Source: Escherichia coli (lineage in GTDB: Bacteria; Pseudomonadota; Gammaproteobacteria; Enterobacterales; Enterobacteriaceae). Taken from it: DNA of 64,000 nt. The stretch is from assembly GCF_003334355.1 (NCBI RefSeq), contig NZ_QOWP01000002.1. The stretch is one strand, 5' to 3'. This document shows positions 1 to 64,000 of the stretch, piece after piece (within the stretch, counting starts at the first letter, position 1; every line of letters starts with the position of its first letter). The notes under the pieces are model-generated. The model searched no databases. It saw only the letters and a list, made by a program, of their open reading frames with translations, and was not told the origin of the DNA. The position numbers and the translations under genes were made by a program.

Positions 1-1
1 C

Positions 2-181
2 AAATCCAATGGCCGCTCTCTTAATTCAGAATTAGTTCATATAGTGACTGATGCTGTATCAAAGCCATCCAAAATTTCAGGCTATCGAGACGATGCGGAA
101 CGCATCGCTGATGAGCAGTCCGACCTTGTTAAGAAGATGGTGTTTGATACGCTGAAGGATTTGTACAAAAAAACCACCTGA
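2..181 (+). CDS. hypothetical protein, 3' fragment (ORF continues upstream of window)
   Basis: Open frame from window edge to TGA at 179-181 (…DAERIADEQSDLVKKMVFDTLKDLYKKTT*); no family recognised. Confidence 0.3.
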   Translation, partial: KSNGRSLNSELVHIVTDAVSKPSKISGYRDDAERIADEQSDLVKKMVFDTLKDLYKKTT

Positions 182-280
182 CGGTGAGTTAATTTTTGCA
201 TTTACCTGGGCCATATTGACTACTTATAAAATGAGATCAATATTTAATCGCCCAATAACGGGTGTATGTTGAGGTATATC

Positions 281-460
281 ATGGCGAAAAAACCAGGTGA
301 AAACACAGGGAAAAACGGCGGAATATACCAAGAAGTTGGCCCACGCGGCGGTAAGAAAGACAATTTTGCCACCGTCAAGGACAACGAAAGGCTTCCACCA
401 ACAACAAAGCCAGGTCATGGCTGGGTATTGGATAAGCGAACTCCAGACAGCAAAAAGTAA
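281..460 (+). CDS. small protein with YjzC-like signature (hypothetical)
   Basis: 59 aa from ATG 281 with GAGGT SD 6 nt upstream; pattern KPGE..G.Y.EVG..G…LPPT…G..W resembles YjzC-like small proteins; hairpin terminator follows. Confidence 0.45.
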   Translation: MAKKPGENTGKNGGIYQEVGPRGGKKDNFATVKDNERLPPTTKPGHGWVLDKRTPDSKK

Positions 461-466
461 TAATCA

Positions 467-489
467 AGCCGGGTCACTCCGGCTTTTTG
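467..489. terminator. hairpin AGCCGGGTCACTCCGGCT + T-run, between convergent genes
   Basis: GCCGG/CCGGC stem followed by TTTTT directly after stop at 460; overlaps stop of minus-strand gene. Confidence 0.4.
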
Positions 490-839
490 ATATGTCGCTC
501 GCAGAACTCAACAAGCCTGCTCATTAAGTAGCAGTAAGTCTCGTTGGCTCTTCCTGGTTCAACATCAACACCTACCCTTGAGCAGATATCGAATGCCATG
601 TGAGCGCACTCATGGGCAATAGTAGATAGTTTGCCATTGAACACGCCTATCACATGCAAAACACCATTCTCGCTACTCATTGTATGAGACGCTCCGTTGG
701 CGTCCGAGTCATGCACGTCAACGCCAAGTTTTTGATGCAGGCGTTGCCATTCTGGAAAGTCTCTACAAAACACAATTGTACCGCTCTCAAAGAGCGGAAC
801 GAGCATCTTTGGTACGTTTCCAATGTTAACTTTTTTCAT
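474..839 (-). CDS. HExxH-motif protein, putative small zinc metallopeptidase-like
   Basis: 121 aa ORF with protein-like composition and a single HECAH motif ([10 protein letters not shown]); weak SD (AGGA). Confidence 0.5.
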
Positions 840-869
840 GGTATCCTGCGTAAAACTAAGGAGGTTGGT

Positions 870-1364
870 GTGTCTGATTCTATGAGTTACGCTGTGCTAG
901 TTGCCGCAACTCTATTTCTGGGGATAGGGTTGCAGATTGCGTGGTTCTTTTTTTCTAGTTTTATTAAACGTAAAAGAATTGAATCAAGGATATCTGAGAT
1001 TTCTATTGCTATAGGGAAAAATGCTGAAAATCCAGAGAATGAGGCCTGCGCACTGAATTACCTTAAAGAAAAGTTTTCCCCTGAAAAATTTGAAAACAGA
1101 ATTACTGATGCTCTTGGATTGGTAATATCAGTAATTCATATGCCACTAAGTTTGCTGATAACAGTGTGGTACTTCGCCATGATCGCCGGAAGAATATTTG
1201 GTTTCATGAATATAGAGCCTGTAGTTCTTTGGGTTCCAATGATACTGCAATTGTTGTTAAGCGTTGCTATCTTTATTTTTTCTGTTTTTATAAAAATTGT
1301 CTTCGGAAGATACCCCGGAGAAGCGAAGGGATTTAATAAAGAATTCATAAAAACTATAAAATAA
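870..1364 (+). CDS. AT-rich 3-TM membrane protein (candidate superinfection-exclusion/cargo gene at sieA position)
   Basis: GTG 870 preceded by AAGGAGG (858-864); three hydrophobic helices; ~33% GC versus ~50% flanks; upstream in-frame extension to 654 looks non-coding. Confidence 0.5.
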
Positions 1365-1386
1365 ATGCCGTCCTTGGCTTACAGTG

Positions 1387-3261
1387 CTACTGCCGGGTAG
1401 CTTCGTTAACTAAGAGCGGGCGCACGGCAGTAGCCGCCTGATTTAGCGCTCTTTCATAAGCTGGCGTTCCAGCTTTAGTGTTTGCCAGACGTAAGAGCGC
1501 ATTCCTTGCTGCTTTGGATTCATACAAGCGCATCATTGCACCGAAACCAGCCTCAAGCCCCATTGATACGCCAAGAGTCGTAGTTGCGCCAATCGTCCTT
1601 ATCCTGTTGGCTTGCGATTGCCCCGTCTGAGTTACTACATTTGCGGTGTCTGATCTTGCTGTTTGCTGTAGAACTTCATGAAGAGCATCAAGTTCTTTCA
1701 TGTGCTTTCCAGAAAAAATAGCGTTGTAAATTTCACCGCCTGACTGAGATTTCAGCTTATTAACTTCCGTGATGAACTTGGCTGGAGAGTCACCGGCCTT
1801 TTCCGCTATTTTGCTGACGTAAGCTGCACGCATAGCATCTTTCCCTTTATCATCCAATGCGCTCCAGATTCGTTTCACGTCAGATGGTTTTCTGCTTAAT
1901 ACAACAGTATTTATAAGTTCAGGACTGGCTTCACTGCTTGCCTTGTTGAGCTTGTTAGCAATGTTTTTATTAAGCACCTTATTATAAACGTTTGCATAAT
2001 CGGAATTTGCTTTAAGGTATTTTGCTGCGTCTGAAGCACCGAGGTTTTTAGCAACTGCGTTACGAAGGTCTTTTGACATTGCATTCTCTACCATATTGGT
2101 AGCTGCTTTTGCCTGGTTGGGGAAGACCATGGCATCTCCCTGAACATTAGATCTAAATGCTGTTCTGTGCTGGCGCAAGAGATCAAACGTAACATCCAAA
2201 TCAGTTGCAGGGTTTGCTAATTCTTCACGTAGGTTACGCAAGGATGTAAGCAGGCTTTGATTGGCAGAAGTCCCAAGCCGTTCCTGTCTTGCGATCGCTG
2301 TATTCAGAGCATTCATGGTATTTGTGGTATCAACTGCGGCATTACCCATTTTATTGGTGACGTCATTGATAACAGCGCCAGCGGCATCCTTCCGTCCCCT
2401 TAACGTGGTGGTCAGAGATTTCACCACATCATCAGGGTTGTACTCACCAAAACGGTCAAAATAATTGCTTACCAGCTTACTACGCGTTGCATATTGCTCC
2501 GCTCGCTTTGAGCCTGTCCCGAGCAAAGCCCCCTCAGCATCCTGAGTAAGTCCGCGAGTGAAAGCATTTTTCGGCGGGATAACATCAGATGTCATTGGTG
2601 TCACGCCCATCGATTCTGATGTGGCAATTTTCTTTGCCACTTCTGGCGCAATATCACCTTTTATAGCCGTTATTCCACGCCCTATTCCCTTTGCTGCTGC
2701 GGAAAGAACCCCCTGAGCGGCAAGGTTAACTCCGGCATTTTTAGTTGCATTTTGTGCGAAATCGCCTTTCTGATTTGCGGCCTCTGCCAGTGATCCAATA
2801 GCCATGCTTCCTGCCGTTCCAACTCCTGGAACTAAATACCCGCCAATTGTTTCACCAGCTTGAGCGTAGGGGTCTGTCGGTCGATCGACTGGACGATAAA
2901 CATCATCCAAAACCTTGGGGCCACCAAGCCCCTGGCTGATTGCATTAATCAGGCTTGCGCCGCCCTGTAATACGTCGAATGGTATGTTTACCAGACCACG
3001 ACCAGCCTGCTCTGCAATTTGCCCTGCACTTTGACCACCTGTGAGCCAATCACCAGCTTGTTGCATCAATGATGGTTCTTCTTTCTGCTGCTGAGGCGGA
3101 GGGTATGCTGCATAAAACTGATCTCTTGCTTCAGCCCATTTGTCACCAGCCTTAGGGGCAACAACCTCATCAAAATATTGCGCTTGAGCCTGTGCTTTCT
3201 GTTCTTCAGTTAACGCCTGATACTGTGGAGAGGCGATAACATCTTTCCATGCTTTAGCCAT
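1387..3261 (-). CDS. ejection/internal virion protein, P22 gp16-like
   Basis: 624 aa, Ala/Gly/Gln-rich, last gene of late operon; size and position match P22 gp16 (609 aa). Confidence 0.7.
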
Positions 3262-4655
3262 TAATCACCCCATAGTGAAGAAAAGTTACTGCTGGCTGCT
3301 GGCTGTGATACCTGTGTAGGTTGAGATTGCTGCCGCTGAGATTTACCAACATTAACGTTATATTGTTGGTTGTAATTGTCGGTATATTGCTGAATGTCGC
3401 GCATTGATTGTTGCAGTGCTTCAGGGCTTGAGAAATCAACCTGTGGCATACCTTGAAAATACATCTTTGCTTCTGCAACGGTGTTGATACCGGATGCCCC
3501 CATGTCTCTGGCTGCTGCAATGCCCTGATTCTGCATCTTTCCTTGGATTCGCTGTGCAGCGTTGTATAGTTTCCTCTGATCACCACCAGATGCACGGCTA
3601 CGAATATCTGCACCAAGAGCAGGAGAACCTGAAGAGCCTGTAATGCCAGTCATGAAGCCAAGATCGTCAATTGATGCACCAGAAATTGCATCAAGATCTT
3701 TCTTCATTGCGTAATTCTGCGCGCTTGCTGCCGATGTAGCCGGAGCGGCAATAGAGCCAGCAGGGACGCGAACCATATTCCCCTCGTTGTCGATACCTTC
3801 GTAGAACGCATTAGCCCCAGCGCCGTGAAGCTTCCCGCCTACCGTTACAGTTCTGCCATCTGATAACTGAACTGTACGCTCATCATTCCCAGCGATTCCT
3901 CTTATTGACGCTCGCTTCATTGCCAAATCCTGACCTCGTCGCGCAGTAGAAGCAGATAAGTCCTGACCGCGCATCGTGATGTTCTGGCCTCGTGCTGTTA
4001 GTGCTTCTCCTGCCTGATTGCTGCGGATTGTCTCTGCCAGTCTTCCTCGGTCAATCTCACGACCAGCCATCTTGTCCTGAACATTGAAGTAATCAATTGG
4101 ACCAAGAGCAGCCATTCCAAGGTGATCAACAAACTCACCAAATCCTGAAGGGTTCTGCTGATACATCTGAGCAACGTTATTAGGGTCAACACCGACGCGA
4201 GTCAGTTCCTTGGCGTTGTTTTGCAGCCATGATTGCATTGCTTCTGGAGACGAGGCCGCAAGGCGTGCGCCAGCCGCTAAGGTGCCGATAGAATTGCGCT
4301 GGTCTTCGTCTGCCCACTTCATACCAGACTGAATCTTCTCTAATTGACCAGGATATTTGGCCATCAGATCTCGAACCTGCTGTCGATCACCTGATTGAAT
4401 AGCAGAAGCATAATCCTTTCTGAATGCCGCCTCTTGCTTCTGCTGATCATATTGCTGCAATCCTTGCATTGTGCTTGTTATTCCCTGCAGAGCCTGCAGA
4501 CCGATATTGTTGCGACCAAGCCTGGCATCCTCATTATTCTGACGAATGTAAGCCAGTGTCTCATTTACATCACTCGCCTTTGGCGCATTCTCATTTTGCG
4601 CACCAATTCCAGCCAGAAAACCACCGGAGTTGATGCTCTGTTGCCAAGTTGCCAC
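3261..4655 (-). CDS. ejection protein, P22 gp20-like
   Basis: 464 aa; synteny and size match P22 gp20 (471 aa). Confidence 0.7.
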
Positions 4656-4667
4656 TGTTCACCTCCA

Positions 4668-5330
4668 TCAGTAAAGAAGAGAGCCGAGAGCACCTACACC
4701 TGCACCAATTGCCGCTCCCCATGGACCACCAACACTGCCACCAATAGCAGCACCGGAACCTATTCCACCAATCAATTTCTGACCTGTAGATGGTCGGTTG
4801 GCATTTGCTGCGACTGCTGCTGCCTGCTGTTGATACAACTGACTGGCATTGTTTGCATAGGTCTGCCCGGCGTTTGCCTGACCTGTAAGAGCACCAAGGC
4901 CGATATTTGCCAGATTGTTGTAGTTGTTCATCTGACCTGACAGCCAGTTTTGACCGAGTGTAGGTGCGATTGCTGCTAACTGGTTTCCTGTTGCTGTAGA
5001 GCCTAATCCACCCGTTGCCTCTGCTGCTGCCAGACTCTGATAGCGCGCCTGCCCTGCAAGGTCTTTATACTGCTGGGAGTTGTAATACTGGTTAAGCGCC
5101 TGACCTTGCCCCTGAAGAGAGGAAAGATTTTGCAACTGTGATACGTACTGCTGAGCGAGTGGCGTGAACGGTGCAAGGTTCTGCATGTTCGTTTGCCACA
5201 TTTCACGCTGCAATTCGATGCCCTTTTCAGTTGCGCGTGCCTGGGCTTTAGAGCCGGAGTCGCTGCCGCCTTTCATATACCCATTCATGGGAAGCAATTT
5301 ATTCTTGAAGCTTTCGCTAAGTACTAACAT
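4668..5330 (-). CDS. ejection protein, P22 gp7-like
   Basis: 220 aa, Gly/Ala/Gln-rich; synteny and size match P22 gp7 (229 aa). Confidence 0.65.
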   Translation of the reverse strand: MLVLSESFKNKLLPMNGYMKGGSDSGSKAQARATEKGIELQREMWQTNMQNLAPFTPLAQQYVSQLQNLSSLQGQGQALNQYYNSQQYKDLAGQARYQSLAAAEATGGLGSTATGNQLAAIAPTLGQNWLSGQMNNYNNLANIGLGALTGQANAGQTYANNASQLYQQQAAAVAANANRPSTGQKLIGGIGSGAAIGGSVGGPWGAAIGAGVGALGSLLY

Positions 5331-5784
5331 TTATTAGCTCCTCATATTTCGAACGAGGTAATTGATAGAGGGTGATTCCTACCGGTTTTCCGTTACTCAT
5401 GTACGCATCATCAAGGTGACCAACACGGGTAGCGCCAAGCAAACGGATAATTGCCCGTCCGTATTTGGTGGTGTCAGGAACCATGGTGATGCTGTTAAGG
5501 AATGGTGAGTTTTCGAGAAGCCATTTGCAGAATAATCGATGCCCTTGCAGTGCATATTCTCCACGGAATCCGGGGTCATACACCGCATGGCATTCAACAA
5601 CGCTATGCCAGAAGTTACGCACTTCATGAACTCCAGCCAGCACTAATCCTTCGTAGATGCCGAGATATACCGCATCAGGCTTGATGTAGTATTTGTCTCC
5701 ACTGTCTACGATATTTCCCGTGTTTGCCGGGTTGTTGAGGAATTCTGCAAGCTTCACCGGGTTATCGATGAGCTTTATGTGCAT
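5317..5784 (-). CDS. virion-associated protein, P22 gp14 position
   Basis: 155 aa ORF between needle and gp7-like genes; assignment by synteny only. Confidence 0.45.
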   Translation of the reverse strand: MHIKLIDNPVKLAEFLNNPANTGNIVDSGDKYYIKPDAVYLGIYEGLVLAGVHEVRNFWHSVVECHAVYDPGFRGEYALQGHRLFCKWLLENSPFLNSITMVPDTTKYGRAIIRLLGATRVGHLDDAYMSNGKPVGITLYQLPRSKYEELINVST

Positions 5785-6485
5785 TAGTTGATTAATCCAT
5801 GTGTTCGTAAGGCGTCTTCCAGTGCTTTGATGCGCTGCCGCGCCTGCTGTAAACCTGTAGCCATAGCGGAAACTTCAGACTGCGTATACGTGGTACTGAC
5901 CGTGTATGCCTGGTTAGCGTTGAATGCGCCGAGAAGTGCCGTTCCGGTTGCTGCTGTCCATCCTGTCTGACGAGCACCGATAACCTTGGTGCCGCCGACT
6001 GAATAGGATGTTGTTACGTTGAGGGGGGATGCCAGCGATTGTGTTGCTGTGGCTGTTTTCGATACGTAATCGTCCTGCAATGCAGAAATATTTCCTTCAG
6101 CCTCCGTCACTCTACCATCGAGAGCACTGACATCAGCCTGCAAGGTGACTATTTCACCTTCAGCCGTGGTTAGTCTGACATCCAGCGACGCGATTGCATT
6201 GGTATTTGCAGTAATACGGATTTCATGGTCGTCTACGTCGATGCGGAGCTGACGAATTCTTTCTTCGTGATCGACCAGAATCACATCCTGCTCATCGTTC
6301 CTGACCTGTGCATGATAAGCGCCCTGTCCGGCCTCGTTGGCCTTGTTAGCCACGTTACCAACATCAGCGCCCTGTGCGATAACGTACAGCAGATATGACT
6401 GCGAGAAGATATTGCGTGGAAGGATTGATGTATCGAGCCGTGTAGCTTGGATGATTACCGGCACATTGAGATTCGAATCAGCCAT
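5784..6485 (-). CDS. tail needle protein, P22 gp26 homolog
   Basis: N-terminus [25 protein letters not shown]… and C-terminus …RTHGLIN closely match P22 gp26; coiled-coil heptads. Confidence 0.85.
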
Positions 6486-7023
6486 TAACATGCCTCCACG
6501 ATTTACCAGACTGGATATTGTGAATCACCGTCTGACTGACACAGTATTTTTTAGCAAGCTCTCTTTGATTAACTCCCTTTGATTTCTTTATTTCTATTAC
6601 TTGCTCATATGAGAGCTTTGAAATTGGATTATTTTCTCCTTTTAAAGCCGGAAACTTCACCCTGCCTTGAGATGAGCAATGCTTCATATTCTCCTTTTGA
6701 GTACACCACTCTAAATTAGAAGCATTATTATTTTTTCGGTTGTTATCTATGTGATTTATGAACGGCTTGCCTTCTGGATTGGGGACGAAAGCAAGAGCGA
6801 CAAGCCTATGCACAAGCCATTTTACTTTAACTCCATCAACACTAAGTGGCAAATATAGATAACCTTTATTATTCTCGTGTTGTTTTAGCCACCGACCCTT
6901 TCTGAGTTGCGTGCTGCCATGCGCAGCCTTAACAACACGTGAGTGAGAATATACTCGCCCATCCTCTGTTACGGCATATAAACCTTCATATCCAGGAATA
7001 TCTTTTGCGTTTTCACTCAACAT
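6478..7023 (-). CDS. free-standing HNH homing endonuclease (NUMOD4 + HNH_3 + C-terminal HTH)
   Basis: [17 protein letters not shown] (NUMOD4), HRLVALAF…[17 protein letters not shown] (HNH); AT-rich; inserted between gp10 and gp26 genes, 8-bp overlap with gp26 start. Confidence 0.8.
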
Positions 7024-7044
7024 ATCTACTCCTTTAGTTTCGAT

Positions 7045-8463
7045 TTATGTTACACGAATAGAAAGGCCTGATAATGTAACAGGACCTTTTGCAATAACTC
7101 TGAATTTAAATCCAATGAGGCGTCTAACTCGACCAACTTTTCGCCATAAAACGCGATTGTCATATACAAATGGTTTTTGTAATACGACCATTTGCTCACG
7201 ACCGTAATTAATTCCATCTGTAGTTGCTGATATAAATATTCTATCTATTCTATCACACACGCCGCCAGATGTTTCTAATTCAAGGTCATTTATTAAAGCG
7301 TTATCTGCCTTTATTAGAGGGGAATATAAAATATGCTCTTGTTGTTTTTCGTATTGTGAAGATATATCGAACTGCAATTTCCCGGTCACGGATTCCAGCT
7401 TATCGCCGCACGTTATCTGATTGCCTTCGTAAATGAAGTCGATAGCGCGGTACACATCGTCATACAAGCCAGTTTTCAACACACACCATTGCGGACCATT
7501 GGCGCTTGAAGATGCGTCGTACACGAGAACATGGCGCGCAAGATGGATAATCAGCAACTCATGCGCATCAAATCGTAGAGACTCCATCACGCCATCAGCC
7601 AGTTCATCAGCAGTGTAGGAACGGAGGATTTTCTCAATGCTCGCGCTGGCGATTGGTGATACCTGACCGGAGCCGATGATGTACACAGACGGCGCACCTG
7701 TTGCCGGATTGCTGATGAACGCATACGAATCAGCAAACGGCGTTTTGCAGTAAGTTCCGGCGATGCCTTTTTGCACCATCAGTGATGGCTGTGCGACATA
7801 CAAAGCAGCACCAACGGTGGTTGCGCCAGTCAGGGAGAAATATTCAATCGTCGATGAACCAAAGCAGACGATGAAGTCTCGCCATGTGCCGATACCGATG
7901 ATGCCGTCCGGCTGCGACTCGGCACGATATTGTGCGCTGTAACGGTCAGGATGCGATTCGTCTTCAAGGTCAGTGATAAACCATGAATCAGTGCCGTCTT
8001 TTGACCACGCATAACGCCCACGCAAGCGCGTAATGTCACGAACCGAACCTAACTCATACTGAGTGAATCCGCTATCTGCAGGCCAGTTTGAGACGGTTTT
8101 AACCGTGCCATCATAGCGATACTCGACCAGCTGACCGTTAACACCTACCGCCTGTGATGTCCGACCATGCGCCATTGATACGCGACCGCTTCCGGCAACA
8201 TCACCGACTTCACTTTCTCCTTTGTACAGCTTGCCACCACACACGCGATAAACAGCACCCTGCGCCATGTTGTACTCGACGCCGCGAGATACACCGTTCA
8301 CATCAGAACGTTTGGCAATGCCCGGGAATGAGCGAAGATATCCGCTGCTGTTCAGGATTTCTTTGGGTGTGGCCAGCATATTCACTGGCAGATAGTCGAT
8401 ATAGTCGGCGTTTCGAAAGTCTTTGCCGACACCTTTCATAAGCGGAAGTTGCTGAATCGGCAT
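7045..8463 (-). CDS. tail hub protein, P22 gp10-like
   Basis: 472 aa, identical length to P22 gp10; position after gp4-like gene. Confidence 0.7.
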   Translation of the reverse strand: MPIQQLPLMKGVGKDFRNADYIDYLPVNMLATPKEILNSSGYLRSFPGIAKRSDVNGVSRGVEYNMAQGAVYRVCGGKLYKGESEVGDVAGSGRVSMAHGRTSQAVGVNGQLVEYRYDGTVKTVSNWPADSGFTQYELGSVRDITRLRGRYAWSKDGTDSWFITDLEDESHPDRYSAQYRAESQPDGIIGIGTWRDFIVCFGSSTIEYFSLTGATTVGAALYVAQPSLMVQKGIAGTYCKTPFADSYAFISNPATGAPSVYIIGSGQVSPIASASIEKILRSYTADELADGVMESLRFDAHELLIIHLARHVLVYDASSSANGPQWCVLKTGLYDDVYRAIDFIYEGNQITCGDKLESVTGKLQFDISSQYEKQQEHILYSPLIKADNALINDLELETSGGVCDRIDRIFISATTDGINYGREQMVVLQKPFVYDNRVLWRKVGRVRRLIGFKFRVIAKGPVTLSGLSIRVT

Positions 8464-8472
8464 TTATTCACC

Positions 8473-8934
8473 TCACGTACTCGGATCATCTTTCTCGATG
8501 TAAAACCGATTCCACGTAAACGCGCTTTTGTTACCACTACCGCGAGGCATGTCATTTCGCCGCTCAAGTGGTGGTATTTTGGTTAAAGCGATGCAAATTG
8601 TCTGGTATGCACTGTCAGCAGCGGTAAGGAGAGCGTCTGACGGCTGAATGACGTTATCCATGCACACTTGCACAGCGAGTTTCAAGGCGACGCCATCATT
8701 TGCCCATGCAGGGATACCTGAATCATCGTCAGGTAACGGCATGATGCCGTTTTCTGTATCAGCAAACTGATATCCAAGCTCGATACCTTTAGCCTGCCAT
8801 GCTGCCATCATGTCTTCGAGGTCATTAATGGCATCTTCAATTGCCTGAGGGTCAGCATCTGTCAACGTGGCATTGGAATACAGCCCGGCTTTTCGTAAAG
8901 CCTTAAGAACGAGATCACCCTTCGTTTTCGCCAT
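8473..8934 (-). CDS. head completion/tail adaptor, P22 gp4-like
   Basis: 153 aa directly downstream of coat gene; synteny. Confidence 0.6.
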   Translation of the reverse strand: MAKTKGDLVLKALRKAGLYSNATLTDADPQAIEDAINDLEDMMAAWQAKGIELGYQFADTENGIMPLPDDDSGIPAWANDGVALKLAVQVCMDNVIQPSDALLTAADSAYQTICIALTKIPPLERRNDMPRGSGNKSAFTWNRFYIEKDDPST

Positions 8935-9105
8935 CTTCTTCCGCCTTAGCCACTTTATGCTTCGTTGCGGTTTCTTCAGGAGTTTTTACCCAGCCTTTTT
9001 TCAGGTGAGATTTAACTTCTTCGTCATCAACAATGATGTAATCGACAGCAAACTGACCACAGGTGATCATGTTGCCCGGCTTATAGAGCATTGTTCGTGC
9101 CATTG
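8915..9105 (-). CDS. hypothetical small acidic protein
   Basis: 62 aa from ATG with GGGAGA SD; between coat and gp4-like genes. Confidence 0.3.
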
Positions 9106-9144
9106 TCTTCTCCCAATAAAAATGGGGCCGAAGCCCCACCAAAA

Positions 9145-10398
9145 TTACTGCCCGGCAATAACGATGCCCGTATATTCAGGAACAAGTACAGAGCAACCAT
9201 ACAGAGTGGTGAAACGAGCAGTAGTTACGCCTTTGATGTGGTCGAAGGCGTAAGACATGATCAGCGTAGCGCCCTGCTCGGTGGTTGCCGTCATTACCTG
9301 TGGACCCTGACCAGTTGGGAACGCCAGCTTGCCGTACATTAGTTCAACAGAACCATCAGCCCAGAACAGGTTAGCCGGTGCGGCATTTTTGTTGAGAATG
9401 GTGATTGCTGCGCTACTTGCCGCATTAGCATCAACGTTTGCATATGGTCGGCTGGCGACATCCGCGTTGTCAGGCGGCAGAATTTTCGGGGAGATAGTTA
9501 CTGTCGTTCCGCTTACTGCCAGAACGCGGAATACCTGCGGCTGCCCGGTGGTATCTTTGGTAATCTGGTGTACAGAATTCACCCCTGCGATGGTAAACGC
9601 ATCGCCAACCTGCAAACCTTCAGTAGATACCGTAATGGTCCCCTGTCGGTTATCCACTGGCATATCGTTAGCATCTTTCGCTTCAACCTTGTGCGCAGGT
9701 GCTGCTGCCAGCGTAATGGAAGTTGCTGTACCCTTCGGAACACGACCAGAAATATCGGTCTTGTAGCTATCAAAGGAAGCAACCGGAGGGATCTGCGCTT
9801 TTTCGTATGCTGTCAGGGTTGCGCCCTGAGCATAGGCACGGTGACCAAGCTCGCCAGCAAGATCTTTGTAGTTGAAGGGGTTCCAGAAAGAGCGACGGTT
9901 GATACCCTGAGGTACACCAATCGCCGTCATGGTGGCATCAATGCCTGCCGCACAGTTCCACAAATCACGGCCCTGTGAACCAGTGGTTGAGTCAGCCATT
10001 GTGATCACGTTAGTAGCACGCTGCGTGACCATGGAAATCAGGTCAGAGTCAATCTGTGCAGCAAGGCGCATACCTGCGGCGCGACCAGCTTCAGTTTTAT
10101 GTTCCGGGTCACGCATTTCACGCGCATCCAGAGTGTACAGAATGTTTTTCGGCTCCTTGAATACAGAAGGAACAAGGCGCTGAACCAGTGCTGTAGGCGT
10201 TTTTCCGCTGAGGTCGAGGCCTTCCTCAATGTTCATGTGGTAATGCTGCGGACGATACAGAACATCACCTGCTCGCTGCATTGCTGTATCACCTGGACGG
10301 AATTTTTTAGCGTTACGGGAAACTACGCAGGCGGCCTCAAAGCCTTCAACGTAGTTTTCGAACATGATTTCAAGGTCTTTTGCTAATTGGTTAGCCAT
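9145..10398 (-). CDS. major capsid (coat) protein, P22 gp5-like
   Basis: 417 aa following scaffold gene; size and synteny. Confidence 0.75.
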   Translation of the reverse strand: MANQLAKDLEIMFENYVEGFEAACVVSRNAKKFRPGDTAMQRAGDVLYRPQHYHMNIEEGLDLSGKTPTALVQRLVPSVFKEPKNILYTLDAREMRDPEHKTEAGRAAGMRLAAQIDSDLISMVTQRATNVITMADSTTGSQGRDLWNCAAGIDATMTAIGVPQGINRRSFWNPFNYKDLAGELGHRAYAQGATLTAYEKAQIPPVASFDSYKTDISGRVPKGTATSITLAAAPAHKVEAKDANDMPVDNRQGTITVSTEGLQVGDAFTIAGVNSVHQITKDTTGQPQVFRVLAVSGTTVTISPKILPPDNADVASRPYANVDANAASSAAITILNKNAAPANLFWADGSVELMYGKLAFPTGQGPQVMTATTEQGATLIMSYAFDHIKGVTTARFTTLYGCSVLVPEYTGIVIAGQ

Positions 10399-10416
10399 GC
10401 TTAATGCTCCGATAGG

Positions 10417-11310
10417 TTATTTTTTTGCCTTTTTAGCGGCGAAATACGGCGTCCAGTCACCAGTTTCCAGCGCCTTGGCTTTCAGTTTGTCGAGGTTATT
10501 GATTACTGCGCCGTTGCTCCCCTTAACTGTCGGGGTTGTGGCTGCCGTGGTTTTTGCTTTTGGCATGATTCTGGCCTTCGATTCGATACGTTCCAGCAGA
10601 CGACCAATTGCTACGGGGTTGGTAGCTTCTGCCAGTTGCTTGCGCAGTTCAGCGTTGCGACCGAGTGCGAGAACAACGATTTCCGGCTTCTCTGACTCAA
10701 ACAGGATCGCGTTTTGTGTCTCGATGGGGATTTCCTCGAGTACGGCCTGCTCAGCTTCCTGATAGCCAGGAACTTTGAGAGCCTTAACACGTTGCTGATA
10801 TTTGGATAATCGCTCTTGATAGGCAGCCTGAAGCTCCTGCTCCTTCTGCTTGCGAGCCATCTCCTGTTGCTGGTACTTACCGTTATCCTCTGCCCACTTA
10901 GCCATGCGTTGCTGGTAGATTTCTTCATCGAAACCGATGTCATCATCATCCAGTTTTGGCATTCGCGGTGGTTGCGTGATTACCGGCTGCTGCTCGACGG
11001 GTTTCTGAGACTGACGCATCAGCTCTTTCAGCTCGCGGTCTTTCTCTTTAATCGTCTTGCGCAGGTGTTTTACCAGTCCATGCTCTGCGCCATCTTCGCT
11101 GGTTGGCGAATCCAGCTTTTCGTCACCAAAGTAGAATTCCTGTTCTGATTCGTCGTCATCAGTTTCAGTAGCTTCCTCTGCATCATTGCCGGAGGACTCA
11201 CTGCCATCTTCTGTTTCGACTTCTTCAGCCAGTTCGACATCATCAGGAATCTGCTCTGACGCGTCGGTTTCGATTTCAACTTCTGGTGTGTTTTCTGCCA
11301 TCTGGTCCAT
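10417..11310 (-). CDS. scaffolding protein, P22 gp8-like
   Basis: 297 aa, highly acidic N-terminus, helical/charged; between portal and coat. Confidence 0.7.
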   Translation of the reverse strand: MDQMAENTPEVEIETDASEQIPDDVELAEEVETEDGSESSGNDAEEATETDDDESEQEFYFGDEKLDSPTSEDGAEHGLVKHLRKTIKEKDRELKELMRQSQKPVEQQPVITQPPRMPKLDDDDIGFDEEIYQQRMAKWAEDNGKYQQQEMARKQKEQELQAAYQERLSKYQQRVKALKVPGYQEAEQAVLEEIPIETQNAILFESEKPEIVVLALGRNAELRKQLAEATNPVAIGRLLERIESKARIMPKAKTTAATTPTVKGSNGAVINNLDKLKAKALETGDWTPYFAAKKAKK

Positions 11311-11400
11311 TTGTTACCCCTGTTTACTCGATGTTCAGCCCATCGGAAGGCAATAGGGTGCCCGGCCTCATAAAGACAGCCATTGCACGTTATGGGTTAA

Positions 11401-13599
11401 TTACTGCTGTGGTTGTTGCTGAGTTGATTTTTGCAGGATGCTGCTGATGTCCATGCGCTGCGCATGACCCTGTGCCTGACTTTTCAGGACAAGCTCTGCA
11501 TCAGCACGGGCATTGTCTCCTTGCTGTTGCTGGAACTGTCCGAGCAGTTTCAGCGCCTCACGGATATCAGATTTTTGCTGGCTATCGGCAGATGCGAGGA
11601 TTTTCACAACATTTGCCGCAGCAACCTGAGCATCCGTCTGTGCCTGGAATGCTTTAACCTGAATGGCTGCCTGTTCGTTCTGCGCTTTCTGCAATTCAGC
11701 CTGACCAGCAAGAAGCTGACCTTGCGCTGCAACCATAGCCGGATCTGGCTGACTGGCCTGTTGTTGTTTCGCCTGTTCAACCATCTGCTGTTCTTCAGGC
11801 GTTCTCGGCTTGATAACGCCAGACAGAAGCAACTGATTGCGGTTGTATTCTTTAAGGTCGTCCATCCCTTCGCCGTCCATATTGTCGAGGATCATCGACG
11901 ATACAAGGTCGTGTTTCGGCGTTCCGGGCGGGATAAGTGCCAGCATGGAAAGTAACGACTTAACCGTTGCGTCACGGCGAGTAGCGAACGACTGACCGAC
12001 ATCGACAGTCACTTCATAGTTACCCTGCGAAAGGTCGTTAAGCGCGATAACCTGCCCTGTCTGACGGTCAACCACTTCACCAGTCATCAGCGCCACGTCA
12101 TCGCTGCCGTCCTCATTAACGATACGCATCGGCGTATCACTGCCATAGACCTCACGCGCCATAGAAAGCCACACAACGCCAGCGCGACGCATGGATTTAG
12201 CCATGTTGTCCATGTAGATATAGGACTGCGTGTCCATCCGGTTAAAGATGCTATCAACGGTATCGGTGGCGACGTTGCTCGGCATGTTCTCAAGCTGCGA
12301 CGCACCTGTAATTTGCTGAATAGCCGTTCCTGTGTACTGCAATAGCCCGGCAAGAGCAGGAGGCATTTGTGTCGGAGGTGTATAACTACTTACCTGAGCC
12401 TGCGCAGTAATATCGCCGTTTTTGTTTTTCAGACTGACCATCGGCAGGAACGCCGGGCGCTTTTTGTTGCGCTCCGCCCAATGAGTGGCGAGAGGACCAG
12501 GAATCATGTCAACATCAACTACAGGAATGCCATCACCGCCAGCCTGAGTGGCGTTATCTGCAATCATGGAAACCATCAGGTTCTCAAGACGCTGTGCATC
12601 CATCGCTTTTGCTGCGTGGCCTTCGATTCGCTCCTGATTATCAACAAATGAGCGACGACCATATACCGGGATGAGAGGAATATGTTCGCCCGGAATACGC
12701 TTCGGTTCTTCCAGCCATTCAGCTCCAGACAGAAGACCGCAATAAACTCGGCGTTTCTTCACTGTCCGCTCACCGATCAGTTCGAATGCACCATCGGTTA
12801 GCTCGTCGACAACATCTTTGATTTGCTCTTCATCATAGATTGCCGTTTCTCCGCTAACAGGGTTGCGCCACGCCGTGAGCTTCACCTTCTCTATGCGAAC
12901 TTCGTAGTAGCGTCCAACATAGATGGCATCGGGCGTTGACCAGTCATATTGAGTGCCAGTGTCATCACGAGAAAGGCTTGCCGCGATGGAATCAGGGTAT
13001 TCAGCCTCGAACGCTTTAGGCGTCATGGAGAACATTTCCATAGCCCACATAGCATCAGAGCGGTCATATTGCTTGCTGTCCTGATCGAAGAAGACGCATG
13101 TCGCTGGGTCGTAAACAGGAAGAAGGCTGATGCGTCGCTGCTCGTTACTCGGATCCATTTCATCTTCGTAATCGGCACACATGCGGAAACAACCGAATCC
13201 GCCCGTTACAGCATCATCAAATGCGTTATCACACGCTTCGCCACCGGATGTTTCCTGGTAGTCAGCGCGGAATTTGCCGTTCATCTTTTCGGCTAACGCT
13301 TCCGATGCCTTGTCATCCTTCGGCCTGAATTTAACGCTGATGCGATTCTGTCGATACTCGCCAATGATGCGATCACATTCACGGGCAATCTTATTCAGTT
13401 CAAAGCGCGGGTAATGCTCAAACCTGCCTTCATCAAATGAGTAACCAGCGTTTGTGCTGCCTTCCCACTGTGCGCCGGATACCCGGACGAAACGTTGAGC
13501 CTCAATAATCTGCTCACGCATATCCTGCGTTGCTGACCAGGCATTATCAAAGTTGCACAGCACCTTGCGATGCCAGTCAGTCATCTTTTTTTCTGCCAT
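11401..13599 (-). CDS. portal protein, P22 gp1-like
   Basis: 732 aa with long Gln/Ala-rich C-terminal helical extension typical of P22-type portals; follows terminase. Confidence 0.85.
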   Translation of the reverse strand: MAEKKMTDWHRKVLCNFDNAWSATQDMREQIIEAQRFVRVSGAQWEGSTNAGYSFDEGRFEHYPRFELNKIARECDRIIGEYRQNRISVKFRPKDDKASEALAEKMNGKFRADYQETSGGEACDNAFDDAVTGGFGCFRMCADYEDEMDPSNEQRRISLLPVYDPATCVFFDQDSKQYDRSDAMWAMEMFSMTPKAFEAEYPDSIAASLSRDDTGTQYDWSTPDAIYVGRYYEVRIEKVKLTAWRNPVSGETAIYDEEQIKDVVDELTDGAFELIGERTVKKRRVYCGLLSGAEWLEEPKRIPGEHIPLIPVYGRRSFVDNQERIEGHAAKAMDAQRLENLMVSMIADNATQAGGDGIPVVDVDMIPGPLATHWAERNKKRPAFLPMVSLKNKNGDITAQAQVSSYTPPTQMPPALAGLLQYTGTAIQQITGASQLENMPSNVATDTVDSIFNRMDTQSYIYMDNMAKSMRRAGVVWLSMAREVYGSDTPMRIVNEDGSDDVALMTGEVVDRQTGQVIALNDLSQGNYEVTVDVGQSFATRRDATVKSLLSMLALIPPGTPKHDLVSSMILDNMDGEGMDDLKEYNRNQLLLSGVIKPRTPEEQQMVEQAKQQQASQPDPAMVAAQGQLLAGQAELQKAQNEQAAIQVKAFQAQTDAQVAAANVVKILASADSQQKSDIREALKLLGQFQQQQGDNARADAELVLKSQAQGHAQRMDISSILQKSTQQQPQQ

Positions 13600-13600
13600 A

Positions 13601-15016
13601 TCAACCTACACCACAAGGAATTGAGTAACTGGAATAGTCGGGTTGCGCAGCCGACTCCGGGCAATGCATACACATCATCAGCGCATCAGCCAGGTTAGGA
13701 GATGGAATACCGAGCTTCTGCTTCATTTCGACCTTAGTCATTAGCTCCAGCTTCCCGTTGTTATTGAATTTGCGCTGAATCTGCGTCAGTTCTGCAAACA
13801 GCTTCTCCAGCATATTCTCGCCTATCGCTTCTTTGTCGAAACTCAGCATGTCGTCGGGGTCTGCATACTCACCGTGAACAACCGCCCGATATGTCAGATA
13901 CAGCCTGTCAGCCAGCGCGTAATAGAATTGCGCTCGCTTATTGCGGAATACATCGCCAATAGTGCGAACATTGTCGCCCTGTACGACTTCATCAGCCCAT
14001 GCTCCGGCCTGATATGGCGCATCTTCATCGAATGGCGATTCGCTGCCCTTGAACATCGTGGCGGTGATTTTCTTGCCGGAGAACGCTTCCGTTGTCTGTC
14101 TGCGTAGCCCGGCACCAACACCATCACCATCCCACAGGTAATGGTCAGCGCCGTCTTCAATCGCCAGCGAAGTAGCCCAGTCAGCACCCTCGTTGATGTC
14201 CATCAGCAGACCTTCGGCAATGCGCTTAACTACCGAACCTTGACGCGATGCGTAACCTTTAGCATCTGGCCCTGTATCTGACGGGTCATGTGCAGAAACA
14301 ACCGCGCCTTTCGCTTTCCATCCGAGTTTCTTGTGCGCATCGGTTGCGGCTTCAAGCCATTCACGTTTGATGATTGCCATATCACTTGCGCTTACCGGCT
14401 CACCAAGCCAGATGTGACGATACAGTGTCGGATTTCTGCGTTTACACTCTTCCATCTCCAGACGGAGAACTTCAGGAAAGTGCGGGTTGTCGGTGTAGTT
14501 CACCGTCAGCAGGCAAATATCATCGGGAGGATTTACAACGAATCGCTGATAGGTATCGTCGAGGATGTTCTTCGGGTTAAAGCTCACCCATATTTCGGAA
14601 AACGGCTTGCGGATGGTTGGGATCAGGATATCCCATGATTCCTTCGTTACCGCTTCCGCTTCTTCCACCCAGCAGATATCAATGCCTTCGAGCGATTTAA
14701 TCTTCGTCGGGTTGTTTTTGATGCCGTAGAACATGAATTCAGCATTCGTTCCGAGATGACGGATCATTGAACGCTGAATTTCAAACTCAGCCGAATACCC
14801 TTCACGCTCGATGGTGTCTTCAAGCAACCGGATTACCGAATCGCTGATACTGTTTTGCAGTTCACGAGCACAGAGAATACGCACTGGCTGCCGACGCGCC
14901 GCTTCAACAAGCAGTCTCGCAATTGCCCATGATTTACCGCTACCTCGACCGCCTTTGGCGACTTTGTAGCGATGCGCCTCAATGAACGGTTCAAAGATAG
15001 GATTAATCGAGGTCAT
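13601..15016 (-). CDS. terminase large subunit
   Basis: 471 aa, Walker A GGRGSGKS near N-terminus; overlaps small subunit stop. Confidence 0.9.
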   Translation of the reverse strand: MTSINPIFEPFIEAHRYKVAKGGRGSGKSWAIARLLVEAARRQPVRILCARELQNSISDSVIRLLEDTIEREGYSAEFEIQRSMIRHLGTNAEFMFYGIKNNPTKIKSLEGIDICWVEEAEAVTKESWDILIPTIRKPFSEIWVSFNPKNILDDTYQRFVVNPPDDICLLTVNYTDNPHFPEVLRLEMEECKRRNPTLYRHIWLGEPVSASDMAIIKREWLEAATDAHKKLGWKAKGAVVSAHDPSDTGPDAKGYASRQGSVVKRIAEGLLMDINEGADWATSLAIEDGADHYLWDGDGVGAGLRRQTTEAFSGKKITATMFKGSESPFDEDAPYQAGAWADEVVQGDNVRTIGDVFRNKRAQFYYALADRLYLTYRAVVHGEYADPDDMLSFDKEAIGENMLEKLFAELTQIQRKFNNNGKLELMTKVEMKQKLGIPSPNLADALMMCMHCPESAAQPDYSSYSIPCGVG

Positions 15017-15453
15017 TTTCCGAATAGAGTGCTCATCGGTGATGTTTCAATCTGGATTGCGCCGCCGTCTTTGCCTGTTAGCTCGTGATCAACCTTGTCG
15101 CGCCATTTATCCTTCTGTCGGTTCTTAAGCCAGAAGATGGCAGCGGTTGTATCAGGAGGGTAATACTTCTCAAGCGGAGTTTCGACAATTCTGTTTTCAA
15201 TAACACGAATATCGATGTCTGGAGCCACGAAGCCCATAGCTCGTTGATAAAGACGATCACTAACTTCTGCATCAGCGACGGCCTTACCTTTTTTTATGGA
15301 CTCCGAAAACTTAGGATAATCAAGCTTCCACTTGTTAATAGTTGACTCACTGACTTCAAAGAAATCAGCAAGTTCTGCATCGGTGTAGCCCAGCAAGCAC
15401 AGTTTGCGTGCCTGTTCGGCATACGCCTCTTGATACTTTGTTGGGCGTGCCAT
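15013..15453 (-). CDS. terminase small subunit
   Basis: 146 aa with HTH-like N-terminus (ELADFFEVSESTINKW), immediately upstream of TerL. Confidence 0.7.
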   Translation of the reverse strand: MARPTKYQEAYAEQARKLCLLGYTDAELADFFEVSESTINKWKLDYPKFSESIKKGKAVADAEVSDRLYQRAMGFVAPDIDIRVIENRIVETPLEKYYPPDTTAAIFWLKNRQKDKWRDKVDHELTGKDGGAIQIETSPMSTLFGK

Positions 15454-15455
15454 GT

Positions 15456-15698
15456 TTATGCTCCGGTAGTGAACAGGTCTAACGCTTCCTTCGATTTACG
15501 CACCGCTTCGATAGTGCGGGTCGTGATATCTGAGTTAGCGCCACCTGACTGGAAGTGAATTTTGAATAGCTCAAGCTTCAGCTCGTCAGTGCCAATGAAT
15601 TGAAATGCTTCTTCTGCGGCTGCGTTCTGGTTCATGACCAGTTTGTAAATCTCTAACTGGAATTTCTGTTCTTCAGTCATGGGAATAATCTCTGCCAT
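15456..15698 (-). CDS. hypothetical acidic protein
   Basis: 80 aa ORF abutting TerS start. Confidence 0.4.
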   Translation of the reverse strand: MAEIIPMTEEQKFQLEIYKLVMNQNAAAEEAFQFIGTDELKLELFKIHFQSGGANSDITTRTIEAVRKSKEALDLFTTGA

Positions 15699-15954
15699 TG
15701 TTGGCTCCGTTTATCCGTTAAAAGGGATATCAGTTAAGTTATCCCGTGTAGGGTATAAGCCATTGTCGAGACCACTCATTGAATGGCCTCTGCAATAACC
15801 GATGTCTTTCCATCAGTCCGCCACCACAAAGAATCTTTTTTGCCATAAGGCAGGAGGTTCATCTTTCAGTGGCTGCCAGTGTTATTTCCCCACTTACTGG
15901 CTTGGGTTGTTTCGTGGTACTGCCGTAATGCAAAAACTGGATTAACCTGCGAAA

Positions 15955-16485
15955 TCACACCATTCCGGGCAAATACATTTGCACTTCATTTGCCGCTCTC
16001 TCACGTGCAACATGAAGCAATCTTTTTCGCCCACCAACGCCCCACTTAGCCATTTGGCTTGCGCACTGGCTTATCGCTTTGGTTTCAGTATTGATGATGT
16101 GATCGATTCTATTCAGACGGGACATTGCGCCAACGCCGAGACGGACAACCGTTTTGAAAACTTCATAAACTTCGACTTCAAATTCCGGCTTAATCCATGC
16201 TGCATATCTGATTGCCAGAAGTTCAACCCCCCACACACCTGGTTCTGCACCACCTTTGATTATTTTAAGTGGTTGAATTTGTTCCAAAGTGCTTTTTTGC
16301 ACTTTGGCCTCCAGTGCTTTTATGAAGCGTTTTATCTGCGCGCTACGCAAAAACTGGCTTGGACGCTGTTGCTCTGTAGCCTCTTCATTTGCAACTGCTG
16401 CTGCATGGAGATCGTTTAAGTTGTAGCGTCCATCCTCATCAACACGAACGGACACACCATTGACAATAACTGTTGGGTACTTCAT
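15955..16485 (-). CDS. KilA-N domain protein
   Basis: VRVDEDGRYNLNDLHAAA…RPSQFLR…KGG…GVWGVELLAIRYAAWIKPEFEVEVYEVF matches KilA-N pattern; located between lysis and packaging genes. Confidence 0.65.
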   Translation of the reverse strand: MKYPTVIVNGVSVRVDEDGRYNLNDLHAAAVANEEATEQQRPSQFLRSAQIKRFIKALEAKVQKSTLEQIQPLKIIKGGAEPGVWGVELLAIRYAAWIKPEFEVEVYEVFKTVVRLGVGAMSRLNRIDHIINTETKAISQCASQMAKWGVGGRKRLLHVARERAANEVQMYLPGMV

Positions 16486-16620
16486 CAGTGATTACCTTTT
16501 AGTGATGAACCTTGTCACACAGGATTCCGGCCCACAGAAAGGCACCGATCACCAAACCGGCATCCTCAAGGGTCATCCTGAAAGGTTCTGTGTTCAGAAG
16601 TCGCGCGTGTGAAGCGCGTT

Positions 16621-16660
16621 TGTTGCAGATATAAAAAAGCCCCGCAAATGCGAGGCTAAA
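16621..16660 (-). terminator. rho-independent terminator downstream of Rz
   Basis: Minus strand reads CCTCGCATTTGCGGGGC then TTTTTTATATCTGCA; shares 15-mer with tR' copy at 18479-18493. Confidence 0.45.
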
Positions 16661-16830
16661 TCCTGGTATTTGTAATGACTGGCTCTTATCTCAACGCAGC
16701 CCCTTACCGCGCGCCAGATGCTCAATATCAAGCATCAGCAATGAGATGTTTAATCTGGATTCACTCCAGAAGTGATCACCACCCTGTCTACAGAGCCAGA
16801 TGTGAAGGATGATGAGTAAAATTATCGCTA

Positions 16831-17298
16831 TCATTGAAGGCATTGCGTCCTGATGTATTCCTGAAGCGTTCTCAGTGCTGTTTGGTCGCGGATAATTCCG
16901 TCCCGGATATCGAGAACGTTTCGTCCAGCAACTGGAGAGAGTTCGACGGTGGCATCATTGCCCATGCCGGAGGCGCCGGAGGTTTCGGCTGAGGATGGCT
17001 CAGGGCATTTTCCTTTGACGAGCACCCTGCCACCATTATCAAGCTTGCGCCGAAGAGCATCATTTTCAGCTTTCGCATCAGCTAACTCCTTCGTGTATTT
17101 AGCATCGAGTGCATCAGCAGCACGCTGGCGTTGCTGCATGTCAGTAATGGTGGCGGCCGCCTGCTTCAGCTCACTGACTTTTTTATCGCGCTGCTCTTTG
17201 TAGGTCATGGCGTTATCACGGTAATGATTAACAGCCCATGACAGGCAGACGATGATGCAGATAACCAGAGCGGAGATAATCGCGGTTACTCTGCTCAT
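16831..17298 (-). CDS. Rz: i-spanin Rz
   Basis: 155 aa with N-terminal TM and coiled coil; near-identical to lambda Rz as recalled. Confidence 0.9.
16872..17078 (-). CDS. Rz1: o-spanin Rz1 lipoprotein embedded in Rz (+1 frame)
   Basis: Signal peptide with lipobox (VAGC), proline-rich; nested inside Rz. Confidence 0.8.
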
Positions 17299-17771
17299 AC
17301 CTCAATCTCTCTGACTGTTCCGCCAGCTTCTTTGAATTTTGCAATCAGGCTGTCAGCCTTATGCTCGAACTGGCCATAACCAGCCCCCGGCAACGAAGCC
17401 CAGATATTGCTGCAACGGTCGATTGCCTGACGGATATCACCGCGATCAATCATCGGTAAAGCGCCACGCTCTTTAATCTGCTGCAATGCCACAGCGTCCT
17501 GACTTTTCGGAGAGAAATCTTTCAGGCCAAGTTGCTTACGATAGGCATCCCACCAACGGGAAAGAAGCTGGTAACGTCCGGCTGCTGTTGATTTGAGTTT
17601 GGGGTTTAGCGTGACAAGTTTGCGAGGGTGATCGGAGTAATCAGTGAATAGCTCTCCGCCAACAATGACGTCATAACCATGATTTCTGGTTTTCTGACGT
17701 CCGTTATCAGTTCCCTCTGACCACGCCAGCATATCGAGGAACGCCTTACGTTGATTATTGATTTCCACCAT
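17295..17771 (-). CDS. R: endolysin (lytic transglycosylase), lambda R
   Basis: 158 aa [28 protein letters not shown]… essentially lambda R. Confidence 0.95.
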
Positions 17772-18078
17772 CTTCTACTCCGGCTTTTTTAGCAGCGAAG
17801 CGTTTGATAAGCGAACCAATCGAGTCAGTACCGATGTAGCCGATGAACACGCTCGTTATATAAGCGAGATTGCTACTTAGTCCGGCGAAGTCGAGAAGGT
17901 CACGAATGAACCAGGCGATAATGGCGCACATCGTTGCGTCGATTACTGTTTTTGTAAACGCACCGCCATTATATCTGCCGCGAAGGTACGCCATTGCAAA
18001 CGCAAGGATTGCCCCGATGCCTTGTTCCTTTGCCGCGAGAATGGCGGCTAACAGGTCATGTTTTTCTGGCATCTTCAT
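17755..18078 (-). CDS. S: holin/antiholin, lambda S
   Basis: 107 aa [20 protein letters not shown]… with Met1-Lys2-Met3 dual start. Confidence 0.95.
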
Positions 18079-18470
18079 GTCTTACCCCCAATAAGGGGAT
18101 TTGCTCTATTTATTTAGGAATAAGGTCGATTACTGATAGAACAAATCCAGGCTACTGTGTTTAGTAATCAGATTTGTTCGTGACCGATATGCACGGGCAA
18201 AACGGCAGGAGGTTGTTAGCGCGACCTCCTGCCACCCGCTTTCACGAAGATCATGTGTAGAAGGCCGCAGCATAACTATCACTGATGAGTTCAGGATAGC
18301 CAGTGGCACGGCTCAGTTTGGGTTGTGCTGTTGCTGGGCGGCGATGACGCCTGTACGCATTTGGTGATCCGGTTCTGCTTCCGGTATTCGCTTAATTCAG
18401 CACAACGGAAAGAGCACTGGCTAACCAGGCTCGCCGACTCTTCACGATTATCGACTCAATGCTCTTACCT

Positions 18471-18700
18471 GTTGTGCAGATATAAAAAATCCCGAAACCG
18501 TTATGCAGGCTCTAACTATTACCTGCGAACTGTTTCTGGATTGCATTTTGCAGACCTCTCTGCCTGCGATGGTTGGAGTTCCAGACGATACGTCGAAGTG
18601 ACCAACTAGGCGGAATCGGTAGTAAGCGCCGCCTCTTTTCATCTCACTACCACAACGAGCGAATTAACCCATCGTTGAGTCAAATTTACCCAATTTTATT
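18471..18700 (-). promoter_or_regulatory. late promoter pR' with qut, short 6S leader and tR' terminator
   Basis: Minus strand contains TTGACT …TAAATT promoter and GCCTGCATAACGGTTTCGGGATTTTTTAT terminator, matching lambda Q-S intergenic region as recalled. Confidence 0.7.
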
Positions 18701-18753
18701 CAAAAAGTCAATATCATGCCGTAAAGATGTTGCCATCCGTGGCAATCATGCCG

Positions 18754-19377
18754 CTAACGTGTGACCGCATTCAAAATGTTGTCTGCGATTGACTCTTCTT
18801 TGTGGCATTGCACCACCAGAGCGTCATACAGTGGCTTAACAGTGCGTGACCAGGTGGGTTGAGTAAGGTTTGGGATTAGCATCGTTACAGCGCGATATGC
18901 GGCGCTTGCTGGCATTCTTGAATAGCCGACACCTTTGCATCTTCCGCATTCTTTCTCAACAACTCTCCCCCACAGCTCTGTTTTGACAATATCGACCGCA
19001 CGGCCTGTACCGTGGCAATCTCTGCATCTTGCACCCGGCGTCGCGGCACTACGGCAATAATCCGCATAAGCGAATGTTGCGAGAACTTGCAGTACCTTTG
19101 CCTTAGTATTTCCTTCAAGCTTTGCCACACCACGGTATTTCCCCGATACCTTGTGTGCAAATTGCATCAGATAGTTGATAGCCTTTTGTTTGTCGTTCTG
19201 GCTGAGTTCGTGCTTACCGCAGAATGCAGCCATACCGAATCCGGCTTGTGATTGCGCCATCCCCATAGCAGCCATCACATCAGTACCGGAAAGAGAATCA
19301 GAAGCCGTGGCCCGTGGTGAGTCGCTCATCATCGGGCTTTTTGGCGAATGAAATTTAGCTACGCTTTCGAGTCTCAT
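18754..19377 (-). CDS. Q: late antiterminator Q
   Basis: 207 aa, Cys-rich zinc-binding region, lambda Q-like. Confidence 0.9.
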   Translation of the reverse strand: MRLESVAKFHSPKSPMMSDSPRATASDSLSGTDVMAAMGMAQSQAGFGMAAFCGKHELSQNDKQKAINYLMQFAHKVSGKYRGVAKLEGNTKAKVLQVLATFAYADYCRSAATPGARCRDCHGTGRAVDIVKTELWGRVVEKECGRCKGVGYSRMPASAAYRAVTMLIPNLTQPTWSRTVKPLYDALVVQCHKEESIADNILNAVTR

Positions 19378-19562
19378 CGTCTTCCCCTCTTGCCCTGTTT
19401 GACCATCAGGACGCCGTTAACTATTGCGTGACGCTCGCCTTTGCTGTCTCTGTTGTACTTGAGCACTGTTCCTCTTGCGCAGGAAAGCATCCTCGCCACT
19501 TCGGTCTGATTGCCTCGTGTCTGGATAAGAAGCTCTGGTATCGTTTGAATTGTGGCGTTCAT
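19374..19562 (-). CDS. ninH: NinH
   Basis: 62 aa …GNQTEVARMLSCARGTVLKY…HAIVNGVLMV similar to lambda NinH. Confidence 0.8.
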   Translation of the reverse strand: MNATIQTIPELLIQTRGNQTEVARMLSCARGTVLKYNRDSKGERHAIVNGVLMVKQGKRGRR

Positions 19563-19921
19563 ACGTTCTCCAGTTCGGTGATTTTTATTCCAAGCCCTCC
19601 GCCTGGTACTTTCACACCACGAATTACGCGAATGTCATCGAATTGCTCGTCGTCTTCCGCAAATCCGGCGTGGATAAGGGAGTCGAGTAAACCCTTCAGG
19701 ATGTTATCGAGGTCGCGGCGGCGGGAGTCTGGAACGTCTGCGATGACTTTGATGCGGAGTCTTGATTTGGTGAAAATGTCTAACTTGAGTTGGCGGATGA
19801 TTTGCTGAACGTCTTTTCGGTATTTCTGGCCTTTATCGCTGATGTAGTATTGGCTTCCCCGTCTTCGCCAGTAGGTATTCACCGACGGCGGGTAAGGAAG
19901 CACAAACTGATATTCGTTCAT
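19559..19921 (-). CDS. rusA: RusA-family Holliday junction resolvase
   Basis: 120 aa with LPYPPSVNTYW and DSRRRDLDN motifs. Confidence 0.85.
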   Translation of the reverse strand: MNEYQFVLPYPPSVNTYWRRRGSQYYISDKGQKYRKDVQQIIRQLKLDIFTKSRLRIKVIADVPDSRRRDLDNILKGLLDSLIHAGFAEDDEQFDDIRVIRGVKVPGGGLGIKITELENV

Positions 19922-20208
19922 GGCTTAATCTTCCCCTCCTTCAGCAGTATCGTCTGCGTCCTGATCACACCTTCGAGGTGGTAAAGTCTGGCGTCTTTGT
20001 TGTCGAGATTATGGGTGCGTCGGTCGATTTCATCGTGACACGCGCTACAAGCCCATGCGCCGATCAGGTCTTCAGGCTTCATTCCAGTTCCGCAAATTCC
20101 AGCCATCCGGTAATGTGCCAGAACTGTAGTTTCAGGATTACCATTGCATACGCCGTAAATACGTACCTGGCATTCTCTGCCGCGTGCTTCTTTGCGTAGG
20201 TTAGCCAT
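19918..20208 (-). CDS. YbcO-like DUF1364 protein (nin region)
   Basis: 96 aa RGRECQVRIYGVCNGNPETTVLAH…CSACHDEIDRRTH resembles DLP12 YbcO. Confidence 0.7.
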   Translation of the reverse strand: MANLRKEARGRECQVRIYGVCNGNPETTVLAHYRMAGICGTGMKPEDLIGAWACSACHDEIDRRTHNLDNKDARLYHLEGVIRTQTILLKEGKIKP

Positions 20209-20933
20209 TAAGCAGCCTCCCCTGTTACTTTCAGCATTCCGTTATCGAGCAGCTTTCTGGTCAGCCACTGTTGACCACGCCCGGTGATTTTTGTGGTGAA
20301 CGATATCTGTATTCCGTGATTTGTATTGACCGCTGTTTCTTTCACTGTGAAATAGCCGCGATCCATATATTCCTGCATTGGCACATTGCGCCGGGAACCT
20401 GAAGCAATAAGGATTTTGTGATCACGCATCCACGCAAACAGTTTGTTTGGACCAATACCGACAACCTTTGCAAAGTTTCCAATCAAAATTCCGCTGGCCT
20501 CGCCAACGCGATCGGCAAACTCAACTTTAGGTGCGGCAATTGCGAGCTGGTTTTCCAGCTGCATTTTCTGCTCAGCAAGATCAGCAGCAAGGCGCAACGC
20601 TTCCGGTAGCGTTTTGGGGATATTAACCGCAGCTTCTTCAAGCTCTCGCCAGCGGTCAACAAGACGAGCGGTGAATTCCGGCGACAACTGAGCGACGACA
20701 ATAATGCTGTCTCGCTTACCTTGTTCGCCTTCGAAGACGTAGAAATCACGCTTCCCGGTAATAACACCTAAATCATTGATTATGTTAGTGTGCTGCAATG
20801 CAGGAGGCTTGATAACGCCACGTTTCACCAATCTATCTATGGATACTTTTACATTGCTATGGCGGCTTTCTACCAGTTCGGCAATTTCGATACTGGTCAT
20901 CTTAACGGAAGAGAAACAAATTAAATTACTCAT
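20208..20933 (-). CDS. Rha-family regulatory protein with KilAC/ANT C-terminal domain (antirepressor-like)
   Basis: N-terminal MTSIEIAELVESRHSNV (Rha) and C-terminal GPNKLFAWMRDHKIL…GYF (KilAC-like). Confidence 0.75.
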   Translation of the reverse strand: MSNLICFSSVKMTSIEIAELVESRHSNVKVSIDRLVKRGVIKPPALQHTNIINDLGVITGKRDFYVFEGEQGKRDSIIVVAQLSPEFTARLVDRWRELEEAAVNIPKTLPEALRLAADLAEQKMQLENQLAIAAPKVEFADRVGEASGILIGNFAKVVGIGPNKLFAWMRDHKILIASGSRRNVPMQEYMDRGYFTVKETAVNTNHGIQISFTTKITGRGQQWLTRKLLDNGMLKVTGEAA

Positions 20934-20964
20934 TGCTATTCTCCGGTTTGCAAATTGTATTCAC

Positions 20965-21432
20965 TTAAACGCGAATGCGCACAAACTTACAACCTAACGC
21001 CGATTTTATCTCTTCCTCGCGAATGCGATCCGCGTCCATATGCTGAGGCGCAAAATGTTGTTCCTCGTCTATTTCATAGGCGATATTGTTTACAGGATCA
21101 TAGCCATCTATGCGGTATTTATCTAAAACCGGATATTGCCTTATTAATTTAACTCCTTGTAATTGTTCGATGGTGGTTAATGCTATTGTCTCAGAACATC
21201 TATTTAATGCTATTCTCTGATGCTTAAACACGTTAGCAACATCAGCATCAACAACAAAAACCTCTCGCTTAACTTTGAATCCTAGATTATTTTCATAATA
21301 TTCATATTTAATATCGTGCTTTATCCCGTTTTTTATTATGGTACGTTTCACATTGTCATGACGCTTACCCACCAACTCAGCGATTTCAATGCTTGTCATT
21401 TTGATGGCATTGCCATTTATTAACTCATTCAT
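20965..21432 (-). CDS. Rha-like N-terminal domain fused to DUF559/Vsr-like endonuclease-fold C-terminal domain
   Basis: N-terminus MTSIEIAELVGKRHDNV duplicates neighbouring Rha start; C-terminus YRIDGYD…IAYEIDEEQH…DADRIREEEIKSALGCKFVRI fits DUF559 pattern; 3' half AT-rich. Confidence 0.55.
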   Translation of the reverse strand: MNELINGNAIKMTSIEIAELVGKRHDNVKRTIIKNGIKHDIKYEYYENNLGFKVKREVFVVDADVANVFKHQRIALNRCSETIALTTIEQLQGVKLIRQYPVLDKYRIDGYDPVNNIAYEIDEEQHFAPQHMDADRIREEEIKSALGCKFVRIRV

Positions 21433-21595
21433 CGTCTTCTTCCTCGTACATTGAGCTATTCGGATCGCTCATCAGTTCTGCACAGCAGTGCTCACACACG
21501 TGAACTTCCAGCACATGCAGCTTTTGACCGCAATTAGCGCACGTTAAAGCCCGCTCGACGCTTTCTTGTTCGTAACTTCGATTTGGGTCAATCAC
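21425..21595 (-). CDS. ninF: NinF
   Basis: GTG-initiated 56 aa …[40 protein letters not shown]… matching lambda NinF; below ORF-track size cutoff. Confidence 0.75.
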
Positions 21596-21774
21596 CTTGT
21601 TTTCCTCGCACGTTCTCTAAGCCACCGGATATCCCACAGGTGAGCCGTGTAATTGAAGGTTTTTACGTCAGATTCTTTTGGGATTGGCTTGCGTTTATTT
21701 CTGGAGCGTTTCGTTGGAAGGTATTTGCAGTTTTCGCAGATGATGTCGGTGATACTTCGTCGCTGTCTCGCCAT
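21592..21774 (-). CDS. ninE: NinE
   Basis: 60 aa [30 protein letters not shown]… with AAGGAGG SD; lambda NinE-like. Confidence 0.75.
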
Positions 21775-21914
21775 ACGTCCTCCTTTCCCTGCGGTAGTGG
21801 TAAAACTCCTGTTGGTGTTCTTTCACACCGGAGACACCATCGATTCCAGTAAGGCTGTCCTGGTCGAAAGCGATCGTCTTCCTTTCGCTCTCCACATCGA
21901 TAACAGTGCTTCAT
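21663..21914 (-). CDS. ninD: NinD-like zinc-ribbon protein (3' end overlaps ninE in another frame)
   Basis: [31 protein letters not shown]; true stop uncertain because the frame stays open over ninE. Confidence 0.5.
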
Positions 21915-22501
21915 GCGATCACCATTTTGCATGGTTTAATCGCCATTCCGGGAGCCAGTTCAAAATCGGAGTTGCACTGATTGCCCCACATATCCCACCC
22001 GGTCACTTTGTCGCGGCTAAATAACTCACAGCGCGGCACGTCGCCAAGCAACTTAGCTAACATGTCTCTTACGATCGGTGGTTTTGCACTGTGCTCCATT
22101 CTCGGTGCGGTAAAGTGCTGGCATATTGAAGCGTCCATTCTCTCAGGCAACCGCCCTCGAACAGCAAACAAGCAATCCTCGCTATTTGCCCTGGTCATAT
22201 GCCCCATTCCGATCGCACTGTTGCCTTTGTGCTTATTGGTTTTGTGCCAGGTAAAGCCTTTCATAGTCATCAACCTGAATCCCCACGCCTCAACTACCTT
22301 TAGCGCTTCGGCTGGCTGTGTCGGCACCCACCACATCGCTAACAAGCAAGATTCTGGATCCGCTAAATCCCATACTGGCAGTCGGCAAATGTCCTGAACA
22401 TTCATAACATCGTATTTATGTCCAGCACCGCGATTGCCATCGTTGGCTTTGTCGCGATATTGCCAAGGCGGATCTGCGTAAATAAGTCGGTATTTGTTCA
22501 T
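21911..22501 (-). CDS. MT-A70 family DNA N6-adenine methyltransferase
   Basis: 196 aa with IYADPPWQY motif; nin-region position. Confidence 0.85.
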
Positions 22502-22938
22502 GCAGCTTTATCTCCCCATCTCGCTTTCCACTCCAGATCCAGTCGCGCTTCGTCTGACCACTTAACGCCACGCTCTGTACCGAATGCCTGTATAAGCTCT
22601 AATAGCTCCGCAAATTCGCTTACACGCATCCTGCTGGTTGACTGGCCTATTACCACAAAGCCATTCCCGGCAAGGTTAGGAACAACGTCCTGCTGCTTTA
22701 ATGCTGCGGTAAACACACACTTCCAGCTTTCTGCATCCAGCCAGCGACCATGCCATTCAACCTGACGAGAGACGTCACCTAAGCAGGCCCATAGCTTCCT
22801 GTTTTGGTCTAAGCTGCGGTTGCGTTCCTGAATGGTTACTACGATTGGTTTGGTTGGGTCTGGAAGGATTTGCTGTACTGCGTGAATAGCGTTTTGCTGA
22901 TGTGCTGGAGATCGAATTTCAAAGGTTAGTTTTTTCAT
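22498..22938 (-). CDS. ninB: NinB (Orf-family recombination mediator)
   Basis: 146 aa MKKLTFEIRSPAHQQNAIHAVQQILPDPTKP… near-identical to lambda NinB. Confidence 0.9.
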   Translation of the reverse strand: MKKLTFEIRSPAHQQNAIHAVQQILPDPTKPIVVTIQERNRSLDQNRKLWACLGDVSRQVEWHGRWLDAESWKCVFTAALKQQDVVPNLAGNGFVVIGQSTSRMRVSEFAELLELIQAFGTERGVKWSDEARLDLEWKARWGDKAA

Positions 22939-23131
22939 GACTTCCCTCTCTAACAGATTTCAGGTTATTCCACTCCGTTACCGCACTGCGATAATTCGCG
23001 GCCGCCACAGCGGCGTGGTTAGCGCAGTAGATTTGGCACCCGTTCTCCATGTCTAATATTGTCGGTGATTTTCCGCATTTACATTTTTTGGCACGCGGTG
23101 CGTCTGAACACATTCCGTTAACGGTGTTCAT
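22919..23131 (-). CDS. hypothetical Cys-rich small protein
   Basis: 70 aa ORF between helicase and ninB with CKCG…C…C pattern. Confidence 0.4.
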   Translation of the reverse strand: MNTVNGMCSDAPRAKKCKCGKSPTILDMENGCQIYCANHAAVAAANYRSAVTEWNNLKSVREGSHEKTNL

Positions 23132-23212
23132 CAGGATCCCCCTCGTTCTTAATCCAATAAAAAAGGGCTACTGTGTAAATAGCCCCTGTTATTAGCTCAG
23201 TGATGTAGATGG

Positions 23213-24589
23213 TCATACGTCCGCCCCTTGTGCATATCGTCTGCCACGCGCAGCAGGCGCATTTGATGCTGTGCAAATCTGTCTGGCTTCATCCTGGTCA
23301 CATGCAACAAAGTGTCCGTTGCAGAACCGCTGGTAAACCGTACCAAGTGAGCCAAAACGGTTTTTCGTCACGATGATTTCAGCAAATGGCGCGGCGCTAC
23401 TGTTCTCGTCATATACCGCTTCCCGATAGAGCATGATGATTGAGTCTGCGTCCTGCTCAATGCTTCCTGAATCACGCAAATCTGCGTTTGTCGGGCGTTT
23501 GTTTGGTCGCTTCTCAACATCGCGCGAAAGCTGACTCAGGGAGATAACCGGTGTTTTCAGGTCTTTCGCCATCGCCTTCAGGCTTCCGGAGATGTGAGCA
23601 ATTGCGAGGTCGTTGCGGTCTGCTTTCGGCTTCTCAATCAGGCCAAGATAATCCGCCATGATGAGTGAGATGTTTGGATTTTCCTGTTTGTGCCGCTCTG
23701 CGATTGAGCGAATTTCTTCTACCGATAACCGCGAGGCATCGACTACCCATACATCCAAATCTGCAAGCTGACTCATGCCGTTAGCAACACGCGCCCAGCC
23801 TTCGTCATCCATCGATGCAGGATTTCGCAGTACGCTAACCGACATCCTCCCGGCGTTGGCAATGCTTCGCTCTGCAATCTGCAATGCGCTCATTTCCATT
23901 GAGAAAATCAATACTCCGCGCCGGACGTCAGAACCAGGAATAACGCGGCTTGCAACGCCTTCGGCAATCTTCAGCGCCAGCTCGGTTTTCCCCATACCAG
24001 GACGAGCAGCGATTATCACCAGGTCTTCTGCGTTCATCCCTCCGGTGATGGCGTCAAGTTCTTCGATTCCGGTCTTCAGGGTATCTGACTCTTCTCCGTT
24101 CCTCAGACGCCTGTCAAGCGTGTCAGTGTAGTCAGTGATGATTTCCCCTAACCGTACAGGTTTAACCTCGTCACGGGGCTTTCTGATGGCTGAGAGACGC
24201 TTTACAAGCTCGTCCATCGCCTGACTCGATGTATCGATGGTTCCGCTCTGAATTGGTTCACGCATTTCATCCATGATTTCCAGCACCAGACGGCGGTGAT
24301 AGTTATCTGCGACCATTCCGGCATATCCCTTCAGGTTTGCGGCACTCGGGCAGTTTTTGCTGGTCATCAGGATTGACGTGAAATGCTCCTCTCCGCACGC
24401 CTCGGCAACCATCAGCGCGTCGATTAAATTTCTGTTTCGCGCCTGCTTGCGGATAACCTCGAAGGCTTTCCGGTAGAGCGGAATTGAAAACGCTTCCGGC
24501 TCCAGCGTTGCCAGAACGTCGCTGGCGGTTGGTGTTAATCCACCAATCAGCAGGCCACCGATAACGCTCGCTTCGATATCCTGTCTCAT
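23213..24589 (-). CDS. DnaB-type replicative helicase (P22 gene 12-like)
   Basis: 458 aa with Walker A GMGKT and DnaB C-terminal motifs. Confidence 0.9.
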
Positions 24590-25416
24590 GCAATCCCCCT
24601 GTCTGCAAACTTCCCTTCCCGAACTCCCGTTAACGAGTCTTCCCTCAGCAGGTAATCAAAATCAGCCGTCCAGCCCGTGTCGTTGTCTCCGAAGTAAAAC
24701 GGCTTGGCCTGATGCACAAACGCCCTGACATACGCTCTGAAACCGTCCACATTTGGCGTTTTCAGTTGCGGGATGATTTTCTTCAGGCGGCGTTTGCGTT
24801 TCTCGTTGACCGCAACAGCGTGTGGCAGTCTGTCACCGACTTCGGTGTTGTAGGCGTTCAGGAAGGATTCGTAGTCGATTCGTTCTGCCTTGCGACGTTC
24901 AGGTTTAACCTGCCCATCGCCGCCCCCGTTAGGGGGTAAGGGGGTATTTGTATTTATTGTCTTTTGTATATTGTCTTTTGTGTTTGACTGATTCGGTAAA
25001 TTGCTTTTTACCGATTTGGTGAAGGTTTGTTTTACCGAATTAGTAAATGTTTTACCGAATCCGTTAACTTTCGTTTTCCACTCGGAAATGTTTGTATTCA
25101 TACCAACTTGACGCCCCACCTGAATGAGAACTCCCATTCTGATAAGCTCGTTTTTGGCGGTAGAGCATTTGGTTGGTGCCATGCCAGTGAGTTCAGCGAA
25201 CTGTTCGTTTCCGATCCAATCTATTTTTTTGTTGTAACCGTATGTCTTGCGCCACACAGCCATAACAATCAGTAACTGATGTGCAGTAAGCCCAGAAAGC
25301 ATGGCGGCTTCTAACAGTGTGTTTGCAGTCCGAGTGTAGCCATCTTCGAGTTCTGCCACGCGATGCTCCACGACCTCCAGTTGAGGCCTGTAATCAGCTA
25401 ACTTAACGACGCCCAT
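24586..25416 (-). CDS. replication initiator, lambda O / P22 gp18-like
   Basis: 276 aa; N-terminal O-like domain, low-complexity linker encoded over iterons. Confidence 0.75.
24981..25060. repeat. replication origin iterons (TTTTACCGAAT x3 plus one inverted copy) with adjacent AT-rich tract
   Basis: Copies starting 25005, 25030, 25050 and inverted copy 24981-24990; CCCCCGTTAGGGGG and TTGTCTTTTGT repeats nearby. Confidence 0.6.
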
Positions 25417-25596
25417 GTTTCACTCCTGCTTTGGCTAGTCTGTAAACACCAACAAGGCGCTCTGCGAACGCCCTGTTATTTGCTGCGGCTACCACTAATC
25501 CCTCAGGTGAATCAGGGTGTCGAATCTCTTCTTTTTCCTGGTATTTCTTACGACGTTTTGTCATAATTACTCCTGTGGATTGATCCAGTAATTCCC

Positions 25597-25893
25597 TCAG
25601 AATTGCATATCAATTTGCTTAAAATCCTCGGTGGCAGCCGGGGATTTTTTCTTTGTGATTTCATCAAGCGCATACTTAAAAGCCCTGCTAATCGGACTGA
25701 TGTCTGATGCCATTCCGAAAGCACACAAGACCGAAGCAATAAATCTCCAGTCCGTTCTGCTTATCTTCGATTCATGACAGCCAATCATCTTTGCCAGACC
25801 GCGCTGGGTAAGCGTTGACAGGTTGATGAGTAAATCAGTTTCAGCGCGATCAATTTCTCGCTGTGTTGGCTTGCTGTAACTTGTTTGTGTCAT
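25597..25893 (-). CDS. cII: CII-like transcriptional activator
   Basis: 98 aa; C-terminus KKKSPAATEDFKQIDMQF parallels lambda CII KKRPAATERSEQIQMEF. Confidence 0.75.
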   Translation of the reverse strand: MTQTSYSKPTQREIDRAETDLLINLSTLTQRGLAKMIGCHESKISRTDWRFIASVLCAFGMASDISPISRAFKYALDEITKKKSPAATEDFKQIDMQF

Positions 25894-26014
25894 TTCTTAC
25901 TATCTCCATAGGTAAATAATTTGGGTTTTTATCGTGCACCATTGACAGTCATCCTTGACCACGCCGGGCACCCGACCGTATACCGGGCCGTTCGGTACTA
26001 AAAGTACATTTTTA

Positions 26015-26245
26015 TTACATAACAAACTGCTGTTTACCGATACGGCGAATCTGTGCTGCTGAGTACTTGCCGCCTGATGCCTTGGCGATCTTATCCGCAT
26101 ATTCGGTTTCACCAGTGAACTCGGTACGCGGCAGAGAACCACGCTCAAGCCACTTATAGATGGCTTTTGGCGTAAGTCCACAAACATCAGCCACAACAGA
26201 AACTCGAACGGATTTGATAACTTCTCCAAACGTAACTTCGTTCAT
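26015..26245 (-). CDS. cro: Cro-like HTH repressor
   Basis: 76 aa HTH protein divergent from cI across operator repeats. Confidence 0.6.
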   Translation of the reverse strand: MNEVTFGEVIKSVRVSVVADVCGLTPKAIYKWLERGSLPRTEFTGETEYADKIAKASGGKYSAAQIRRIGKQQFVM

Positions 26246-26261
26246 GCTTCTCTCCTGTGGT

Positions 26262-26331
26262 GAACTTATGGTTCATATTATGACGGAACTGATAGTACAG
26301 TCAATACCTAATATAGTTGAACTTATGGTTC
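26262..26331. promoter_or_regulatory. cI/cro operator region: two copies of palindrome TGAACTTATGGTTCA
   Basis: Identical 15-mers at 26262-26276 and 26317-26331 between divergent cro and cI; second overlaps cI start codon. Confidence 0.55.
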
Positions 26332-27032
26332 AACAGAAAGAGCGTGAAACTTTCTCGCAGAGGCTTGCGCTGGCCTGTGATAAAGCGGGATTACCTTTGC
26401 ATGGTAGGCAGGCTGATTTAGCTGTCAGGCTTAAGGTCACACCAAAAGCCATTAGTAAATGGTTCAACGGGGAGTCAATACCAAGAAAAGACAAGATGGA
26501 ATCTCTGGCTTCGGTGCTGGGAACTACTGCTGCATATCTGCATGGCTATGCTGATTATGACGGTATCACGGTAAATCATCTATCAAGATCAAATGATTCT
26601 TATCGTGTTGATGTATTGGATGTTCAGGCGAGCGCCGGGCCAGGAACCATGGTTTCCAATGAATTTATAGAAAAGATAAGAGCAATTGAATATACGCCCG
26701 AGCAGGCAAGAATTTTATTTAATGGAAGGCCACAGGAAAGCGTAAAAGTCATCACGGTTCGCGGTGACAGCATGGAGGGAACCATCAATCCGGGAGATGA
26801 GATCTTTGTTGATGTATCCATAACCTATTTTGATGGCGATGGCATTTATGTGTTTGTATACGGGAAAACAATGCACGTTAAGCGCCTGCAAATGCAAAAG
26901 AACAGGCTTGCCGTCATCTCTGACAATGCCGCTTATGATCGATGGTACATAGAAGAAGGTGAAGAAGAGCAACTTCACATTCTAGCCAAAGTCCTCATTA
27001 GGCAGTCAATCGATTACAAGCGATTCGGATAA
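26325..27032 (+). CDS. cI: CI prophage repressor (HTH + S24 LexA-like autopeptidase)
   Basis: N-terminal HTH, C-terminal S24 fold (GDSMEGTINPGDEIFVD …KRL). Confidence 0.85.
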   Translation: MVQQKERETFSQRLALACDKAGLPLHGRQADLAVRLKVTPKAISKWFNGESIPRKDKMESLASVLGTTAAYLHGYADYDGITVNHLSRSNDSYRVDVLDVQASAGPGTMVSNEFIEKIRAIEYTPEQARILFNGRPQESVKVITVRGDSMEGTINPGDEIFVDVSITYFDGDGIYVFVYGKTMHVKRLQMQKNRLAVISDNAAYDRWYIEEGEEEQLHILAKVLIRQSIDYKRFG

Positions 27033-27274
27033 AAATAAATTTCCTTAAAGTTCACTAACTTATGATGTAGTGAGCTTTTTATACCCATAAAATGTACTAT
27101 TGGTACTTTACATTAATGAACTTTAAGTACATCATAAGCCCATAGACGAACGGCGCGTCTTTAAACCATGCGTCGGGAGCGCGGCGGGTTCAGGATGAAC
27201 GGCAATGCTGCTCACTACAAAAGAACATTTCCATAACCGGAGGGTTATTGAAGTGTTTTTGTTAGGAGGTTTAA

Positions 27275-27808
27275 GTGGATCTTACTCAAGTGTCTGTAAG
27301 GGAGATTCTTCATTACAATCCTGTGAGTGGTGACTTTTATTGGAAGCCGAGAGCAAAGCATTTGTTTGCGGATAACAGAGCTGCCTTGACGTGGAACAAG
27401 AAGTATCCAGGTAAAAAGGCTGGCTCACCTGACAACAAGGGTTATCTGAGAATAAATATTGGAGGTAAAAAATTTAAGTCTCACAGACTTGCATGGCTTT
27501 ACGTGCATGGCTACTGGCCTGATGTGATTGATCACATAAACGGCGTTAAGGATGACAACAGAATCTCCAATTTAAGAAGCGTTTCTTTCAAAGAGAATAT
27601 GAAAAACATGCCTTTAAAATCATCTTCATCAACTGGAGTTACAGGTGTTGAAGCAAGAAAAGAGCATGGGTTTTATGTTGCATCGATAACTGTGGATGGA
27701 AAACGAAAATACCTAGGCTCATTCAAACTTTTAGATGATGCCAAACAAGCAAGGAAAGAAGCCAATGCACTATATGGCTTTCATGAAAATCATGGACGGA
27801 GCCAGTAA
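27275..27808 (+). CDS. HNH endonuclease with AP2 DNA-binding domain
   Basis: HRLAWLYVHGYWPDVIDHINGVKDDNRISNLR (HNH_3) followed by AP2-like TGVTGV…GFYVASITVDGKRKYLGSF. Confidence 0.8.
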   Translation: MDLTQVSVREILHYNPVSGDFYWKPRAKHLFADNRAALTWNKKYPGKKAGSPDNKGYLRINIGGKKFKSHRLAWLYVHGYWPDVIDHINGVKDDNRISNLRSVSFKENMKNMPLKSSSSTGVTGVEARKEHGFYVASITVDGKRKYLGSFKLLDDAKQARKEANALYGFHENHGRSQ

Positions 27809-27938
27809 ACGTGTTTCAAGAGCCATTTCGCTTGCAGGAACGCGTTAGAAGGAAGTTGAAGGTGGTACTGTCTGCCTGCCAGAAGTTGCGCTTTTCGCAG
27901 CTGGTCATCGTACAAGTAAGCAGGTTACAGCGAGGTAA

Positions 27939-28166
27939 GTGATGAATCAGACATACATTCCATCATGCTTGAGAAATCTGCCAAAGCAGAAAGCAAAGCC
28001 CCGCAAGCAAGCCATAAAGGACGCTAAGTCAGAGGTTATTGATAAAGCAATACAATTGCTCAGGGAGGAGTTAAGAAGTGGCAAGCTCGAAGGAATGATG
28101 ATGCCCTATCAGCGCGGATATCTATCGGCGATTAGTAAGTTGGAAGTATTGAAGAGTGAATTATGA
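27939..28166 (+). CDS. hypothetical basic protein
   Basis: 75 aa ORF in early-left operon. Confidence 0.35.
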   Translation: MMNQTYIPSCLRNLPKQKAKPRKQAIKDAKSEVIDKAIQLLREELRSGKLEGMMMPYQRGYLSAISKLEVLKSEL

Positions 28167-28221
28167 ACTACCTGGAATTTCCGGATGGTTCATTGTTTTG
28201 GCAGCAAGCATAGAGGTGAAT

Positions 28222-28518
28222 ATGGAATTCAAAGGTACTAAAGGTAAGTGGGAAATAATGATGGATGGCGATGAGATTAAAATCATCCAGGCAGACTCAC
28301 TTGAAAATGGCGCAGGCTGGCGTTCGTATATTGCAATCTGTGAGGAAGTTCAATGCATTGAAGATGCCAATCTAATAGCGGCAGCACCTGAACTTCTCGA
28401 AGCACTTCAGTTATTACTTAAGCAATCCAAAAATAGAACAACGACAACATATCCAGAATGGTATGGAGCTGTTAATAAAGGTTTTGCAGCAATCATCAAG
28501 GCTCTGGGAGGTGAGTGA
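28222..28518 (+). CDS. hypothetical protein
   Basis: 98 aa from ATG with GAGGTG SD. Confidence 0.35.
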   Translation: MEFKGTKGKWEIMMDGDEIKIIQADSLENGAGWRSYIAICEEVQCIEDANLIAAAPELLEALQLLLKQSKNRTTTTYPEWYGAVNKGFAAIIKALGGE

Positions 28519-28718
28519 TGTGCGAGTTTTACGAAGCAGATATCAAACGCCCAGAAATGGCAAGTGATGCGACATTACGTGATTACTTCGCGGCAAAGGC
28601 TATGCAAGCAATGATTAGCAATCCATCGATTATCGATAATGATTCTGATGGAGCTGTTAATTATGCAGCAAGCGCTGCATATAAGTTTGCAGACGCAATG
28701 CTCAAAGCTCGCGAATAA
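28518..28718 (+). CDS. hypothetical protein
   Basis: 66 aa, start overlaps previous stop, GGGAGG SD. Confidence 0.35.
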   Translation: MCEFYEADIKRPEMASDATLRDYFAAKAMQAMISNPSIIDNDSDGAVNYAASAAYKFADAMLKARE

Positions 28719-28813
28719 GCACTGTGTATTCATTCCAACGAGTGAATACACGGAGCAATGTCGCTCGTAACTAAACAGGAGCCGACTTGTTCTGATTATT
28801 GGAAATCTTCTTT

Positions 28814-28837
28814 GCCCTCCGATGTGAGGGCTTTTTT
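28814..28837 (+). terminator. rho-independent terminator (GCCCTC-CGATGT-GAGGGC + T6), preceded by 9-bp perfect hairpin at 28724-28751
   Basis: Stem-loop and T-run read directly. Confidence 0.45.
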
Positions 28838-28903
28838 ATATGCATACCAATAACGCTTCACTCGAGGCGTTTTCGTTATGCAATCAAACAGAAGGAGCAT
28901 CCT

Positions 28904-29074
28904 ATGCAACAGTTCGCTATTGCAGGGGCGGCATCGGTTCGCCCTTTCAACCCGATTTTATCGGTACAGCATTCACGAAAAAATATTTTAACCGGAGCAG
29001 ACTTTAAACAACCAAGAATGAAAAGTTTGCTCGAAAAGCTTTGGGATATTTTGAAACAACAAGGCCGTCCATGA
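28904..29074 (+). CDS. hypothetical small protein
   Basis: 56 aa from ATG with AGGAG SD. Confidence 0.3.
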   Translation: MQQFAIAGAASVRPFNPILSVQHSRKNILTGADFKQPRMKSLLEKLWDILKQQGRP

Positions 29075-29229
29075 GTTTTACAGATAACTGGTCAGACGAA
29101 GAATTCATTCGTCAGATGAAAGAATTAATCGGTAACGAAGGAGATATTCATGTCACTTGCAACCACAGTGAAGGAGAGCAAGTTACAGAGACGCATGTAC
29201 ACGCAGAAAGCTCTCTGGTATCGCCATAA
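29071..29229 (+). CDS. hypothetical small acidic protein
   Basis: 52 aa, start overlaps previous stop. Confidence 0.3.
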   Translation: MSFTDNWSDEEFIRQMKELIGNEGDIHVTCNHSEGEQVTETHVHAESSLVSP

Positions 29230-29330
29230 TGGTGACCGCGAAGGAATGCGGGTATGCCTTAATTTGTCCCGAGTCGAAGTATTAAATCAGCGTTATTTCC
29301 TTGGGCCATGTCCATTCTGAGAACAATCAT

Positions 29331-29936
29331 ATGAGCAAAGAATTTTACGCAAGACTGGCAGCCATTCAGGAGAATCTGAACGCGCCAAAAAATCAGTACA
29401 ACTCATTCGGTAAATATAAATACAGAAGCTGCGAAGATATTCTTGAAGGCGTTAAGCCGTTACTGAATGGTCTGTTTTTATCAATCAGCGATGAAGTTGT
29501 GTTGATTGGTGATCGGTATTACGTGAAAGCCACGGCAACTATTACCGATGGCGAAAACAGTCATACGGCAACCGCTCTTGCACGAGAGGAAGAAAGCAAG
29601 AAAGGAATGGATTCTGCACAAGTTACGGGAGCTACAAGCTCTTATGCACGCAAGTATTGCCTCAATGGTTTGTTCGGCATTGATGATGCGAAAGATGCAG
29701 ATACCGACGAGCATAAACATCAGCAGAACGCAGCAGCAAAGCAATCAAAACCATCACCTACACCTGAACAGGTTCTAAAAGCATTCACTGACGCAGCATT
29801 GCAGAAAAACACCGTAGAAGAGCTTAAACAGGCGTTCGCCAAAGCGTGGAAGATGCTCGAAGGCACACCGGAGCAGCACAAAGCGCAGGACGTTTACAAC
29901 ATCAGACGAGACGAATTAGAAGGAGCGGCTGCTTAA
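29331..29936 (+). CDS. erf: ERF-family single-strand annealing protein
   Basis: FYARLAAIQENLNAPKNQYNSFGKYKYRSCEDILEGVKP matches ERF N-terminal pattern. Confidence 0.75.
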   Translation: MSKEFYARLAAIQENLNAPKNQYNSFGKYKYRSCEDILEGVKPLLNGLFLSISDEVVLIGDRYYVKATATITDGENSHTATALAREEESKKGMDSAQVTGATSSYARKYCLNGLFGIDDAKDADTDEHKHQQNAAAKQSKPSPTPEQVLKAFTDAALQKNTVEELKQAFAKAWKMLEGTPEQHKAQDVYNIRRDELEGAAA

Positions 29937-30319
29937 TGGCACATTCGATTACTGTAAGACTAAACAAGCCCGCAAGAGAGTTTCAGGCCGGGGAAAATAT
30001 CGGATTCAACATCCGTGCTGGCGTTCAGTATTACGATCGCCAGACAAAAAAGAAAGAATGGACAAACTACAGCGCCGTTGTATTTGCCAAGCCGGGAGCG
30101 CAAGCGGATTACTACCGTAGTGTTCTTGTTGAAGGTGGCATTGTGGAAATTACCGGAGAAAACATCAGGGTTGATGTTTATCAGGGGCAAAATGGTCAAT
30201 CAATCACTCTTGAATTACTGAATGCAAAGATTGGATTTGCAGCTTCAGGAAATGGCCCGCAGCAGCAAAGTAGTAACCAGCAGAACACTCCTGTATACGA
30301 CGATTCCATCCCATTCTGA
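29936..30319 (+). CDS. ssb: phage single-stranded DNA-binding protein
   Basis: OB-fold-like body and acidic C-terminal tail ending DDSIPF; start overlaps erf stop (TAATG). Confidence 0.7.
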   Translation: MAHSITVRLNKPAREFQAGENIGFNIRAGVQYYDRQTKKKEWTNYSAVVFAKPGAQADYYRSVLVEGGIVEITGENIRVDVYQGQNGQSITLELLNAKIGFAASGNGPQQQSSNQQNTPVYDDSIPF

Positions 30320-30342
30320 TTTAGAAAAATAAGGATTTAATT

Positions 30343-30639
30343 ATGCCAGCGCCTCTGTATGGTGCGGATGACCCGCGCCGCTGTTCCGGCAATTCCGTAT
30401 CGGAGGTGCTGGATAAATTCAGAAAAAACTACGATCGAATAATGTCTCTACCGCAGGAAACGAAAGAGGAAAAGGAATTTCGCCACTGTATATGGCTTGC
30501 AGAGAAAGAAGAACGCGAGCGAATTTACCAGACATCAATCCGACCATTCCGCAAAGCCACATATACCCACTTCCCTGAATATATCGACCCGCGCCTGCGT
30601 AATTACCGCTCACGCTATGGCGCTATCAGTAATGACTGA
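30343..30639 (+). CDS. hypothetical protein
   Basis: 98 aa ORF with SD. Confidence 0.4.
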
Positions 30640-30649
30640 GGAATTTACC

Positions 30650-30817
30650 ATGAGAGGACTTGCATACAATCCCGGCATTCTTCCGGCAGAAATGATTATT
30701 CGCCAACGCGTAAAGCCAATGCCATCGAGAGAGGAATTGCTTAAGAGAAATTCTTTTCCATCAGTAAATCAAAACAAATATCTGAATGCGATGTGGCGCA
30801 AAGGAGGCAACCAGTGA
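30650..30817 (+). CDS. hypothetical small protein
   Basis: 55 aa. Confidence 0.3.
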
Positions 30818-40589: not shown

Positions 40590-43500
40590 ATGAAGTTTTT
40601 ACCCTATATTTTTCTTCTCTGTTGTGGTCTTTGGTCGGCCATAAGTTTCGCAGACGAAGATTACATCGAATATCGTGGCATCAGTAGTAACAACCGTGTC
40701 ACACTTGATCCACTACGTCTGAGCAACAAGGAATTACGTTGGTTAGCGAGCAAAAAAAATCTTGTGATTGCAGTACATAAGTCCCAAACGGCTACGTTGT
40801 TGCATACCGATTCGCAGCAACGGGTTCGTGGTATTAATGCTGATTATTTAAATCTTTTAAAAAGAGCGTTAAATATCAAATTAACACTCCGGGAATACGC
40901 AGATCATCAAAAAGCAATGGACGCGCTTGCAGAAGGTGAAGTCGATATAGTGTTATCACATTTAGTTACTTCGCCGCCTCTTAATAATGACATTGCTGCA
41001 ACCAAACCATTGATAATTACCTTTCCGGCGCTGGTAACCACCCTTCACGACTCAATGCGACCGCTTACCTCACCAAAACCAGTAAATATTGCTCGGGTAG
41101 CAAATTACCCCCCAGACGAGGTAATTCATCAATCATTTCCAAAAGCAACAATTATCTCTTTTACAAATTTATATCAGGCATTAGCATCCGTCTCAGCTGG
41201 GCACAATGATTACTTTATTGGTAGTAACATCATTACCAGCAGTATGATTTCCCGCTATTTCACTCACTCCTTAAATGTAGTGAAATATTATAACTCGCCG
41301 CGTCAATATAATTTTTTCTTGACCAGAAAAGAATCTGTCATTCTTAATGAAGTACTCAATAGATTTGTTGATGCTTTAACAAATGAAGTTCGCTATGAAG
41401 TATCACAAAATTGGCTTGATACAGGAAACCTGGCCTTTCTGAACAAACCATTAGAACTCACTGAACATGAAAAACAGTGGATTAAGCAGCATCCCAATTT
41501 AAAGGTGCTGGAAAATCCTTACTCGCCCCCCTATTCTATGACGGATGAAAATGGCTCGGTTCGGGGCGTTATGGGAGACATTCTTAATATTATTACCTTG
41601 CAAACAGGTTTAAATTTTTCTCCGATCACCGTTTCACACAATATCCATGCTGGAACACAGCTTAGCCCCGGAGGATGGGATATAATACCTGGCGCTATTT
41701 ATAGTGAAGATCGAGAAAATAATGTTTTATTTGCTGAAGCCTTCATAACAACGCCTTACGTTTTTGTCATGCAAAAAGCGCCTGACAGTGAACAAACATT
41801 AAAAAAAGGAATGAAAGTTGCCATTCCATATTATTATGAGCTGCATTCGCAATTAAAAGAGATGTATCCGGAGGTTGAATGGATACAGGTCGATAATGCC
41901 AGCGCTGCATTTCACAAGGTTAAGGAAGGTGAACTTGATGCTCTGGTCGCGACACAGCTAAATTCGCGTTACATGATCGATCATTACTATCCTAATGAAC
42001 TTTATCATTTTCTTATTCCTGGCGTTCCGAATGCATCGCTTTCGTTCGCTTTTCCTCGCGGAGAACCGGAACTTAAGGATATTATTAATAAAGCACTGAA
42101 TGCAATTCCCCCAAGCGAAGTTCTGCGCCTGACGGAAAAATGGATTAAAATGCCCAATGTGACCATTGACACATGGGACCTATATAGCGAGCAATTTTAT
42201 ATTGTTACGACATTATCCGTTTTATTAGTTGGCAGTAGCCTTTTATGGGGATTCTACCTGTTACGCTCAGTTCGTCGTCGTAAAGTCATTCAGGGTGATT
42301 TAGAAAACCAAATATCATTCCGAAAAGCACTCTCGGATTCCTTACCGAATCCAACTTATGTTGTAAACTGGCAAGGTAATGTCATTAGTCATAATAGTGC
42401 TTTTGAACATTATTTCACTGCGGATTACTACAAAAATGCAATGTTACCATTAGAAAACAGTGACTCACCCTTTAAAGATGTTTTTTCTAATGCGCATGAA
42501 GTCACAGCAGAAACGAAAGAAAATCGAACAATATACACACAGGTATTTGAAATTGATAATGGCATCGAGAAAAGATGCATTAATCACTGGCATACATTAT
42601 GCAATCTTCCTGCAAGTGACAATGCAGTATATATTTGTGGTTGGCAAGATATTACTGAAACGCGTGATCTAATTAATGCACTCGAGGTAGAAAAAAATAA
42701 AGCGATAAAGGCTACCGTAGCAAAAAGTCAGTTTCTGGCAACGATGAGTCACGAAATAAGAACACCAATAAGCTCTATTATGGGCTTCCTGGAACTTCTG
42801 TCGGGTTCTGGTCTTAGCAAGGAGCAACGGGTGGAGGCGATTTCACTTGCCTACGCCACCGGACAATCACTCCTCGGCTTAATTGGTGAAATCCTTGATG
42901 TCGACAAAATTGAATCGGGTAACTATCAACTTCAACCACAATGGGTCGATATCCCTACTTTAGTCCAGAACACTTGTCACTCTTTCGGTGCGATTGCTGC
43001 AAGCAAATCGATCGCATTAAGTTGCAGCAGTACGTTTCCTGAACATTACCTGGTTAAGATCGACCCTCAGGCGTTTAAGCAGGTCTTATCAAATTTACTG
43101 AGTAATGCTCTCAAATTTACCACCGAGGGGGCAGTAAAAATTACGACCTCCCTGGGTCACATTGATGACAACCACGCTGTTATCAAAATGACGATTATGG
43201 ATTCTGGAAGTGGATTATCGCAGGAAGAACAACAACAACTGTTTAAACGCTACAGCCAAACAAGTGCAGGTCGTCAGCAAACAGGTTCTGGTTTAGGCTT
43301 AATGATCTGCAAAGAATTAATTAAAAATATGCAGGGCGATTTGTCATTAGAAAGTCATCCAGGCATAGGAACAACATTTACGATCACAATCCCGGTAGAA
43401 ATTAGCCAGCAAGTGGCGACTGTCGAGGCAAAAGCAGAACAACCCATCACACTACCTGAAAAGTTGAGCATATTAATCGCGGATGATCATCCGACCAACA

Positions 43501-44183
43501 GGCTATTACTCAAACGCCAGCTAAATCTATTAGGATATGATGTTGATGAAGCCACTGATGGTGTGCAAGCGCTACACAAAGTCAGTATGCAACATTATGA
43601 TCTGCTTATTACTGACGTTAATATGCCGAATATGGATGGTTTTGAGTTGACTCGCAAACTCCGTGAGCAAAATTCTTCCTTACCCATCTGGGGGCTTACA
43701 GCCAACGCACAGGCTAACGAACGTGAAAAAGGGTTAAGTTGCGGCATGAACTTATGTTTGTTCAAACCGTTGACCCTGGATGTACTGAAAACACATTTAA
43801 GTCAGTTACTCCAAGTTGCGCATATTGCACCTCAGTATCGCCACCTTGATATCGAAGCCCTGAAAAATAATACGGCGAACGATCTACAACTGATGCAGGA
43901 GATTCTCATGACTTTCCAGCATGAAACGCATAAAGATCTACCCGCTGCGTTTCAAGCACTAGAAGCTGGCGATAACAGAACTTTCCATCAGTGTATTCAT
44001 CGCATCCACGGTGCGGCTAACATCCTGAATTTGCAAAAGTTGATTAATATTAGCCATCAGTTAGAAATAACACCTGTTTCAGATGACAGTAAGCCTGAAA
44101 TTCTTCAGTTGCTGAACTCTGTAAAAGAACACATTGCAGAGCTGGACCAGGAGATTGCTGTTTTCTGTCAGAAAAATGACTAA
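40590..44183 (+). CDS. evgS: hybrid sensor histidine kinase EvgS
   Basis: 1197 aa; periplasmic domains, HisKA/HATPase, receiver, HPt. Confidence 0.95.
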   Translation: MKFLPYIFLLCCGLWSAISFADEDYIEYRGISSNNRVTLDPLRLSNKELRWLASKKNLVIAVHKSQTATLLHTDSQQRVRGINADYLNLLKRALNIKLTLREYADHQKAMDALAEGEVDIVLSHLVTSPPLNNDIAATKPLIITFPALVTTLHDSMRPLTSPKPVNIARVANYPPDEVIHQSFPKATIISFTNLYQALASVSAGHNDYFIGSNIITSSMISRYFTHSLNVVKYYNSPRQYNFFLTRKESVILNEVLNRFVDALTNEVRYEVSQNWLDTGNLAFLNKPLELTEHEKQWIKQHPNLKVLENPYSPPYSMTDENGSVRGVMGDILNIITLQTGLNFSPITVSHNIHAGTQLSPGGWDIIPGAIYSEDRENNVLFAEAFITTPYVFVMQKAPDSEQTLKKGMKVAIPYYYELHSQLKEMYPEVEWIQVDNASAAFHKVKEGELDALVATQLNSRYMIDHYYPNELYHFLIPGVPNASLSFAFPRGEPELKDIINKALNAIPPSEVLRLTEKWIKMPNVTIDTWDLYSEQFYIVTTLSVLLVGSSLLWGFYLLRSVRRRKVIQGDLENQISFRKALSDSLPNPTYVVNWQGNVISHNSAFEHYFTADYYKNAMLPLENSDSPFKDVFSNAHEVTAETKENRTIYTQVFEIDNGIEKRCINHWHTLCNLPASDNAVYICGWQDITETRDLINALEVEKNKAIKATVAKSQFLATMSHEIRTPISSIMGFLELLSGSGLSKEQRVEAISLAYATGQSLLGLIGEILDVDKIESGNYQLQPQWVDIPTLVQNTCHSFGAIAASKSIALSCSSTFPEHYLVKIDPQAFKQVLSNLLSNALKFTTEGAVKITTSLGHIDDNHAVIKMTIMDSGSGLSQEEQQQLFKRYSQTSAGRQQTGSGLGLMICKELIKNMQGDLSLESHPGIGTTFTITIPVEISQQVATVEAKAEQPITLPEKLSILIADDHPTNRLLLKRQLNLLGYDVDEATDGVQALHKVSMQHYDLLITDVNMPNMDGFELTRKLREQNSSLPIWGLTANAQANEREKGLSCGMNLCLFKPLTLDVLKTHLSQLLQVAHIAPQYRHLDIEALKNNTANDLQLMQEILMTFQHETHKDLPAAFQALEAGDNRTFHQCIHRIHGAANILNLQKLINISHQLEITPVSDDSKPEILQLLNSVKEHIAELDQEIAVFCQKND

Positions 44184-44189
44184 ATAGCG

Positions 44190-44216
44190 GCTCCCACAAT
44201 GTTCAAATGTGGGAGC
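44190..44216. terminator. bidirectional hairpin (GCTCCCACA-N9-TGTGGGAGC) between evgS and yfdE
   Basis: Perfect 9-bp stem read directly. Confidence 0.5.
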
Positions 44217-44238
44217 TATTTACCAGCACATCTTACAT

Positions 44239-45384
44239 TTATGATGAGAACTCCTGGCGAATTTGTTCCCCATGCTGGTCGAGCGTTGCCGCTCCCGGCA
44301 TAACATGCGGGTCCGCGCAGCCGCTGATTTTTATCGGATTACCCGGCATCATTATTCCCCCGGCTTCAATCAACATATTTCTCGCCTGAGTTTGTGGCAA
44401 TTTAATGGCCTCAGCCACACTTAATAACGGCGCGACGGGTACACCAACTTCATGTATTCTGGCTAACCAAACTTCAGCTGCCTGCGTTTTTAACGTCCGC
44501 TCAATATATTGTTTAAGAATAGCCTGGTTTTGTACGCGTAAAATATTGCTGCTAAATCGGGGATCATTAACCAGTTCCGTAAGCTCCAGTGCCTGGCATA
44601 ACGCAGAAAAAAGCTTGTCATTACCACAACAAATCGTAATCGGCTTATCCTGAGTATTGAAAACATCAAAAGGTGCCATGTAGGGATGGCGATTTCCCAG
44701 ACGTTGTGGTGACTTCCCAGTTGCGATATATGCCATCAGACCATGCTCCAGAAAACTCAGCGTGGCATCAAACATCGCTATATCGACATGCGCCCCTCTC
44801 TGGCTCTTTTCGCGGCCATAAAGTGCACTCACTATTCCGCTGAATAAATAGACACCGCCGCATAGATCCGCAAGAGATGTACCAACGCGCACTGGCGGAG
44901 CATCAGGATATCCTGTTTCCATCATTATCCCGCTCATTGCCTGAATGATGGTATCGTAGGCAGGAGCATCTTTTAGCGGACCGGTATGTCCGAAACCTGA
45001 CGATGAAGCATATATGAGGCGCGGGTTGATTTCTTGAAGCGTTTCCCATGAAAACCCCAGTTTTTCCATTGTACCTGGGCGAAAATTCTCAGCTAATACA
45101 TCAGCTTGTTTGAGCATATTTATAAATATACTTTTATCGTGATCATTCTTTAAATCAAGAACCACACTCTCTTTGCCATGATTAATAAAACTGTAATAGA
45201 GTGACTGTCCATCCACATAGGGACCAAATGTGCGGGTATCATCACCATGACCCGGCGGCTCAACTTTAATTACCCTTGCGCCCATATTACAAAGAAGTTG
45301 AGTTCCGAAAGGTCCATTAAGGACATGTGTCATATCGATAACTAATAAGCCTTCAAACGGCCCTTTGCTTTCATTATTTGTCAT
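44239..45384 (-). CDS. yfdE: acetyl-CoA:oxalate CoA-transferase (family III CoA-transferase)
   Basis: CaiB/BaiF-type sequence; start taken at MTNNESKG (381 aa). Confidence 0.85.
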   Translation of the reverse strand: MTNNESKGPFEGLLVIDMTHVLNGPFGTQLLCNMGARVIKVEPPGHGDDTRTFGPYVDGQSLYYSFINHGKESVVLDLKNDHDKSIFINMLKQADVLAENFRPGTMEKLGFSWETLQEINPRLIYASSSGFGHTGPLKDAPAYDTIIQAMSGIMMETGYPDAPPVRVGTSLADLCGGVYLFSGIVSALYGREKSQRGAHVDIAMFDATLSFLEHGLMAYIATGKSPQRLGNRHPYMAPFDVFNTQDKPITICCGNDKLFSALCQALELTELVNDPRFSSNILRVQNQAILKQYIERTLKTQAAEVWLARIHEVGVPVAPLLSVAEAIKLPQTQARNMLIEAGGIMMPGNPIKISGCADPHVMPGAATLDQHGEQIRQEFSS

Positions 45385-45457
45385 TTGCTTATGCCTTGAA
45401 AAAAGCCGAAGGTGAAAAGACACTTCGGCATTTATGTAAAATCAATAACATGATTAA

Positions 45458-46402
45458 TTATGAAACCAGTCGACTGACATAAATCCACAAGGGAGCCGTG
45501 ACGACAAAGCCCAGTACGCTCACAGCCAATGACGCTGTACCAGTACGGGTGTAGACATTAAACCGGCTGGCAATAATGATTCCGGAGAATGCCGGCGGTA
45601 ATGCGCCTGCCAGTACCATCATCTGCAGATGTTCGCTGTTCAAATGACATGCCATACCAACGAGAAGCAGTGCCAGTGGCATCAGAATCAGCTTCAGGAA
45701 GGTGTTATAAGCAATTTCGGCACTGAACTCGAATTTATGTGCAGCCAGAGTCAACCCCGCAGCGAATACCGCTACCCCTGAGTTAGCCTTCGCAATCAGA
45801 TTAAAGGTTGGGTCCCATGCTGCCGGAATTTTTACCCCAACCAACACCAGGATCGTTGCCAGAACAGGTGCCCATACTACTGGCTCCTTTGCCGCAGAAA
45901 TTAATGCGCTCAGATTACTATTCTTCTTACCATCCGCTCCTGAGGAAGGATTCAGCAAATACAGACCAATAGGAATAGTAATTGCGTTAACAATAATAGA
46001 AATAATTGCTACCACTAAACCTGTTGATACGGAATCACCATAAATAGGATCGAGAACTGCAAACCCCAGGAATCCAATGGTAGGTGAACCCGCAATTAAT
46101 GCACATACAGCTGCTTCTGCATGGGTACGTTTAAAAAATTTGTAGCAACCAAACCAGGAGAAAAAGAAACATCCGACAATAACCACAAGTGATACAAGGG
46201 TCAGACGAGTGTCCGCAAAAATCATTTCCCTGTTTGCCCGGGTAATAGAAACAAATAGAGCCGCAGGAAGCGCGTAGTTTAATACCAGTTTATTAAATGC
46301 GCGGGCTTGATCTTCTGAAAAAGTTTCTCGTCTGCCGCTAAAATAACCCAACAGCATGATTACGATAATAGGCAATAAATCGCCAATAAAAAATGTTAGC
46401 AT
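45458..46402 (-). CDS. yfdV: AEC-family transporter
   Basis: 314 aa polytopic membrane protein in oxc-frc operon. Confidence 0.85.
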
Positions 46403-46471
46403 AATAGTATTTCCGATAAGGGTCCCCTCACCATCGCATAATGAGTTGGCAAGAGGAGACGATGTCAGTAT

Positions 46472-48166
46472 TTAATTACCAGCGACTTGTTTTGGGTTAA
46501 GTTTGGTAATATGGCCACTTTCAGTTCCTGCTGCAGGGTCGATGACCACATTAATAATGGTCGGTTTGCGCGACTGAATACCGGTGGTTAAAGCATGACG
46601 AAGTTCATCTGTCGTGGTGACGTTATAGCCAACGCCACGAAACGCATCCATTAATTTGTCATACCTTGCATGGTGCATCAGATCCGTTGGTGATGGTGCA
46701 CCAGCGCCACTGAGATCAACACCGTCTCCTCTGTAGATGCCGCCATTATTAAAAATAACGATCGTCACCGGCAGGTTATATCGACAAATCGTTTCAATTT
46801 CCATCCCACTGAAACCAAAAGCACTATCACCTTCAATGGCGACAACCGGAGAACCAGAAGTCACGCTAGCACCGATGGCATAGCCCATACCGATGCCCAT
46901 GACACCCCAGGTACCACAATCCAGACGACGACGTGGTTTATACATATCAATAATATTTCGTGCATTATCCAGGGTATTTGCACCTTCATTAACTAAATAA
47001 ATATCCTGGTTCTCGCGCAATACGTCGCGCACAGCACTTAATGCATTAAAGTAATTTAATGGTTGAGTATCTGTACTTAATTTTTCATGCATTTTTTGTG
47101 CATTTTGCTGCTTGTGGATATTTAAAATATCGCGCCATACCAGTGGAGTCGTAAATGTGTTTTGTTTCAGTTCTGCCAGCATACCTTGCATACTGGATGC
47201 AATATCACCAACGACTGGCACAGCAATGGGGCGGTTGCTGTCAATTTCCTGCGGTTCAATATCCAGTTGAATAAACTGTGTATCTGCCGCCCATCCTTTT
47301 TTACCGTGTGCCAATAACCAATTCAGTCGTGCACCAACAAGCATGACAACGTCAGCATTTGCCAGGGCAAACGAACGCGCAGCTGCCGCAGAAAGTGGAT
47401 GCGTATCTTCAAGGATCCCTTTCGCCATAGACATTGGCAGGAATGGAATCTGAGTACTTTCAATAAATTCACGAAGCTGTTCATCAGCTTGTGAATACGC
47501 CGCGCCTTTGCCAAGGATAATTAATGGCCGTTCAGCTTTTGCTAAAAGCGAAATTGCGCTAGTGACTGACTTCGGGCATGGCAATAATGCTGGCGACGGA
47601 TTTTCAACTTTAACAATCGTGGTTAACGCTTCGTCTTTTTCCATCGTCGCGGCCAGGACATTTGCTGGCAAATCAAGATAAACTCCGCCAGGGCGACCCG
47701 ATACAGAGACCCGGATAGCGCGTGCCAATGCAATGCCAAGATCCTGCGGCTGATTAACGCGAAATGCTGCTTTGGCATACGGTTTTGCCGCATTCATTTG
47801 GTCCAGCTCTTCATAATCACCTTGCTGTAGGTCGACGATCGCGCGGTCGCTGGAGCCGCTAATCATGATCATCGGAAAACCATTTACCGTTGCGTTGGCC
47901 AATGCGGTCAAACCATTGAGGAATCCTGGCGCAGAAACTGTCAGGCAGATCCCCGGTTTTTGGGTAAGAAAACCGCTTGCCGCAGCGGCATAGCCTGCCG
48001 ACTGCTCATGACGAAAACCAATATAACGAATGCCTTCCGCCTGGGCATGGCGTGCCATATCCGTCACAGGAATACCTACAACACCATAAATAGTGTCAAT
48101 ATTATTCTGTTTTAATGCTTCAACGATGATATGCATACCATCTGTCATTTGAAGTTGATCTGACAT
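46472..48166 (-). CDS. oxc: oxalyl-CoA decarboxylase (ThDP-dependent)
   Basis: 564 aa with ThDP-binding motif. Confidence 0.9.
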   Translation of the reverse strand: MSDQLQMTDGMHIIVEALKQNNIDTIYGVVGIPVTDMARHAQAEGIRYIGFRHEQSAGYAAAASGFLTQKPGICLTVSAPGFLNGLTALANATVNGFPMIMISGSSDRAIVDLQQGDYEELDQMNAAKPYAKAAFRVNQPQDLGIALARAIRVSVSGRPGGVYLDLPANVLAATMEKDEALTTIVKVENPSPALLPCPKSVTSAISLLAKAERPLIILGKGAAYSQADEQLREFIESTQIPFLPMSMAKGILEDTHPLSAAAARSFALANADVVMLVGARLNWLLAHGKKGWAADTQFIQLDIEPQEIDSNRPIAVPVVGDIASSMQGMLAELKQNTFTTPLVWRDILNIHKQQNAQKMHEKLSTDTQPLNYFNALSAVRDVLRENQDIYLVNEGANTLDNARNIIDMYKPRRRLDCGTWGVMGIGMGYAIGASVTSGSPVVAIEGDSAFGFSGMEIETICRYNLPVTIVIFNNGGIYRGDGVDLSGAGAPSPTDLMHHARYDKLMDAFRGVGYNVTTTDELRHALTTGIQSRKPTIINVVIDPAAGTESGHITKLNPKQVAGN

Positions 48167-48219
48167 GATTAATAACCTCGAAATTTTTATAAATTGGGAG
48201 CCAGAAGCCCCCGTTAATA

Positions 48220-49470
48220 TCAGATGGCGTGGTTTTGCTTCATTGCAGCAATTTCATCGTCGCTATAACCCAGCTCCTGCAATACAGCAGCGGTATGTTC
48301 ACCTAATAGCGGCGCAGCTTTAATATCCGGCGTAAAGGCAGAGAATTTCATTGGACAACCAACGGTCAGATATTTTCCACGCAACGGTTGTTCCACTTCA
48401 ACAACACTGCCACTTTGGCGCAAAGAGGGATCAAGTGAAATTTCTTTCATACTTAAAACCGGTGCACAAGGAATATCAAACTGAGTCAAATAGGCCACCG
48501 CTTCATGTTTATCAATAGTGACAGTGTATTTTTCGATTTCAGCAAAAATATCGAAAATATGTGGCTGTCGTGCATGGGCTGTACTGTATGCCGGATCGGT
48601 AATCCATTCTGGTTTGCCGATGGCTTTACAGGTGTTTTCCCAGTTTTGCTCCTGAATAGTGAAATAAATATAGGCGTTAGGATCGGTTTCCCAGCCTTTA
48701 CATTTCAGGATCCAGCCAGGCTGACCGCCACCACCTGCATTACCACCGCGGGGAACTGCATCACCAAATGTACCATTCGGATACTGCGGGTATTCTTCCA
48801 GATAACCCAATTTATCGAGACGCTGCTGGTCACGTAATTTCACGCGGCAAAGGTTCAATACGGCATCCTGCATTGACATGGTGACTCGTTGCCCACGCCC
48901 CGTTTTTTCGCGATGCAGCAAAGCAGCAAGTAAACCGATCAGCAAATGCATTCCGGTGTTGCTGTCACCCAACGCTGCAGCGCTTACCAGCGGCGGACCA
49001 TCCCAAAAACCCGTAGTGGATGCCGCGCCACCCGCTGCCTGAGCAACGTTTTCATAGGCTTTTACATTCACATAAGGCGAACACTCATCAAACCCTTTGA
49101 TCGAACCAAAAATCAGACGTGGATTGATTTCTTGAATATGCTCCCAGGTGAAGCCCATGTGATCAATGGCCCCTGGATGAAAGTTCTCGACTAAGATATC
49201 AGCTTCGCGGATCAGCTTTTCCATTACCTCTTTGCCTTCCGCTGTTTTGGTATTTAACTCAATAGAACGTTTGTTACTGTTAAGCATGGTGAAGTAAAGC
49301 GCATCGATATCAGGAATATCTCGCAGCTGGTGACGCGTTACGTCACCAACGCCGGGACGTTCAATTTTAATAACGTCAGCGCCAAACCAGGCCAGCATTT
49401 GAGTACAAGATGGGCCAGATTGCACACCGGTGAAATCGAGAACTTTAATTCCTTGAAGTGGAGTTGACAT
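48220..49470 (-). CDS. frc: formyl-CoA:oxalate CoA-transferase
   Basis: 416 aa family III CoA-transferase. Confidence 0.9.
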
Positions 49471-49721
49471 AGCAATACCTATTAGTTAATTAAATATGTG
49501 TTAATTTAGCGTTTATTTAAGGCGTAATATCTTCTATAAATAACCCGCAAAATATCGTCGTAGCTGCACTCGATATTTTTAAAATCCTGTATCAAGTGCT
49601 GAAAATCATTTCATCGCCACTTCCAATTCCTTTCTGCATGGTAAGTAGTGAGGACGAAAAGAAGAATATGATAAATATTGATTCGTGGTAATCAGAGAGA
49701 GTCGCGACATTTGTGATGTTA

Positions 49722-49739
49722 TTCTTACAACTGTAAGAA
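49722..49739. promoter_or_regulatory. EvgA box, perfect palindrome TTCTTACA-AC-TGTAAGAA upstream of frc
   Basis: Read directly in yfdX-frc intergenic region. Confidence 0.6.
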
Positions 49740-49982
49740 GCGCCGGTGATTTACAAGCAAGGGTATGATTACGCTTTTTAAAGCGTACCATAAAACATAA
49801 CATAATAAATGATTTGTGATGACACGGGATTATTGCGGTTTACTTTGAGGAATATAAAATGCGAGTTTATAGCACCGCGAGCGCCAAATAATTTTATGAC
49901 CACAACCTGTCGTATTGTGGTCATAAAAAATTGTCGGCTGGAGGGAGTTAAATCCTTTACCTCAATATACTGCCTGTCAGCA

Positions 49983-50615
49983 TTAGTTCACAAACAGTGC
50001 TTCGCTATCGACGATGATTCCATCTTCCGCACCTTTAAGCGCCAGGTTTGCCTCGTAGTATTGCTTTTTATCAAGCAGTTTCTGCGCATCAGCAAGTGCA
50101 TTACGAGTCTGTTTAAGTGGCATCAGATATTGGTTTTCCATTACGCCAACACCGGCCAGGCGAAGCTCTTCCATTGCGCCCTTTTTATCCCCTTTCGCCA
50201 TTTTTTCATTGGCAATTTTTATCGCGGCTTCTTTTTCGGGAGTTGCTACATAACTCTCAGAAATTCCGACAGATGCATTAATGACAATATATTGGTCATC
50301 ATTGAGATTGGTCTTTTTACCTGGCTTAGCGAACTTTGCCCATTCGGTACTGTCATCTGACAGCAAAGCGGAAGCTTCATTGGTCAGTTCTTTTGCCTTT
50401 TCTGGATCGCCATGAAACAGAGCCAGGCGCGCTACCTGCACGTCACGCATCGCATATAAACCTTGTTCAGAGATACGCTCTGCTGCTGCCGTTTTCTGGG
50501 TTTGCTGAACTTGCTGAGTTTGCTGTTGTGCCGCTACCGGTGCATTATCAGCAGCCCATACAGTTGAAGATGCCAGAATTGCTGTGACCATCGTAGCCAT
50601 AATTAAACGTTTCAT
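49983..50615 (-). CDS. yfdX: periplasmic protein YfdX
   Basis: 210 aa with signal peptide. Confidence 0.85.
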
Positions 50616-50750
50616 ACTTACCTCATTCTTTAACAGTTTTAGAAAACGCCGCCATCATATTGGGTGAGCATGAAATGAGAAATCAGAGAGCAACGGTCAT
50701 TTTGAAAGGGTTATCTTACAGTTGTAGTTATTATCGCAAGAAGTATTTTA

Positions 50751-50768
50751 GTCTTACAATTGTAGGAA
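50751..50768. promoter_or_regulatory. EvgA box (GTCTTACA-AT-TGTAGGAA) upstream of yfdX; weaker copy at 50713-50730
   Basis: Matches EvgA consensus; located ~135 bp upstream of yfdX start. Confidence 0.55.
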
Positions 50769-50910
50769 TCTGCTTCCTGTCGCAGAGAACTATTCTTATG
50801 TACCACAAAGAGATGTCATTTATTATATCGATGTAAATATTGATTAATTATATGTAAATACAGCCATAACATCGTAGGTTCTCAGTGAACCATTTTCAGG
50901 ATAACTTTCT

Positions 50911-51186
50911 ATGAAAGTAAACTTAATACTTTTCAGCTTATTTTTATTGGTCTCTATTATGGCATGCAATGTTTTTGCATTTTCCATTTCTGGTGGTGTA
51001 AGTGAGAGGAGCTATAAAGAGACTGAAAAAACATCAGCGATGACGACCACACACTCTACAAAACTTCAGCCATCACAGGCGATTTTGTTTAAGATGAGAG
51101 AAGATGCGCCACCATTAAACCTCACAGAAGAAATCACGCCTACTTATCCGACAAAGGCGAATTATCTTATTCATCCTGTGCGATAG
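50911..51186 (+). CDS. ypdI: small secreted/lipoprotein YpdI
   Basis: 91 aa with signal peptide (IMAC). Confidence 0.75.
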   Translation: MKVNLILFSLFLLVSIMACNVFAFSISGGVSERSYKETEKTSAMTTTHSTKLQPSQAILFKMREDAPPLNLTEEITPTYPTKANYLIHPVR

Positions 51187-51262
51187 CGTCTGTCACATGG
51201 CAGGTGAACAATCATGTCTGATGCTGATGTGAACACCTGCCCAAATGAGCCATCCTGACCCA

Positions 51263-51505
51263 CTATCGCCTGCCATACCCCACCATAAAGCGAATCATCA
51301 AGCCACAAGCCGGGGCAAGAAACATAAATATCCCCGTCACCAGTTCATTACCGCCAGTTAACCACATGGTGAAGTAATAAATGAGTGCAGCGAGGATCAC
51401 CATGCCGAAGAAAGAAGAGACCGCCGATACCACGTTCAGTACCTGACCGATGTAGCCGCTTACGCAGACAATACACAGGGCGAGAAACATCCATAAATAA
51501 ATCAT
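51263..51505 (-). CDS. yfdY: small inner-membrane protein YfdY
   Basis: 80 aa, two TM helices. Confidence 0.75.
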   Translation of the reverse strand: MIYLWMFLALCIVCVSGYIGQVLNVVSAVSSFFGMVILAALIYYFTMWLTGGNELVTGIFMFLAPACGLMIRFMVGYGRR

Positions 51506-51857
51506 AGCTCAACCTCCTGCCGCGCTAAAAAACCTGTAACTTCAGTCACTTTAATAGTAAGACAATCCTTAACCTCTGGCAATTTTTGCTAAGCATCAAT
51601 GAAAACAGCATGTTAAATGCAAGACTGTTGTGTACGGAAAAATATTTACTTTGCACGATTAATAATCAGTAGCTGAAAGCAGTCAGCGAGTGATAAAGTA
51701 CAGATACCGCATTCATGCTCCTCGTGGTTATGTCCTGACTAGTCTTTACACTCTTTACAGGAACCATTGTCGTACATGATGGCCCAACCAATTGAGTGTA
51801 CCGCTGTCGACATGGAATCTTCTGCGATACAACAATTCGTATCTACAGAAGGTAACT

Positions 51858-52778
51858 ATGTTTCCACAATGCAAATTTTCCCGCGAGTTTCTACATCCTC
51901 GCTACTGGCTCACATGGTTTGGGCTTGGTGTACTCTGGCTTTGGGTACAGCTTCCTTATCCTGTTCTCTGCTTTCTCGGCACGCGTATTGGCGCAATGGC
52001 GCGACCATTCCTGAAACGTCGTGAATCTATCGCCCGTAAAAACCTGGAACTTTGTTTCCCGCAGCATTCTGCGGAAGAACGCGAGAAGATGATTGCCGAA
52101 AACTTTCGTTCACTCGGCATGGCGCTGGTAGAAACCGGCATGGCATGGTTCTGGCCCGACAGTCGCGTACGTAAATGGTTTGATGTTGAAGGGTTGGATA
52201 ACCTTAAACGCGCACAAATGCAAAATCGCGGCGTAATGGTTGTCGGCGTCCATTTTATGTCGCTGGAACTGGGCGGCCGCGTGATGGGACTGTGCCAACC
52301 AATGATGGCTACCTATCGTCCACATAATAATCAGCTGATGGAATGGGTGCAGACCCGTGGGCGCATGCGCTCTAACAAAGCGATGATCGGCAGAAATAAT
52401 CTGCGCGGCATTGTCGGTGCACTGAAGAAAGGTGAAGCGGTATGGTTTGCTCCCGATCAGGATTATGGTCGTAAAGGCAGCTCCTTCGCGCCGTTCTTTG
52501 CGGTGGAAAATGTCGCCACAACCAATGGCACCTATGTTCTCTCCCGTCTCTCTGGCGCAGCCATGTTGACCGTAACGATGGTAAGAAAAGCGGATTACAG
52601 CGGATATCGTTTGTTCATCACCCCAGAGATGGAAGGCTACCCGACAGATGAAAATCAAGCCGCTGCCTATATGAACAAGATTATCGAGAAAGAGATCATG
52701 CGCGCACCGGAGCAGTACCTCTGGATCCACCGTCGCTTTAAAACGCGCCCGGTGGGAGAATCGTCGTTGTACATTTAA
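51858..52778 (+). CDS. lpxP: lipid A palmitoleoyltransferase (cold-induced)
   Basis: Start at MFPQCKFSREFLHPRYWLTWFG (306 aa), LpxL-paralog. Confidence 0.9.
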   Translation: MFPQCKFSREFLHPRYWLTWFGLGVLWLWVQLPYPVLCFLGTRIGAMARPFLKRRESIARKNLELCFPQHSAEEREKMIAENFRSLGMALVETGMAWFWPDSRVRKWFDVEGLDNLKRAQMQNRGVMVVGVHFMSLELGGRVMGLCQPMMATYRPHNNQLMEWVQTRGRMRSNKAMIGRNNLRGIVGALKKGEAVWFAPDQDYGRKGSSFAPFFAVENVATTNGTYVLSRLSGAAMLTVTMVRKADYSGYRLFITPEMEGYPTDENQAAAYMNKIIEKEIMRAPEQYLWIHRRFKTRPVGESSLYI

Positions 52779-53133
52779 CAAACTGCTCTTACTCTTTCCC
52801 TCCTCAAATCGGCCATAATAACCTCATGGTTTTTATGGCTTTTTTCTTAAGGTTTTTTCCTTCGCTGAATATCTAATTATTACCGTCAGAAATTAAACTG
52901 TCGCCGATATGAGACACTTGTAAGTTACTAAAAGTAAATAAGAAAATGCCTCTTGTCTCGTTTCAGTTTTAGGCGTACATTAGCGCCGTCTCGAGCAGTT
53001 TAGCTCAGAATTCTGGGGTGATGCCCACGGTAAAATACAGGGCTTTTAAGGTCGCTTTGCCCGGTGTCAACTCACTGTATCAGGTGTAATGAAGTCATTC
53101 AGGCGTAACAGTAATTACGCGGAGAGATGTAAA

Positions 53134-53205
53134 GTGAAATATTTCTTTATGGGCATTTCTTTTATGGTCATCGTTTGGGCCAGTACTTTTGCCCTGATGA
53201 TCTAA
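53134..53205 (+). CDS. ypdK: small membrane protein YpdK (23 aa)
   Basis: GTG start after GGAGAG; MKYFFMGISFMVIVWASTFALMI as recalled. Confidence 0.55.
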   Translation: MKYFFMGISFMVIVWASTFALMI

Positions 53206-53269
53206 AAGCAAACTGTGCAATGAAAAACAGGAGCCATCAGGCTCCTGTTTGCATTTCTGACGACGGTGT

Positions 53270-54508
53270 TTATTCCGCGTTTTCGTGAATATGTTTGCTG
53301 CTGGCGGGTAGTAAACCGTCGGCACGGAACATCGCTTTAATCCCTCTGATGGCCTGACGAATACGGTCGCGGTTTTCAATCAGTGCAAAGCGAACATGCG
53401 TATCACCATAGTCGCCAAAGCCAATCCCCGGCGAGACACAAACCTTCGCTTCGTTAAGGAGCTTCTTGGCAAATTCCAGCGATCCCATGGCCGCATATGG
53501 TTCCGGGATTTTCGCCCAGACATACATCGAAGCCTTCGGCATTTCAACCATCCAGCCCGCTTCATGCAGCCCTTTAACCAATACATCACGGCGGCGTTTG
53601 TACTGTTCGGCAATGTCGCGCACGCACTGTTGATCGCCCTCCAGCGCCGCAATCGCCGCCACCTGCAACGGCGTAAAGGTGCCGTAATCGTGATAGCTTT
53701 TAATACGAGCCAGGGCGCTGACCAGCGTTTTGTTGCCAACCATAAAGCCGATACGCCAGCCCGCCATGTTGTAGCTTTTCGACAGCGTAAAGAACTCGAC
53801 TGCCACATCGCGTGCACCCGGTACCTGCATAATTGACGGCGCTTTCCAGCCATCGTAGACGATATCGGCATAGGCCAGGTCATGGACCACCAGCACATCG
53901 TAGCGTTTCGCCAGCGCCACTACTTTTTCGAAGAACTCCAGTTCCACGCATTGCGCGGTTGGGTTTGACGGGAAGCCGAGGATCATCATCTTCGGTTTCG
54001 GATAACTTTCACGAATGGCTCGCTCCAGTTCGTTGAAGAAATCGACACCTTCCACCAGCGGCACTGAGCGTACCTGCGCCCCGGCAATCACCGCGCCATA
54101 AATATGGATCGGGTAACTTGGATTCGGCACCAGCACCGTGTCACCATGATCCAGCGTCGCCAGCATCAGATGCGCCAGGCCCTCTTTCGAACCAATAGTG
54201 ACGATGGCTTCTGATTCCGGGTCGATTTCAACGTCGTAGCGATCCTGATACCAGCGGGAAATGGCGCGACGTAACCGCGGAATGCCGCGTGAAGTGGAGT
54301 AACCATGCGTGTCCGGGCGCTGGGCCACAGTACATAATTTTTCGACGATATGCGGCGGAGTCGCACCGTCCGGGTTACCCATGCTGAAATCGATAATATC
54401 TTCGCCGCGCCGACGCGCAGCCATTTTCAGTTCAGCGGTGATGTTAAAAACGTAGGGCGGGAGACGATCAATGCGCGTAAAGCGACGTTCAGGGCGAGTG
54501 TCAGCCAT
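53270..54508 (-). CDS. alaC: glutamate-pyruvate aminotransferase AlaC
   Basis: 412 aa class I aminotransferase. Confidence 0.9.
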
Positions 54509-54884
54509 AATTTCCTCAGATTAACGTTAGCGCCCGGACCGTCCGAGCGACGCTGCCACAATGGTGGCTGTTTTGAAAATAGCCTGATTAATTTCTGTCT
54601 GTCCAGCGTTTTAGAACATTTTTATCAATGGCTTTAAATGAGGAACTCAACTTCAAAAACAGGAAATTTTTCTACGCTAACAAGAAAATTACCACCAATT
54701 TTATTAACATTATAATTTCAATAAATTTACCATCCAGAAGCGCATTATCAAGAGATACATTGCTAATACACCATTTATCTTTCAATCCCCTTTTAAATTT
54801 ATGGTTTTTCCTCAAAAACGGCCTGCTGGTCATCAGCCTTCAGGTTACCTATCATAGAGGTTTAATCCTTATTCAGAGTCACCC

Positions 54885-56582
54885 GTGCACGAAATATTCA
54901 ACATGCTGCTGGCGGTCTTCGATCGGGCAGCGTTAATGCTTATCTGCCTGTTCTTTCTCATCCGTATCCGCCTGTTTCGCGAACTGTTGCACAAGTCGGC
55001 GCACTCCCCAAAAGAATTGCTCGCCGTTACCGCCATTTTCTCGCTGTTCGCCCTGTTCAGCACCTGGTCCGGCGTTCCCGTAGAAGGCTCGCTGGTGAAC
55101 GTACGTATTATCGCGGTGATGTCCGGCGGGATTCTGTTTGGCCCGTGGGTAGGCATCATTACCGGCGTGATTGCGGGTATTCACCGGTATTTAATTGATA
55201 TCGGCGGCGTGACGGCGATCCCCTGCTTTATCACCAGCATTCTGGCGGGTTGTATATCGGGCTGGATCAACCTGAAAATCCCCAAAGCACAGCGCTGGCG
55301 CGTCGGTATTCTCGGCGGCATGTTGTGTGAGACGTTGACCATGATTCTGGTAATTGTCTGGGCACCAACTACCGCGTTGGGGATCGATATCGTCTCTAAA
55401 ATCGGCATTCCAATGATCCTCGGTAGCGTCTGTATCGGCTTTATTGTGCTTCTGGTGCAAAGCGTTGAGGGCGAAAAAGAGGCCAGCGCCGCGCGGCAGG
55501 CCAAGCTGGCGCTGGATATCGCCAACAAAACGCTACCGCTGTTTCGCCATGTCAATAGCGAGTCATTACGCAAGGTCTGCGAAATTATCCGCGATGACAT
55601 TCACGCCGATGCGGTGGCGATTACTAATACCGATCATGTGCTGGCCTATGTTGGCGTGGGTGAGCATAACTATCAGAATGGCGATGACTTCATTAGCCCG
55701 ACGACCCGTCAGGCGATGAATTACGGAAAAATCATCATTAAAAACAATGATGAAGCCCACCGTACGCCGGAAATCCACTCGATGCTGGTGATCCCGCTTT
55801 GGGAGAAAGGCGTTGTGACCGGAACGCTGAAAATTTACTACTGCCACGCACATCAGATAACCTCGTCATTACAGGAAATGGCGGTTGGTCTGTCGCAAAT
55901 CATCTCCACGCAACTGGAGGTTTCACGCGCCGAGCAGCTACGTGAAATGGCAAATAAGGCAGAGCTTCGCGCCCTGCAAAGCAAAATTAATCCCCATTTT
56001 CTGTTTAACGCTTTGAACGCTATTTCATCGTCAATCCGTCTGAATCCGGATACCGCTCGCCAGCTGATCTTTAATCTGTCGCGTTATCTGCGCTATAACA
56101 TTGAATTAAAAGACGATGAGCAAATCGATATCAAAAAAGAGCTGTATCAAATTAAAGACTATATTGCCATTGAGCAGGCCCGCTTTGGCGACAAGCTCAC
56201 GGTTATCTATGATATTGATGAAGAGGTGAATTGCTGCATTCCCAGCCTGCTGATCCAGCCGTTGGTGGAGAATGCCATTGTCCACGGTATCCAGCCTTGC
56301 AAAGGTAAAGGCGTTGTCACCATCAGCGTTGCAGAGTGCGGCAATCGGGTACGCATTGCGGTGCGGGATACCGGGCACGGCATCGATCCAAAGGTGATTG
56401 AGCGGGTCGAAGCGAATGAAATGCCGGGCAATAAAATTGGCCTGCTGAATGTTCATCATCGCGTGAAGTTATTGTATGGCGAGGGGCTGCATATCCGCCG
56501 CCTGGAACCAGGAACGGAAATTGCGTTTTACATTCCTAACCAACGCACCCCAGTCGCCTCACAGGCTACGTTATTGCTTTGA
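54885..56582 (+). CDS. ypdA: LytS-type sensor histidine kinase YpdA
   Basis: 565 aa, 5TM-LytS domain, GAF, His kinase. Confidence 0.9.
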
Positions 56583-56596
56583 GCCGGAGTGATATT

Positions 56597-57331
56597 GTGA
56601 AAGTCATCATTGTTGAAGACGAATTCCTGGCACAACAGGAACTGAGCTGGCTAATTAAAGAGCACAGCCAGATGGAGATTGTCGGCACCTTTGACGACGG
56701 TCTGGACGTGTTGAAGTTTTTGCAGCATAACCGCGTCGACGCCATTTTTCTGGATATCAATATTCCGTCGCTGGATGGTGTGTTGCTGGCGCAAAACATC
56801 AGCCAGTTCGCCCATAAACCGTTTATTGTGTTCATCACCGCGTGGAAAGAACATGCGGTAGAAGCGTTTGAACTGGAGGCGTTTGACTACATTCTCAAAC
56901 CGTATCAGGAGTCACGCATTACCGGGATGCTGCAAAAACTGGAAGCGGCCTGGCAACAACAGCAGACCAGCAGCACGCCTGCCGCGACGGTAACGCGTGA
57001 GAATGACACCATTAATCTGGTGAAAGATGAGCGAATAATCGTCACGCCAATTAACGATATCTATTACGCCGAAGCGCACGAGAAAATGACCTTTGTCTAT
57101 ACGCGGCGTGAATCCTACGTAATGCCGATGAACATTACCGAATTTTGCAGCAAACTGCCGCCGTCGCATTTTTTCCGCTGCCATCGCTCATTTTGTGTCA
57201 ATCTGAACAAAATCCGCGAAATCGAACCGTGGTTTAATAACACCTATATTCTGCGGCTGAAAGATCTGGATTTTGAAGTGCCAGTCAGCCGCAGCAAAGT
57301 AAAAGAATTTCGCCAGTTAATGCATCTTTAA
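56597..57331 (+). CDS. ypdB: LytTR-family response regulator YpdB
   Basis: GTG start (244 aa); receiver and LytTR domain. Confidence 0.9.
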   Translation: MKVIIVEDEFLAQQELSWLIKEHSQMEIVGTFDDGLDVLKFLQHNRVDAIFLDINIPSLDGVLLAQNISQFAHKPFIVFITAWKEHAVEAFELEAFDYILKPYQESRITGMLQKLEAAWQQQQTSSTPAATVTRENDTINLVKDERIIVTPINDIYYAEAHEKMTFVYTRRESYVMPMNITEFCSKLPPSHFFRCHRSFCVNLNKIREIEPWFNNTYILRLKDLDFEVPVSRSKVKEFRQLMHL

Positions 57332-57343
57332 TCGGGAACTTTC

Positions 57344-58201
57344 ATGAAAGCACCAGGCTTGCCCGCCGATCAACAATTTTTCGCCGATCTGTTCAGCGGC
57401 CTGGTGCTTAACCCGCAACTACTGGGGCGCGTCTGGTTTGCCAGCCAGCCTGCCTCGTTGCCGGTGGGCAGTTTATGTATTGATTTTCCCCGTCTGGATA
57501 TCGTGCTGCGCGGCGAATACGGCAATCTGCTGGAAGCAAAGCAGCAACGTTTGGTGGAAGGAGAAATGCTGTTTATTCCGGCGCGCGCGGCTAATTTACC
57601 GGTCAACAACAAACCGGTGATGCTGTTAAGCCTGGTGTTCGCTCCGACCTGGCTTGGGTTATCGTTTTACGATAGCCGCACCACGTCGTTGTTGCATCCT
57701 GCTCGCCAGATCCAGCTTCCCAGCCTGCAACGCGGTGAAGGTGAAGCGATGCTTACCGCCCTCACCCATCTTAGCCGTTCGCCGCTGGAGCAAAATATCA
57801 TTCAGCCGCTGGTGTTAAGTTTGCTGCATCTTTGCCGTAGCGTGGTGAATATGCCGCCGGGCAATTCGCAGCCGCGCGGCGATTTTCTCTATCACAGCAT
57901 TTGTAACTGGGTTCAGGATAATTATGCCCAGCCGCTCACCCGCGAGAGCGTGGCGCAGTTTTTTAATATCACGCCCAATCATCTGTCAAAACTGTTTGCT
58001 CAGCATGGAACGATGCGTTTTATCGAGTATGTGCGTTGGGTGCGAATGGCGAAGGCGAGGATGATTTTGCAGAAATATCATCTGTCAATTCATGAAGTGG
58101 CACAGCGTTGCGGTTTTCCGGATAGCGACTATTTTTGTCGCGTTTTCCGGCGTCAGTTTGGTCTGACGCCGGGAGAGTACAGCGCCCGTTTTCAGGGCTA
58201 A
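57344..58201 (+). CDS. ypdC: AraC-family transcriptional regulator YpdC
   Basis: 285 aa, C-terminal AraC HTH. Confidence 0.9.
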   Translation: MKAPGLPADQQFFADLFSGLVLNPQLLGRVWFASQPASLPVGSLCIDFPRLDIVLRGEYGNLLEAKQQRLVEGEMLFIPARAANLPVNNKPVMLLSLVFAPTWLGLSFYDSRTTSLLHPARQIQLPSLQRGEGEAMLTALTHLSRSPLEQNIIQPLVLSLLHLCRSVVNMPPGNSQPRGDFLYHSICNWVQDNYAQPLTRESVAQFFNITPNHLSKLFAQHGTMRFIEYVRWVRMAKARMILQKYHLSIHEVAQRCGFPDSDYFCRVFRRQFGLTPGEYSARFQG

Positions 58202-58203
58202 CG

Positions 58204-60699
58204 TCAGAAGGTTAATTCTGTTTCCAGCAGCGTCAGGATACTTTGTGCATCTTGCGCGGCAAACAACGACTGGCGGAAGTTTTTATTCACCAGTTTACGC
58301 GCCAGCTGCGAGAAGACTTTCACATGATTCATCCCTTCGTTAGCACCCAGCGTCAGCATGATCACCAGTTCGACTTCGCCCATTTCTGACTGCCAGTCAA
58401 TCGGTTTCGCCAGCCGGGTAATGCTGATACTGGAATGACGGATCCACTGTGATTTGGTATGCGGGATCGCCACGCCAAAACCAACGCCAGTGGTGACTAT
58501 CTCTTCCCGCTGCCAGACATCTTCTTCCAGCTCAAACGGATGTTCAGTGCGCCCGTTAACGCCGAGGTTGCCGCACAGGAACTGGATCGCCTGCTCTTTA
58601 TTGCTAAATTCCTGATCAACAAAGATATTCTCCAGCGCCAGCAGTGGGCGAACGTCTTCTTCCGGCGTAAAGGCGGTGAGTAACGCTTCAATTTCCTGCG
58701 CACTGCGGCATTCACATGCCTGACGCGCCAGTTCCCGACACGCCTCGCTATCCAGTTGACGAAGCTGGCTTTTCACCGCCGGAATACGCGGGCTACTCAT
58801 ACTCAGCTCATCCAGGCCCAGCCCAAGCAGTAGCGGCAGATAACGGCTTTCACCGCCCAGTTCACCGCAAATGCCTACCCATTTGCCCCGCTGATGCGCA
58901 GTGGTAACTATTTGCTGCAACATGCGCAGGAACGATGGCGTAATCGGGTTATATAGCGGCGATACGCGCGGGTTATTACGATCGACCGCATACAGATACT
59001 GGGTCATATCGTTGGAGCCGATACTGAAGAAATCGACCTCATCGCAGAAGTGGTCGATGATGTAGCACACCGACGGAACTTCCACCATGATCCCAAGCGT
59101 AATCGTCTCTGCATGACGCAGGCCATCGCGCTTAAGCTCAACGATCGCTTTTTGGATCTCGCCTTTCACCCATAAGATCTGATCGAGGCTGTGAACCATC
59201 GGGATCATCAACTGGGCGTTGCCGAAACTGGCGGCGCGCAAAATGGCCCGCAGTTGAGTGCGGAACAGGCCAGCAAATTCCGGGTAAATACGTACCGCGC
59301 GATAGCCGAGGAACGGGTTCTCTTCCTGGGGAATATTCAGATAAGGAATGCTTTTATCGCCGCCGATGTCCATCGTGCGGAAGATAATCGGCTTGTCGCC
59401 CGCCGCCAGTAGCACCTGCTGGTAGGCTTCAAATTGCTCCTGCTCGTCCGGCGCGCTGTCGCGATCCATATAGAGCATTTCGGTACGGAACAGCCCGACA
59501 CCTTCCGCGCCGTTGGCAAACGCGCCTGGCGCTTCCAGAGCGGTGCCGATATTCGCCGCAATATCAATACGCTTGTTATCACGGGAATAGGCCAGCTGCG
59601 CGGCAGCCTGCGCCTGTTGTTTTTGGCGTTTATCCGCCAGCGTCTGCGCGACCTGATAATAACCGCTCACCGCGTCATTCGGGTTAATCGCCAGCACGCC
59701 GCACTGGGCGTCAAGCACTGCAGGTTGCCCGGCATAACGGGCAATCGCATCCAGCGGCAAGCCACTCAGTACCGGGATCGCCGAGGCACGGGCCAGAATC
59801 AGTGTATGCGAGGTGCGCCCGGTTTTCTCCAGAATCATGCCCGCAAGATTTTTCAAATCAAGGCTCAAAAACTGGCTTGGGGTTAAATCTTCAGCCACCA
59901 GAATGGTCGGTTTTTCAAGCACCAGCTTGTTGCGCGGCTTCAGTTCCGGCCAGGTGATATGCAGCAACTGTTCGCTGATATCGCGAATGTCGCTAACACG
60001 TTCGCGCAGATAATCGCTGGCAGAGGCAGAAAGTTTGGCGCAAACCTGCTCCATATTGCTGATGATCGCCGCCCCCAGCCCCTGATGCTGTTCTGTCATC
60101 AGGCGACGGATATTGCCTGCAAATTCATCATCCTGAATCAGCGACAAATGGGCGCTGAGGATAGTTTTGCTTTCGCCGTCACGCTCACGCAATTGCTGGT
60201 TCAGTTGCTCGGCAAGCGTTGCCAGGCTGTGCTCCAGCCGGGTGGAATCTTGCGCACTGGCGGGGATTGCCCGATAACTGTCGAGGCTGTCGCTTTGTAA
60301 CAGGGTCAGCGTACCCACGCCGACGCCGCTTGCCAGCACATTGCCGTACAGTAAATCCGGGTTAAGGCGGCTTAATGAACGCGGCAGCGGATGCGCCGTC
60401 AGTTCTGCCTGCGTAGGCTGAACGCTGTCGCTGTCGATAAAGCGCACCTGGATGTACTCTTCCAGCACGCGCCGCGCCTGCTCTTCATCGCTGCCGCTAA
60501 TGTTCAGGCTGCAACTGTCATTAAATAGGGTGCCGGTGCCAATCAGCGCCAGCGAGCTTTTCGCATCTGCCTTTGCGTTCTGGCGATGGTTAATAAAAGT
60601 GATTTCGCTTTGCCACTGGCTGCACTGTTCTTTAAGTTCCCACGCCGGACGAGCATGTAGACCGTTAGGCAAAGGACAGAGAAATTGAATCGTTAACAT
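58204..60699 (-). CDS. fryA: PTS multiphosphoryl transfer protein (HPr-EI-IIA fusion)
   Basis: 831 aa with HPr-like N-terminus, EI domain, IIA-Fru domain. Confidence 0.9.
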   Translation of the reverse strand: MLTIQFLCPLPNGLHARPAWELKEQCSQWQSEITFINHRQNAKADAKSSLALIGTGTLFNDSCSLNISGSDEEQARRVLEEYIQVRFIDSDSVQPTQAELTAHPLPRSLSRLNPDLLYGNVLASGVGVGTLTLLQSDSLDSYRAIPASAQDSTRLEHSLATLAEQLNQQLRERDGESKTILSAHLSLIQDDEFAGNIRRLMTEQHQGLGAAIISNMEQVCAKLSASASDYLRERVSDIRDISEQLLHITWPELKPRNKLVLEKPTILVAEDLTPSQFLSLDLKNLAGMILEKTGRTSHTLILARASAIPVLSGLPLDAIARYAGQPAVLDAQCGVLAINPNDAVSGYYQVAQTLADKRQKQQAQAAAQLAYSRDNKRIDIAANIGTALEAPGAFANGAEGVGLFRTEMLYMDRDSAPDEQEQFEAYQQVLLAAGDKPIIFRTMDIGGDKSIPYLNIPQEENPFLGYRAVRIYPEFAGLFRTQLRAILRAASFGNAQLMIPMVHSLDQILWVKGEIQKAIVELKRDGLRHAETITLGIMVEVPSVCYIIDHFCDEVDFFSIGSNDMTQYLYAVDRNNPRVSPLYNPITPSFLRMLQQIVTTAHQRGKWVGICGELGGESRYLPLLLGLGLDELSMSSPRIPAVKSQLRQLDSEACRELARQACECRSAQEIEALLTAFTPEEDVRPLLALENIFVDQEFSNKEQAIQFLCGNLGVNGRTEHPFELEEDVWQREEIVTTGVGFGVAIPHTKSQWIRHSSISITRLAKPIDWQSEMGEVELVIMLTLGANEGMNHVKVFSQLARKLVNKNFRQSLFAAQDAQSILTLLETELTF

Positions 60700-60723
60700 A
60701 ACCGCTCCGGGTTAATCAGGAGA

Positions 60724-61761
60724 TCATCTGAAATCCGTCAGTTGAACAACCGTCTCACGCGTAAGACGTTGAATAAGGGCAGATAAAAGTTGCTGCATCT
60801 GCAAAATGTCGCGGCAATCGGCAATCGATGCGGCGCAATGTCCATGGCGGGTTGCTGGCCCCATCACCACTGTGGGCACGCCGGTGCCGGTTAAGTGCAC
60901 CGCCCCGCCGTCCGTGCCGCCGTTGCTGAACATATCTGCCTGCAACGGCACGCCAATTTCTGCCGCCACGGTTTCGACCCAGGCGGTAAGTTTTGGCGGC
61001 GCAATCAGCGACTTGTCGCTTAACACCAGCATCGGCCCGTTACCAATCTGGCGATGGTTAGCCGCGCCATAATCAAAGTTTTTCGCCCAGCAGGCGGTAT
61101 CAAGCACAATGGCGACGTCCGGCGACACCGCGCGGGTGGCAGTTTGCCCGCCGCGTAATCCCACCTCTTCGCTGGAACTTGCCACCAGCCACACTTCCGC
61201 AGGTAGTTCGGCGTCGTGCAGTTCGCGCAGTAACGTCACCAGCAGATAGCAACCGAGGCGGTCATCAAAGGCTTTCCCCATCACTCGCTGGTGAGGGAGA
61301 ACCTGAAAAGTGGTATCAAACGTGACGCGATCGCCGGGACGAATTCCCGCCTGCATCACTTCGTCATAGGAGCGCGCACCAATGTCCACGCGCATGGCGC
61401 TGACGTCATTCCCCTGCCGGTCGCCGTCAAGCAGGCCTGGAATTTTGCACTCTTCACGGGTGGTGATGCGCACCGGCTGCAGCTGGCGGGCAGCCATGCG
61501 TACGTTGCCAACCGGCAGCACATCAATCGCCCCTTCGCGGGAGATGCTGCGCACCATAAATCCCACTTCGTCCATATGCGCACAGATCATCACCTTCGGA
61601 CCTGTCGATTCATTCAGGCGGATCAGCACCGATCCCAGACCATCAAATCGCACTTCTTTTTGCAGGCGATCCGCTTCTTCCAGCAGGATCTGCCGCACTT
61701 CCTGTTCCGAGGAGGCGATCGCATCTGCCTCGCTCAACGCTTTTAATAGCGATAAATCCAT
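60724..61761 (-). CDS. ypdE: M42-family aminopeptidase
   Basis: 345 aa. Confidence 0.85.
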
Positions 61762-62846
61762 TATGCCTCTCCCGTGAGCAACACTGTTTTCGGCATGGCG
61801 TAGAGCACTTCTGCGCCTTGCGGGGTAACCAGCACAACATCTTCGATGCGCACGCCCCCTTGCCCTGGCAAATAAATCCCCGGCTCCACGGTCAGTAACA
61901 TGCCTGGCTGTAGCGTCGTGGTGTCCCGCGGTGAAAAACGCGGATCTTCATGAACTTCAATGCCGATAGCGTGACCGGTGTTATGACCGAAATAGTCGCC
62001 ATAACCTGCTTCTGTAATGACCCGGCGCGCGGCATCGTCAACCTGCTGGCAGCGCACGCCGGGGCGAATCGCGGAGATTGCTGCGAGCTGTGCCTGCAGG
62101 ACAATTTGATAGACGTTAAACAGCGGGTGAGATTCGGCGCTCACCCCTTCGCCATTCACCAGCAAGGTGCGCGTCATATCAGAGCAGTAGCCCTGATACA
62201 GCGCACCGAAATCGAGAGTGACAAACTCGCCCGCTGCAACAATCTTGTCGCTGGCTTTGCCGTGCGGCAGCGCCCCACGCCAGCCACTGGCGACAATGGT
62301 GTCAAAAGAGGCTTTTTCTGCGCCCTGCTGGCGCATAAACCACTCCAGTTCAGCGGCTATCTCGCGCTCGCTCATCCCCGCCTGAATAAAGCGGCGAATA
62401 TGCTCTGCACCGCGATCAGCAATCCCACAGGCGAGGCGGATTTTCTCCACCTCCTCTGGCGTTTTGATTTGCCGCAGCACATCCGGCGTGGCGCTAACCA
62501 GTTTCGCATTGAGTTCAGACTGCCAGCGGTGCGCGGTTTCCCAACTCACCTGCTGGCCCTCAAAACCGAGCGTTTGCAACTGTTCATCGGCAATGATTTG
62601 ATTGACGATAGTGGTAAGCGTGTTCGTCGCGTCAAGCAAATGCAGCTGGTAGCCTTGCGCACGGGCTTCCACCTCAACGTAATAGCGCGAATCCACCAGA
62701 ATGTGCGCACTTTCACGGCTAATCACCACATAACCTGATCCGGTGGAGATCCCCAGATGCGGCTGTTTGTTCTGCCGTGAGGAGAGAAGCACTGCATCCA
62801 GTTGTTGCGCCTTAAGCCAGTCGCGCAGCGAAGCGAGTAATGTCAT
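61761..62846 (-). CDS. ypdF: Xaa-Pro aminopeptidase (M24)
   Basis: 361 aa with M24 metal ligand pattern. Confidence 0.85.
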
Positions 62847-62860
62847 CTGGATTTTCCTTC

Positions 62861-63470
62861 TTACAGGCTATCGATTAACAATTTGCCTTTACGGAACATC
62901 ATCAGACGCAGGAACACCACCATCAGCGCAGTTATGACTGCCCCCAGCGCGATCCCCGCCATATAGACGCCCAGGTTAGTGACCAGCGGCCATGCCCAGA
63001 TAGCGGACTCCGGGAACCATTGCACTGCGCCCAGCCAGACAGCGGCGGTTGAGCCGACAATAGCGCCGACCATATACGACGGAATGGCGGTGATGGGGCT
63101 TTCCAGCGCAAACGGAATCGCACCCTCACTGATCCCCATAAACGCCAGGAACATGGCGGTCTTACCCTGCGGATAAAGTTGAGCGTTGAACAGGCGTTTG
63201 CCGGTTAAACGACGGTCGATAATGGTCGCCAGCCCCAGACCAATCGGCGGAATAACGATAGCGATAGAACGAGCGGTGACCGGTAATACGTGGTCAGTGG
63301 TAAAGCTGAAGGCAACAAAACCTGCGGCTTTGTTGATCGGGCCACCAAGGTCGATTGCTGTCGCCGCGGCGATCCCCATTGCGTACATCAGCGCGCCCTT
63401 CTCACCTGCGGCAGTCAGCACAGTACGGATACCGCCGTTGATCCAGCCACCAAAGGGGGTGATGACGTAG
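62861..63470 (-). pseudogene. fryC: fryC (PTS fructose-like IIC) 3' fragment, interrupted by IS3
   Basis: Frame …YYVITPFGGWINGGIRTVLTAAGEKGALMYAM… runs open into the IS3 terminus at 63471; no start codon in window. Confidence 0.8.
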
Positions 63471-63535
63471 TGATCTTACCCAGCAATAGTGGACACGCGG
63501 CTAAGTGAGTAAACTCTCAGTCAGAGGTGACTCAC

Positions 63536-63835
63536 ATGACAAAAACAGTATCAACCAGTAAAAAACCCCGTAAACAGCATTCGCCTGAATTTCGCAGTGA
63601 AGCCCTGAAGCTTGCTGAACGCATCGGTGTTACTGCCGCAGCCCGTGAACTCAGCCTGTATGAATCACAACTCTACAACTGGCGCAGTAAACAGCAAAAT
63701 CAGCAGACGTCTTCTGAACGTGAACTGGAGATGTCTACCGAGATTGCACGTCTCAAACGCCAGCTGGCAGAACGGGATGAAGAGCTGGCTATCCTCCAAA
63801 AGGCCGCGACATACTTCGCGAAGCGCCTGAAATGA
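63536..63835 (+). CDS. insE: IS3 transposase OrfA (InsE)
   Basis: [31 protein letters not shown]… HTH/leucine-zipper. Confidence 0.9.

Positions 63836-64000: not shown

Follow-up and report, generated by a model that had tools for sequence, protein, structure and literature searches.

Organisation of the cro-cI region

The window analysed here, a 64,000-nucleotide stretch of an Escherichia coli contig, carries two divergent genes, cro (26015–26245, minus strand, 76 aa) and cI (26325–27032, plus strand, 235 aa), both taken from the ORF list and compared with GenBank record X16093, whose cro CDS matches the former. RefSeq labels cI a LexA family regulator and cro a hypothetical protein. An exact-match search of the window finds the 15-mer TGAACTTATGGTTCA exactly twice, both times on the plus strand, at 26261–26275 and 26318–26332. 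A preliminary description of this DNA had reported two identical 15-bp palindromes, starting at 26262 and 26317, between the divergent genes, with the second overlapping the cI start codon. The two copies are indeed exact, their placement between cro and cI is borne out by the ORF list, and the ATG (26325–26327) forms positions 8–10 of the second copy; the starts were each one base off. The inverted 5-bp arms, TGAAC and GTTCA, are also present, but the centre, TTATG, is asymmetric and only 10 of the 15 positions are self-complementary, so that the sequence is not a perfect palindrome. The copies are the sole exact 15-mer pair 15–100 bp apart in the window, where the chance expectation for such a pair is about 0.005 (roughly 5.5e6 position pairs × 4^-15).

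Following the labels in the record of phage HK75, we refer to the copy next to cro as OR1 and to the copy over the cI start, which is centred on the A of the ATG (26325), as OR3. The best match of our promoter scan (10/12) is PR (26277–26304, minus strand; −35 TTGACT at 26299–26304, 16-bp spacer, −10 CATAAT at 26277–26282), which X16093 annotates as pR. OR1 lies 1 bp downstream of its −10 hexamer and covers the PR start. Within the PR spacer lies a third, degenerate site, OR2 (GGAACTGATAGTACA, 26285–26299), which is annotated in X16093 and HK75 and differs from OR1 by four mismatches; its centre is 24 bp from that of OR1 and 33 bp from that of OR3. On the plus strand, the scan predicts a promoter PRM (26289–26317, score 9/12) with −35 CTGATA at 26289–26294, a 17-bp spacer and −10 TATAGT at 26312–26317. 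Divergent lytic and maintenance promoters, the latter predicted, are thus overlapped by a tripartite operator.

Further sites flank the two genes. A "far right" CI operator, OFR (GGTACTAAAAGTACA, 25994–26008), is separated from the cro stop codon by 6 bp and abuts putR; the OFR of HK75 occupies the homologous position. Beyond cI, the preliminary description had seen a similar half-site pattern at about 27100–27125, possibly OL. The pattern is real, although that location was only approximate: it comprises OL2 (TGTACTATTGGTACT, 27093–27107) and OL1 (TGAACTTTAAGTACA, 27117–27131), both annotated as oL in X16093 and as oL2 and oL1 in HK75, with a centre-to-centre distance of 24 bp. A candidate OL3, discussed below, lies beyond these two sites. 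OL2 abuts the −35 hexamer of PL (27107–27135, plus strand; −35 TTTACA, 17-bp spacer, −10 CATCAT), a promoter recovered by the promoter scan and annotated in X16093, HK75 and O276, and OL1 lies in the PL spacer and overlaps the −10 hexamer.

Correspondence with the HK022 immunity region

A megablast search of 25950–27300 against phage records matched positions 25950–27217 to the HK022 immunity region with 99.6% identity, both in X16093, a record titled as the HK022 "nun gene and immunity region" (window coordinate = locus coordinate + 25831), and in the HK022 genome (AF069308). The same region is 99.5% identical to O276 and 94.9% identical to HK75. X16093 annotates three sites as "oR pot. repressor binding site" and two as "oL", together with pR, pL, cro and cI, all at matching positions. 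The HK75 record labels oR1 to oR3, oL1 to oL3, OFR, putR and putL, and the O276 annotation agrees on pR, pL and the put RNAs.

A four-way alignment shows the operators, both promoters, cro, putL and putR to be base-identical to HK022, and the window departs from HK022 by only four substitutions, all inside cI. All columns across OR are invariant relative to X16093, so that OR1, OR2 and OR3 are the HK022 sites at the HK022 spacing (24 and 33 bp). The remainder of the HK022 operator set is likewise in place, with identical OL1 and OL2 sites over PL and an identical OFR downstream of cro, and it is accompanied by the cognate CI DNA-binding domain and the cognate Cro.

We therefore consider it highly probable (about 95%), judging from sequence identity and annotation, that the two copies are OR1 and OR3 of the HK022 immunity region, and that the OFR-putR-cro-OR-cI-OL-putL cassette of that region is intact in a mosaic lambdoid prophage. 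The feature is thereby one already known: it is the classical HK022 operator pair. The HK022 operators were reportedly sequenced by Oberto in 1989 and are said to have been footprinted by Carlson and Little in 1993. The operator details given here rest on secondary citations and GenBank annotation, and CI binding, cooperativity and looping are taken from the HK022 literature.

The reading of the copies as immunity operators, put forward in the preliminary description, agrees with the annotation of the 99.6%-identical HK022 region and with the cited literature. That description had recognised OR1 and OR3 and overlooked OR2, OFR and OL3; on balance, the evidence supports regarding its interpretation as right but incomplete rather than wrong.

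Operator motif

The half-sites can be summarised as TGWAC-N5-GTWCA. Allowing at most one mismatch, this motif has 15 matches in the window against 5.4 expected, a number that none of 100 shuffled sequences reached, and seven of the 15 cluster within about 1.1 kb (25994–27131). OL1 matches the motif without mismatch, while OR2 and OFR each have one. One further one-mismatch site, TGTATTGGATGTTCA, lies inside cI at 26612–26626. We rejected it as an operator, since every lineage without an HK022-type cI has lost it; the match is probably due to chance.

Conservation across CI lineages

The cI gene of Salmonella phage S9-5 has 75% nucleotide identity (about 80% at the protein level) to that of the window and was used for a comparative footprint. 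Within the seven sites, 69 of the 70 half-site positions are conserved in S9-5, as opposed to 203 of 269 other non-coding positions (Fisher p = 1e-6). The changes that do occur fall into the 5-bp centres of OR1 (TTATG to TTGTA), OL1 and OFR, apart from a single base of the weak OL3 half-site; OR2 and OL2 are conserved at all 15 positions.

The preliminary description had also proposed that the same operators be searched for in other prophages. Scanning IMG/VR with the exact pattern OR2-N18-OR3 matched 21 contigs (L006–L026), which fall into four CI lineages: the HK022 type, the S9-5 type, a type with 76% identity (L013, L020, L025) and a class C with 54% (L007, L012, L019, L026). As OR2 and OR3 were imposed by the search pattern, only OR1, OL, OFR and the spacings count as independent evidence in these contigs; the unchanged OR2 and OR3 in HK75, O276 and S9-5 are independent of it. 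Each site, where it occurs, holds a fixed position with respect to OR2 (OFR −291, OR1 −24, OR3 +33, OL2 +808 to +810, OL1 +832 to +834), and both the position and the half-sites of OFR are conserved in four lineages. Differences between lineages are confined to the central 5 bp or to an A/T swap at the degenerate third half-site position. Class C encodes a different, 85-residue Cro and has other genes after cI; it retains OR2, OR3 and the OR geometry, and we found no OL or OFR within range near its cI and cro. The recognition-helix region of CI, TPKA(I/V)SKWFNGES, is conserved across all lineages.

Operator geometry and half-sites are thus common to the window, HK75, O276, S9-5 and the IMG/VR contigs L007–L026, whereas the related immunity regions differ in the centre of OR1, in CI (down to 54%) and, for class C, in Cro and the absence of OL directly after cI. 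Together, these comparisons define the recognition rule as a clean footprint in the sequence, namely TGWAC arms around a free 5-bp centre.

The footprint also bears on an alternative in which the second copy is conserved merely through the cI codons Met-Val-Gln that it contains, with the pair being a fortuitous or recombination-derived duplication that has no regulatory role. Positions 8–15 of the OR3 copy are indeed coding, but its non-coding half, TGAACTT, is conserved equally, and the chance expectation given above leaves little room for a fortuitous pair. Moreover, seven sites share half-sites with conserved positions while the cI coding sequence has diverged to 54–80%, and the sites coincide with the promoters PR, PRM and PL. 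PMC8053113 cites published direct demonstrations of CI binding in HK022. We regard a duplication without regulatory role as extremely improbable, and the operator reading as much the better account of the pair.

The preliminary description had further held that the copies set the immunity specificity of the prophage. Taken strictly, this would make OR a pair of just two equivalent operators which alone determine specificity, and the two copies are indeed the only exact matches, with arms perfect in both. Yet OR2 lies between them in the PR spacer, is annotated in both HK022 and HK75 and is retained base for base in S9-5, and OFR and OL1–OL3 also belong to the system. Nor is the equivalence of the copies general, for OR1 and OR3 are identical in sequence solely in the HK022 lineage: elsewhere the centre of OR1 reads TTGTA or TTATA, and class C has TGAACTTAAAGTACA with the right arm GTACA. 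A two-operator system is therefore very unlikely. The copies stand as operators, and specificity rests on the whole set of CI, Cro and operators.

The CI and Cro proteins

In Pfam searches, the CI protein matches HTH_3 (E = 5e-9) and Peptidase_S24 (E = 3e-19), and its translation carries the Ala104-Gly105 site and the Ser149/Lys186 pair, which together mark it as a standard LexA-like lambdoid repressor. Its residues 1–77 are identical to those of HK022 CI. The two proteins differ only by D78Y, Y92S, T125P and C168Y (window positions 26556, 26599, 26697 and 26827), which are situated in the linker and the C-terminal domain, outside the HTH. The same allele occurs in three IMG/VR contigs (L010, L015, L024) and hence circulates in nature.

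Cro is identical to HK022 Cro over 76 of 76 residues and obtained weak, sub-threshold HTH matches alone in Pfam. An HK022-type cro annotated as "hypothetical protein" by RefSeq/PGAP is also found in E. coli S1-CAM-01-C (L027, locus 4026–4256).

Since cro adjoins the sites and has a weak HTH signature, and since operator sharing is expected by analogy with lambda, one could suppose that Cro, or another HTH protein, is the main occupant of the sites in place of CI. The HK022 literature assigns binding at OR, OL and OFR to CI, however, and the OL and OFR sites make sense for prophage repression. Sharing of the sites by Cro is, besides, compatible with their being CI operators and not opposed to it. 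We give a mainly Cro-bound set of sites hardly any credence and continue to treat them as CI operators.

OL3 and the hairpin downstream of cI

The region 27040–27085 combines the candidate OL3 sites with a terminator-like hairpin distal to cI. RNA folding places the hairpin at 27047–27078 (z = −3.9), 3' of cI and followed by a T-run; it is probably the cI terminator. One candidate, TTTCCTTAAAGTTCA (27040–27054), is 53 bp from the centre of OL2 and fits the "53 bp between OL2 and OL3" given for HK022 in PMC8053113. The other, TGAGCTTTTTATACC (27071–27085), corresponds to the position annotated in HK75, 22 bp from OL2. Each of them has one good half-site, and these half-sites, GTTCA and TGAGC, are the two arms of the hairpin, the latter reading TGAAC in other lineages. 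Because the hairpin arms are operator-like half-sites, the position of OL3 is ambiguous; we favour 27040–27054 over 27071–27085 as the putative OL3.

A proposed model of the genetic switch

On the model we propose, dimers of the LexA-like CI would recognise 15-bp sites composed of two TGWAC half-sites around a freely variable 5-bp centre, with the N-terminal HTH binding DNA and the C-terminal S24 domain serving autocleavage and oligomerisation. Occlusion of PR in a lysogen would be due to CI at OR1 and OR2, two sites 24 bp apart that it occupies with very strong pairwise cooperativity, and occlusion of PL to CI at OL1 and OL2. At high CI concentrations, occupancy of OR3 may shut PRM and thereby bring about negative autoregulation. 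Repression would be reinforced by OFR, OL3 and looping between OL and OR, and in lytic growth Cro presumably uses the sites of CI. With no sequence difference between OR1 and OR3, their order of filling would have to be set by cooperativity with OR2 and not by intrinsic affinity.

Several components of this model have been described for HK022. PMC8053113 describes cooperative binding of HK022 CI to neighbouring operators within OR and within OL, and a contribution to immunity from an operator situated about 300 bp downstream of OR. CI also loops OL to OR in vivo, and between OL2 and OL3 it induces DNase I patterns resembling those of a loop. Both the physical occupancy of the sites by CI and the immunity of the lysogen are reported for HK022 itself (Carlson & Little 1993, as cited in PMC8053113 and PMC7498355). 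The cooperativity factor is put at about 2000 (−4.7 kcal/mol), compared with 60–130 in lambda, in PMC7498355, which refers to Carlson & Little 1993.

Consensus hexamers are the only basis for placing the start of PRM and, with it, for the regulatory sign assigned to OR2 and OR3. The predicted −10, TATAGT, is conserved in S9-5 though neighbouring bases differ, and the supplement of PMC8053113 bears a "PM-10" label at this place. Counting about 7 nt onward from the predicted −10 leads to the first base of the cI ATG, and a Shine-Dalgarno sequence is lacking. Together, these features suggest that the PRM message is probably leaderless, its predicted start coinciding with that base or adjoining it.

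In its outline, the switch resembles that of lambda, with divergent PR and PRM, a tripartite OR, an OL beyond cI, and a repressor composed of HTH and S24 domains, which is cleaved at Ala-Gly and has a Ser/Lys dyad. The two switches also share OL–OR looping, cooperative binding to pairs of sites at a distance of 24 bp, and a cI message that is likely leaderless. The differences lie in the dimensions and in accessory elements. The operators comprise 15 bp with TGWAC arms (17 bp in lambda), the distance from OL to OR is about 0.8 kb (2.3 kb in lambda), OFR is an additional site, and antitermination relies on put RNA in place of N/nut. Unlike in lambda, OR1 equals OR3, so that discrimination between them cannot be intrinsic.

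A further difference is the OR2–OR3 spacing of 33 bp, compared with 23 bp in lambda, which puts the centre of OR2 at about −33 from the predicted PRM start and OR3 at +1. In the lambda-type geometry, OR2 is near −42 of PRM and abuts the −35 hexamer, whereas here the predicted −35 sits within OR2. This arrangement is a misfit with the lambda model of activation from −42.

put sites and prophage context

The cassette includes putR (25933–25994, minus strand) and putL (27151–27213, plus strand), both base-identical to HK022. Their presence implies that the prophage should use antitermination by cis-acting RNA rather than N/nut. An Rfam scan of 25500–27600 returned no real family, its matches being chance or hairpin artefacts; the put RNAs are absent from Rfam. 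When putL and putR were folded singly by MFE, their z-scores were close to 0, so that such folding neither supports nor tests them.

Homology to HK022 ends at about 27215, just past putL, and nun is missing. The sequence continues with a strong hairpin and U-run (27221–27265, z = −4.4), a probable terminator that would not stop put-modified polymerase, and then with a 177-aa ORF for an HNH endonuclease (27275–27808). The junction between putL and the HNH gene is also seen in Salmonella phage UPF_BP1 and in E. coli S1-CAM-01-C.

The region 14000–38000 is a mosaic with likeness to CUS-3, HK620, HK97, Kapi1 and HK022, of which no single record covers more than 40%. The prophage accordingly differs from HK022 in the four CI substitutions, in having an HNH endonuclease gene instead of nun after putL, and in its remainder, which resembles CUS-3, HK620, HK97 and P22-like phages. 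One may speculate further that the prophage carries a naturally circulating HK022 immunity cassette which was uncoupled from nun and transferred into a P22/HK620-like genome, and whose CI allele might alter cooperativity or RecA-dependent induction relative to HK022; separately, OR2 at about −33 would imply a non-lambda control of PRM. This extension strikes us as unlikely.

The practical value of the assignment is one of annotation, without new biology: the prophage can be placed in the HK022 immunity group. Immunity to HK022, HK75 and O276 is the prediction that follows from this membership. The HK022-type module is rare among complete E. coli genomes, the immunity region being present in 10 of 5,426, three of them with 100% identity.

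Follow-up and report, generated by a model that had tools for sequence, protein, structure and literature searches.

How does a lambdoid prophage extend transcription of its early operons if the first gene behind its repressor encodes an endonuclease and no N-type antiterminator can be recognised? A preliminary description of the locus had left this question with two answers, a divergent N or an RNA-based mechanism. The DNA analysed here is a stretch of 64,000 nucleotides from Escherichia coli (contig NZ_QOWP01000002.1 of assembly GCF_003334355.1), called the window in the following. Its plus strand corresponds to the leftward early operon of lambda and carries cI (26325-27032), a 242-nt non-coding leader and an intact ORF of 177 codons (27275-27808), which is indeed the first credible gene after cI. 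On the minus strand, to the left of cI, are cro (26015-26245), cII (25597-25893), a replication initiator and a DnaB-type helicase. Antitermination by RNA elements of the phage HK022 type, acting from PL as well as from PR, is the best-supported reading of this region and very probably the correct one.

Immunity region and put sites

The direct comparison with HK022 (AF069308) gave 99.63% identity over positions 25590-27217 (6 mismatches in 1628 nt), a block that spans cII, putR, cro, OR, cI, OL1-3, PL and putL. Five of the six mismatches are located within 25636-26827 and the sixth is 27215, at the end of the HK022 identity, and the stretch containing OL, PL and putL (27033-27214) has no mismatch at all. 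A megablast search of 26990-28200 against phage genomes returned HK022, the HK022/lambda hybrid O276 and HK75, with 99-99.6% identity over the first 228 nt, which are annotated in the records of these HK022-type phages as the end of cI, oL3, oL2, oL1, pL and 'putL antiterminator RNA'. Judged by its sequence, the prophage carries a complete HK022 immunity and early-control region with the following elements:

26325-27032, plus strand: cI repressor of HK022 immunity type, 235 aa, 4 substitutions compared to HK022 (phrog_4, E 3e-51)
26015-26245, minus strand: cro of HK022 type, in the 99.6% HK022 block; the HK022 Cro CDS maps here
26304-26277, minus strand: PR, -35/-10 TTGACT/CATAAT from the promoter scan, -10 at 26277-26282
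27071-27085, 27093-27108 and 27117-27130: OL3, OL2 and OL1, 100% identical to HK022, positions from the HK75 annotation
27107-27112 and 27130-27135, plus strand: PL, -35 TTTACA and -10 CATCAT, the O276 pL hexamers, also from the promoter scan
27142-27214, plus strand: putL antiterminator RNA, +1 to +73, exact match to HK022, O276 and HK75
25933-25994, minus strand: putR antiterminator RNA site between cro and cII, exact match to HK022, coordinates via the HK75 and O276 annotations

The order of these elements differs from lambda, in which rexAB and then pL-N follow cI; in HK022-type phages OL and PL come directly after cI. The lambda layout with which the locus had been compared is therefore not the appropriate reference. 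The operator-like half-site reported earlier, TGAACTTTAAGTACA (27116-27130), is OL1 of HK022 according to the HK75 annotation, and the GC-rich segment that had been thought able to fold turned out, by its identity with HK022, to be putL. The preliminary description had thus looked at a known mechanism without recognising it: the leader 27033-27214 is the OL/PL/putL region of HK022, and its partner putR lies between cro and cII.

The put mechanism has been known since the 1990s, and the structure was solved in 2022. HK022 lacks N and is the textbook example of antitermination that is mediated by RNA and independent of N (PMC9378689). Its put RNA works by itself, binding the zinc-binding domain of the RNA polymerase beta' subunit without help from a phage protein (PMC9378689). 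Intrinsic as well as Rho-dependent termination are suppressed over at least 10 kb (PMC9378689 and work cited there).

In the window, the start of putL coincides with the PL transcription start, which we place at 27142 using the published numbering (-10-like AACCAT at +23 to +28, U28 and G35; PMC9378689). With this +1 the numbering of the cryo-EM paper is reproduced, with U28, G35/G36 and C72 in place and A3-G7 pairing with C15-U19 (PMC9378689). The structured part from A3 to C72 corresponds to 27144-27213, and all residues required for put according to the mutagenesis and cryo-EM data of PMC9378689 are present in putL (A3-G7, A9, U28, G35, G45, A64, U68 and C72). The distance from the PR start to putR, which begins at 25994, is about 276 nt, the published value being about 270 nt. 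HK022, HK75 and the laboratory hybrid O276 have the same exact putL and putR and the same PL, OL, OR, cI, cro and cII at the same positions, together with corresponding terminators.

Thermodynamic folding against shuffled sequences was uninformative for both RNAs (z -0.8 for putL and -0.2 for putR); the published put structure includes a triplex and non-canonical pairs (PMC9378689). A scan of 20000-34000 against Rfam, which contains no put family, gave no put match at E ≤ 1, and the single match obtained, mir-7927 on the hairpin at 27221-27262, was rejected as spurious (28 bits, gathering score 75). Since the folding scores are uninformative and Rfam lacks a put family, the put assignment rests on the identity with HK022. 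The copies of putL and putR at hand hardly vary, so that a covariance model for put would add little to the exact match with HK022. The few informative base pairs of this near-invariant family are found in A357, UPF_BP1, phiEt88 and one further locus (L012), where U5:A17 replaces the A5:U17 of HK022 and, in some, U3:A19 replaces A3:U19. Both pairs are preserved, and the base changes of these relatives thus keep the A3-G7/C15-U19 duplex seen by cryo-EM. We also considered whether the variant of the putL 5' stem (GUCG/CGAC) marks a co-conversion tract with the endonuclease gene, and rejected this idea: the variant occurs in five loci lacking that gene (L014, L015, L022, L023 and L025), and loci carrying it have both variants.

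The HNH-AP2 gene and its boundaries

The identity with HK022 stops at +74 (27215), two bases past the last paired put residue. In HK022 this position is followed by a leader of about 180 nt, the nun promoter and nun, whereas in the window a different leader (27215-27263) with a stable hairpin and a U-run is followed by the endonuclease gene and a remnant of N:

27221-27263, plus strand: hairpin followed by the U-run UUUUUGUU, candidate intrinsic terminator or gate, MFE -19.5 kcal/mol, z -4.1 compared to shuffled sequences
27264-27808, plus strand: HNH_3 + AP2-fold endonuclease gene, ribosome binding site AGGAGG at 27264-27269, GTG start at 27275, intact, 177 aa

Folding of the leader, which had been proposed as a check, pointed to the post-putL hairpin rather than to putL. 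The hairpin is AU-rich, has an internal mismatch and was not called by the terminator scan; it might terminate polymerases that do not carry put, or serve as a gate for them. The anti-pausing activity of put depends on the distance from a pause located 21 nt behind stem II (PMC9378689), and the sequence past +74 is unlike that of HK022. Terminator read-through via put was shown to be distance-independent.

The designation of the gene product as HNH-AP2 is justified by the HNH_3 domain, the AP2 fold, the homology to I-HmuI and the existence of a recognised HNH + AP2 family. Pfam detects HNH_3 (PF13392) at residues 70-109 (E 4.4e-15) and no significant AP2 domain in the protein itself; NCBIfam has no family for it or for the three small ORFs downstream. 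In the full-length relative P0021 (51% identical), AP2 (PF00847) is found at residues 109-155 (E 9e-6), which correspond to residues 120-166 of the window protein, and PF00847 and HNH_3 occur together in about one seventh of the homologues listed. The AlphaFold model (pLDDT 96) contains a C-terminal domain of a three-stranded sheet and a helix that matches the AP2 domain of AtERF1 (1gcc) with probability 1.00 and an rmsd of 0.9 Å over 48 columns, and also the AP2 domains of TEM1 and WRINKLED1 (7et4, 7wq5). The protein matches phrog_99 ('HNH endonuclease', E 5e-66) and the homing endonuclease I-HmuI (1u3e, E 3.6e-5), its nearest solved HNH homing enzyme. Residues D86, H87, N99, N108 and N111 do not vary among 42 homologues.

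HNH + AP2 is a recognised architecture of phage homing endonucleases, the genes of which are often located at boundaries of genetic exchange (PMC10448857). With the 'IPA-HNH' homing endonuclease genes described there, the window gene shares the N-terminal HNH_3 and C-terminal AP2 fold, the small stand-alone gene with its own ribosome binding site, the position exactly at a mosaic junction and the polymorphic presence. The IPA-HNH genes belong to lytic phages, where they lie close to structural, replication or nrd genes, whereas the window gene belongs to a temperate lambdoid phage and is found in its immediate-early leader, directly behind an antiterminator RNA.

The site also exists without the gene. 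Three loci (L014, L015 and L022, the latter from E. coli 01_3327) share putL and the hairpin with the window and then continue with unrelated sequence, showing a presence/absence polymorphism at one site; at the top of their hairpin stem a C-G pair is changed to U-A, a single compensatory difference. Compared with these loci, the cassette starts right after the U-run (27263) and ends at about 27803, where the homology to N codon 43/44 starts; it consists of the ribosome binding site and the ORF (about 545 bp). ET729 and APC_JM3.2, which have HK022- or A357-type immunity, contain putL, about 75 nt of HK022-type leader and a shorter N remnant starting at 27856. The absence of the HNH gene from this site in related phages fits a free-standing cassette of the homing-endonuclease type, that is, selfish cargo, and the gene product presumably cuts DNA and homes. 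A locus in which the gene splits an intact N into a 5' and a 3' half was searched for and none was found; one candidate (L026) turned out to have the double-HNH arrangement of L016.

Including the window, we found 15 loci with the HNH gene (the others are L004, L006, L009-L013, L016-L021 and L026), and putR is present in each of them that extends far enough. The module of hairpin, HNH gene and N remnant stands behind the HK022 cI and behind at least four other types of repressor region (A357, UPF_BP1, L012 and L016/L026); in the last of these, just the stem II half of putL is kept at the module position. The Salmonella P22-like phage UPF_BP1 and the E. coli prophages CUVET21-PYO5 and A357 have the same putL-hairpin-HNH-N remnant module with 98-99% identity, while the repressor and operator regions of UPF_BP1 and A357 are unlike those of the window. 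In UPF_BP1 the module (98% identity) is joined after 27861 to a remnant of the P22 gene 24 type. The junction sequence between putL and hairpin was also found in 12 IMG/VR viral contigs. Among 5426 complete E. coli genomes, 6 contain at least 80% of 27033-27940, and 48 contain some part of it, mostly putL.

The gene might also have been domesticated in the slot of nun, for instance as an immediate-early nuclease that causes superinfection exclusion by cleaving the genomes of competing N-type lambdoid phages, or as a DNA-binding regulator with an AP2 domain. It holds the position of nun, the exclusion gene of HK022, directly behind putL; it adjoins a truncated N gene; and the protein is 96-99% conserved between Salmonella and E. 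coli prophages, belongs to a cluster of 234 member sequences and has its catalytic residues intact. We nevertheless consider this unlikely, since the gene lies behind PL, which is repressed in the lysogen, with no separate promoter found, whereas nun has one, and since it is rare in the complete E. coli genomes. Its presence and absence, the compact arrangement of ribosome binding site and ORF, and the second, unrelated HNH gene that L016 and L026 have at this position are traits of a selfish cassette. The two interpretations, domestication and selfish cargo, are not fully exclusive.

A further possibility concerns the leader itself. It may be a landing pad for homing endonucleases, where HNH-AP2 would cut the intact N genes or HNH-less post-putL leaders of lambdoid phages residing in the same cell, and repair would copy the block of putL, hairpin and HNH gene into the phage that was cut. 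This is a speculative proposal to which we give little credence. If it were true, HNH-AP2 would be an immediate-early weapon that replaces Nun, and it would also convert N-dependent left operons into put-dependent ones and leave N 3' remnants behind. The three types of N remnants behind putL and the second HNH gene in L016 and L026 are compatible with such a landing pad and do not demonstrate it.

The N remnant and the early-left operon

Downstream of the HNH-AP2 cassette, the plus strand contains the following features:

27804-27938, plus strand: N pseudogene, codons 44-87 of an mEpX2-type N, tblastn E 2.5e-21 (27804-27935)
27939-28166, 28222-28518 and 28515-28718, plus strand: three small early-left ORFs matching phrog_5305, phrog_1273 and phrog_2201, respectively, PHROGs without assigned function
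28814-28831 and 28852-28871, each followed by a T-run, plus strand: two intrinsic terminators from the terminator scan, folding z -2.9 and -3.4
about 28905-29074, plus strand: cIII-like ORF downstream of both terminators, according to our reading of the translation

The earlier statement that no N can be recognised holds insofar as codons 44-87 are all that tblastn detected of N in the 64 kb, and a functional N was not found. The closest lambda-type N/nut system is that of mEpX2, with which the window shares the last 44 codons of N and the following gene at about 97% DNA identity. mEpX2 has N and a normal nutL with a clear boxA (GCTCTTTAA) and a boxB hairpin. The remnant in the window has no start codon and an in-frame TAG (27846-27848), and the arginine-rich motif NARNRRRARRQAQR of mEpX2 N belongs to the missing N-terminal half. 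A boxA-like match was not found on the plus strand within 27033-29000, nor was a boxB between PL and 29000, and the leader has no homology to the mEpX2 nutL. Searches of the 64 kb with tblastn using mEpX2 N, lambda N and HK75 Nun gave nothing else below E 0.4; the best match of HK75 Nun had an E of 0.65 and no homologue is present. From these searches we conclude that the window contains no functional N, nut site or Nun. Nun-mediated exclusion of lambda by this prophage is not expected because Nun is absent.

The remnant has 8 mismatches to mEpX2 N that crowd into the 45 nt following the HNH stop codon. We rejected the idea that these are immunity mutations of the endonuclease target site: 87 N alleles from viral contigs without the HNH gene show the same variants (ACGTGTTTC and others), which are ordinary polymorphism, and one locus with the HNH gene (L018) has the common form CAAAAGCC.

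One of the small ORFs (27811-27942, 27939-28166, 28222-28518 or 28515-28718) or the N remnant might still encode a divergent N-like antiterminator acting at an unrecognised nut site. The last 29 aa of the remnant (27849-27938) match the 'N-like' phrog_271 (E 2e-7), the N frame is open in 7 of the 15 loci with the HNH gene, giving an ORF of 67 aa that starts inside the HNH gene, and PGAP labels the remnant in strain A357 as 'transcriptional antitermination N peptide'. Against this stand the loss of the arginine-rich N-terminal half and the TAG in the window, as well as the lack of boxA and boxB on the plus strand from PL to 29000 and of homology to the mEpX2 nutL. The TAG is found in 8 of the 15 loci, in line with what a pseudogene in decay should show. 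As to the other ORFs, their PHROGs are found downstream of a separate N gene in phages encoding N, and the intact putL and putR would make N superfluous. A divergent N is thus highly improbable.

The profile search of 27939-28166 that had been called for gave phrog_5305, which is the gene after N, and not N, in mEpX2, mEp213, ECP1 and other phages. The genes at 27939-28718 follow N in mEpX2 and putL in ET729 and APC_JM3.2. The earlier judgement that the small ORFs do not look like N agrees with our data, which gave no evidence for an antiterminator in them and, as the sole N-related sequence, the truncated pseudogene. Of the two mechanisms originally considered, the RNA-based one gains strong support from the exact putL and putR sequences, and the divergent N is reduced to this pseudogene. 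The terminators at 28.8 kb align with those annotated in HK75 and with 'tL2a' of O276.

Early transcription in the prophage and its implications

In the HK022-type reading, which we prefer, early transcription would proceed as follows. When cI repression is lifted at OL and OR, the polymerase would start at PL (27142) and transcribe putL at once. The nascent RNA of 73 nt would fold into the two-stem, V-shaped structure solved by cryo-EM, clamp onto the zinc-binding domain of beta' in the very polymerase that transcribes it and remain there, rendering this polymerase resistant to pausing and termination. The modified polymerase would then pass the hairpin with its U-run, the HNH gene, the N remnant, the three small ORFs and the two terminators at about 28.8 kb, and would thereby get to cIII, kil and the recombination genes, while putR would do the same job for the PR operon. 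N, Nun and a nut site would all be dispensable, N being unnecessary because putL and putR are intact. The HNH-AP2 gene would have no part in antitermination; its cassette occupies the nun slot of HK022, between the hairpin after putL and codon 43/44 of the former N gene.

We take put to be active in this prophage, provided that the prophage itself is not a decaying, non-functional remnant in which nothing is expressed and the conservation of put, PL and the HNH gene just reflects a recent insertion. Next to the prophage lies host DNA (33000-37000, dsdC-dsdX-dsdA) that is 100% identical to sequenced strains, and neither an integrase ORF nor a tRNA was found between the xis-like ORF (32526-32726) and the host dsdC. 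Because of this, the prophage may be defective and put perhaps never used. The N pseudogene with its stop codon and the four substitutions in cI compared to HK022 point in the same direction. On the other hand, OR, OL, PL, PR, putL, putR, cro, cII and cI are all intact, with 99.6% identity to a phage that is viable, and the HNH, replication and structural ORFs are all open. UPF_BP1 and APC_JM3.2, viable phage isolates of the same layout, contain the N remnant as well. A prophage in decay with nothing expressed is therefore an improbable explanation.

The put system of HK022 fully explains what appeared to be an anomaly, a lambdoid prophage without N. The arrangement in which an HNH-AP2 gene occupies the nun slot beside an N pseudogene is rare and apparently undescribed; our literature search found no paper on it. 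The locus also reveals a blind spot of automated annotation, where putL and putR are missed because there is no Rfam model for put and because they do not stand out from shuffled sequences by their predicted folding energy. The cargo in the slot behind putL varies and can be nun, HNH-AP2, a second type of HNH gene or other genes. Left operons of the put type have repeatedly kept 3' fragments of N, which are of the mEpX2 type in the window, of the P22 gene 24 type in UPF_BP1 and of the lambda type in L015; these fragments are a record of the swap from protein-mediated to RNA-mediated antitermination by recombination at this junction. The loci together provide a natural set of putL leaders in differing downstream contexts, which can be used for tests of put function.

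Repressor, hairpin and the junction with the host

The cI repressor of the window prophage (26325-27032) differs in four residues from the repressor of HK022, the phage whose immunity region the prophage carries (HK022 to window: D78Y, Y92S, T125P and C168Y), and the operators are the same as those of HK022. The hairpin located between putL, the HK022-type antiterminator RNA at the start of the PL transcript, and the HNH-AP2 gene gave the sole Rfam match in 14 kb (27221-27262). This match to the animal miRNA family mir-7927 scores 28 bits, under the gathering score of 75, and is spurious. Rfam contains no model for put RNAs, thus annotation pipelines cannot annotate them.

Two features of the window delimit the prophage/host junction:
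32526-32726, AlpA/Xis-like ORF
32910-33851, dsdC, a host gene

Less than 190 nt separate the AlpA/Xis-like ORF from dsdC (32526-32910 junction), and neither an integrase ORF nor a tRNA gene is located between them; a tRNA was not found in any other part of the window either. On the dsdC side, int and att may have been lost from the prophage, or it may have a different organisation.

Additional genes behind PL in related loci

In two viral contigs, L016 and L026, the region behind PL contains a put-like element whose stem I is normal and whose stem II differs:
L016, oriented 5384-5990, put-like element and second HNH region
L026, oriented about 8015-8240, put-like element and second HNH region

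Next comes another HNH endonuclease gene, which encodes about 146 aa with the motif 'CDNPRCINPEHL' and is unrelated to the HNH-AP2 gene. Of putL, nothing but the stem II half lies beyond this second HNH gene, and the hairpin and the HNH-AP2 gene come after it. This order shows that two different homing-endonuclease-type genes are located in tandem behind PL, and one of them seems to have either split putL or duplicated it. L016 also encodes a long pentapeptide-repeat-like protein 3' of the N remnant (oriented about 6620-7450, ANLRDANLRGADLRG...), the DNA under this gene being a tandem repeat; it is a further cargo gene of the early-left operon. E. coli Z1323CEC0009 (L007, locus 113-2430) has an HNH-AP2 gene interrupted in its 5' portion by an IS100 element of the IS21 family, which cuts the gene off from putL and PL.

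Remnants of N behind putL

A 67-aa ORF runs through the N remnant (window region 27735-27938); its ATG lies within the 3'-terminal part of the HNH gene and is read in a different frame. It is open in seven of the 15 HNH-bearing loci; in the window and seven others, a TAG (27846-27848) shortens it to 37 aa. This ORF is probably meaningless. In strain A357, PGAP labelled the remnant tail as 'transcriptional antitermination N peptide'.

Two relatives, L015 (oriented about 1746-2380) and L022, carry putL and the hairpin without the HNH gene, followed by an ORF of 120-140 aa and, 3' of it, a lambda-type N C-terminal remnant ('...GVTCVGRQKMKLGSKPLI'). Thus, 3' remnants of three allelic types of N, those of mEpX2, P22 (gene 24) and lambda, are found behind putL in different phages.
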